Source of the DNA: an uncultured Candidatus Peribacteria bacterium
GTDB lineage: Bacteria > Patescibacteriota > Gracilibacteria > UBA4473
Assembly: GCA_964625805.1 (NCBI GenBank)
Contig: CAZVBV010000001.1
Coordinates: 1-38,100 of the forward strand
DNA length: 38,100 bases
Reading direction: 5' to 3'
Under the pieces are notes generated by a model. That model was given only the letters and a program-made list of their open reading frames with translations. It ran no database searches and was not told the DNA's origin. This document shows, one piece after another, positions 1 to 38,100 of the stretch. Positions within the stretch are counted from its first letter, which is position 1, and every line of letters begins with the position of its first letter. The translations under genes and the position numbers were made by a program.

Positions 1-308
1 GAAAGCGAGGGGAAGTCATCTGGGGTTAGCTCTCCTCTCAGAAATAAGAGAACTGGAGGTGAAGGAATGTGGGCGAGTTGGGGTGGGAAATCTTTTTCTC
101 CTTGAATAAGAATGCGCGCGCCACACGCCTCAAGTTTTTCCATTTCCTGTTCTGGGACAATGTCTCCTCGGCGTGAGAAAAAACATTCGATACCTTTCTT
201 ATCAATTCTGCATTCCTGAAAATCTTTCAGTGATGCGTGAAAAACCGCTTCCCAATCCCCTTTGAAAAAAGCGTTCAGCGCTTGGTATCGCAAAAATGTC
301 ACATTCAT
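1..308 (-). CDS. dprA: DNA-processing protein DprA/Smf, N-terminal part; gene runs off the left edge of the window
   Basis: Absent from the ORF track because there is no stop inside the window. Manual minus-strand translation from ATG 308..306 gives MNVTFLRYQALNAFFKGDWEAVFHASLKDFQECRIDKKGIECFFSRRGDIVPEQEMEKLEACGARILIQGEKDFPPQLAHIPSPPVLLFLRGELTPDDFPSL, open to position 1. ILIQGEKDFPPQLAHIPSPPVLLFLRG fits the conserved DprA N-terminal pattern (d.YP..L..i.d.P.vLf.rG). Confidence 0.55.
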   Translation of the reverse strand, partial: MNVTFLRYQALNAFFKGDWEAVFHASLKDFQECRIDKKGIECFFSRRGDIVPEQEMEKLEACGARILIQGEKDFPPQLAHIPSPPVLLFLRGELTPDDFPSL

Positions 309-421
309 GGCCCTGTGAACTGTGATGAGAAACTTCTTATTTTTTGCCGAAAGACATTGCCCCATTGCGGGTCATTCTCAGGATTTCCTCACTCTTCACA
401 ACGAGGCAACTTCACACAAAA

Positions 422-1123
422 TTAAGATTTCAGAACGCGGAGCGCGCGACTTGTTTTGCTCAGCATCTCTGGTCCTTCTTTGCGAATAATGAAGATGTCC
501 TCGATACGAATTCCAAATTTTTCTGGGTAATACAACCCTGGCTCACAGGTTACCACCATGCCTTCTTCAAGTGTTGCGGGCACTTTCGGGGGCGCTGTTT
601 TTTTGAAAACAGATGTAATCCTCGGTTCTTCGTGCACCTCTTGTCCTACTCCGTGCCCGAGTCCATGGACGAAGTATTTTTCATCTTCACCCAGTTGCTC
701 ACGGACAAATTGATCAAGCTCTATTACTTTTTTTCCAGGAAGAAATTGTGGTAATGCCGCTTCGTGAATCCGAAGGACTTTCTCATATTTTTCTTTAAAT
801 TCTGCAGAAGGTTTTCCAAGCGAAAACATACGGGTTACGTCCGAACACCAGCCTTTATATTTCGCTCCACAATCAAGCAGGATGATATCTCCGGCGGTTA
901 AAGAACGATCAGTTCGTGGTTCATGATGAGGCTCTGCTGCCCCCTCTGTGAAGGCACAGATAATAGGAAAGGCGAGTTCAAATTCTCCCTTATTGCAAAT
1001 AGCTTGTTCCAGCTTATCCGCTACCTCTTTTTCACTTACCCCTGTAACTAAAATCTGCGGAACAAGGGCTTCTAAAATCCCGTCCACATGGGCTTGTGCT
1101 TGCGCCATATATTGGATGCTCAT
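422..1123 (-). CDS. M24B-family (Xaa-Pro) metallopeptidase, catalytic pita-bread domain only
   Basis: Contains HGLGHGVGQEVHEEP, GIRIEDIFII, DIILLDCG and FPIICAF..AAEPHH motifs typical of PepP/PepQ-type M24B enzymes. The track start at 1147 is GTG. ATG 1123 (MSIQY...) forms an ATGA overlap with the stop of the upstream ORF and is preferred. No creatinase-like N-terminal domain is encoded. Confidence 0.8.
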   Translation of the reverse strand: MSIQYMAQAQAHVDGILEALVPQILVTGVSEKEVADKLEQAICNKGEFELAFPIICAFTEGAAEPHHEPRTDRSLTAGDIILLDCGAKYKGWCSDVTRMFSLGKPSAEFKEKYEKVLRIHEAALPQFLPGKKVIELDQFVREQLGEDEKYFVHGLGHGVGQEVHEEPRITSVFKKTAPPKVPATLEEGMVVTCEPGLYYPEKFGIRIEDIFIIRKEGPEMLSKTSRALRVLKS

Positions 1124-1383
1124 TTTTCTTGTTCGTTTTTTTGCCACTTAACTCCCCCTTCTACTCGGTTGCGAATGAAGATGATAAAAAGGACTACGAG
1201 AATAACAAGGTCCACGAGGAACTGAAAAACATCATCCCCTGTCATCGTTGCGGTAAAGAGGTTGTTCACTCTCCCTATAATGATAATGAGAACGAGTGTA
1301 ATAACCGTAGATGTCCACCCTTCCCATGTTGCAGGAACGAATCCATAGCCCGTTTGTTTTTGTTTGAACCAGTATTTTTTCAT
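1120..1383 (-). CDS. small membrane protein (two predicted TM helices), hypothetical
   Basis: 87-aa ORF with an ATG start, two hydrophobic stretches (TSTVITLVLIIIIG, FLVDLVILVVLFIIFI) and a stop/start ATGA overlap with the peptidase gene. The overlapping 77-aa ORF 1232..1465 looks non-coding. Confidence 0.55.
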   Translation of the reverse strand: MKKYWFKQKQTGYGFVPATWEGWTSTVITLVLIIIIGRVNNLFTATMTGDDVFQFLVDLVILVVLFIIFIRNRVEGGVKWQKNEQEK

Positions 1384-1647
1384 GTGGGAGAAGTGTAATT
1401 AAAAATCCCCCTCCTTTCAATTCCATAATTCTCTCCTTAAATATTAAAAATATATAAACAGTCATTCCAAATCCGAATCGCCGAATTTGCTATCCCTTTG
1501 GGGTTTGGGGAGAAACCGTGTTTGAGCGTCAACAGGACTCAGCAACTATTTAATAGCACACGAGCGAGTTTTTTCTCCCCAAAAGTTTTTGGTTCTTTTT
1601 AATTATAAAAAGAACAGTCCTGCCGATATCCACCATCGATAAAAGAA

Positions 1648-1678
1648 GGGATTCCTCCGCTTCGGTCGGAATGACAAG
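1648..1678 (-). repeat. TGTCAT-hairpin intergenic repeat (REP/MITE-like family), one copy
   Basis: The minus strand reads CTTGTCATTCCGACCGAAGCGGAGGAATCCC, with an ATTCC/GGAAT stem. Same family as the copies at 9586..9615 and 9636..9666. It lies 24 nt downstream of the secY stop. Confidence 0.7.
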
Positions 1679-1701
1679 GGGATTTTTGTCTTTCGTAATG
1701 C

Positions 1702-3000
1702 CTACAATTTGTCGTAATCATGCATCACGAGCTGTGCGTTGATTCGTCGAATCAAGTCGAGAATAACCCCCACCACAATAATCATTCCGGCTCCGGAGAT
1801 GAAGAGTGAGATCGCGTTTGATCCTCCTGAAATCCATCGTTCGAAGATAAGTGGAACAACGGCAACCGCTGTCAAAAAGGAAGCTCCCCAGAAGCAAAGT
1901 CTCTGTGTGGTTTCGTCCAAGAATTTCTCAGTCTCAGGTCCTGGTCGGTATCCTGGGATAAATCCTCCGCGTTTCTGAATGTTCTCCGCCACCTTCTTTG
2001 GTTCAAAAACAATAGAGACATAGAAGTATGTAAATCCGAAGATAAGTGCTCCGTAGAACACGTTGTACCAGAATGTTGGAGATCCTGGATTGAGGTATTT
2101 CAATGAAAAGTCTGCAATGCTTTGCAACACTGGTGACGCTGATTGTGAGAAAAATTGTGCCAAGATAGATGGCAAACTCACGAGTGACACCGCGAAAATG
2201 ATCGGAATCATTCCGGCTTGGTTGATTTTGAGTGGAAGAAAAGACTTCTGTTGTCCTCCCAGTCGCCGTGTCGCATACACGACAGGGACTCGTCTATCCG
2301 CTTCTGATACGTAGATAATGAAGATTGTCAGTCCAAGTGTCGCAATGATAAGTGAGAGAATCACTGGCATTTCTGCTGCCTGAAACGCTCCTCCAATTTG
2401 CGTTGGAACCGTTGCTACGATACCTGCAAAAATCAAAAGTGAGATTCCATTTCCAATTCCTTTCTCTGTAATAAGCTCTCCGAGCCACATCATAAAGACC
2501 GTTCCTGCTGTCGCTACTACCATCATTGGTAGGATTGTTGCCACATCAGTTACATCTACAATCGCACCTCCTGGTGAGAACTTGTTGAGCAAGGCCATCA
2601 TTCCGTAACTCTGCACAAAGGCGAGTGGAATGGTAAGGAGTCGTGTATATTGGTTGATTTTCTTTTGTCCTTGTTCTCCTTCTTTTTTGAGATTTTCAAG
2701 AGAAGGAACTACTACTCCTAACAATTGCATGATAATCGATGCATTAATGTAGGGGGTTAATCCCATAAGAACGATTGAGAATCGTTCCATCGCTCCTCCT
2801 GTCAGAAGAGAGAAGACCGCTAAGGCCGATCCTTGGTTCTGATTTTCGAGAAGGAATTTAATCTTTTCTACGTCTGCCCCCGGAATCGTAATGTGGGCTG
2901 CGAGACGAGCAACGACGAGAACAAGAATCGTGAAAATGATCTTATTCCGGAGCGATTTTGTCGCCCAAATCTGTTTTAATGTATTTAATAGTTTCTCCAT
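1702..3000 (-). CDS. secY: preprotein translocase subunit SecY
   Basis: Multi-TM protein with typical SecY blocks (FSIVLMGLTPYINASIIMQLL, GISLLIFAGIV, IPGYRPG). The track start at 3042 is TTG and overlaps the predicted promoter. ATG 3000 (MEKLLNTLKQIW) is preferred. Confidence 0.95.
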   Translation of the reverse strand: MEKLLNTLKQIWATKSLRNKIIFTILVLVVARLAAHITIPGADVEKIKFLLENQNQGSALAVFSLLTGGAMERFSIVLMGLTPYINASIIMQLLGVVVPSLENLKKEGEQGQKKINQYTRLLTIPLAFVQSYGMMALLNKFSPGGAIVDVTDVATILPMMVVATAGTVFMMWLGELITEKGIGNGISLLIFAGIVATVPTQIGGAFQAAEMPVILSLIIATLGLTIFIIYVSEADRRVPVVYATRRLGGQQKSFLPLKINQAGMIPIIFAVSLVSLPSILAQFFSQSASPVLQSIADFSLKYLNPGSPTFWYNVFYGALIFGFTYFYVSIVFEPKKVAENIQKRGGFIPGYRPGPETEKFLDETTQRLCFWGASFLTAVAVVPLIFERWISGGSNAISLFISGAGMIIVVGVILDLIRRINAQLVMHDYDKL

Positions 3001-3011
3001 GCGTTCAAAAA

Positions 3012-3049
3012 ATGCCCGATGACTGTACAAATTCAAGCACAATTGTCAA
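3012..3049 (-). promoter_or_regulatory. predicted sigma70-type promoter of secY plus conserved +1 element
   Basis: The minus strand reads TAAAAATTGACA-N13-TTTGTACAGT-C-ATCGGGCAT-TTTTT. The -35 TTGACA is at 3049..3044, the spacer is 16 nt, and the -10 TACAGT is at 3027..3022. The ATG lies about 15 nt after the expected start site. Confidence 0.5.
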
Positions 3050-3121
3050 TTTTTACAAAGGGTTTTTATTTCTCTTAATATACGTGTTTCTTACTTTTTT
3101 TTAAAAACCTCCAAAAACTAT

Positions 3122-3149
3122 TTGACAGCATTAGATTTCTTGCTACTAT
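3122..3149 (+). promoter_or_regulatory. predicted 16S rRNA promoter
   Basis: TTGACA (3122..3127), a 16-nt spacer, then TACTAT (3144..3149). An A/T-rich UP-like tract precedes it and a GC-rich discriminator CCGCCAGC follows it. Confidence 0.55.
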
Positions 3150-3185
3150 CCGCCAGCTTTCTAACCGAAAGCAGATCTAAAAGCT

Positions 3186-3207
3186 CTTTTTCATTTCGAA
3201 CGCATGT
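3186..3207 (+). other. 5' strand of the pre-16S processing helix
   Basis: TTTTTCATTTCGAACGCATGT pairs with 4888..4909 (GCATGCGTTCGAGATGAAAGGG) over about 22 bp including G-U pairs. The helix encloses the whole 16S, as RNase III stems do. Confidence 0.7.
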
Positions 3208-3315
3208 CGGGTTCTTTCAAGAACTCGATACAAAGAAAAAAACAATTATTCCTTTGAATTCCTTGTCTTCCGGACGAGGTTTCAAAAATTTATTACATTC
3301 TAGTAAATTAAACTC

Positions 3316-4796
<1,481 letters not shown>

Positions 4797-4887
4797 TCCA
4801 GAGGCGATCAGGTATTCTCACTTCGGTGAGAGAGAAGCACGGAGTTTATTTTTATAATTGATACTCCAGGTGTAACACCTATCGGTC

Positions 4888-4909
4888 GCATGCGTTCGAG
4901 ATGAAAGGG
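4888..4909 (+). other. 3' strand of the pre-16S processing helix
   Basis: Complementary to 3186..3207 (see that feature). Confidence 0.7.
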
Positions 4910-4958
4910 AGTTTTTCGTATAAAAAAAATGCTTGCATTTATTTTTATGAAAAACGGA

Positions 4959-5111
4959 CTGAACATCTACATAGTGATGTGAAAGAGTAATCTAAAAAGA
5001 GAGCCTTCGGGCTCTCTTTTTTGTGTTACGATTTGAACATCTCACGAAGTGATGAAAGAGAGTTTGTTTTTTGCATTACAATCTGAACATCTACGCAGTG
5101 ATGAAAGAGAG
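4959..5111 (+). repeat. three imperfect direct copies of a roughly 30-nt module (CTGAACATCTAC..AGTGATG..AAAGAG)
   Basis: Copies lie at 4959..4987, 5033..5062 and 5083..5111. Each contains a small CATC/GATG hairpin. Copy 1 is followed by the intact terminator. Copies 2 and 3 are followed by what looks like decayed terminator remnants (AGAGAG + T-run, or AGAGAGCAT). Confidence 0.6.
4996..5023 (+). terminator. rho-independent terminator closing the 16S transcription unit
   Basis: AGAGAGCC-TTCG-GGCTCTCT stem-loop (4998..5017) followed by a TTTTTT tract. Confidence 0.75.
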
Positions 5112-5125
5112 CATAAAAAGAACGA

Positions 5126-5154
5126 TTGACAGCTTGGTTGTTTTTTGTTAAATG
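5126..5154 (+). promoter_or_regulatory. predicted promoter upstream of ORF 5186
   Basis: TTGACA (5126..5131), a 16-17 nt spacer, then TGTTAAATG (extended -10-like). Confidence 0.4.
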
Positions 5155-5185
5155 TTATTCTGATTGCACTTCTAATTTTTAAAAC

Positions 5186-5509
5186 ATGCTCCAAAAATTT
5201 GAAGTCGGCTCCGCAACGAGAGTTCGAAACGCAACAAACGAGCCTGTTGACACTGTTTTTCCTTGCCCCAAAGAATGCCCTCATTTAAAAAAATGCACAG
5301 AAAATAACGTGCTTAGCAAGCTTGATGGTGTCGTTTTTAGTATCAAAAATATTGTTACGTGGAACCTCATGGAGAAAGGAATCCCTCTTTTTCAAGAAAA
5401 TAAAATTGCATGCGGAGAAAACGAAGACATTGTGTTGTACGATCCAAACCTAAAAATAGAAACGAAGAAGCCCCATCCTCCTGGTCAAGAAGCGAAGGAC
5501 AGCATGTAA
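5186..5509 (+). CDS. hypothetical small Cys-containing protein (107 aa)
   Basis: ATG-initiated ORF behind a consensus -35 promoter. It has a balanced composition and a CPKECPHLKKC motif. I recognise no homology, so coding status is uncertain. Confidence 0.35.
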   Translation: MLQKFEVGSATRVRNATNEPVDTVFPCPKECPHLKKCTENNVLSKLDGVVFSIKNIVTWNLMEKGIPLFQENKIACGENEDIVLYDPNLKIETKKPHPPGQEAKDSM

Positions 5510-5512
5510 GAA

Positions 5513-5640
5513 AGCTTTACTTCACCAGATGGATCTACACTTTCCTGTGTCTATTTTTCAAGAAAAATCGTTAACACAAAAAGCCCCTCTTAAGGAGCTT
5601 TACTTCACCAGCATGCCGTGCTTTCCTAAGTCGATTTTTC
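5513..5640 (+). repeat. two roughly 46-nt direct repeats (AGCTTTACTTCACCAG-N10-CTTTCCT..GTC.ATTTTTC)
   Basis: Copy 1 is at 5513..5559 and copy 2 at 5596..5640. They lie in a roughly 450-nt stretch with no convincing ORF. Confidence 0.5.
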
Positions 5641-5848
5641 CTCGAATTTTCGAGGTGGGTTCCTTCGCATTAATTCCACGGAATCAACAATTTAGGTCCC
5701 AGTTATCTATGATTAGGAGAAAAAGATTCAGAAAGAACACGTACACTCCAGTTCCCTCTCTTTCTATTCCGAACACATATTTTGGTCAAGGAAATCACCT
5801 TCCCCTGCTTGTTTAATTGTGTTTAATTCGTAGAATCTGCCTACCTTC

Positions 5849-5950
5849 TGTCATCCTGAATTTATTTCAGGATCAAGTCATAAGGATGCACTCCCTCTTA
5901 ATTAGATGCTGAAACAAGTTACTTCGTGATCTGCGATATCAGCATGACAA
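5849..5950. repeat. pair of TGTCAT-hairpin elements in opposite orientation (MITE-like unit)
   Basis: 5849..5883 reads TGTCAT-CCTGAA-N5-TTCAGG-ATC-AAGTCATAA. 5905..5950 reads GATGCTGA-N24-TCAGCATGACAA, the reverse orientation. The outer ends are TGTCAT and ATGACA. Confidence 0.6.
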
Positions 5951-5957
5951 CAAAAAA

Positions 5958-7052
5958 ATGAATCTTAAAATTGGAATTGTCGGCCTCCCGAACGTTGGAA
6001 AATCAACGCTGTTTAATGCGCTTACGAAAGCCAATAATGCAGCCGCCGAGAATTTTCCATTCTGTACTATCGATCCGAACATAGGAATCGTAGAAGTTCC
6101 CGATGAACGTATCGAAAAAATTACAAAGATTGTTGAACCTCTGAAAACAATCCGATCAGCGGTAGAATTCGTAGATATCGCCGGACTCGTAAAAGGCGCC
6201 TCAAAGGGTGAAGGACTCGGAAATCAGTTCCTCTCACACATCCGTGAATGTAATGCGATCTGCCACGTGCTGAGAGCCTTTCAGGATGATGATGTGCACC
6301 ACGTTGATGGCGTTGTTGATCCATCGAGTGATTGGGAGGTTATTCTGACGGAATTGGTTCTCGCCGATCTTCAAAGTGTCGACAAGCAACTCGACAGCGT
6401 CAGTAAAAAAGCACGAAGCGGAGATAAGGAAGCGAAAATCGATCTTTGTATTCTCGAACAAGTAAAAGTTGCTCTTGAAGATGAGATACTCGCCAGCTCG
6501 CTTGATTTTAATGAAGAAGAACTGATTGCCGTGAAACGGTTTTGCCTGCTCACCATGAAGCCATTCCTTATTGTGGCAAACGTAGCCGAGAGTCAATTTT
6601 CAGAATTTAATGAGACGAAGTTTCGATCCAAGATCAACGCTGACCCAGCCATTCCGATTATTCCCGTCTGTGCAAAAATTGAGGCCGAACTCATTGATCT
6701 TTCGGACGAAGAAGCACGAGAATTTTTATCAGAAATTGGAGCCAAGAAGTCAGGATTGGAAAATCTAGTCCAAACCAGTTTCGATCTTTTGGGATTACAG
6801 AGCTACTTCACCGCTGGTGTTCAAGAGGTACGAGCCTGGACGATCCGACAAGGATCAACCGCTCCACAAGCGGCCGGAGAGATTCATACCGACTTTGAAA
6901 AAGGATTTATCAAGGCGGACACCATCGCCTACAAAGACTTCATTGAACACAACGGAGAAGCGGGTGCCAAAGAAGCCGGCAAATTACGAATGGAAGGGCG
7001 TGATTACATTGTCCAAGACGGCGACGTGATGCACTTTAAGTTTAATGTGTAA
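5958..7052 (+). CDS. ychF: ribosome-binding ATPase YchF (Obg-family GTPase fold)
   Basis: G1 motif GIVGLPNVGKSTLFNALT, G3 motif DIAGLVKGAS, and the C-terminal TGS-like block RAWTIRQGSTAPQAAGEIHTDFEKGFI. Confidence 0.95.
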   Translation: MNLKIGIVGLPNVGKSTLFNALTKANNAAAENFPFCTIDPNIGIVEVPDERIEKITKIVEPLKTIRSAVEFVDIAGLVKGASKGEGLGNQFLSHIRECNAICHVLRAFQDDDVHHVDGVVDPSSDWEVILTELVLADLQSVDKQLDSVSKKARSGDKEAKIDLCILEQVKVALEDEILASSLDFNEEELIAVKRFCLLTMKPFLIVANVAESQFSEFNETKFRSKINADPAIPIIPVCAKIEAELIDLSDEEAREFLSEIGAKKSGLENLVQTSFDLLGLQSYFTAGVQEVRAWTIRQGSTAPQAAGEIHTDFEKGFIKADTIAYKDFIEHNGEAGAKEAGKLRMEGRDYIVQDGDVMHFKFNV

Positions 7053-7055
7053 CTA

Positions 7056-7084
7056 TTGACATTGTTGATGCAATGTGATATTTA
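7056..7084 (+). promoter_or_regulatory. possible promoter ending 6 nt before the ATG of the HAD-like gene
   Basis: TTGACA (7056..7061), a 17-nt spacer, then TGA-TATTTA (7076..7084), with the ATG at 7091. The -10 choice is ambiguous, and co-transcription with ychF is also possible. Confidence 0.35.
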
Positions 7085-7090
7085 TAAAAC

Positions 7091-8227
7091 ATGAAGTTTG
7101 AAAGTATTTGCGTTCAAACAGGACATGATGGCATTCAGAACGGTCAGGTCTCTTTGGTGTCTGATCTTTTGGACGAGCAATATAAGGAGCCGGAGAAAAA
7201 ACTAGCGGCAACTGATTTTGATCAAACCCTCACACGAGATGACATCGGTGCTTTGGCCTTTATGGAAAGCTTTCTGCAAAAGCGTTTTTGGGATTTTTCA
7301 ATAAAAGAGTTTGAGGAGCTTCTCGCTCCCACAAAACCTATTCCACCGAATCTTCTTTCTTACCGGGACCTTGTAACAAAGGCGGCAAATGGAAATATTA
7401 AAGCATCCTCGGAAGTGCAAAAGAATTCCACTCGTCTTCTTGAGCTCTTTTCCTCTCTTAAGGGGCTCTATGGGTCTCTTCAAAAAAATCCAGATAACAT
7501 GGTCCTGCAGGAAGTATTTGCCAAAGAGATGCTTGAATTTGATGAAATTGTCCTTCCGCTTGAAGTATTTTTTTCTGATTTTTTTGGGAATCAGATATTC
7601 TCTCGTACCCGATTTTTGGTTGGAAAATCAAACCTTGATACAAAGAAACTTTCTCAAAACATTCTCAAGAAAGGGAAGGTTCAATTGAACGATGCTGTTT
7701 TTAGTATTTTTGAAGAATTAAAAAAAAGAGGAGGAGAGCAGCGTATCGTAACGACAAATTTAAAAAGTATTGTTCGAGAAATAGTAAAAGAATCTGTTCT
7801 GGGCGAGGTCTTTTCTGAAGATGATGTTATTGCCACAATGTTGGCAAAAAATGGTGAACGCCGATTCGAATCCGGAAAAAGGTCTGTGGATTTCAGCCAA
7901 TACATTGAGGGAGAGCCGGTATATGGAAAAAGAAAAGTTGAACTCCTGAGACAGACTTCTGTCAATATTGACCGACGATTCAATTTGGCAGCTGGGGATT
8001 CTGTCGGAAATGATGGACCAATGATGGCCGAATCTCTTAAAAGAGATGGAATCGCCATTGTTGTTGTTCCTGCGAACACTGACATTGAAAAAGTGGCACA
8101 GTCCTTCGAAGTCAAAATTCAAAACGAACTCAACAAGGAGTCTTTAACTGAAGAAGAAAAACAAAGAATGTGGTATCTCCAATCAAATCAATTCACCGAT
8201 GCTCGTGAGTTGAAATGTAATCATTAG
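7091..8227 (+). CDS. HAD-superfamily (subfamily IB, SerB-like) hydrolase with a large cap insertion
   Basis: Motif I is ATDFDQTLT, motif II is IVTTN, a conserved Lys lies near GKRKVE, and motif IV is AAGDSVGNDGPMM. The substrate is unknown. Confidence 0.6.
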   Translation: MKFESICVQTGHDGIQNGQVSLVSDLLDEQYKEPEKKLAATDFDQTLTRDDIGALAFMESFLQKRFWDFSIKEFEELLAPTKPIPPNLLSYRDLVTKAANGNIKASSEVQKNSTRLLELFSSLKGLYGSLQKNPDNMVLQEVFAKEMLEFDEIVLPLEVFFSDFFGNQIFSRTRFLVGKSNLDTKKLSQNILKKGKVQLNDAVFSIFEELKKRGGEQRIVTTNLKSIVREIVKESVLGEVFSEDDVIATMLAKNGERRFESGKRSVDFSQYIEGEPVYGKRKVELLRQTSVNIDRRFNLAAGDSVGNDGPMMAESLKRDGIAIVVVPANTDIEKVAQSFEVKIQNELNKESLTEEEKQRMWYLQSNQFTDARELKCNH

Positions 8228-8640
8228 TATTCTCTCTTGTCTCTGGGATCCGCATAGGAGCTCCCTCCTGGGATCTCATATCCTTTGTCTTCATACGCAG
8301 AATATGGTCCCCCGTTTCCTATCCAGTTTGGAATTTCCAACCGCTTTCTTTGTTCTGGGGTCAGGGTTTTTGCAAGCTTCTCCCAGCTCAAGTCGTTTTC
8401 ATCCTCCAGGTACCAGCCCAAGATTTCATAGAAATCTTCTTCTGTACAAAGCCCTCCTGTTTCCCAACTGCAAACCTGATTTAAAAATTTCCTTTCACTT
8501 CTTTTTCCCATTTCAGGATGCTGGAGAGACTCTTTAAACAGGGCTTTTGTTTTTTGTTGAAGCTCTGAGGAAACCCCTTCAAGTGTTTCGTTATATTTTA
8601 GTGTTCCCACTTCCTCGATGTCGTGATTTGCTTGTTCCAT
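8224..8640 (-). CDS. hypothetical protein (138 aa), translationally coupled to xth
   Basis: The ATG shares a TAATG junction with the xth stop. I recognise no domain. Confidence 0.55.
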   Translation of the reverse strand: MEQANHDIEEVGTLKYNETLEGVSSELQQKTKALFKESLQHPEMGKRSERKFLNQVCSWETGGLCTEEDFYEILGWYLEDENDLSWEKLAKTLTPEQRKRLEIPNWIGNGGPYSAYEDKGYEIPGGSSYADPRDKREY

Positions 8641-9404
8641 TATTCAAATTCTAACAGAACTGGACAATGGTCGGAACCCATCTGGTCGTTTAAATATTCA
8701 TTTTTTTTTACGCGCGGAAGTATTTTTTCGTCCACAAAGAAATAATCAATTCGCCACCCCACATTTCTGGTTCGCGCTCTGGTGATCACATGCCACCACG
8801 AGTACACATCGCGCGTGTCGGGGTTTTTAGTTCTCCATACATCAATCCATCCATCCTCGATCCATTTGCTCAACCACGCTCGTTCCCGTGGGTGAAATCC
8901 AATCTTCCCGTCGTTGTCTTCTGGTCGCGCTAGATCAATCGCCTCGTGTGCACAGTTCACATCTCCAGTGAAGATGACCTGCCTGCCTTCTTTGCGGAGG
9001 GCATTTACGGAGTTCAAGAATTTCTCATAAAAAACTAATTTTCCATCCCATGCTTCGGGCGACTTTCCGCCGTTAGGGAAATACACACCAAGAATCGTTG
9101 TGTTCTCAATGTCGACACGAGCAATACGCCCTTCTGTGTCTTCGAAGTCCGGCATTCCTGAGCTAAACTCGGGGTTCATTCCTCGAACCCAAATCGCTGT
9201 TCCCGCATACCCAGGTTTTTCTGCCGAATGGTAAAACTGCTGATAGTCTGCATATTTTTCAATCAATGATTGCACCTGTTCTTCTTTGCATTTCGTTTCT
9301 TGGATGAGAAATACATCAGGATTGTGGTTTTTAAAAAACGCCTCAAGGTCACCCTTGCGCTCCACCGCCCTGATCCCGTTCACGTTCCAAGAGATGATTT
9401 TCAT
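8640..9404 (-). CDS. xth: exodeoxyribonuclease III (AP endonuclease, EEP fold)
   Basis: MKIISWNVNGIRA, FLIQETK, GDVNCAHEAIDL and SDHCPVLLEF motifs. Confidence 0.93.
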   Translation of the reverse strand: MKIISWNVNGIRAVERKGDLEAFFKNHNPDVFLIQETKCKEEQVQSLIEKYADYQQFYHSAEKPGYAGTAIWVRGMNPEFSSGMPDFEDTEGRIARVDIENTTILGVYFPNGGKSPEAWDGKLVFYEKFLNSVNALRKEGRQVIFTGDVNCAHEAIDLARPEDNDGKIGFHPRERAWLSKWIEDGWIDVWRTKNPDTRDVYSWWHVITRARTRNVGWRIDYFFVDEKILPRVKKNEYLNDQMGSDHCPVLLEFE

Positions 9405-9435
9405 CAGCGGAATAATACCACAACTTCAAAACTCT

Positions 9436-9668
9436 CTCCTGTCATTCCGAGCCTCCTTCTCCTTTTTTTATCTTCCCTGAGCCCCCCTCTTTTTTGTCAT
9501 CCCGGAATCCCGGAGGGATGTCCGGGATCTAGTCATAATAAACACTCTTTATGCCAGGCTTTAGCCAATTTCAAAAAACACTCTTTTGTCATTCCGAGCG
9601 TAGCCGAGGAATCCCTTCCTTATGTCAAACAAAAAGGGATCTCTCCGCTTCGGTCGAGATGACAAGTA
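9436..9668. repeat. cluster of four TGTCAT-hairpin repeats filling the xth / cysteine-desulfurase intergenic gap
   Basis: 9436..9456 is a truncated copy. 9494..9539 reads TGTCAT-CCCGGA-N14-TCCGGG-ATC-TAGTCATAA. 9586..9615 reads TTGTCATTCCGAGCGTAGCCGAGGAATCCC. 9636..9666 is a reverse-orientation copy with a compensated stem (ATCTC/GAGAT). The spurious ORFs 9270..9662 and 9551..9766 are read-throughs of these repeats. Confidence 0.75.
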
Positions 9669-9680
9669 TTGGGCAAAATA

Positions 9681-10730
9681 TCACCCTCTCAACTCCTCCA
9701 CATAGTGTTTCAACGTCTCGCAAAAGTTCTCTACCGCTTTATCGGTCAGGAATTTATGCAAACTGATACGAACGGGATACTGCCACTCAGGATCTTGTTC
9801 GATGTACGCAATAGTCTTGGTCGGAACCAGAATATCGCTTGTACACGCCGATCCCGTCGACACACAGAGGCCTTCTTTCTCGGATAACACCGACATCAGT
9901 TCCGCTCCTCTCAATCCTTTGAAAGCGACTGAAATGGTTCCTGGAATACGATCAAAGTCGCTACTGTGAATCTTCGAATCAGGAATATTCTTCACGCAGG
10001 TTTCAATTTGCTCTGTCCATCGTTTTAATTTTTCAACGGTTTCTTTCTCCTCTTCGAAGGCAATCCGAAACGCTTCTGCCATTCCCGCAATCAACCAACA
10101 ATTCTTCGTGTGTCTGTCTTTGGACAGTTCTGGGAAATCTTCAGGATTCTTTAAATACAAAAGTCCGACCATCTTCGGTCCGTAGATTTTTTGCGGAGCG
10201 AAGCTCACGGCGTCCACGTGATCGATGTCGAATTTTAGTCCTTTTCCAATCGCCTGCGACCAATCCTCGAGAATGATCGTTTCTGGAAATCGTTTTTTGA
10301 AATTCGTTGAATCAAACATTTCTCCCGTTTCGGCGTTTGCTTTCATTTGCGCCAAGACTTTTGGCGGGTTTTTAAAGAGTTCGTCACAGAATGCCCGTGG
10401 GCAGAAGTGGTTCTTTTCGGGAACTTCATCAAGAATCGACGAATGTTCCACGCGAGAACAGGTAATATTCTCCCATCCAAATCGCTTTGAACACGCCCAG
10501 AGAAAGCGACGGTTGCTGTCGGTACCAGAATAGGTGACCGCTAACTGTGCCGCTGTAACGCCCAATAAGTCCGCAATGGTGCTGAGAGACTCGTCGATTA
10601 CTTTTTGCGCCTCAAATCCACGCACATGTCTGGAATTATTGTTCCCAAACTTTTCCATGTGCTTCTCCATGACCGCGATAACTCGCGAATCGAGAGGGGT
10701 TGTGGCTGCCGCGTCAAAATAGTTTTCCAT
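9681..10730 (-). CDS. class V aminotransferase-fold cysteine desulfurase (NifS/IscS-like)
   Basis: N-terminus MENYFDAAATTPLD; PLP-lysine region SFAPQKIYGPK (HK replaced by QK); active-site loop STGSACTSD. The track start at 10793 is TTG, so ATG 10730 is preferred. It overlaps the upstream methyltransferase gene by 17 nt. Confidence 0.85.
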   Translation of the reverse strand: MENYFDAAATTPLDSRVIAVMEKHMEKFGNNNSRHVRGFEAQKVIDESLSTIADLLGVTAAQLAVTYSGTDSNRRFLWACSKRFGWENITCSRVEHSSILDEVPEKNHFCPRAFCDELFKNPPKVLAQMKANAETGEMFDSTNFKKRFPETIILEDWSQAIGKGLKFDIDHVDAVSFAPQKIYGPKMVGLLYLKNPEDFPELSKDRHTKNCWLIAGMAEAFRIAFEEEKETVEKLKRWTEQIETCVKNIPDSKIHSSDFDRIPGTISVAFKGLRGAELMSVLSEKEGLCVSTGSACTSDILVPTKTIAYIEQDPEWQYPVRISLHKFLTDKAVENFCETLKHYVEELRG

Positions 10731-11352
10731 TGTGTTTCTTTCCCACGATAACATAGTTTCTATCGCGAAGAAGCTGGCAGAATGTAACCTCAAACCCCGC
10801 TCTGCGCAAGAGTTTTTTCAAATCTTTGTCCGTTACGTTCCGATATGTCCGCGGATGCTTTTCCACGCCAAAGGGAATCGTCCAGTTTTTTCCGTTCCCA
10901 GCCCATAAATTCGTCCAGAAGTGCTTTCTTGGCAATTTCCAGGTCGTAAGAAACAGTGTTCCTCCTGGTTTCAGTGTTCTGCAACACTCTTGCAAAAACT
11001 GTTTTTGTTCGGCTTCTGAAAGGATGTGGTGAAAACTTGCCACCCCTGTGACGATATCAAAGTTATCATCCCCAAAGGGAAGCGGTCTTGTGAAATCTTT
11101 ATGAAAGAAGTGATCACGAGGGAATGTTTTTCGGGCCACTTCGAGGAGTTTCTCCGATACATCGAGTCCAAAGTAATCCCCATCACGAATGATCTCAACA
11201 GGCAGAGACTGGCGTAATCGCCCATTCCCACACCCAAGATCAAGAACTCTGTCTCCCTTCTTCGTTTCTTTGAGTAAAACTTCAAACTCTGGCCACGCGT
11301 TTGTGCGGGTTTGAGAGAAATCGTGCGCGAACATGTCGTACTGAGAGTTCAT
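10714..11352 (-). CDS. class I SAM-dependent methyltransferase, Trm9/ALKBH8-MT-like
   Basis: FSQTRTNAWPEF, VLDLGCGNGR, FDIVTGVASFHHI and LKPGGTLFLTTW parallel, from my memory of the family, the Trm9 blocks (HFSxTRxxxWP, DVGCGNGK, AVxHH, GGxxLIxxW). The track start at 11427 is GTG and sits on the fusA -35, so ATG 11352 is preferred. Confidence 0.7.
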   Translation of the reverse strand: MNSQYDMFAHDFSQTRTNAWPEFEVLLKETKKGDRVLDLGCGNGRLRQSLPVEIIRDGDYFGLDVSEKLLEVARKTFPRDHFFHKDFTRPLPFGDDNFDIVTGVASFHHILSEAEQKQFLQECCRTLKPGGTLFLTTWKLPRKHFWTNLWAGNGKNWTIPFGVEKHPRTYRNVTDKDLKKLLRRAGFEVTFCQLLRDRNYVIVGKKHNGKLF

Positions 11353-11420
11353 TTCAACGCGAACGTACACCAGGTTCTTTTTTCGCGCAAGATTGTACTC
11401 ACAAAAATACCCCCTAAAAA

Positions 11421-11457
11421 TTGACACTTTCCCCTCAGTTTGTACAGTATGCCCGAT
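11421..11457 (+). promoter_or_regulatory. predicted promoter of fusA plus conserved +1 element
   Basis: Reads TAAAAATTGACA-N13-TTTGTACAGT-ATGCCCGAT-TTTT. The -35 is at 11421..11426, the spacer is 16 nt, and the -10 TACAGT is at 11443..11448. The ATG is at 11473. Confidence 0.55.
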
Positions 11458-11472
11458 TTTTAACTTACTTTT

Positions 11473-13551
11473 ATGACTGGCAAAAAATACCCATTAGACA
11501 AGGTCCGAAACATCGGAATTATTGCGCATATCGATGCGGGAAAAACAACCGTTACTGAGCGTGTTCTCTTTTATACTGGTAAATCTCACAAGATTGGTGA
11601 GGTGCACGAGGGAGAAGCAACAATGGACTGGATGGAGCAGGAGCAAGAACGAGGAATTACAATTACCTCTGCTGCGACAACTTGTTTTTGGAAAGATTGC
11701 CAAATTAATATCATCGATACCCCAGGGCACGTAGACTTCACAGTTGAGGTTGAACGTTCTTTGCGAGTGCTTGATGGTGCGGTTACCGTCTTCGACGGAG
11801 TGGCCGGAGTAGAACCACAATCAGAAACTGTATGGAGACAAGCGGACAAATACAGCGTTCCGCGAGTTTGCTTTATTAATAAGCTCGACCGAACAGGAGC
11901 GTCTTTCTGGCGTTCATACGATTCAATTATTGAACGACTTACAAAACAAGCGTTCCCGATTCAAATTCCTATCGGAATTGAACAAGGGTTTAGCGGGATT
12001 ATCGATTTGATCGAGATGAAAGCAACGCTCTACAAAGACGAAATGGGGAAAGAGTTTGAAGTGGTAGATATTCCAAACGAAGAACTTGATCTTGCTCGTG
12101 AATGGCGAGAAAAAATGCTGGAAGCCGTGGCTTCAACAGACGAAGAATTGATGGAACGATACCTCGATGGGAAAGAGCTTACTTCTGAAGAGATTATCAA
12201 AGCCATGCGAAAAGCAACTATTGCGAATGAGTTCATTCCAGTATTAACGGGAACGGCGCTCAAAAACAAAGGAGTGCAACCAATGCTCGATATGGTTGTG
12301 GCATTATTGCCATCACCACTCGACATTCCTTCTATTCCCGGAACAGACCCAAAAACAGATGAGCCTATGGAAAGACACGCCGATGTCACAGAACCTTTAT
12401 CTTCATTGGCATTTAAGATTGCAACCGATCCTTTCGTAGGACGACTGACTTTCGTACGAGTGTACTCTGGAAAATTGGAAGCGGGAAGTTACGTGTACAA
12501 CGTATCAAGCGGACAGAAAGAACGAATTGGGCGACTCCTTTTGATGCATGCCAACACACGAGAAGAAGTGAAAGAAATTGGAGCTGGACATATCGGAGCG
12601 GTGGTTGGTTTGAAAAAAACTCGAACTGGAGACACTCTCTGTGATGAGAACAACCAAATCATCCTTGAAAACATTGAGTTCCCAGAACCAGTGATTTCGA
12701 TTTCTATTGAGCCAAAAACAAAGGCCGATCAAGAAAAGATGGGAGTTGCGTTACAGAAATTATCAGAAGAAGATCCGACATTCCGAGTGTCTACAAACGA
12801 AGAGACCAACCAGACTATTATTTCTGGAATGGGAGAGCTTCACTTGGACATCATTGTGGATCGTATGAAACGAGAGTTTAGTGTTGAAGCGGATATTGGA
12901 GCGCCACAGGTTGCGTACCGAGAAACGATTCAGGACGAAGTAGTGGCCGAGTACCAACACAAGAAACAATCAGGAGGACGGGGGCAGTTTGGACACGTTG
13001 TGTGCCGACTTAAACCAGGAGAAGTTGGATCAGGATTCAGCTTTAAAAATGTTATCAAAGGAGCCTCTATTCCAAATGAATACATCCCAGGGTGTGAGAA
13101 AGGATTCAAAGAAGCGATTACTCGTGGAATCTTGGCTGGTTACCCAGTGGTGGACATAGCCATTGAACTGTTCGATGGGTCTTACCATGACGTAGATTCT
13201 TCTGAATTAGCGTTTAAGATCGCTTCCGCTCAGGCATTTAAAGAAGGAGCTCTTCGGGCAAACCCAGTGATTCTCGAACCAATCATGAATGTAGAAATTG
13301 TTTCTCCTGAAGATTACTTGGGAGACGTGATGGGAGATGTTTCATCCAGGCGTGGACTGATTCAAGAAACGGGAGATCGAGGTCTTGCGAAATTCGTGAA
13401 GGCAAAAATCCCTCTAGCAGCCATGTTCGGATATGCGACAGACCTCCGGTCAGTGACGCAAGGACGAGCAAGTTACACTATGGAATTTGCGAACTACGAC
13501 AAAGTACCAAAGAGTGTGGCTGCAAAGATTATCGAAGAACGAAAAGGATAA
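11473..13551 (+). CDS. fusA: translation elongation factor G
   Basis: 692 aa with [22 protein letters not shown] and NKLDR GTPase motifs and full EF-G domain order. Confidence 0.97.
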
Positions 13552-13576
13552 TCTCAATTACCAGAAACCAAGCAAA

Positions 13577-13603
13577 AGGCCTCGCGAAAGTGGGGTCTTT
13601 TTT
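13577..13603 (+). terminator. rho-independent terminator of fusA
   Basis: AGGCCTC-GCGAAAGT-GGGGTCT stem (with G-U pairs) followed by TTTTTT. Confidence 0.6.
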
Positions 13604-13640
13604 GTAGCACCACCCCCGTTGAGGGAGGTATTTGTTTTAG

Positions 13641-13672
13641 TTCCTCCCCTTGCAGGGGAGGATAGGTGGGGT
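13641..13672 (+). repeat. 32-nt direct repeat, left copy, flanking the DUF559 gene
   Basis: TTCCTCCCCTTGCAGGGGAGGATAGGTGGGGT contains the hairpin CCTCCCCT-TGC-AGGGGAGG. It is 31/32 identical to 14122..14153. Confidence 0.85.
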
Positions 13673-13679
13673 ATCGAAA

Positions 13680-14057
13680 TCACAGTCCTTCTAGAACGCG
13701 CAGAAGCTCCTCCACACACCCTTCACAATTCCTCATGACATCATTGTTCGCAAAACGAACCACTTTTATCCCTTGCAACTCAAGAAACTTCGTCCGTATT
13801 TTATCCTGCTCAATTGCCTCGTCTGAAATAAAATGACTATCTCCGTCGATCTCAATGACAAGCTTCTTTTCGAATGAATAAAAATCCACAATATATTTCC
13901 CAACCGAACACTGGCGCCGAAATTTAATTCCTTGTATTTGCCTGTCTCGAAGATAATACCAAATCTTTTGCTCTGGCTTTGGCATGTCGTTGCGCAGATT
14001 TTGTCTTAATTTTTTATATTTTTTTCGATTTATTATTTCACTCATTATTAAAAACAT
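13680..14057 (-). CDS. DUF559 / Vsr-like (PD-(D/E)xK) endonuclease domain protein
   Basis: 125 aa. KFRRQCSVGKYIVDFYSFEKKLVIEIDGDSHF...DKIRTKFLELQGIKVVRFANNDV matches the DUF559 pattern (RRQ..g.YivDF....kl.IE.DG..H......D..R...L...G..vlRf.N..v). Confidence 0.85.
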   Translation of the reverse strand: MFLIMSEIINRKKYKKLRQNLRNDMPKPEQKIWYYLRDRQIQGIKFRRQCSVGKYIVDFYSFEKKLVIEIDGDSHFISDEAIEQDKIRTKFLELQGIKVVRFANNDVMRNCEGCVEELLRVLEGL

Positions 14058-14068
14058 ACCCCCTCTAA

Positions 14069-14087
14069 CTCCCCCTGCAAGGGGGAG
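14069..14087. repeat. inverted-orientation copy of the GC hairpin (CTCCCCCTGCAAGGGGGAG)
   Basis: Perfect palindromic hairpin 12 nt upstream of the DUF559 start. It is related to the hairpin core of the 32-nt repeats but flipped. Confidence 0.6.
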
Positions 14088-14121
14088 AATTTATAGGATT
14101 TTAACATTAGAGGCATCACAA

Positions 14122-14153
14122 TTCCTCCCCTTGCAGGGGAGGCTAGGTGGGGT
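14122..14153 (+). repeat. 32-nt direct repeat, right copy, flanking the DUF559 gene
   Basis: TTCCTCCCCTTGCAGGGGAGGCTAGGTGGGGT, 31/32 identical to 13641..13672. Confidence 0.85.
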
Positions 14154-14167
14154 GGTCCCCCCTTCTT

Positions 14168-14193
14168 TTATTTCCTCTCAAACAAGATTCCAG
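14168..14193 (-). repeat. relic copy of the metG 3' terminus (last 8 codons plus stop)
   Basis: TTATTTCCTCTCAAACAAGATTCCAG matches 16149..16174 (TTATTTCCGTTCAAACAAGATTCCGG) at 23/26 positions. On the minus strand it still reads GILFERK-stop, but no metG-like ORF lies upstream of it. Confidence 0.75.
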
Positions 14194-14205
14194 TAACAAA
14201 GAGTC

Positions 14206-15978
14206 TCACTCCTCCAAGAATCCGCCAACCTGATTCTCCCAGAGATTCTTATATTCTCCCCCCTCTTTTTGAATCAATTCCTTGTGAGACCCTTCTTCCA
14301 AGACCTTCCCATCGCTAATCAAGACGATTCTGTCCATTTTCTTGAGCGTAGAGAGTCGATGCGCCACAACAAGTGTTGTTTTGTTTTTCATCAATGTTTC
14401 CAGCGCCTGTTGAATCAGGGACTCTGCCACCGAATCCAAAGAACTCGTCGCCTCGTCCAAAACCAATATAGGAGCGTTTTTGAGCATAGCACGAGCAATG
14501 GCTACTCGTTGTCGCTCTCCACCTGACAACTTAATGCCTCTTTCTCCTACCAGTGTTTTGTAACCATCCGTGGTGTTTCGAATAAACTCATCCGCATGTG
14601 CCATTTTGGATACAACAACCACTGATTCTTTTTTTGCTTTCAAATTCCCGTATTGGATGTTTTCAAAGAGGGAACGATGAAATAACAATGGCTCCTGTGG
14701 TACGTATGAAATTGCGGATCGGAGATCTTCTTGTCGAATTTGTGTAATATCCTGACCATCTATGAAAATTCCCCCCTTCTTTATCTCGTTAAATCGAAGA
14801 AGTAATTTTGTAATTGTAGATTTTCCCGCTCCAGAGCGCCCCACCAAACCAACATGCTCTCCTGGTTTTACTTTGAAATTAAAGTTTTCAAAGAGGGGTC
14901 TTCCTTTTGTGTATTCAAATTTCACATCTTTAAATTCAATCATTCCCCGGTGAATACGACAGACCTCAGGTTTGTCAGGATCGAGAATAGTTGGGGTCTT
15001 TTGAATGATTTCTGTCATTTCTTCTGCATCAGAAAAGACGGTATACAAATCCTTAATCACTTGTCCAAAATTCCAAAAGTTCATGTAAATTCCAACGAGA
15101 TACGCCTGTGTAAGCACCATTGTTCCGATCGTTACGGTTCCATTTATCCATCCTTGAATCAAAATCCAAAACGTCGCCGCTTCTAAAAGCGTCATCAAAG
15201 ATGCTTGCAAGAGGTCTTGCTTGATCCCAAAGATCCATGTTTTCATTCGCGCATCATTCTCTTTTTGCGTTTGGGTAAACATTTTTTTTCGTTCAAACAA
15301 AGATCGGGCAAACATTTTTATTGTAAAAGCATTTGAAATACCATCGGCAAAAAGCCCCTGTGATTTTGTTTCCTCCTTCGCTCGAATAATTTCATATTTC
15401 CTTCGTTTTAAAGAGAAAAAGCTCACTACCAACCCGTACACAACGGCCCACACAAGAAGCATAATCGCAATTAATGGAACCAGTGGAAAAAGAACCACCA
15501 CCGAAAACAATAATCGCAAAATATTCGGCCAAAAATTAAAGTAGATCATGTCGTCCAGTCGCTCAAACCCGCGAACAAATCGTCCGGCTTTGGCCACCAA
15601 GCTTCCAACAAAACTGTCGGCAAAGAAGTCTATCTGGTGTTTGTGAATGTTTACAAAACATACGTTTTGCAAATCTCGCATTCCCTTCGCTTGAAAATGC
15701 GTAATCAACCAATCTCCCACCCGCTCTAGTCCAGGATAAATAAGAATCGCAAAGCTTGTTACAATAATAAAAATACGTAATAGCTCTGGCCAGAGGCTCA
15801 TTCTGTCTTCCCCAGAAAATTCGGTAATCAGATCAAAAAACTCTTTGTAATAAAACTGAACATAGATCGCTAACGCAATCGAAACCGCTTTCACTAAAAA
15901 TTTAAGATAGAAATAGGCTGAATACTTTTTTGAAGTATTCCAGTAATATTTAAGTGTTGATTGTGTTGTGTTCTTCAT
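14206..15978 (-). CDS. ABC exporter, fused permease/ATPase (MsbA/type I exporter-like)
   Basis: N-terminal six-helix TMD, Walker A GRSGAGKST, signature LSGGERQR, Walker B ILVLDEATSSLD. The track start at 16038 is TTG, so ATG 15978 (MKNTTQ) is preferred. Confidence 0.9.
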   Translation of the reverse strand: MKNTTQSTLKYYWNTSKKYSAYFYLKFLVKAVSIALAIYVQFYYKEFFDLITEFSGEDRMSLWPELLRIFIIVTSFAILIYPGLERVGDWLITHFQAKGMRDLQNVCFVNIHKHQIDFFADSFVGSLVAKAGRFVRGFERLDDMIYFNFWPNILRLLFSVVVLFPLVPLIAIMLLVWAVVYGLVVSFFSLKRRKYEIIRAKEETKSQGLFADGISNAFTIKMFARSLFERKKMFTQTQKENDARMKTWIFGIKQDLLQASLMTLLEAATFWILIQGWINGTVTIGTMVLTQAYLVGIYMNFWNFGQVIKDLYTVFSDAEEMTEIIQKTPTILDPDKPEVCRIHRGMIEFKDVKFEYTKGRPLFENFNFKVKPGEHVGLVGRSGAGKSTITKLLLRFNEIKKGGIFIDGQDITQIRQEDLRSAISYVPQEPLLFHRSLFENIQYGNLKAKKESVVVVSKMAHADEFIRNTTDGYKTLVGERGIKLSGGERQRVAIARAMLKNAPILVLDEATSSLDSVAESLIQQALETLMKNKTTLVVAHRLSTLKKMDRIVLISDGKVLEEGSHKELIQKEGGEYKNLWENQVGGFLEE

Positions 15979-16148
15979 CGTAAAATTGATTGTTCGTCTT
16001 TTGGGTTTGCGAGGAGACTCCTCTGGGGCGGCATGCAAAGAGAATGTTTTATCTCTAATAGCACATACTTTCCATGAAACGAATGAACTTGTATCCTGTT
16101 ACAATTATCAATAATAACGAGAAACGTCTACCCCACCTGTTTTAGAAT

Positions 16149-17576
16149 TTATTTCCGTTCAAACAAGATTCCGGCATCACCGACCCCGTCCCCGACCCCG
16201 TCCCCAAGCATCGCCTTCATTCTTGGCGCACTTTCAGGAAGCAGGACTTCCGCCATTTCCGCGAGCTGTTCGAGTTTTTGCAACAAGGTTGCAAATATCT
16301 TTTTAGAGCTCTCCAAATCAGTCTTCGCCAAAGTCCACACCTGCGTCTCGTTGAGAAGTTCGTTCGCAGAACCCACCACGGAGAAGTAATAATCGATCGC
16401 TGTTTTGAGTTTGTTTTGCTCCATAAATTCTTCGAATTCCTTCATCTCGCCTCCGGTTAGTGCGGAACCTTCTGGTTTTTGTCCGTCGAGAAACTTATGA
16501 ATAAGAACGATAACTCTGTTGAAAAGATTCCCTACTCCGCCCGCGAGCTTCGTTCTGTAGAAGTCATCGAAGTGTTCAAGGGAGAAGTCTCCATCATTTC
16601 CAAATTCAAACGAACTCAAAAGTCCGAGTCGCAAAGCATCGTTTCCGTATTTCTCTGACAATGTAAGCGGTGAGATAACATTCCCCAAAGACTTACTCAT
16701 CTTCTCTCCGTTCACGGTAAAGAACCCGTGTGCAAATACTTCTTGTGCTGGATCCATACCGGCGGACAAAAGCATTGCTGGCCAAATAACACAGTGAAAT
16801 CGCGTGATATCTTTCCCCACGATATGAACTGCGGACTTCCAAAAGTCGCGCCGCTCGTCTGTGTCGATTCCTGAGTAGTAATTAATCAAAGCATCGAACC
16901 ACACATAGATCTTGTGCTCGTCGTCCCATGGAAGTGGTATCCCCACCTCGGCGCTTTCTCGAGAGATAGAAACATCTTCGAGTCCTGATTTAATAAAGCT
17001 GATCACTTCATTCTTCCGTGTTTCAGGAAGGAGAAGTTTCGGATTTTTTTCATAGAGCGCCAAGAGCTTGTCTCCGTATTCCGACAGTTTGAAGAAGTAG
17101 TTTTCTTCTTCTAAAATATCTGGCTTTGTCTTGTGATCAGGACAACATCCGTTCTCGTCGAGATCGGTTTCTTTTAAAAATGTTTCACAACCCGTGCAAT
17201 ATTTCCCTTCGTATTTTCCTTTGTAAATATCGCCCTTGTCATGGATTTTTGTGAGAATTTCATGCACCGTTTTTTGGTGTCTTGGCTCTGTAGTACGGAT
17301 AAAATCGTCGAACTGAATCCCGGTCTGCTCCCATGTTTCTTTCCACGTCTTCGCCATTTCTTCCAAATATTCTGGGATTGGTTTTCCCGAAGCTTTCGCG
17401 GCATCAACCGTTTTTTGTGAGTTCTCGTCCGTTCCGGTAAGAAAGAAGACGTTTTCTGCGCCTAGTTTTTTCCGCCAATATCGCGCCAGTGTGTCAGTCG
17501 CCAAAGTACAATACGCATGTCCAATATGAGGAACGTCGTTCACGTAATAAATGGGCGTGGTAAGATATTTTTTCAT
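16149..17576 (-). CDS. metG: methionyl-tRNA synthetase (short form with zinc knuckle)
   Basis: HIGH-type motif PHIGHAY, KMSKS motif, CTGC...CCPDH knuckle. The track start at 17579 is GTG, directly followed by ATG 17576. The C-terminus has a GDGVGDGVGD tandem repeat. Confidence 0.95.
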   Translation of the reverse strand: MKKYLTTPIYYVNDVPHIGHAYCTLATDTLARYWRKKLGAENVFFLTGTDENSQKTVDAAKASGKPIPEYLEEMAKTWKETWEQTGIQFDDFIRTTEPRHQKTVHEILTKIHDKGDIYKGKYEGKYCTGCETFLKETDLDENGCCPDHKTKPDILEEENYFFKLSEYGDKLLALYEKNPKLLLPETRKNEVISFIKSGLEDVSISRESAEVGIPLPWDDEHKIYVWFDALINYYSGIDTDERRDFWKSAVHIVGKDITRFHCVIWPAMLLSAGMDPAQEVFAHGFFTVNGEKMSKSLGNVISPLTLSEKYGNDALRLGLLSSFEFGNDGDFSLEHFDDFYRTKLAGGVGNLFNRVIVLIHKFLDGQKPEGSALTGGEMKEFEEFMEQNKLKTAIDYYFSVVGSANELLNETQVWTLAKTDLESSKKIFATLLQKLEQLAEMAEVLLPESAPRMKAMLGDGVGDGVGDAGILFERK

Positions 17577-17583
17577 CACAGGA

Positions 17584-17611
17584 GTTATACCCGAAACAGG
17601 GCTGATTTCAA
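17584..17611 (-). promoter_or_regulatory. predicted metG promoter placing the start site at or next to the ATG
   Basis: The minus strand reads TTGAAA (17611..17606), a 16-nt spacer, TATAAC (17589..17584), then 7 nt (TCCTGTG) and ATG. Confidence 0.4.
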
Positions 17612-17679
17612 TAACAAACTTCCTTTGAATCTCGACTAAAATCTTTTTTTACAAAGGAGTGTGATAGAGTTTACAAAGA

Positions 17680-20600
17680 ATGAAACTGTCTTTTGTAAGC
17701 AAAACGATTCACCCCTCTTCCGGAATTTACGCTTTCCTTTTGGTGATTTTGTTCGTGGCTGTCGGGGTGGGGCTTTTTCCGCTACAAGCTTCTGCAGCAT
17801 TTTCCTACGCCAAAACGATTGATCTGATTGGAGGTTCAGGGGCCGGAACTAATTATGTTCTCCCTCTTGTAATTAAATCAGACATGGATGATGCAATTTC
17901 GGACATTGGGCTAGATGGGAATGCTTCTGTTTTTCCACACGATATTTCTTTTTTTGATAATGATGGGATTACTGCTCTTGATCACTGGGTTGAAGATTTG
18001 ACCGCAGATCAGATCACGGTATGGGTTGAAGTAAAAGATGATCTTGGATCAGCGCAGTCAATTATTCTTAAATATGGAGATTCGGGGGCTACGACACTTT
18101 CAAATGGAGCGAATACGTTTCCATTCTTTGATGACTTTGAAAGTTACACCGTTGGGACACTTCCTTCCCCTTGGACTATTTATAGTAATACAAACGGTGG
18201 GAGTATGAGTGTTCAGGCTGATCCTCTCGATGCCGGAAACAAAATAATGAAACTGTGGAGCTCTTCCTTTGGTCTTTGGCGATCTGTAAAAGTATCCTTT
18301 ACTACCGCTGGTACATCTTCCGCTCTTCATTGGAAACGATATGAAGGTGGATCAGGAAGACACAAGGGGGCTGTGATCATATTCGAGGGATCGACTGCTA
18401 TTGTTACGACTTGGTTTGATAGTTATTATCCACAGTGGGATAGTTACAATGGAAGTGCTTATGTTGATTTTAGTCCTAATTTGGATTCAACCTACCCCAT
18501 AAGTGGGTGGCATAAAATGGTGGATGAGGTTGTTGGTTCGGGATATACATTAAACTACGATGGAACGGCATACACCGGAGTTCAAAGAGGTTCTCAAACA
18601 AATGGAATCGATGGTTTTAGTTTCGGATCAATGGATACTGATCCAAGTCATGTACAAGGAATCGATGATGTTTTTGTACGAAAGGTGGTGAACCCTGAGC
18701 CCGATGTTTTAAATTTAACACCAGTAGCCTCCTCCGTCACATTCTCAGGTACAGCGAAGGTCGGGCAACTTCAAACAGGAAGCTATATATATGCAGATGC
18801 TGACAGTGATCTCGAGGGAGTTTCAACCTTTAGATGGCTGAGAGATAATGTAGCTATAGATGGAGCCACCTCGCAAACCTATACCACCGTCCAAGCAGAC
18901 GTCGGAACAACACTTAAATTTGAAGTAACGCCCCTCGCCACTACAGGAGAAACTCCAGGAACAGCGGGAGGAGGGAGTGGGACAGCGATCACTAATTCAA
19001 CGCCTACTGATATCACCGCAAGTTCAGAATCAATCGCTTCCAATAGTCCATCGGGAACAACCGTGGGAACGCTCTCCGCTACCGATGCGAATCCGAGTGA
19101 TACATTTTCGTTTACTCTTTCCTCTGGAGCCGGTTGTACGGCTACTGATAATGTGAAGTTTACTATCTCCGGAACAAGTCTCGAAATAGCTGAAGTGACT
19201 GATTTTTATAGAAAAAGTTCGTACACCGTCTGCGTCCAAGTCGCCGATCAAGACAGCGCAACCTACCGAGAAAACTTTGAGATTCTTGTCCCTGTCCCGG
19301 CAACGGTTGAAGTCGCTCCTTCTTCAACTGGAGAAGCCGCGCTTCCCAATGTTCCCAGGATCGTCCTCGATGAAGAAAAGACAGTCGATCTTTCCGCCGC
19401 GATCGCCACGGTTTCGGGAGGAAATAGAGATGTGAGTGTTGGAGGAACAACCTTCAACCTCGAGGCGTATACCGCGGGATCACTCAGTGGAGCAAACGTG
19501 AAAGAGACGGCTGGAATAAGTGTCAGGCAGGCAACACGAATCAGCACCTCTCAAGATAATCTTATTCTCACACACACGGAAACCCCTGGTGTAGAACTCC
19601 AAATCCCAGATCAAACCGTCGTCTTTGGAGATAGTGATGCCGACTTTTCTATTACTCCACCAGTCGACATCGAGACCACGGATGTTACAAGTGTTCCTTC
19701 TAACTTTACTGTACAAAAAGCAATCTCTGTCGGAAGTACGACGGAAACCTATGTTTTTGATACCCCCGTTGTGGTTGTTTTCAGCGGTGCCTACGATCGT
19801 ATGTTAATGCGTCAGACGGGAGCTTCTGCCTGGACAAACCTCTCTCAGTGTTCTGGAACTTTTGCTTCCCCGACAATGCCTTCTTTCCCCGAAGCTTGTT
19901 GGATTGCGGACAAGTCCGTCGGACAGACCCGTGTTTACACGTTCCACTTAACTGAATTTGGCGGACTCCTTGAAAATAATTCCGGAAGCGGGAAACAAGC
20001 ATTGTTTCACGAAGGCATGAAAAGATCTGAAATACGGCAATCTGGATATGGGACCGATAAAAAAACATTTGCTGCTAGTTATAAACTCTCTCTTGCGCAG
20101 GCGGAAACACTCAACCAAGGAAAAGCTGGGATCGCGCAATTTATTACCACCACGTGGAAAAATAATAAGTTTCTCCGATATATATCAGGGCGCACATCCG
20201 TTGCTTCTCAACGCGCCAGGGCACTCCAGCAGGTGAAATATCGTATATCAAATAAACACGACTTACGATCTGATATACAACTTGTAATGCGGCAACGAAA
20301 CAAAAACACTCTCCTCGCTTCTGCTCCCAAGAAAAATTCCCTCCAAGAGAAGTTCAACCGAATCGCAAAGATATTTCGGCCAAAAGGAGTCCGCCGAAAA
20401 CGAGCTTCTCAGCGCAAAACACGGGCAAGTAGCCGAATAGCAACCTCTAATATGACACTCCGAACACGGGCTCTTGTTGAGAGGCAGAAAAGAAGAAAAC
20501 AAGAAGCCTCTAAGAACTACTTCTCCAGTGCTCCAAAAATAGAAAAACCTCTTTCTCGCATTCAGCTGTACCAGAAAGCGCGATTTGAACGAAGTCAGCT

Positions 20601-20739
20601 TCGCATTAAACGACCGAAAAGTAAGGGTGTTCTCCGACATCTTCAAAACAATCTGTTCCTCTTTTCTGATTTCCTCAAAACCTCTCTCTTTGAGATGTCT
20701 GACATGCTTTCTACGAATCTCTTTAAGGCCTTGCAATAA
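17680..20739 (+). CDS. large secreted surface protein: signal/anchor, DUF2341-like, LamG/concanavalin-like, Ig-like and cadherin-like domains, poly-basic C-terminal tail
   Basis: The N-terminal hydrophobic segment ends in ASAAF. FFDNDG..LDHWVE....TVWVEV......I.LKYG fits DUF2341. TFPFFDDFE starts a LamG-like region. SIASNSPSGTTVGTLSATDANPSDTFSFTL...FTISGTSL...YTVCVQVADQD is cadherin-like. Roughly the last 270 aa are very K/R/Q/S-rich. Confidence 0.8.
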   Translation: MKLSFVSKTIHPSSGIYAFLLVILFVAVGVGLFPLQASAAFSYAKTIDLIGGSGAGTNYVLPLVIKSDMDDAISDIGLDGNASVFPHDISFFDNDGITALDHWVEDLTADQITVWVEVKDDLGSAQSIILKYGDSGATTLSNGANTFPFFDDFESYTVGTLPSPWTIYSNTNGGSMSVQADPLDAGNKIMKLWSSSFGLWRSVKVSFTTAGTSSALHWKRYEGGSGRHKGAVIIFEGSTAIVTTWFDSYYPQWDSYNGSAYVDFSPNLDSTYPISGWHKMVDEVVGSGYTLNYDGTAYTGVQRGSQTNGIDGFSFGSMDTDPSHVQGIDDVFVRKVVNPEPDVLNLTPVASSVTFSGTAKVGQLQTGSYIYADADSDLEGVSTFRWLRDNVAIDGATSQTYTTVQADVGTTLKFEVTPLATTGETPGTAGGGSGTAITNSTPTDITASSESIASNSPSGTTVGTLSATDANPSDTFSFTLSSGAGCTATDNVKFTISGTSLEIAEVTDFYRKSSYTVCVQVADQDSATYRENFEILVPVPATVEVAPSSTGEAALPNVPRIVLDEEKTVDLSAAIATVSGGNRDVSVGGTTFNLEAYTAGSLSGANVKETAGISVRQATRISTSQDNLILTHTETPGVELQIPDQTVVFGDSDADFSITPPVDIETTDVTSVPSNFTVQKAISVGSTTETYVFDTPVVVVFSGAYDRMLMRQTGASAWTNLSQCSGTFASPTMPSFPEACWIADKSVGQTRVYTFHLTEFGGLLENNSGSGKQALFHEGMKRSEIRQSGYGTDKKTFAASYKLSLAQAETLNQGKAGIAQFITTTWKNNKFLRYISGRTSVASQRARALQQVKYRISNKHDLRSDIQLVMRQRNKNTLLASAPKKNSLQEKFNRIAKIFRPKGVRRKRASQRKTRASSRIATSNMTLRTRALVERQKRRKQEASKNYFSSAPKIEKPLSRIQLYQKARFERSQLRIKRPKSKGVLRHLQNNLFLFSDFLKTSLFEMSDMLSTNLFKALQ

Positions 20740-20791
20740 AAGACGCAACTTCCTTTTGCAATTGTCCAAAAACCTCTACAATGTCGCGGCA

Positions 20792-21394
20792 ATGCTTCCC
20801 AAAAGGCCCGATTTCAAGACGAATAAACTCGCATTCATGCGAAAGAATTTCAAGGACTTATCCTTTGAAATGCGAGTCATCTTTTTGGCGCATTCGGCTA
20901 CCGTGTTGTTCTGCTTTTTCCCATGGATTTCAGTCGAACCACTTTATGATAGTCCGTACTGGAACTCTGGATTCTTTGGACCAAGTGGTCTCATTGGACT
21001 CTTTATCTTTCTTTTCTCTGTTGTTGTCGTCGGGGTTTTTCTCGACAAACTCTGGGAAACGAAACGCATAAAATTACCATTCCCGGAGCAACAATTCTTT
21101 GTTGGTGTGGGCGCACAACAAGTACTTCTTATTGTATTGGCCTGGTCTGTGTTGATTTCGGTGAGTCGAGACTTTGAAGTTTCCGCGGTTCGATTTGGAA
21201 TCTTCATTGCCCTGCTTTCTCAAATCATTGGACTCGTTGCTGCCTATCTCCACGCACAGAAAAACAAAAAACAACGCGCGATGGATTTTTTCCAACAACC
21301 ACATCACGCACAAGCAAAGAAGCCAGCAAAAACAGAGAAACTCGGGGGGCTCTTTGAGGCTGACGAAGGGGAAGATAACGCACTTGAAGAATGA
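20792..21394 (+). CDS. hypothetical integral membrane protein (about 4 TM)
   Basis: The track ORF starts at TTG 20585 inside the preceding gene. ATG 20792 (MLPKRPDF) is the first ATG after that gene's stop. It has hydrophobic helices and an acidic C-terminal tail, and its stop overlaps the next start (ATGA). Confidence 0.55.
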   Translation: MLPKRPDFKTNKLAFMRKNFKDLSFEMRVIFLAHSATVLFCFFPWISVEPLYDSPYWNSGFFGPSGLIGLFIFLFSVVVVGVFLDKLWETKRIKLPFPEQQFFVGVGAQQVLLIVLAWSVLISVSRDFEVSAVRFGIFIALLSQIIGLVAAYLHAQKNKKQRAMDFFQQPHHAQAKKPAKTEKLGGLFEADEGEDNALEE

Positions 21395-21783
21395 CAAAAG
21401 ATACAAAAAAAGATGCTTCGTTTTTGGCAGAAACCCAGCAAGAAGGGCGGGCTTCGGGAAAGGTGAAAATATCTGACCTTGATGCAGCCATTAATTCTGT
21501 GAACGCAATTATGCACGAAGATGTAGCTCAGAATGTTCGCGACACAAAAGAAGAAGAACTCCCGACAACAAAGATTGTTGTGTATTGTCACGATTGTAGA
21601 GAACTAGTCCCGGCAGGATTTGGAAAAACGCTTCGCGGGAACGCGCGAACTATATGTGGCACGTGCAATTCAAAGAAAATTTCTATGGGTCGAGAGGAAG
21701 CGCTCACACGTTTTTATCACCTCAATGATCGGAAAAAAGACGAACCAAAGAAGGAGAGAAAACCAAGACCAGTAAAGAAGTAA
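21391..21783 (+). CDS. hypothetical zinc-ribbon protein with lysine-rich tail
   Basis: CHDC-N19-CGTC four-Cys ribbon. Coupled by an ATGA overlap to the membrane protein gene. Confidence 0.55.
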   Translation: MTKDTKKDASFLAETQQEGRASGKVKISDLDAAINSVNAIMHEDVAQNVRDTKEEELPTTKIVVYCHDCRELVPAGFGKTLRGNARTICGTCNSKKISMGREEALTRFYHLNDRKKDEPKKERKPRPVKK

Positions 21784-21853
21784 TCGATTTCTCAAGGACT
21801 AAAGATGAAGGCTTTTTAAAAATGTTTTCATGTTCTTCGTCAATTCATTTTTC

Positions 21854-21889
21854 TTGCTCGTGTATACACATGTATACATAATGTATGCA
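21854..21889 (+). promoter_or_regulatory. predicted lexA promoter with embedded palindromic operator candidate
   Basis: TTGCTC (21854..21859), a 17-nt spacer, then CATAAT (21877..21882). The spacer and -10 are occupied by TGTATACA-CA-TGTATACA (21861..21878, 16/18 symmetric), with a third degenerate unit ATGTATGCA at 21881..21889. Confidence 0.5.
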
Positions 21890-21905
21890 GAAATAAAAAA
21901 TACAC

Positions 21906-22538
21906 ATGAACGCACAGTTTACACCGAAGGAGCTCGCCACGGTAAAAGTGATCCGAAATGAGATGATGCGAAGTGGAAAAGTTCCCTCCATCCGACAAGT
22001 GATGGAATCCATGGGATACCGATCACCTCAGTCGATCTCTCGAATTTTTGACGAACTCACAAAGAAGGGCGTTCTTTCTCGAACGATAGATGGAAAGTGT
22101 TTGTTTAACGAAGGCGTAACAACCAGTTCCACAAATCCGGGAACGGTGGATGTTCCCCTTGTGGGAACAGCGAGTTGTGGGGCACCGGTATTTGCCGAAG
22201 AGAATATCGAGGGGTATTTCCCAATTTCAGAACGCATAGCACCGCCCTCAAAAAAGCATTTCCTTCTTCGGGCGCACGGAGACTCAATGAATAAAAAGGA
22301 AATTTATGACGGAGATTTGGTTCTGGTACAGAAGCAAAATGTCGCTCACAACGGAGATCTTGTTGTCGCTCTTATTGATGACGAAGCGACGATCAAAGAA
22401 TTTCAAAAACACGGCGATATGGTGGCGCTTCGCCCTCATTCTACAAATCCGATACACAAACCGATTATTCTCAGCGAAGAATTTCAAATTCAAGGAGTGG
22501 TTATCAAAGCTCTTCCGGCTTCTTTCTTTAATCCCTAA
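21906..22538 (+). CDS. lexA: LexA-type SOS repressor (wHTH + S24 peptidase)
   Basis: wHTH region IRQVMESMGYRSPQSISRIFDELTKKGVL, catalytic Ser in HGDSM, Lys in ATIKEF. The cleavage loop reads TASCGAPVFAEENIEGY, so Cys-Gly stands where Ala-Gly is usual. Confidence 0.9.
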   Translation: MNAQFTPKELATVKVIRNEMMRSGKVPSIRQVMESMGYRSPQSISRIFDELTKKGVLSRTIDGKCLFNEGVTTSSTNPGTVDVPLVGTASCGAPVFAEENIEGYFPISERIAPPSKKHFLLRAHGDSMNKKEIYDGDLVLVQKQNVAHNGDLVVALIDDEATIKEFQKHGDMVALRPHSTNPIHKPIILSEEFQIQGVVIKALPASFFNP

Positions 22539-22643
22539 TTCTTAAATTTATATGAAACACGAATTTGCTTTCAAACAAACTTAACCACACACTCAACCCC
22601 TCACTATAAACCCTAAACTATTAACTCTTAACTAATTACTATC

Positions 22644-23666
22644 ATGGCAGAAGACATCAAAAAATCAGCACTCGCGTCAGCTCTCGCTCAAATTGAAAAA
22701 GACTTTGGAAAGGGCTCAATTATGCGACTTGGAGATCACGAAAAAACCAAGATCGAAACGGTTAGTTCTGGATCTATTTCTATAGATCTTGCCCTTGGTG
22801 GCGGATATCCAAAGGGAAGAATTATCGAGGTCTACGGCCCAGAAAGTTCTGGAAAAACAACACTGTGTTTACACGCAGTAGCCGAATTCCAAAAGGCCGG
22901 AGGAACGGTCGCCTTTATCGATGCAGAACACGCACTCGACCCAAGTTATGCCGAAAAAGTCGGCGTTAATACGGACGACCTTCTTCTTTCTCAACCTGAT
23001 TCTGGAGAACAGGCATTGGAAATTGTTGAAGCTTTGGTTCGCTCTGGAGGGGTAGATCTTATCGTTGTCGACTCGGTCGCAGCGTTGACTCCTCGGGCAG
23101 AAATCGAAGGAGCAATGGGAGATGCACAAATGGGACTCCAGGCTCGACTCATGAGTCAGGCGTTGCGGAAACTAACGGCAGTGTCTTCTAAAATGGGAAC
23201 AACGATTATCTTTGTAAATCAAATCCGAATGAAGATCGGGGTGATGTTCGGAAATCCTGAAACCACCACTGGTGGAAATGCATTGAAGTTTTACTCCTCT
23301 CTTCGGGTGGAAGTCCGGAAAGGAGCAAAGATCGAATCGGGAACCGGCGATGCCAAGGAGGCAAATGGAAATGAGGCCCGCGTTAAAATCGTGAAGAACA
23401 AAGTTGCGCCACCATTCCGAACGGCGATTGTTGATATCATGTTTAACAAGGGGATTTCTTGGGCAGCAGACCTTCTGGAAACGGCTGTAAAATTAGAAAT
23501 TGTCGAAAAGGCAGGCGCCTTTTATTCCTACAGGGCAGGGAAGGATGAACCCGTTAAACTCGGTCAAGGGAAGGCAAAGGCTGTCGAATTCTTCGAAGAT
23601 CCAAAGAATAAAAAACTCGTCACTGGTATTGATAAAATCGTCCGAGAAAAAGCGACACTCAATTAA
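22644..23666 (+). CDS. recA: recombinase RecA
   Basis: GPESSGKTT Walker [10 protein letters not shown], and [25 protein letters not shown] loop L2. Confidence 0.97.
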
Positions 23667-23668
23667 CA

Positions 23669-23696
23669 TTGTGCTGACGAAAAAATTTCATAGAAT
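23669..23696 (+). promoter_or_regulatory. possible promoter of the SOD gene
   Basis: TTGTGC, a 16-nt spacer, then TAGAAT. A 9-bp hairpin (23703..23725) would sit at the 5' end of the transcript. Confidence 0.35.
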
Positions 23697-23744
23697 ACAA
23701 GGTCCTCGCTCGAACGGAGCGGGGACAATTTCTAACCCCTTATT

Positions 23745-24338
23745 ATGACCTTCCGATTACCAACTCTAAAATATGATTACTCTGCTCTTGAGCCTCATGT
23801 GGATACACAAACAATGGAAACCCATCACTCCAAGCATCACCAAGGATATGTAAACAAAGCCAATATCGCACTCGAAGGAACTGAGTGGGCCGAGAAAACA
23901 ACCGCTGAAATCCTCACACACCTCGACGATTTGCCTGCCGACATTCGTGTCGCTGCAAAAAATAATGTTGGAGGGGTGTGCAACCACTCTTTCTTTTGGA
24001 ACTGCATGAGCCCCGATGGTGGAGGCGAACCAACAGGTGTTTTAGCAGAGAAGATGAACGAAGCCTTTGGTTCGTTTGAGCAATTCAAAGAACAATTTGC
24101 TGCCGCCGCCGCTGGCCAATTTGGAAGTGGGTGGGCGTGGCTCGTTGAAAAAGACGGGAATCTGGAAATTATTACCACGGCCAATCAAGATTCTCCTCTC
24201 ACGCTTGGATATCTCCGGCTGTTAACAATTGATGTCTGGGAACACGCGTACTATCTCCACTATCAAAACCGACGCCCTGATTATATCGATGCGTTTTGGA
24301 ATGTGGTTGATTGGAGCTTTGTAGCCGCTCAACGCTAA
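23745..24338 (+). CDS. sod: Fe/Mn-family superoxide dismutase
   Basis: [36 protein letters not shown] and [18 protein letters not shown] motifs. Confidence 0.95.
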
Positions 24339-24934
24339 CGCGTTTTCAAGAACTCGGCCATCGCGTGCGCCGACCATCCACGATGAGAAACCGCGTTTTT
24401 CGATTCTTTTGTCATGGCTGAATACACGATGTCATGCCCGTCGGGAATAAAGACTGCGGAAACGGGGATACCGGGTTCCATCTCTGTTTCTGGTTTTTCT
24501 GTAATAACTCCTGAACATTCCCCAAGGCACGTGTATGTTTTTGCCGTTTCAGGGTCGAAATAGGCCATGGAGGAATAGAATGTCGCCTTTCTGTTTGTCT
24601 CGCCTTCTAGGAGCTTTAGAAACGCGCCTAGCCATGCTCCATCTTCTTTCTCCCCTATCTCTCGACGTGTCCGTAAACCAAACTTCTCTGGGCACGCATC
24701 CAAAATCAATCCTGAATCTTCTCCGATCGAAGGAAGTCCAGTGAGGCCGGCAAAAAACTTCGCCTTCAGAAGGGCATTTTCTTCAAATGTCGCTCCTGTT
24801 TCTTCTGGGTCTTCTGTTCGTCCAAGATCTTTGAGTGATGCGAATTCAATATCTTCGCCGAGTCCGTGCACACGAAAAGCTTCGACCATTTCATTCCTCT
24901 TCCCCTCGTTTCCTGTGGCGAGCAATATTTTCAT
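24335..24934 (-). CDS. rdgB: dITP/XTP pyrophosphatase (Ham1/RdgB family)
   Basis: [17 protein letters not shown]-terminus, [19 protein letters not shown], and SHRG near the C-terminus. Confidence 0.9.
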
Positions 24935-25254
24935 GATAATAAATCTCTTATCTTCCCTGTTGCTTGTGCTGATTTGTCGAGTTTGAATCGAAGCTTCATT
25001 GGCCGTCGGAGCTGAACCTGTTGGGATACTTCGTATTCCATCTTCGGTCCTACTTTTTGAATCGATTTGATAAAGCCTTTTGGCCCCCCGATGCTTCGCA
25101 CGTAGACGTCGGCTATTCCGAGGTCTCCTGCCACCTCAATTTCGGTTACGGTCACAAACCCAACCTGGTTGGGAGAAAGAAATTGCTGAAAGAGTGGAGG
25201 AATTTTTTCCTTCAAGACACTGGCCACTCGTTTGCTTCGTTCCGACATTTTCAT
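24931..25254 (-). CDS. rbfA: ribosome-binding factor A
   Basis: SERSKRVASVLKEKIPPLF....GFVTVTEIEVAGDLGIADVYV matches the RbfA KH-like fold pattern. The stop overlaps the rdgB start (ATGA). The start is uncertain (ATG at 25263, 25254 or 25248), and the track start at 25344 is TTG. Confidence 0.8.
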   Translation of the reverse strand: MKMSERSKRVASVLKEKIPPLFQQFLSPNQVGFVTVTEIEVAGDLGIADVYVRSIGGPKGFIKSIQKVGPKMEYEVSQQVQLRRPMKLRFKLDKSAQATGKIRDLLS

Positions 25255-25277
25255 CGACCGCATAGTGTCTGTTTTCC

Positions 25278-25306
25278 TTGAAAAATCAAGGTTTTTCCAC
25301 GATACT
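25278..25306 (+). promoter_or_regulatory. predicted promoter placing the start site at the ATG of the exonuclease/DinG-like gene
   Basis: TTGAAA (25278..25283), a 17-nt spacer, GATACT (25301..25306), then 7 nt (GCCCCCA) and ATG 25314. Confidence 0.4.
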
Positions 25307-25313
25307 GCCCCCA

Positions 25314-27509
25314 ATGAAATACTGCTTTTTAGACCTCGAAACAACGGGCTTGGATCACGAAAAAGATTCGATTCTTGAGATAGCCTTTTTCCTGCAAGAC
25401 GAAGATGGAACGAAGGGCGAACTCATGGACGAGGTCGTTATCCCCACAAAGACCCCGCTCACCCCATATGTGACCCATCTCACGGGAATCACTCCCGAAG
25501 AGGTTCGAATAAAAGGGGTCGAGCTTTCTTCGATTACCGCAAAGGCAGCTGAACTCATCGGAGATGCGGTCATCGTGGGACACAATATTGATTTTGATAT
25601 TCGTTTTCTCGTCGAGAACGGCATCGATGTCTCGAAAAACAAACGGATCGACACGCATGAGTTGGCGCGAATTGCGCTGCTGAATGAGGAAAGCTATGCG
25701 CTTGAAATCTTGGCAGAAAAATATGGATTCGCTCATCACTCCGCTCACCGAGCGATGTCTGACGTAGAAGCGTCTGCGGAACTCTTTGTGTTTTTGAAAG
25801 AAAAAATTGAAGAACTGCCGACTGGATTTTTTGAAGAAGTGAAATCATTTCTCGAAACCAAAACCAAGTGGGCGGCAAAAGATCTTTTTCTCCCGACCAA
25901 GGGAAATGCCTCTTTCGCGCTGGCGAAGAATGAAGTGAAAACGATTGCCGACTTCCCGATTCCTGAAGATTTTTGGGGCTCGTTTGATGTGAATAAAGAC
26001 GGGGAAACGCTCTTTGTACAACAGGGAGAATCTGTTCCTTCTTCGGAATTTCTTCACGCTGTCGCACAGAAGCTGGATAAACCTTCGCTCATTATCTCGC
26101 CAAAGCTCAACTTCTTTCCAGGCGTTATGCAATTCCCAACCCCCGAGGTTTTGTTTGCGCCGGACCAGTTTGAAAAATTTATTGCGAGTAAGGAAGAATT
26201 TAATAACTCTGAAACCGCGTTCATCGTGAAATGCTTCTTGCGACACTCATTACAATTCCGAGGCGTTGATACGTATCACCTCTTTGCTGGCGAACGAAAT
26301 TTATGGACGAATGTTTCGGTTCCGAACGAAGAGCATTCTGTGTTTCAAGATATTCTCGCGGAACGAGCCAAAGAAAAAATTGTTTCCCTTACACCAGATG
26401 CCTACTTTCGATTCCGACACACGGACTGTTTGGCGAACCGGGTTTTGTTAGTAGATGAAACAGAAGTCTTTGCTGAAAAACTCCTCTTTGCGCCTTCGCA
26501 AAATTTTTCTCTTTTCTCTGCTCTTCATGATGAGATGACGAGTGTAGCCGCACAATTTTTGGTGACAGGAGTCTGTAAAGATATTATCGAACCAACCCTT
26601 CAACACGGTCTCTCTACCTTCCCTCAAAAAGTACTCCTCCCTTCACGAACAAAGTTCCCAACATTCTCGAGCGGGCTTCGTGAACTGTCTGCTGATTTTG
26701 AACCACTCGCCCTTGCCCTTGAAAATCCAGAAGCAGGGCTTGAGCGTTGGGTAAATTACTTCCCTCAAAGCGGGGGCCTATCTTTCGGGCTCTGGCATCC
26801 GGACCTCTGGCGAGACGCGAAGAAAGAACTGCAAGCCTCTTCTGCTCTCTTCCTCTACCGTCATCCGCAATTGCGAACAAACAACTTTGCACGGATATTT
26901 CTGGCGCGCGACAAAGATCAACAATACAAAATTGAATCCCTGTTGCTCGACAAAGAACTCACAATTCCTGAAAAACTCGAATCGGCGAACTCGCCCGAGT
27001 TCAATAGTTTCTGCGCGGGAAAGGTTGAAGAACTTTTGGGGGATGTCGACGAAGAACACAACCTGCTCGTAAATATCTCCAGTCAGGAGACACTCAAGAA
27101 AGTGTTTTCGGAGGTCTCCGAACACACTGATTCAAAAGACATGAAACTCATCGGGGAAAGTGCCTCTGGCGGTTTGGGGAAAGTGTTTCAGTTTATTAAG
27201 CAAAATAAATCAAAGGTATTTTTCTCTCAAAAATTTATCACGCCCGATCTGGCGAAAGAACCCTTTACCAAAATCGTGGTGCTGAAGTTTCCATTCTCGC
27301 CACCGCATCCATTGTTCGACGCACTCAAAACAATGCTTGATGCTTCAAATATTGGGACCTGGGATGCCTGGACCGTGCCGCAAGTAACAGCCAACCTTTC
27401 TCGGAGACTTTCTACGTTCCCAAAAGCCAAAGAAATTATCTGGCTCGACCCTCGACAAAACGCCCCGTGGGGGCGAGGAATATTGCAAGTTTTGTTTGAG
27501 AAGAAGTAG
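25314..27509 (+). CDS. DnaQ-like DEDDh 3'-5' exonuclease fused to a DinG/XPD-like helicase-shaped domain lacking a Walker A motif
   Basis: Exo I is FLDLETTGLD, Exo II is VGHNIDFDIRFL, Exo III is HRAMSDVEA. The C-terminal roughly 550 aa show GESVPS where DinG has GTGKS/T, VDETEVF where DEAH is expected, and a DinG-like end IIWLDPR. The track start at 25278 is TTG, so ATG 25314 is preferred. Confidence 0.7.
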   Translation: MKYCFLDLETTGLDHEKDSILEIAFFLQDEDGTKGELMDEVVIPTKTPLTPYVTHLTGITPEEVRIKGVELSSITAKAAELIGDAVIVGHNIDFDIRFLVENGIDVSKNKRIDTHELARIALLNEESYALEILAEKYGFAHHSAHRAMSDVEASAELFVFLKEKIEELPTGFFEEVKSFLETKTKWAAKDLFLPTKGNASFALAKNEVKTIADFPIPEDFWGSFDVNKDGETLFVQQGESVPSSEFLHAVAQKLDKPSLIISPKLNFFPGVMQFPTPEVLFAPDQFEKFIASKEEFNNSETAFIVKCFLRHSLQFRGVDTYHLFAGERNLWTNVSVPNEEHSVFQDILAERAKEKIVSLTPDAYFRFRHTDCLANRVLLVDETEVFAEKLLFAPSQNFSLFSALHDEMTSVAAQFLVTGVCKDIIEPTLQHGLSTFPQKVLLPSRTKFPTFSSGLRELSADFEPLALALENPEAGLERWVNYFPQSGGLSFGLWHPDLWRDAKKELQASSALFLYRHPQLRTNNFARIFLARDKDQQYKIESLLLDKELTIPEKLESANSPEFNSFCAGKVEELLGDVDEEHNLLVNISSQETLKKVFSEVSEHTDSKDMKLIGESASGGLGKVFQFIKQNKSKVFFSQKFITPDLAKEPFTKIVVLKFPFSPPHPLFDALKTMLDASNIGTWDAWTVPQVTANLSRRLSTFPKAKEIIWLDPRQNAPWGRGILQVLFEKK

Positions 27510-27546
27510 TTTTTCGTGGTTTTAGGGAAACACCCCTCTATAGGTA

Positions 27547-27575
27547 TTGCTTTTAGGGCCTTTTTATGGTAGAAT
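27547..27575 (+). promoter_or_regulatory. predicted promoter of the 27597-30133 two-gene operon
   Basis: TTGCTT, a 17-nt spacer, then TGG-TAGAAT (extended -10). The ATG lies about 15 nt after the expected start site. Confidence 0.5.
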
Positions 27576-27596
27576 ATTCTGATTTACTCAAAAAAA

Positions 27597-27941
27597 ATGA
27601 ATCAATCTCCCGATTTGCCAACACTTCGTCAATGGATTTCTCGTTCTGTGTTTCTCGACTCTCAAAAGAGGGCCGCGCTTCTTGAAAAGATTGAAACTAT
27701 TCCTCAGGGAAGTCTTGAGCGACTTTTTAAGTCTTTCGAGGCCGCTGACCAACATCAACACGACCTTCTCATAAAAACATTGAAAGATCGTCCTGAGTTT
27801 TGGGAAGAGTTCCAACAAATTGTTCGAGGTGGGAGGAAAGACTCTCTCGTCAGAAAAGAAGCCACTTCTGTGGAGGCTGACCAAGCAATTCTTTCTGATC
27901 TTGAAAAAGAGCTCGCCGAAATCATTCCAACAAATAAATAA
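27597..27941 (+). CDS. hypothetical helical protein (114 aa)
   Basis: ATG ORF behind a good promoter. Its stop overlaps the next start (TAATG). I recognise no domain. Confidence 0.55.
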   Translation: MNQSPDLPTLRQWISRSVFLDSQKRAALLEKIETIPQGSLERLFKSFEAADQHQHDLLIKTLKDRPEFWEEFQQIVRGGRKDSLVRKEATSVEADQAILSDLEKELAEIIPTNK

Positions 27942-30133
27942 TGAAAAAATTATTCAACCAGCCCCGGAAAAAAATTACTCGATTTCTATTCCAAGAAGGC
28001 CCTTCTGCTGATCCTTTTTCGGCTGACGATTTTGTTGGACTTTCGGAAACACAAGAAAAGAAAGAGGTGCCACTCGAAAAGGACGGAGGAATTATGGGGG
28101 AAAAGATAGTGGATCGAGAACAAGCGGCTGTCGATGCGGAGGCTAAAGACCGAGCCAAGACTCTCAATGATATTGTAAAGAATTATGGAGACCCAGCAGA
28201 AAGAGAGCTTGTTGTTTCTGCCCTCAAGGAGTCCTTGGAAAATCGAACAGAAAGTCATGATATAAACAAAGATGGACCAGAGGCTGGGTTGGATAAAAAT
28301 GAATTTGAGAGCTGGAAAGAAACACTGGGACTAGAGGTGGAAGCGGCTCTTTTTATGTCAGACCCCGATCATGGAGAATTTACACTTATGGCCTTGCGAC
28401 AAATTGTAGACAAACTACAAGAAAACAAAGGGAAGATTAACTGGAGTGTGTTTAATGCCCGGGACTTCAAAGTTTCACAAGGGACCCTCTGTATTCAGAA
28501 ACGGACCGAGGGGGATCTAACTCTCTTTTCTTTGGATGATGTTGGCTCCCTTGAAAACAGTGCAGGAGTAAAGATTGCCGACAAGGAGCAACAGGAAGAT
28601 TTCCTTGATTCTCTAGAATCGAGCCTTGATGAGCATGTTGCTGCCTTAGAGTTTTGCACCAATAATAAGGTTAATTTCCCTGACCCAAAGAAAGAGGTTA
28701 AAGCTCCTCCAACAGAGGCTCCAAAACCAACCGAAACGAAAGCGCCTAGCCAGACCGAGGCACTCGAACCGACTGGGCCTCCTGCCAATGAAAACGACGG
28801 CGATACAAAAAAGGGGGACGGCGGAGAAGTGGTGAAAAATGATGAAGAAAAAGAGGGGGGGAAAGTAGCAGAAGAAGTTGCTGAAAAACTCCAGCAAGAG
28901 AGACAAGACAATATTGACACGGCTTATAACATCCCCGGAAAGGACTTCTTGAAGAAGCTCGAGGCAAAAGAACTAGCCGAAATGGGGATAAAGGAAGCGG
29001 ATTTTGGGAAGAAAATTCAAAGCCCTATCGCTGGGAAAGATTTTAAGGTGCTTGAGTCAATTGTTAAATATCAAGAATTTATCAACAAACAACACGAAGT
29101 GATTCTTCTTGCGGAGGATGGACTAAAGGGACCAAAAACAGACGTTACGCTCGAACAATGGAGAGCTCGACAAGAAGAGGTAACTACTACGGGGCTTCAA
29201 GGAGGTGTTGATATTCTAGACATGGAAATTCCTAAAAACAGCCTCTCCTCAGCACAAAAGATAGAACACAAGGCCGATACGAATGACATTGAGAAACAAG
29301 GAACTCCTTTTCAAAAGGCCTCCGCAGGACCTGTGAATGACGAGCTTATTTCTGGACCATTTATAGGAGATCTTGATGTAAAGGATAAACCTAAAACCAA
29401 TAATGATGGTGCCAAGGAAACCGAAAAGGCTTCTCCCGAAGCACAAGCTTATTTCATAGCAAGGGACACTCTCCCGAAGCAGCTTCTCGACGATCGCCTT
29501 GTGAATCGAGCAAAAAGACAGGCTGAAAAGGGTAATTTTGAAAAAGCATCTGACCTTCTTGCAAGACTAGAAAAGCGTAATCCAGAAGAGTTTTCTGCTG
29601 ATGCGGAGGCTAAAGCCGAAAAAAAACGCACAGAGGCCGTAAATTATTTAACCAAAATAGACTCTTTCGAGGAGCTTCTCCCTGGGAAATTAGAAATTAA
29701 TCCAGGTTATGATAAAGAGAGTGCGTCTTCTTTAAATTTCATGAACGATCATGAGATCGATCCTGAGTTTTCACTAGGTTTGGCACATGATTTTAAAGAC
29801 TTTAAAGAGGCCCAAGGAAAAATTCTAACACTTCGGGCTGATTTAAATAAAGAGATTCAAAAGGGCGACCCTAATTCTTCTTCTGTGAGAAGTCTTGAAC
29901 GAGACATCGCACGGGGAGAAGCGAGTCAGGGGAGGGCTGCTGTTCATCTTCTTTTCCGCAAAACAACAGAAGAAAATTTCCGAAAAGGAGTGAAAGCTGG
30001 AACGTACTCTGGAACGTATATGTTAAATAATCAATTGTTTGTAACAAAACGAGCCTCTGACGTTTCTGAAAAAGATCTCGCGAACAACAAGACAAACAAG
30101 GCAAACAAATATGACGCAATGAAGGGGGTTTAG
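27941..30133 (+). CDS. hypothetical 730-aa highly charged protein with a Pro/Thr/Lys linker and a possible peptidoglycan-binding-like segment
   Basis: No TM segment or signal peptide. It has an acidic/lysine-rich composition and a linker KAPPTEAPKPTETKAPSQTEALEPTGPP. The segment VLESIVKYQEFINKQHEVILLAEDGLKGPKTDVTLEQW weakly resembles the PG_binding_1 pattern (lQ..L......DG..G..T..a...w). Confidence 0.55.
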   Translation: MKKLFNQPRKKITRFLFQEGPSADPFSADDFVGLSETQEKKEVPLEKDGGIMGEKIVDREQAAVDAEAKDRAKTLNDIVKNYGDPAERELVVSALKESLENRTESHDINKDGPEAGLDKNEFESWKETLGLEVEAALFMSDPDHGEFTLMALRQIVDKLQENKGKINWSVFNARDFKVSQGTLCIQKRTEGDLTLFSLDDVGSLENSAGVKIADKEQQEDFLDSLESSLDEHVAALEFCTNNKVNFPDPKKEVKAPPTEAPKPTETKAPSQTEALEPTGPPANENDGDTKKGDGGEVVKNDEEKEGGKVAEEVAEKLQQERQDNIDTAYNIPGKDFLKKLEAKELAEMGIKEADFGKKIQSPIAGKDFKVLESIVKYQEFINKQHEVILLAEDGLKGPKTDVTLEQWRARQEEVTTTGLQGGVDILDMEIPKNSLSSAQKIEHKADTNDIEKQGTPFQKASAGPVNDELISGPFIGDLDVKDKPKTNNDGAKETEKASPEAQAYFIARDTLPKQLLDDRLVNRAKRQAEKGNFEKASDLLARLEKRNPEEFSADAEAKAEKKRTEAVNYLTKIDSFEELLPGKLEINPGYDKESASSLNFMNDHEIDPEFSLGLAHDFKDFKEAQGKILTLRADLNKEIQKGDPNSSSVRSLERDIARGEASQGRAAVHLLFRKTTEENFRKGVKAGTYSGTYMLNNQLFVTKRASDVSEKDLANNKTNKANKYDAMKGV

Positions 30134-30146
30134 TTTTTATCCCTTC

Positions 30147-30734
30147 CTAGTAACGTGCCAAGTGAGCAAACGCTTTGTTGGCTTGTGCCATCTTGTGCGC
30201 TTCTTTTTTCTTATTCACTGCTGACCCCGATTCTTTCGAAGCCTCAAGCAATTCTTGCGCGAGTCGTTTGTACATAGGTTGTCCTTTTCGAGCACGAGCT
30301 CCTGCCAAGATCCAACGAATAGCCAAACTTGCTTGTCGTTTTGGTTTTACTTCTGATGGGATTTGGTACACCGCTCCTCCGATTCGTTTTGCGGTTACTT
30401 CAACTGTTGGTGTTGCATTTTGAAAGGCCGTGTTGAAAGTCTTCAACGCGTCTTTTTCTCCGAGTCGGTGCAATTCATCAAACGTTGCTTTCAATATTTT
30501 TTGAGCCGTTGTCTTTTTCCCTTTTTTCATAATTGAATTCACCACCCTAACTTGCAAAGGGTCTGTGAAAGAAAACGGATTTACTTGTTTCACCTTCTTT
30601 TCCGTCTTTCCTCCGATTTTTTTCTCCTCCTTTCCTGAAACAGCTTTCACTGGTTCTCCTTTTTTTGCTGGTGCTGTGTCTGAATTTTGAGAGGCGGCTT
30701 TCCCGCTCTGCGGGACTACTTTTGTGTCTGCCAT
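30147..30734 (-). CDS. rpsG: 30S ribosomal protein S7 with a roughly 40-45 aa Lys/Ala/Glu-rich N-terminal extension
   Basis: The conserved core runs from DPLQVRVVNSIMKKGKKTTAQKIL to the C-terminal AHLARY. The only ATG upstream of the core is at 30734, 9 nt after the rpsL stop. Confidence 0.92.
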   Translation of the reverse strand: MADTKVVPQSGKAASQNSDTAPAKKGEPVKAVSGKEEKKIGGKTEKKVKQVNPFSFTDPLQVRVVNSIMKKGKKTTAQKILKATFDELHRLGEKDALKTFNTAFQNATPTVEVTAKRIGGAVYQIPSEVKPKRQASLAIRWILAGARARKGQPMYKRLAQELLEASKESGSAVNKKKEAHKMAQANKAFAHLARY

Positions 30735-30743
30735 GGTATTAAA

Positions 30744-31157
30744 TTATTTTTTAGCTTTTTTAGTTCCGTATCGAGAACGGGCTTGTCCTCGGTCAGTTAC
30801 TCCTTGAGTATCAAGTGTTCCCCTGACAATGTGGTATCGCACTCCAATCAAATCTTTCACTCGTCCTCCTCGCAAAAGAACAACTGAGTGCTCTTGCAAG
30901 TTGTGTCCTTCCCCCATGATGTACGCATTTACTTCGTGACCATTGGTCAAACGCACACGCGCAATCTTTCGAAGCGCTGAATTTGGTTTCTTTGGAGTCA
31001 TTGTTGTTACCTTCACACACACGCCTCGTTTTTGTGGAGACGAAATCTTCACTGATTTGTTCTTCAGTGTGTTGAACGTTGATTGCAACGCAGGAGACTT
31101 AGACTTTACAGCCTTGTCTTTTCTTGGTTTTCGAATGAGTTGATTAATTGTTGGCAT
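30744..31157 (-). CDS. rpsL: 30S ribosomal protein S12
   Basis: [23 protein letters not shown], and [18 protein letters not shown]. Confidence 0.97.
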
Positions 31158-31175
31158 ATTTGTTGTATTTGGTGC

Positions 31176-34100
31176 TTATCTTTTGACCTTCTCACGGGCT
31201 CCGAACCCTGTTCCAGCTGGGATAAGCCGGCCGATGATAACGTTTTCCTTTAACCCGTCAAGGTAATCTATCTTTTTGGTCGTAGCTGCCTCCACAAGCA
31301 CTCTTGTTGTCTCTTGGAAGGATGCCGCAGAGAGCCATGAATCAGTCCAGAGTGAAACTCGAGTAAGCCCCAATAGAAGACGCTCAACTTGTACTTCATT
31401 CTTTTTCTTCTTTGCGAGCTCTGCATTCTTTTTTTCTACTTCAACAACGTCTTTGATCTCTCCTGGAAGCCATTTGCTGTCTCCTGCTTCCAAAATACGA
31501 ACCTTGGAAACCATTTGTTTCGCGATAATCTCAATATGTTTTTCGTTAATGTCTTGTCCTTGTGAGGCGTAAATACTCTGCACTTCGAAGAGAATGTATT
31601 CTTGCACCTTCTCAACGGTTGTAAGTTCCATAAGTTCTCGGAGGTCGAGATGTCCCTCTGTAAGCGAATGTCCTTTCTCAATGAGTTCTCCGCTCTTTAC
31701 TTTCAAGTTCAATCGAGCCGAGACAACATATTCTCGTTGTGCCGCTTCGCTTTGTTTAATCACAATTGCGTCCGCTCGAACCTCTGCCACTTTCCCTGCA
31801 GAACGAGCTTTGATTGTTGATCGACTTTCTGTTGATCGCGCAATAATTTGTTTTTCTTTCACCATGTCTCCTTTTTTCACCGCGGATTCGAATTCTATTC
31901 CGAGGTGGTGAACATCGTTTTCTGGTTTTTCTGCTTCAACAACAATTTTTACTTCTCCGTCTTTCTTTCGGATAGAAACCTTCCCTGAAATCTCGGCCAA
32001 AGATGCACATCCGTTTGGTTTTCGTGCCTCGAAGAGTTCTTCCACTCGGCTCAAACCTTGTGTAATAGAAGCTCCCTCGGTCGCGACTCCTCCCATGTGG
32101 AATGTCCGCATGGTCAACTGCGTTCCCGGCTCCCCAATGGATTGTGCTGCGATAATTCCCACTGGTGTCCCTTTTTCCACTACCTTGTTATTTCCAAGGT
32201 CGTATCCGTAACACTCCTGACAAACTCCGCCAAGCGTTTTACAGAACATCACTGATCGCACTGAAATTCCCTCCAGTTGGTGCTCTCGGATAAGTTCGAT
32301 TCCCGCTTCGTCGATAACCTGTCCTTTTTCAAAAATTACTTTTCGTCCTTTTTTCACATCTTCCGCAACGGTTCGACCGTAAAGTCGTCGTTCGAAATCT
32401 TGTCCAACTTCTTCTGAATTTTCCCGAGTTACGAGTTTTGATCGTTCTGTTTTACAGTCTTTTTCGTGAACCACAACATCTTGCACTGAGTCAACAAGAC
32501 GACGGGTAAGGTATCCCGCTTCGGCAGTTTTAAGCGCCGTATCTGATTTTCCTTTTCGTCCTCCGTGTGTCGCATTGAAGTATTCAAGAATGGTAAATCC
32601 TTCTTTTAAGTTTGATCGAATCGGAAGCTCAATAGTTCGTCCTGATGGACTGGCAACCAACCCCTTCATTCCCGCCATTTGCGTAATCTGTCCCCAGTTC
32701 CCTCGGGCTCCTGAGTCGATTTGGTAGAAAATATCATTCTCTCGGTCGTACTCTTTAATCATTTCTTGCGTGATATCTCCTTTCACTCGTGACCAAATCT
32801 TAATCGTGTGATTGTATCGTTCTTCGTTTGTAATAAGTCCTTGTCCGTATTGCGCACTAATCTTCTCAACGATTGAGTTCGCTTTTTCGATGATTTCTTT
32901 TTTACTCGCTGGCACCTTGAGGTCAAACACTGAGATAGAAATTCCTGATTTCGTTGCGAACTTAAATCCTAAGTCTTTAATATCATCGGCCAATTTTGCC
33001 GTCGCTTCTTCTCCAACTTCCGCATAAACCCGTGCCAAAATCTTACTAAGTTCTTTCTTGCTGAAAGAATTGTTTTGGAATTCGATTCCTTCTGGGATTA
33101 CTTCGTTAAAGAATACTCGCCCTATTGTTGTGTCTAGGATTTCTCCATCAATCCTCATTTTGATTTTCGCTTGAAGGTGGATGTGTCCGCATTCGTATGC
33201 GTAGATTCCTTCATCTACAGAACCAACTCCCATTCCTTCTCCTTTTTTCCCATCAAACATCTGTGTGAGGAAGTAACACCCAAGCACCATATCCTGTGAA
33301 GGATTAATAATTGGATCTCCGCTCGAAGGTTTAAGAATATTTGTTGAAGCCAGCATAATTTCTTTCGCTTCTTTTTGTGCTTTCGCTGACAACGGCAAGT
33401 GAACCGCCATCTGGTCTCCATCGAAGTCGGCATTAAACGCCGCACACACTAATGGGTGAATTTGGATCGCTTTTCCTTCTATGAGTCGTGGCTGGAACGC
33501 TTGAATACCAAGTCGGTGAAGCGTCGGCGCACGATTAAGGAGCACGTATTTGTCTTTAATTACTTCTTCTAAAATATCCCACACAATCTTTTCTCCGATT
33601 TTAATAATCTTTTCTGCGCTCTTCACGTTGTACGCAAATTCGTATTCAATAAGTTTTGAAATAACAAATGACTTAAAGAGTTCAAGCGTGATGTATTTCG
33701 GAAGTCCGCATTCGTGAAGCTTCAGCCGTGGTCCCACCACAATCACTGAACGTCCGGAGTAATCCACTCGTTTTCCGAGCAAGTTCTGTCGGAATCGCCC
33801 TTGTTTCCCTTTCAGCATGTCTGAAAGTGATTTTAATTTCCGTTTTTGAACATAGTTCATTCCGGCTCGAGAGTTTCGAGACTGGTTTGAAATAAGAATA
33901 TCAACCGCTTCTTGAAGCATTCGTTTCTCGTTTCGGCAGATAATCTCTGGCGCCCCAAGTTGAATAAGTTTCTTTAGTCGTTGATTTCTGTTAATCACTC
34001 GTCGGTACAAGTCATTAAGATCTGATGTCGCAAAACGACCACCATCAAGTTGCACCATTGGTCGAAGGTCTGGTGGGATTACAGGAATAACAGTAAGCAC

Positions 34101-35009
34101 CATCCATTCTGGTTTAATATCACTTCGCAAGAGAGATCCTGCAAGTTTCATTCGTTTTATAATCTTCTTTTGTTTCTGTCCTGAAGATTTTTTATAGTCT
34201 TTTTCTGATTCTTTTAAGAAGTCTTTCAGATCAATTCTTTGAATAATTTCTCGGATTGCATCCGCTCCGATTCCCGCTCGGAACACGTGTCCGAACTTCA
34301 TTGATACGTTTCGGTATTCTGTTTCCGTAAGAACAGCACTTGTTGTAATTAATTTTAATTCTTCTCGAGCCTCTTTAAAGTTCTCATTTACTCCCTCAAT
34401 CTTTTCAACAAGTTCTCCTTCAAGTTTTGTAAGATCTTTTTCTTCCATATCCCCACCCTTCACGGCTTTCTTCGCCGCTTTTAAACTCGCATCATTTTCT
34501 TCTTTTACCTGTGTAATTACTTTCTTATATTCATCTTCTAATTTCTTTTGTTCTTCCTCTTTTGCCTTCTGATCAACTTCAACAACGATATAGGAAGCAA
34601 AATAAACCACTTGTTCTAATTTCTTTACAGGAAGATCAAGTAAGAGTCCTACTTTTGATGGTGTTGATCGGAGAAACCACGTGTGGGTTACGGGAACCGC
34701 AAGTTTAATATGTCCCATTCGTTCTCGACGAACAATAGAACGGGTAACTTCTACACCACATTTTTCACAAACAATGCCTCTATATCGAATTCGTTTGTAT
34801 TTACCACACGCACATTCCCAGTTCTTTACAGGACCGAAAATCCGCTCACAAAAAAGACCATCTCTTTCTGGTTTTTGTGTCCGGTAATTAATAGTTTCTG
34901 GTTTTGTCACCTCTCCTTTCGACCAACTTAAAATCTCCTCAGGGGAGGCTATCGAGAGAGAAATGGCGTTAAAATCCTTTAGTTTCTTGATGTGCTTTGG
35001 ATTTGCCAT
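31176..35009 (-). CDS. rpoC: DNA-directed RNA polymerase subunit beta'
   Basis: 1277 aa with an N-terminal zinc motif CACGKY..C.KCG, the catalytic [12 protein letters not shown], and bridge-helix and trigger-loop regions. Confidence 0.98.
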
Positions 35010-35072
35010 GAATGAGAGTTAAAATGGTATTTCATCGGAAAAATAACTGTTTTCCGACCAAAAAGCCTCGCG

Positions 35073-35100
35073 AGTCTATGAATTTTTATTGTTTCGTCAA
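35073..35100 (-). promoter_or_regulatory. predicted rpoC promoter
   Basis: The minus strand reads TTGACG (35100..35095), a 16-nt spacer, then TAGACT (35078..35073), followed by the GC-rich CGCGAGGC. An AT-rich block lies upstream. Confidence 0.45.
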
Positions 35101-35369
35101 GCTCTTTTTTAAGGTTTTTTTATATTGTAATTTCTTTCTGTTTTTTTAGTAAATAAATAATATATATAACTAGTTATTAATAGAAAAAAAGAGGTGTAAA
35201 AAAGGGAGTTGTTTTTATAAGGGAAGAAATTAATAAAACGCAGTTCGTTGGTGTTTTTGTGGGGAAAATATTTTATCAAAAGGAAGTGGGATTTGGTAAA
35301 AAAAGTATTCATTTCTAAACCCCCTGGTGGAGTGGGTTTTTGTGACGAAAAAAAATATCCTGAAAAACG

Positions 35370-35387
35370 TGTGGAAAATGTGGAAAA
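35370..35387 (-). promoter_or_regulatory. two abutting perfect DnaA-box matches
   Basis: The minus strand reads TTTTCCACATTTTCCACA, two head-to-tail matches to TTWTNCACA. Weaker boxes lie at 35426..35434 (AAATCCACA) and 35258..35266 (TTCCCCACA). Confidence 0.45.
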
Positions 35388-35440
35388 CTATTGTAAAAAA
35401 TGTGCACCATATTTTTGCAAAAGAGTGTGGATTTTTGGGA

Positions 35441-36640
35441 TTATTTTTGAACCTCTCCAGGAGGGCAAAGTTTTGCACATTCAATACGTACTCCAGGCAT
35501 AAGCATTGCATGAGTTCCGATCTGTGCACCCTTTCCAATAATAGCCCCGAGTTTCTCATGAAGAGAGTCTATTTTTTCATCTTTGATTTGCACACGCACT
35601 GTTTTCTTATCAAGTCGAAGGTTTGCCGTACAAGAGAAAGCCCCAAAATTCACGTCGCGATCAGCGATAGTATCTCCTACATACGCAATATGAGTGGCTA
35701 CGTTCGGAGAAAGAAAACTTCGTGCGATTTCAGTGTTATATCCGGCAACGCATTTTGATCCGAGAATTGAATTTCGTACCAACGCGTTATTTCCGACGAT
35801 GGCATTTTTTCCAATATAACAAGGCCCTTGGATAACGGCATTTTCAAAAACACGAACGCCATCTTCAATAAACACCCCCTCCCCCTTAATTATGGCGCTG
35901 TCGGCAATTTCCGCGACAGGAGAGATACTTGTTTTTTGTTGGGCGAGAAGAATTTCTCCAAGCTCGAGCACATGCCATGGGTATTTTACCGCCTGCCAGA
36001 TACCTTCGTACTCTACGGCGACAAAGTTTTTTGTTTCAAAGAGAGCCTGAAGCGCCACCTCATAAACGTCGTCATTTTGTGATTGAGCACTCTTTAGTGC
36101 GGACTTAAGATCCCCAGCGGACGCGAAATAGTGCGCCACAATATTTACCATATCCGACGGCTCATTTCCCTCTCCGGGTTTCTCTATGATTGAGGTTATT
36201 TTGTTTTCACTAGCCACTTGCAAATATCCCCCTGGGAAATATTTTTGGGTTTTCTTTGCCAAAAGCCCTCCATCTTTCCCTTCTACTTCTTCGAGAATTT
36301 TTTTATAGGCAGAAGTTTCGACGTAGTCATTTCCTCCAAGAATAAATACCGCCTCGTCGTCATTTGTAAACTCAAGACCATCAATAACTCCACCGGCCAT
36401 TCCGTCATCCAAGTTTTTCTGGACAGCAATTTCAGCTGGGAAATTATTAGATTCCAAAATGGTTGTAATCGCATCGGTATTTTCTCCGTTCGTTACCACC
36501 ACAAAATTCTCAAGGCCTCCTTCTTGTGCGCCTTTTAATAACTTCAACACCAGCGGCTCTCCACAGAACTCGAGTAAGTTCTTATCAGACAGTGGCTCCA
36601 TTCGGGAGCTTCGACCCGAAGCCAAAAAAATAGTTTTCAT
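35441..36640 (-). CDS. sugar-1-phosphate nucleotidyltransferase fused to a left-handed beta-helix acyltransferase domain (GlmU-like, archaeal-type architecture)
   Basis: N-terminal IFLASGRSSRM (the LAAGxGxRM-type motif) and C-terminal hexapeptide repeats (IGKNAIVGNNALVRNSILGSKCVAG...). Confidence 0.8.
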   Translation of the reverse strand: MKTIFLASGRSSRMEPLSDKNLLEFCGEPLVLKLLKGAQEGGLENFVVVTNGENTDAITTILESNNFPAEIAVQKNLDDGMAGGVIDGLEFTNDDEAVFILGGNDYVETSAYKKILEEVEGKDGGLLAKKTQKYFPGGYLQVASENKITSIIEKPGEGNEPSDMVNIVAHYFASAGDLKSALKSAQSQNDDVYEVALQALFETKNFVAVEYEGIWQAVKYPWHVLELGEILLAQQKTSISPVAEIADSAIIKGEGVFIEDGVRVFENAVIQGPCYIGKNAIVGNNALVRNSILGSKCVAGYNTEIARSFLSPNVATHIAYVGDTIADRDVNFGAFSCTANLRLDKKTVRVQIKDEKIDSLHEKLGAIIGKGAQIGTHAMLMPGVRIECAKLCPPGEVQK

Positions 36641-36886
36641 TTATTGAAGAAGTCCTAAGTCTTCTGCCGCCTCGTTTAGGTCCCGCAGGATATATTCTAC
36701 ATCACTTTCGTCAAATCCATGCCCCAAAATACCATCGTTGAGCGACTCGTTTGCGCCGTGCGCGCACCCTGCACAGCCCAAACCGTGGGCATGTAAAATT
36801 TCCCCCGCCTCTGGCATGAGGTGTAGAATTTCTTCGATAGGTTCGGAACCATCGAAAGAAAGAGGTGCTTTTTTTGGGGTTGTCAT
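36641..36886 (-). CDS. DUF1858-like small redox/CxxC protein
   Basis: 81 aa. IEEILHLMPEAGEILHAHGLGCAGCAHGANESLNDG fits the DUF1858 (hybrid-cluster-protein-associated redox disulfide) pattern. Its stop abuts the next ATG with a 0-nt gap. Confidence 0.55.
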   Translation of the reverse strand: MTTPKKAPLSFDGSEPIEEILHLMPEAGEILHAHGLGCAGCAHGANESLNDGILGHGFDESDVEYILRDLNEAAEDLGLLQ

Positions 36887-36915
36887 CGCGCGCAGTTTAG
36901 TACAAAATAGAACTA

Positions 36916-37752
36916 ATGAAAAACGAATTTGATGAACAATATAAACGCCTTCTCAAGACGATTTTAGATCACGGTATCGAAGAAAAGAACGAACGCACGG
37001 GCCACGTCTGTAAGAGCCTTCCGGGGATGACGATGAAGTTTGATGTGGGGCAAGGATTTCCTCTTTTAACACTGCGAAAAATTCCTTTGAAAGTATTTAT
37101 TGCCGAACAAATGTGGTTTTTGATGGGACAAAAAAACCTCGCATTCCTTCAGCGGTTCACCAAGATTTGGGATGAGTTTGCCGAAGAAAACAACTGCGTC
37201 GAATCTGCCTACGGGTATCGGTGGCGAAAACATTTCGGGCGGGATCAGATTGACGGACTCGTTCAACTTCTCGAAAAAGACCCAAGCTCTAGACACGGAG
37301 TAATCCTCATGTGGGATCCAGCGGATGACGGGTTGGCGAATGGAATTAAAAAGAAAAACGTTCCGTGTCCTTACACCTTTACGGTGCAGATTATGGGCGG
37401 ACGACTCTGTCTTCACTTAATAATTAGATCAAACGATATGATGCTCGGGAATCCGCACGACGTGTCGGGGTTTGCGTTCCTCATGCACATGTTGGCACAG
37501 AGACTCAATGTTGGACTCGGGTCACTGACGATTTCAATATCAAACGCGCACATTTACGACATTCATTTCGACCAAGCACGGGAACTCGTGAAAAGAGAAG
37601 TAACCCACGAAGCGATTCAATTCAAATGCCCAGAGAATGCGTTCAGCCGAGCAGAAGATGGAGACGAAACACTCGTGGAAGAGGTGTTCGCAGAACTTAA
37701 AAGCCACATCGATCCACAAGAAAGCGTGGGGAAGATGAAGATTGTGTTGTAA
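36916..37752 (+). CDS. thymidylate-synthase-family (ThyA fold) pyrimidine C5 one-carbon transferase; substrate uncertain
   Basis: Aligns without gaps to E. coli ThyA blocks, recalled from memory: ERTG, GFPLLT, AEQMWFLMG, IWDEFA, DPSSRH, the catalytic-Cys block VPCPY, IRSNDMMLGNPHDVSGFAFLMHMLAQ and NAHIY. Asp182 (GAC 37459..37461) replaces the invariant Asn177 of E. coli. Confidence 0.85.
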   Translation: MKNEFDEQYKRLLKTILDHGIEEKNERTGHVCKSLPGMTMKFDVGQGFPLLTLRKIPLKVFIAEQMWFLMGQKNLAFLQRFTKIWDEFAEENNCVESAYGYRWRKHFGRDQIDGLVQLLEKDPSSRHGVILMWDPADDGLANGIKKKNVPCPYTFTVQIMGGRLCLHLIIRSNDMMLGNPHDVSGFAFLMHMLAQRLNVGLGSLTISISNAHIYDIHFDQARELVKREVTHEAIQFKCPENAFSRAEDGDETLVEEVFAELKSHIDPQESVGKMKIVL

Positions 37753-37862
37753 TTAAATAGCTATCCCCGGCTACAAATCCTCTATTACATTGATTCTAAA
37801 ACGAACCAAGAGAAGTTTATAAGTCGGTTGTTCTTTGGGTTTTTTAAAAAAGAGTAAGACTT

Positions 37863-38100
37863 TTATTTCAATTTTTTATGACAAAGCCACCAGTCATAAC
37901 ATTCAAACTCCCCGCTTTTTGACTTAGCGATTCTTTCTTTTGCGGTTTTTACATCAGTAGCAGGGGGAATTATTACACGGTCTTTTAGTATCTCATTATT
38001 CGGCCAATTGGCGGGGATAGCAACTTTGTTTTTATCAGAAATTTGTAGGGCTTCGACGATTCTTAATATTTCATCCATATTTCGACCGAGTTCTTGTGGA
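37863..38100 (-). CDS. peroxiredoxin (Prx6/archaeal-type), C-terminal part; gene starts beyond the right edge
   Basis: The frame stays open upstream of the track Met to the window edge (..[19 protein letters not shown]..). GRN.DEILR..ALQ...[10 protein letters not shown]...VIIPP....A.ER......ECYDWW.C.KKL is the characteristic C-terminal region of this peroxiredoxin class. Confidence 0.75.

Follow-up and report, generated by a model that had tools for sequence, protein, structure and literature searches.

In a 38,100-nucleotide stretch of a Candidatus Peribacteria genome (the window; the genome, G000, comprises 956,735 bases, and its relatives are labelled G for genomes and L for metagenome contigs), a single ABC exporter gene lies between metG and a second copy of the last codons of metG. 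How did the exporter gene come to stand there, and does the duplicated terminus mark a mobile element? Because bacteria of the Candidate Phyla Radiation (CPR) cannot be grown, their gene gain is known almost only by inference, and this locus offers a clean, base-resolved example, with empty and filled sites in one genus and an exact joint. A first-pass annotation took the duplication for the att-like trace of an insertion. The insertion itself stands, in that the added DNA sits at the metG 3′ end, metG is intact and a displaced copy of its end persists beyond the insert; the att-like part is not supported, since the insert has no recombinase and arose in a single event. We conclude that the locus is a scar of ABC gene gain, real but fairly ordinary and most likely left by illegitimate recombination, and not a self-mobile element. 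Beyond this it is a trace of past evolution that serves no function today, and it changes no major view.

The repeated metG terminus

The two 26-nt segments, 16149..16174 and 14168..14193, read exactly as they had been quoted and are identical at 23 of 26 positions, with 3 mismatch positions and 0 chance matches expected; none of 100 dinucleotide-preserving shuffles of the window contained a second match with three or fewer mismatches. The similarity persists on proper alignment, and a repeat finder, extending both copies, reports 32-nt segments that are 84% identical (14167-14198 vs 16148-16179, spacing 1981 nt). Across the whole 956,735-base genome the pattern is present at these two places only, so the repeat is not dispersed, and we rejected a dispersed-repeat reading on this count. 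As the first-pass annotation had noted, both copies translate as GILFERK-stop, with synonymous codon differences at two internal places (GAA/GAG and CGG/AGG), and the downstream 26-mer begins 12 nt past the ABC stop codon (14206..14208). Both variants occur as true metG ends in relatives (GAA CGG in G002, GAG AGG in G001), and the functional G000 end carries the GAA CGG allele, as G002 does. The features of the locus are collected in Table 1.

Table 1. Features of the metG-ABC exporter locus, by position in the window.
Feature	Position	Strand	Basis or remark
metG (methionyl-tRNA synthetase, short form)	16149..17579	−	Pfam tRNA-synt_1g, E=1e-90; NCBIfam metG TIGR00398
Functional metG terminus, ~28 nt, last 8 codons and stop	16149..16176	−	the earlier 26-mer is 16149..16174
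Spacer from metG stop to ABC start, 170 nt	15979..16148	−	counted with the inserted or co-transferred DNA
ABC exporter, fused permease-ATPase half transporter, ABCB/MsbA-like, 590 aa	14206..15978	−	Pfam ABC_membrane and ABC_tran
3′ untranslated bases of the ABC gene itself (GACTCTTTGT)	14196..14205	−	alignable to the L107 ABC 3′ flank
Relic, the displaced last ~28 nt of metG (..TGILFERK-stop)	14168..14195	−	collinear with the real G001 metG end
DUF559 gene (13680..14057) inside 32-nt REP-like repeats	13641..14153	−	Pfam DUF559, E=9e-34; repeat finder
recA	22644..23666		within the window

The metG gene is intact, encoding 476 aa if translation starts at GTG 17579 and 475 aa if it starts at ATG 17576, and ending in ...GDAGILFERK-stop; its product scores 406.7 bits against the NCBIfam model, over the model cut-off, and shares 93-94% amino acid identity with MetG of G001 and G002. 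The relic lies in a different frame from the ABC gene and has no start codon, and it is non-functional and untranslated. A functional peptide or a read-through extension of the ABC protein was rejected on the same grounds, and the relic is broken in L160 by a 10-nt deletion. The segment between the two copies contains, as first described, only the ABC gene and its 170-nt upstream region. This gene too is intact: its Walker A, signature and Walker B motifs are all in place, and its best NCBIfam matches are MsbA-related models, all scoring under their equivalog cut-offs. Other neighbours of the insert encode MetG, DUF559, EF-G, DUF2341, LexA, RecA and similar proteins. The motif previously placed at 16129..16138 exists, within a 13-nt inverted REP-tail-like motif of the spacer (16126..16138); its pattern, AGGTGGGGT[AG]G[AT]C, has just two occurrences in the genome, 16138..16126 (minus strand) and 14145..14157 (plus strand).

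Chance similarity or a chimeric assembly would each make the arrangement spurious, and we give them practically no credence. The shuffles speak against chance, and the same structure recurs in independent assemblies, in several samples and in two other species. All 8 contigs that we found to encode the exact MetG protein, drawn from at least 5 samples, run from metG into the ABC gene, so the arrangement is not an assembly artefact; among the assembled contigs we found no variant of the G000 strain without the insert. Both readings are refuted, and nothing was found in their favour.

Empty and filled sites among relatives

The first-pass annotation had proposed looking in related genomes for metG followed directly by the GC-hairpin region, and two genomes of the same genus, G001 and G002, show just this: metG leads directly into the DUF559 cassette and EF-G, with no ABC homologue at E<=1e-60. 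In genomes with the empty site, DUF559 is the neighbour that metG already had on its downstream side. On one side of the insert, window 17626..16140 is collinear with metG of G002 and G001 at 81-85% identity; on the other, the relic side, window 14193..11412 aligns to G001 2808..5614. The single metG end of G001 thus aligns to both G000 copies, with an overlap of 28 nt.

The filled site, in which the spacer of 170 nt, the ABC gene and finally the relic come after metG, is common to G000, G003 and the metagenome contig L160, and the same joint is found in G003/L102/L157 and in L160/L103. The relic is present in G003, and in L160 with the deletion given above; the ABC protein retains 94-96% amino acid identity in G003 and L160/L103. 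These carriers form one clade with support 1.0, and the confinement of the filled site to a single three-species clade fits one old insertion. On the tree, the ABC insertion is a single event. Among 43 family genomes the spacer occurs only in G000 and G003, being absent from G001 and G002; the G000 spacer shares 88-94% identity with those of L160 and G003. One orphan 95-nt copy of the spacer lies elsewhere in G003; the spacer is otherwise confined to the clade. Twenty other family genomes showed no second metG terminus within 6 kb, and in the outgroup genus, represented by G022, metG is followed by EF-G without an ABC gene.

These comparisons also bear on the possibility that the polarity is reversed, the metG-ABC-relic arrangement predating the clade and a deletion between the repeats having removed the ABC gene from G001 and G002, so that their empty sites would be secondary. 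Such a deletion, across direct repeats of 28 nt, would rebuild the perfect metG end that both genomes have; the early-branching L107/L161 has an ABC orthologue beside the same EF-G region; and at the level of sites there is only weak resolution of how G001, G002 and the clade branch. Further, the ABC gene adjoins a metallophosphoesterase gene in L160 as well as in L107, an adjacency that allows either polarity for some steps and counts against the explanation we prefer. We nevertheless judge reversal decidedly unlikely. It requires at least two independent losses together with loss of the metallophosphoesterase gene, the outgroup lacks the ABC gene, and the L107 ABC gene (80% amino acid identity) is not trailed by the relic. 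It would also need the same duplication-forming insertion at an earlier date, and so would change the timing of the feature and leave its nature as it is. The L107/L161 contigs break inside the ABC gene in every assembly, as do all contigs with the L107 RAYT gene.

The joint and the route of gain

The right-hand joint is located independently from the L107 ABC side and from the metG side. By blastn, similarity between G000 and the relic-free L107 ABC gene ends at window 14196, and similarity to metG ends at about 14195-14198. The joint thus lies at about 14195/14196, some 10 nt past the ABC stop (…CTTTGT|TGCTGGAATC…), which makes the relic about 28 nt long, with 24 of 28 positions matching the true metG end; the 26 nt originally reported was close to this length.

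The explanation to which we lean, with somewhat more confidence than doubt, is that homology-facilitated illegitimate recombination (HFIR) added about 1.98 kb behind metG a single time, in the ancestor shared by three Candidatus Peribacteria species (those of G000, G003 and L160). Counted from metG, this DNA would run through the 170-nt upstream region and the single ABC exporter gene to some 10 nt of that gene's 3′ flank. The analysis shows the presence/absence difference, its single origin, where the joint lies and that recombinase genes are lacking; we infer a donor arrangement, in a related bacterium whose ABC gene was already placed downstream of metG, and with it a recombination pathway: the incoming DNA would have paired homologously within metG, and its distal end, a little beyond the ABC stop, would have been joined illegitimately to the resident chromosome, some 28 nt short of the metG stop there. 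The working metG end may have arrived with the donor DNA or been shared with it, and the resident last 28 nt would have been stranded beyond the ABC gene, untranslated and functionless. No element-encoded recombinase would be needed.

HFIR is known in natural transformation of Acinetobacter baylyi, Streptococcus pneumoniae and Pseudomonas stutzeri. As in HFIR generally, homologous sequence runs without a break into the new DNA on one side, here through homology with the metG of relatives, and the other side is a novel joint, at which the ABC 3′ flank and metG share at most 1-2 nt. As in HFIR, too, gene-sized foreign DNA was gained with no dedicated recombinase; RecA is encoded in the window, and ComEC (PF03772) is found in 4 of 4 genomes of the genus, G000-G003. 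Unlike experimental HFIR, this is an old natural event reconstructed in an uncultured CPR lineage, and the donor arrangement is likewise a reconstruction. Unlike the usual outcome, in which recipient DNA is deleted, a 28-nt duplicate was left, because the joint overlaps the anchor region. A summary of HFIR is contained in PMC3240628.

Direct traces of the donor were sought in metG. No mosaic signal was found in G000 metG, whose sliding-window identity to G002 is flat at 81-89%, and segment trees and quartet site counts, which gave no resolved branching, showed no foreign origin for its 3′ part. No genome was found with a native metG-spacer-ABC arrangement lacking the relic, and this, like the missing foreign signal in metG, counts against the explanation we prefer. 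The sister species G003 carries an independent second recombination scar in the same gene: its metG is a mosaic, with identity to G000 dropping from ~92% to 33% along the gene, and its own stop codon is followed at once by a 146-nt remnant of an older metG 3′ end. The type of event matches that proposed for the G000 locus and speaks in favour of HFIR, since its geometry calls for a homologous crossover together with an illegitimate one, which does not fit simple integration of a circle.

Such integration, in the manner of Campbell, is an alternative for the G000 locus that we consider unlikely: a circle of ~1.98 kb, bearing the ABC gene along with some 28 nt that matched the metG end exactly, would have entered by a single crossover within those 28 nt, duplicating them, and the reverse crossover could precisely excise the ABC unit. 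A length of 28 nt is near the minimum usable by RecA. Consistent with this route, the insert lies between direct repeats and consists of exactly one gene, the adjacent DUF2341 insert also holds one gene between 10-nt direct repeats of its target, and the empty sites of G001 and G002 are what precise excision would leave. However, neither a circular form nor an excision variant was found in any assembly, the 146-nt relic behind a foreign 3′ half in G003 metG does not share this geometry, 10 nt is too short for a RecA-dependent crossover, and a circle with such a junction would require a prior illegitimate event anyway.

The DUF2341 insertion bears on HFIR as well, in that two adjacent inserts, each with a short duplication of target sequence, could point to a systematic duplication-making mechanism, which counts against our preferred explanation. 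In a broader form of this idea, the metG region would exemplify a general recombinase-free shuffling of single genes in Peribacteria, gene-sized units entering, and possibly leaving precisely, through very short identity with the target, so that each unit would keep a direct repeat derived from its target on either side. The pattern is matched by three adjacent units, namely the ABC gene with its 28-nt repeat, DUF2341 with 10 nt and DUF559 with the 32-nt REP; we hold the generalisation to be very unlikely. Were it true, the units would be reversible cassettes kept by host recombination in naturally competent bacteria with tiny genomes.

Under HFIR, the locus suggests that DNA uptake from close relatives, with one-sided homologous recombination, adds working genes beside essential genes without mobile-element machinery. 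[quoted passage not shown] The incoming module at metG would likewise have used a conserved upstream gene and left a remnant downstream; unlike the T6SS loci, with their immunity gene arrays and strong selection, the anchor here is a housekeeping synthetase gene and the relic is 28 nt long (146 nt in G003). Sequential displacement of T6SS effector genes in V. cholerae is treated in PMC5361080.

Integrative elements and the ABC gene itself

Integrative elements and genomic islands, including ICEs and prophages, enter the 3′ ends of tRNA and housekeeping genes, carry a replacement 3′ end and are bounded by attL/attR direct repeats. The metG locus resembles them in its flanking direct repeats, its intact target gene and the displaced end that persists beyond. 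It departs from them in having no integrase, no genes for excision or transfer, a one-gene cargo, a single event and a repeat that was not reused. If the 26-28-mer were nonetheless an att core, the ABC unit would be a non-autonomous cassette that targets the metG 3′ end with a replacement end and is moved by a recombinase in trans, such as a single Xer-like enzyme. The genome does encode one Xer-like tyrosine recombinase (PF00589; single match, contig C8), and the repeats do rebuild the target's 3′ end in the style of an integrative element. Even so, we find this highly improbable. The recombinase is single-copy and conserved in all four genomes of the genus, empty-site ones included; no integrase or transposase lies within ~10 kb of the insert, in agreement with the first-pass annotation; the tree holds one insertion event, with no second metG end in the 20 other family genomes; the L107 ABC gene has no repeat; the 28-mer, read directly, lacks the inverted-arm symmetry typical of recombinase core sites; and its two copies are found nowhere else in the genome. 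Site-specific integration already fails several defining features, and the footprint suits illegitimate recombination better.

Xer/dif-dependent integrative elements (IMEX) likewise have no integrase and are flanked by two related sites of ~28 nt, as is the ABC unit. The 28-mer here, unlike theirs, is coding, has no dif-like inverted arms and gives no sign of Xer action, and the dif/Xer idea was set aside because the 28-mer lacks inverted arms and lies within coding sequence. A transposon or insertion sequence was also rejected: there is no transposase, the repeat finder detected no inverted repeats at the insert ends, and the ABC unit is single-copy in the genome. To our knowledge, a 28-nt duplication is far longer than any known target-site duplication.

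The composition check that had been proposed for a foreign ABC gene returned no such signal, its GC content being 40.3% (20th percentile) and its GC3 lying at the 54th percentile of 546 long ORFs, and in composition the gene looks native to the family. It has been kept since its gain by purifying selection. Its nearest homologues are Peribacteria of the same family, at 72-80% amino acid identity. The ABC genes of G006, G020, G051 and G014 have other neighbours and no flanking duplication; of two further candidates for the donor arrangement, P0007 belongs to another organism, with pgi upstream, and the context of P0008 is different again.

The duplicated metG terminus

The last 26 nt of metG recur beyond a neighbouring ABC exporter gene, and both copies, at 16149..16174 and 14168..14193, read as the first-pass annotation had quoted them: they differ at 3 positions, and each translates as GILFERK-stop. 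A second match at ≤3 mismatches arose in 0/100 dinucleotide-preserving shuffles of the window, and with a repeat finder the match grows to 32 nt (14167-14198 and 16148-16179; 84% identity, 1981 nt apart). Across the entire 956,735-base assembly the 26-mer pattern has these two sites only, and hence is no dispersed repeat. The displaced copy, or relic, begins 12 nt past the ABC stop codon, in a frame different from that of the ABC gene and with no start codon. Its codons GAG AGG are those of the true metG end in G001, and the working-end codons GAA CGG are those in G002 (both same-genus genomes); each version thus occurs as a natural allele. Immediately upstream of the duplicated end, metG of the source genome, G000, carries a 12-nt tandem repeat (16177..16205; GACGGGGTCGGG GACGGGGTCGGT, encoding GDGVGDGVGD) that makes its protein 2 aa longer; this region reads GDKDKVGD or GDGDRVGD in G001, G002 and L160, a species known from metagenome contigs.

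Genes and features around the metG locus
Feature	Position	Strand	Remarks
DUF2341 surface protein gene	17680..20739	divergent from metG	profile match
metG	16149..17579	-	Pfam tRNA-synt_1g E=1e-90; NCBIfam metG above cut-off
Spacer, 170 nt	16148..15979	-	between metG stop and ABC gene
ABCB/MsbA-like exporter, permease-ATPase fusion	14206..15978	-	profile matches
Relic, about 28 nt	after ABC gene	-	copy of metG terminus
DUF559 gene	13680..14057	-	32-nt REP-like repeats on both sides
EF-G	11473..13551	+	convergent toward metG/ABC/DUF559 block

The same gene order occurs in 8/8 contigs found to carry the exact MetG protein and in 6 that carry the exact EF-G protein, a constancy that rules out an assembly artefact; among the assembled contigs there was no variant of the G000 strain lacking the insert. 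Three more diverged DUF559 genes lie elsewhere in G000 (contigs C69, C17 and C68; 33-42% aa identity to the window copy).

Empty and filled sites

The locus bears the old, fixed scar of a gained gene. G001 and G002 share the order lexA/recA block, metG, DUF559, EF-G, with neither the ABC gene nor the DUF2341 gene at the metG locus and no ABC homologue at E<=1e-60 anywhere in either genome, which supports the insertion reading of the first-pass annotation through the comparison that it had proposed. The G002 DNA alignment skips from window position 16140 to 14104, and the sole metG end of G001 aligns twice (16174..16147 and 14193..14166; overlap 28 nt). The same joint marks the filled site in the sister genome G003, in its metagenome twins L102/L157/L164 and in L160/L103, where the relic has lost 10 nt, the stop codon among them. 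A locus tree built on recA, lexA, a neighbouring ORF and the 5' part of metG has the form (outgroups, G001, (G002, (L160, (G000, G003)))), with support of 1.0 for the ABC-bearing clade; the EF-G tree is concordant and places L107/L161, a more distant relative with the ABC gene, at the genus base. The simplest reading is a single ABC gain on the stem of the ABC-bearing clade.

Because the closest ABC homologues beyond the clade belong to Peribacteria (72-80% aa identity, in diverse genomic contexts) and GC3 is typical for the G000 genome, the source was a related bacterium, not a distant phylum. The gene is intact, and its identity across the clade, 94-96% in amino acids versus 88-94% in DNA, indicates purifying selection.

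The DNA directly past the relic varies by lineage (window 13603..14167; L160 7475..8773; L025, on G003 contig C9, 12557..13217; L107 753..2736): G000, G001 and G002 have a REP-DUF559-REP cassette, L160 a metallophosphoesterase gene in place of DUF559, G003 a hairpin and a 108-aa ORF, and L107 a REP-associated tyrosine transposase (RAYT) and a metallophosphoesterase. Between metG and EF-G lies a hot spot of changing gene content. Two G003 contigs, C9 (L025, about 25160..25180) and C29 (L152, about 14710..14730), have a 19-nt terminal sequence in common, CTAAAAAGTCCTAAGTTTT; they are expected to meet between relic and EF-G, where the copies would be inverted in the genome, which suggests an unassembled repeated element there.

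The joint and the spacer

L107 (ABC 80% and EF-G 92% aa identity to G000) has the order ABC gene, RAYT, metallophosphoesterase, EF-G, with no metG relic after the ABC gene. Its homology to G000 stops at window position 14196 and metG similarity starts at about 14195-14198; the joint can therefore be placed at ...CTTTGT|TGCTGGAATC..., with at most 1-2 shared bases and a relic of about 28 nt. The 177-aa RAYT (L107 852..1385, minus strand; NCBIfam NF047646, 90.2 bits versus a cut-off of 80) lies directly downstream of ABC; it has no homologue in G000, despite the REP-like hairpin repeats there.

The spacer past the working metG stop is common only to clade members. It opens, 10 nt past that stop, with a degenerate inverted REP tail, the 13-mer AGGTGGGGTAGAC at 16126..16138, in agreement with the motif first noticed there. 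In inverted orientation the 13-mer nearly matches the REP tail at 14145..14157 (AGGTGGGGTGGTC), and the degenerate pattern has these 2 genome sites only. This tail suggests that the spacer derives from a genome within the same group, in which REPs come after metG. G003 also holds an orphan ABC 5' region (L171, on contig C29, 423..517), made up of 65 upstream nt and the initial 10 codons and 87% identical to window 16043..15949. It lies about 8 kb from the G003 ABC locus, and its neighbours are a terminator hairpin, a gene for a small membrane protein and a large REP-like palindrome; this orphan is absent from G000.

Route of gene gain

The gene was most likely gained at metG through one-sided homologous recombination, that is, homology-facilitated illegitimate recombination (HFIR), as defined in the abstract of PMC3240628: one side of the insert would have been homologous and continuous with metG, and the opposite side closed by an illegitimate joint. 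We favour HFIR because metG homology lies on one side and an illegitimate joint on the other, because recA and ComEC are present, and because G003 metG bears a second scar. That gene is a mosaic (L025 10041..10576; also L157 about 9300..9829): identity to G000 is about 92% over its first 500 nt and 33-57% over its last about 400 nt, the 3' part resembling another genus and the C-terminus that of a further genome, G004. It has its own stop (…EILFERV); right behind this stop, 146 nt of the older metG 3' end remain (KKVFAVLLQKLEQL...GILFKRK-stop), and then come spacer and ABC. This is a second, independent relic-forming recombination of the HFIR kind in the same gene. Weighing against HFIR, the contexts examined yielded no donor with native metG-ABC adjacency, and an identity scan and phylogenetic site comparisons gave no clear foreign segment in G000 metG. 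For an uncultured lineage, the locus offers a tidy case of a kind of event already known.

The att-like mechanism proposed in the first-pass annotation is not supported. Neither integrase nor transposase lies within about 10 kb; the sole tyrosine recombinase of G000 is conserved in all four genus genomes, the duplicated metG end occurs in 0/20 other family genomes, the repeat is absent at the L107 ABC gene, and the 28-mer lacks inverted-arm symmetry.

Short-homology integration of circular DNA carrying the ABC gene is an unlikely alternative to HFIR, and what speaks for it, and against HFIR, is the adjacent DUF2341 insertion, which likewise has directly repeated target sequence at its two ends. 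G003 shares this separate single-gene insertion (17627..20746), which G001, G002 and L160 lack; the exact 10-nt repeat, AAAGGAAGTT, lies on the minus strand at 17617..17626 and 20747..20756 and has 2 copies only in the window, against a shuffle mean of 0.27, with two matches reached in 3/100 shuffles.
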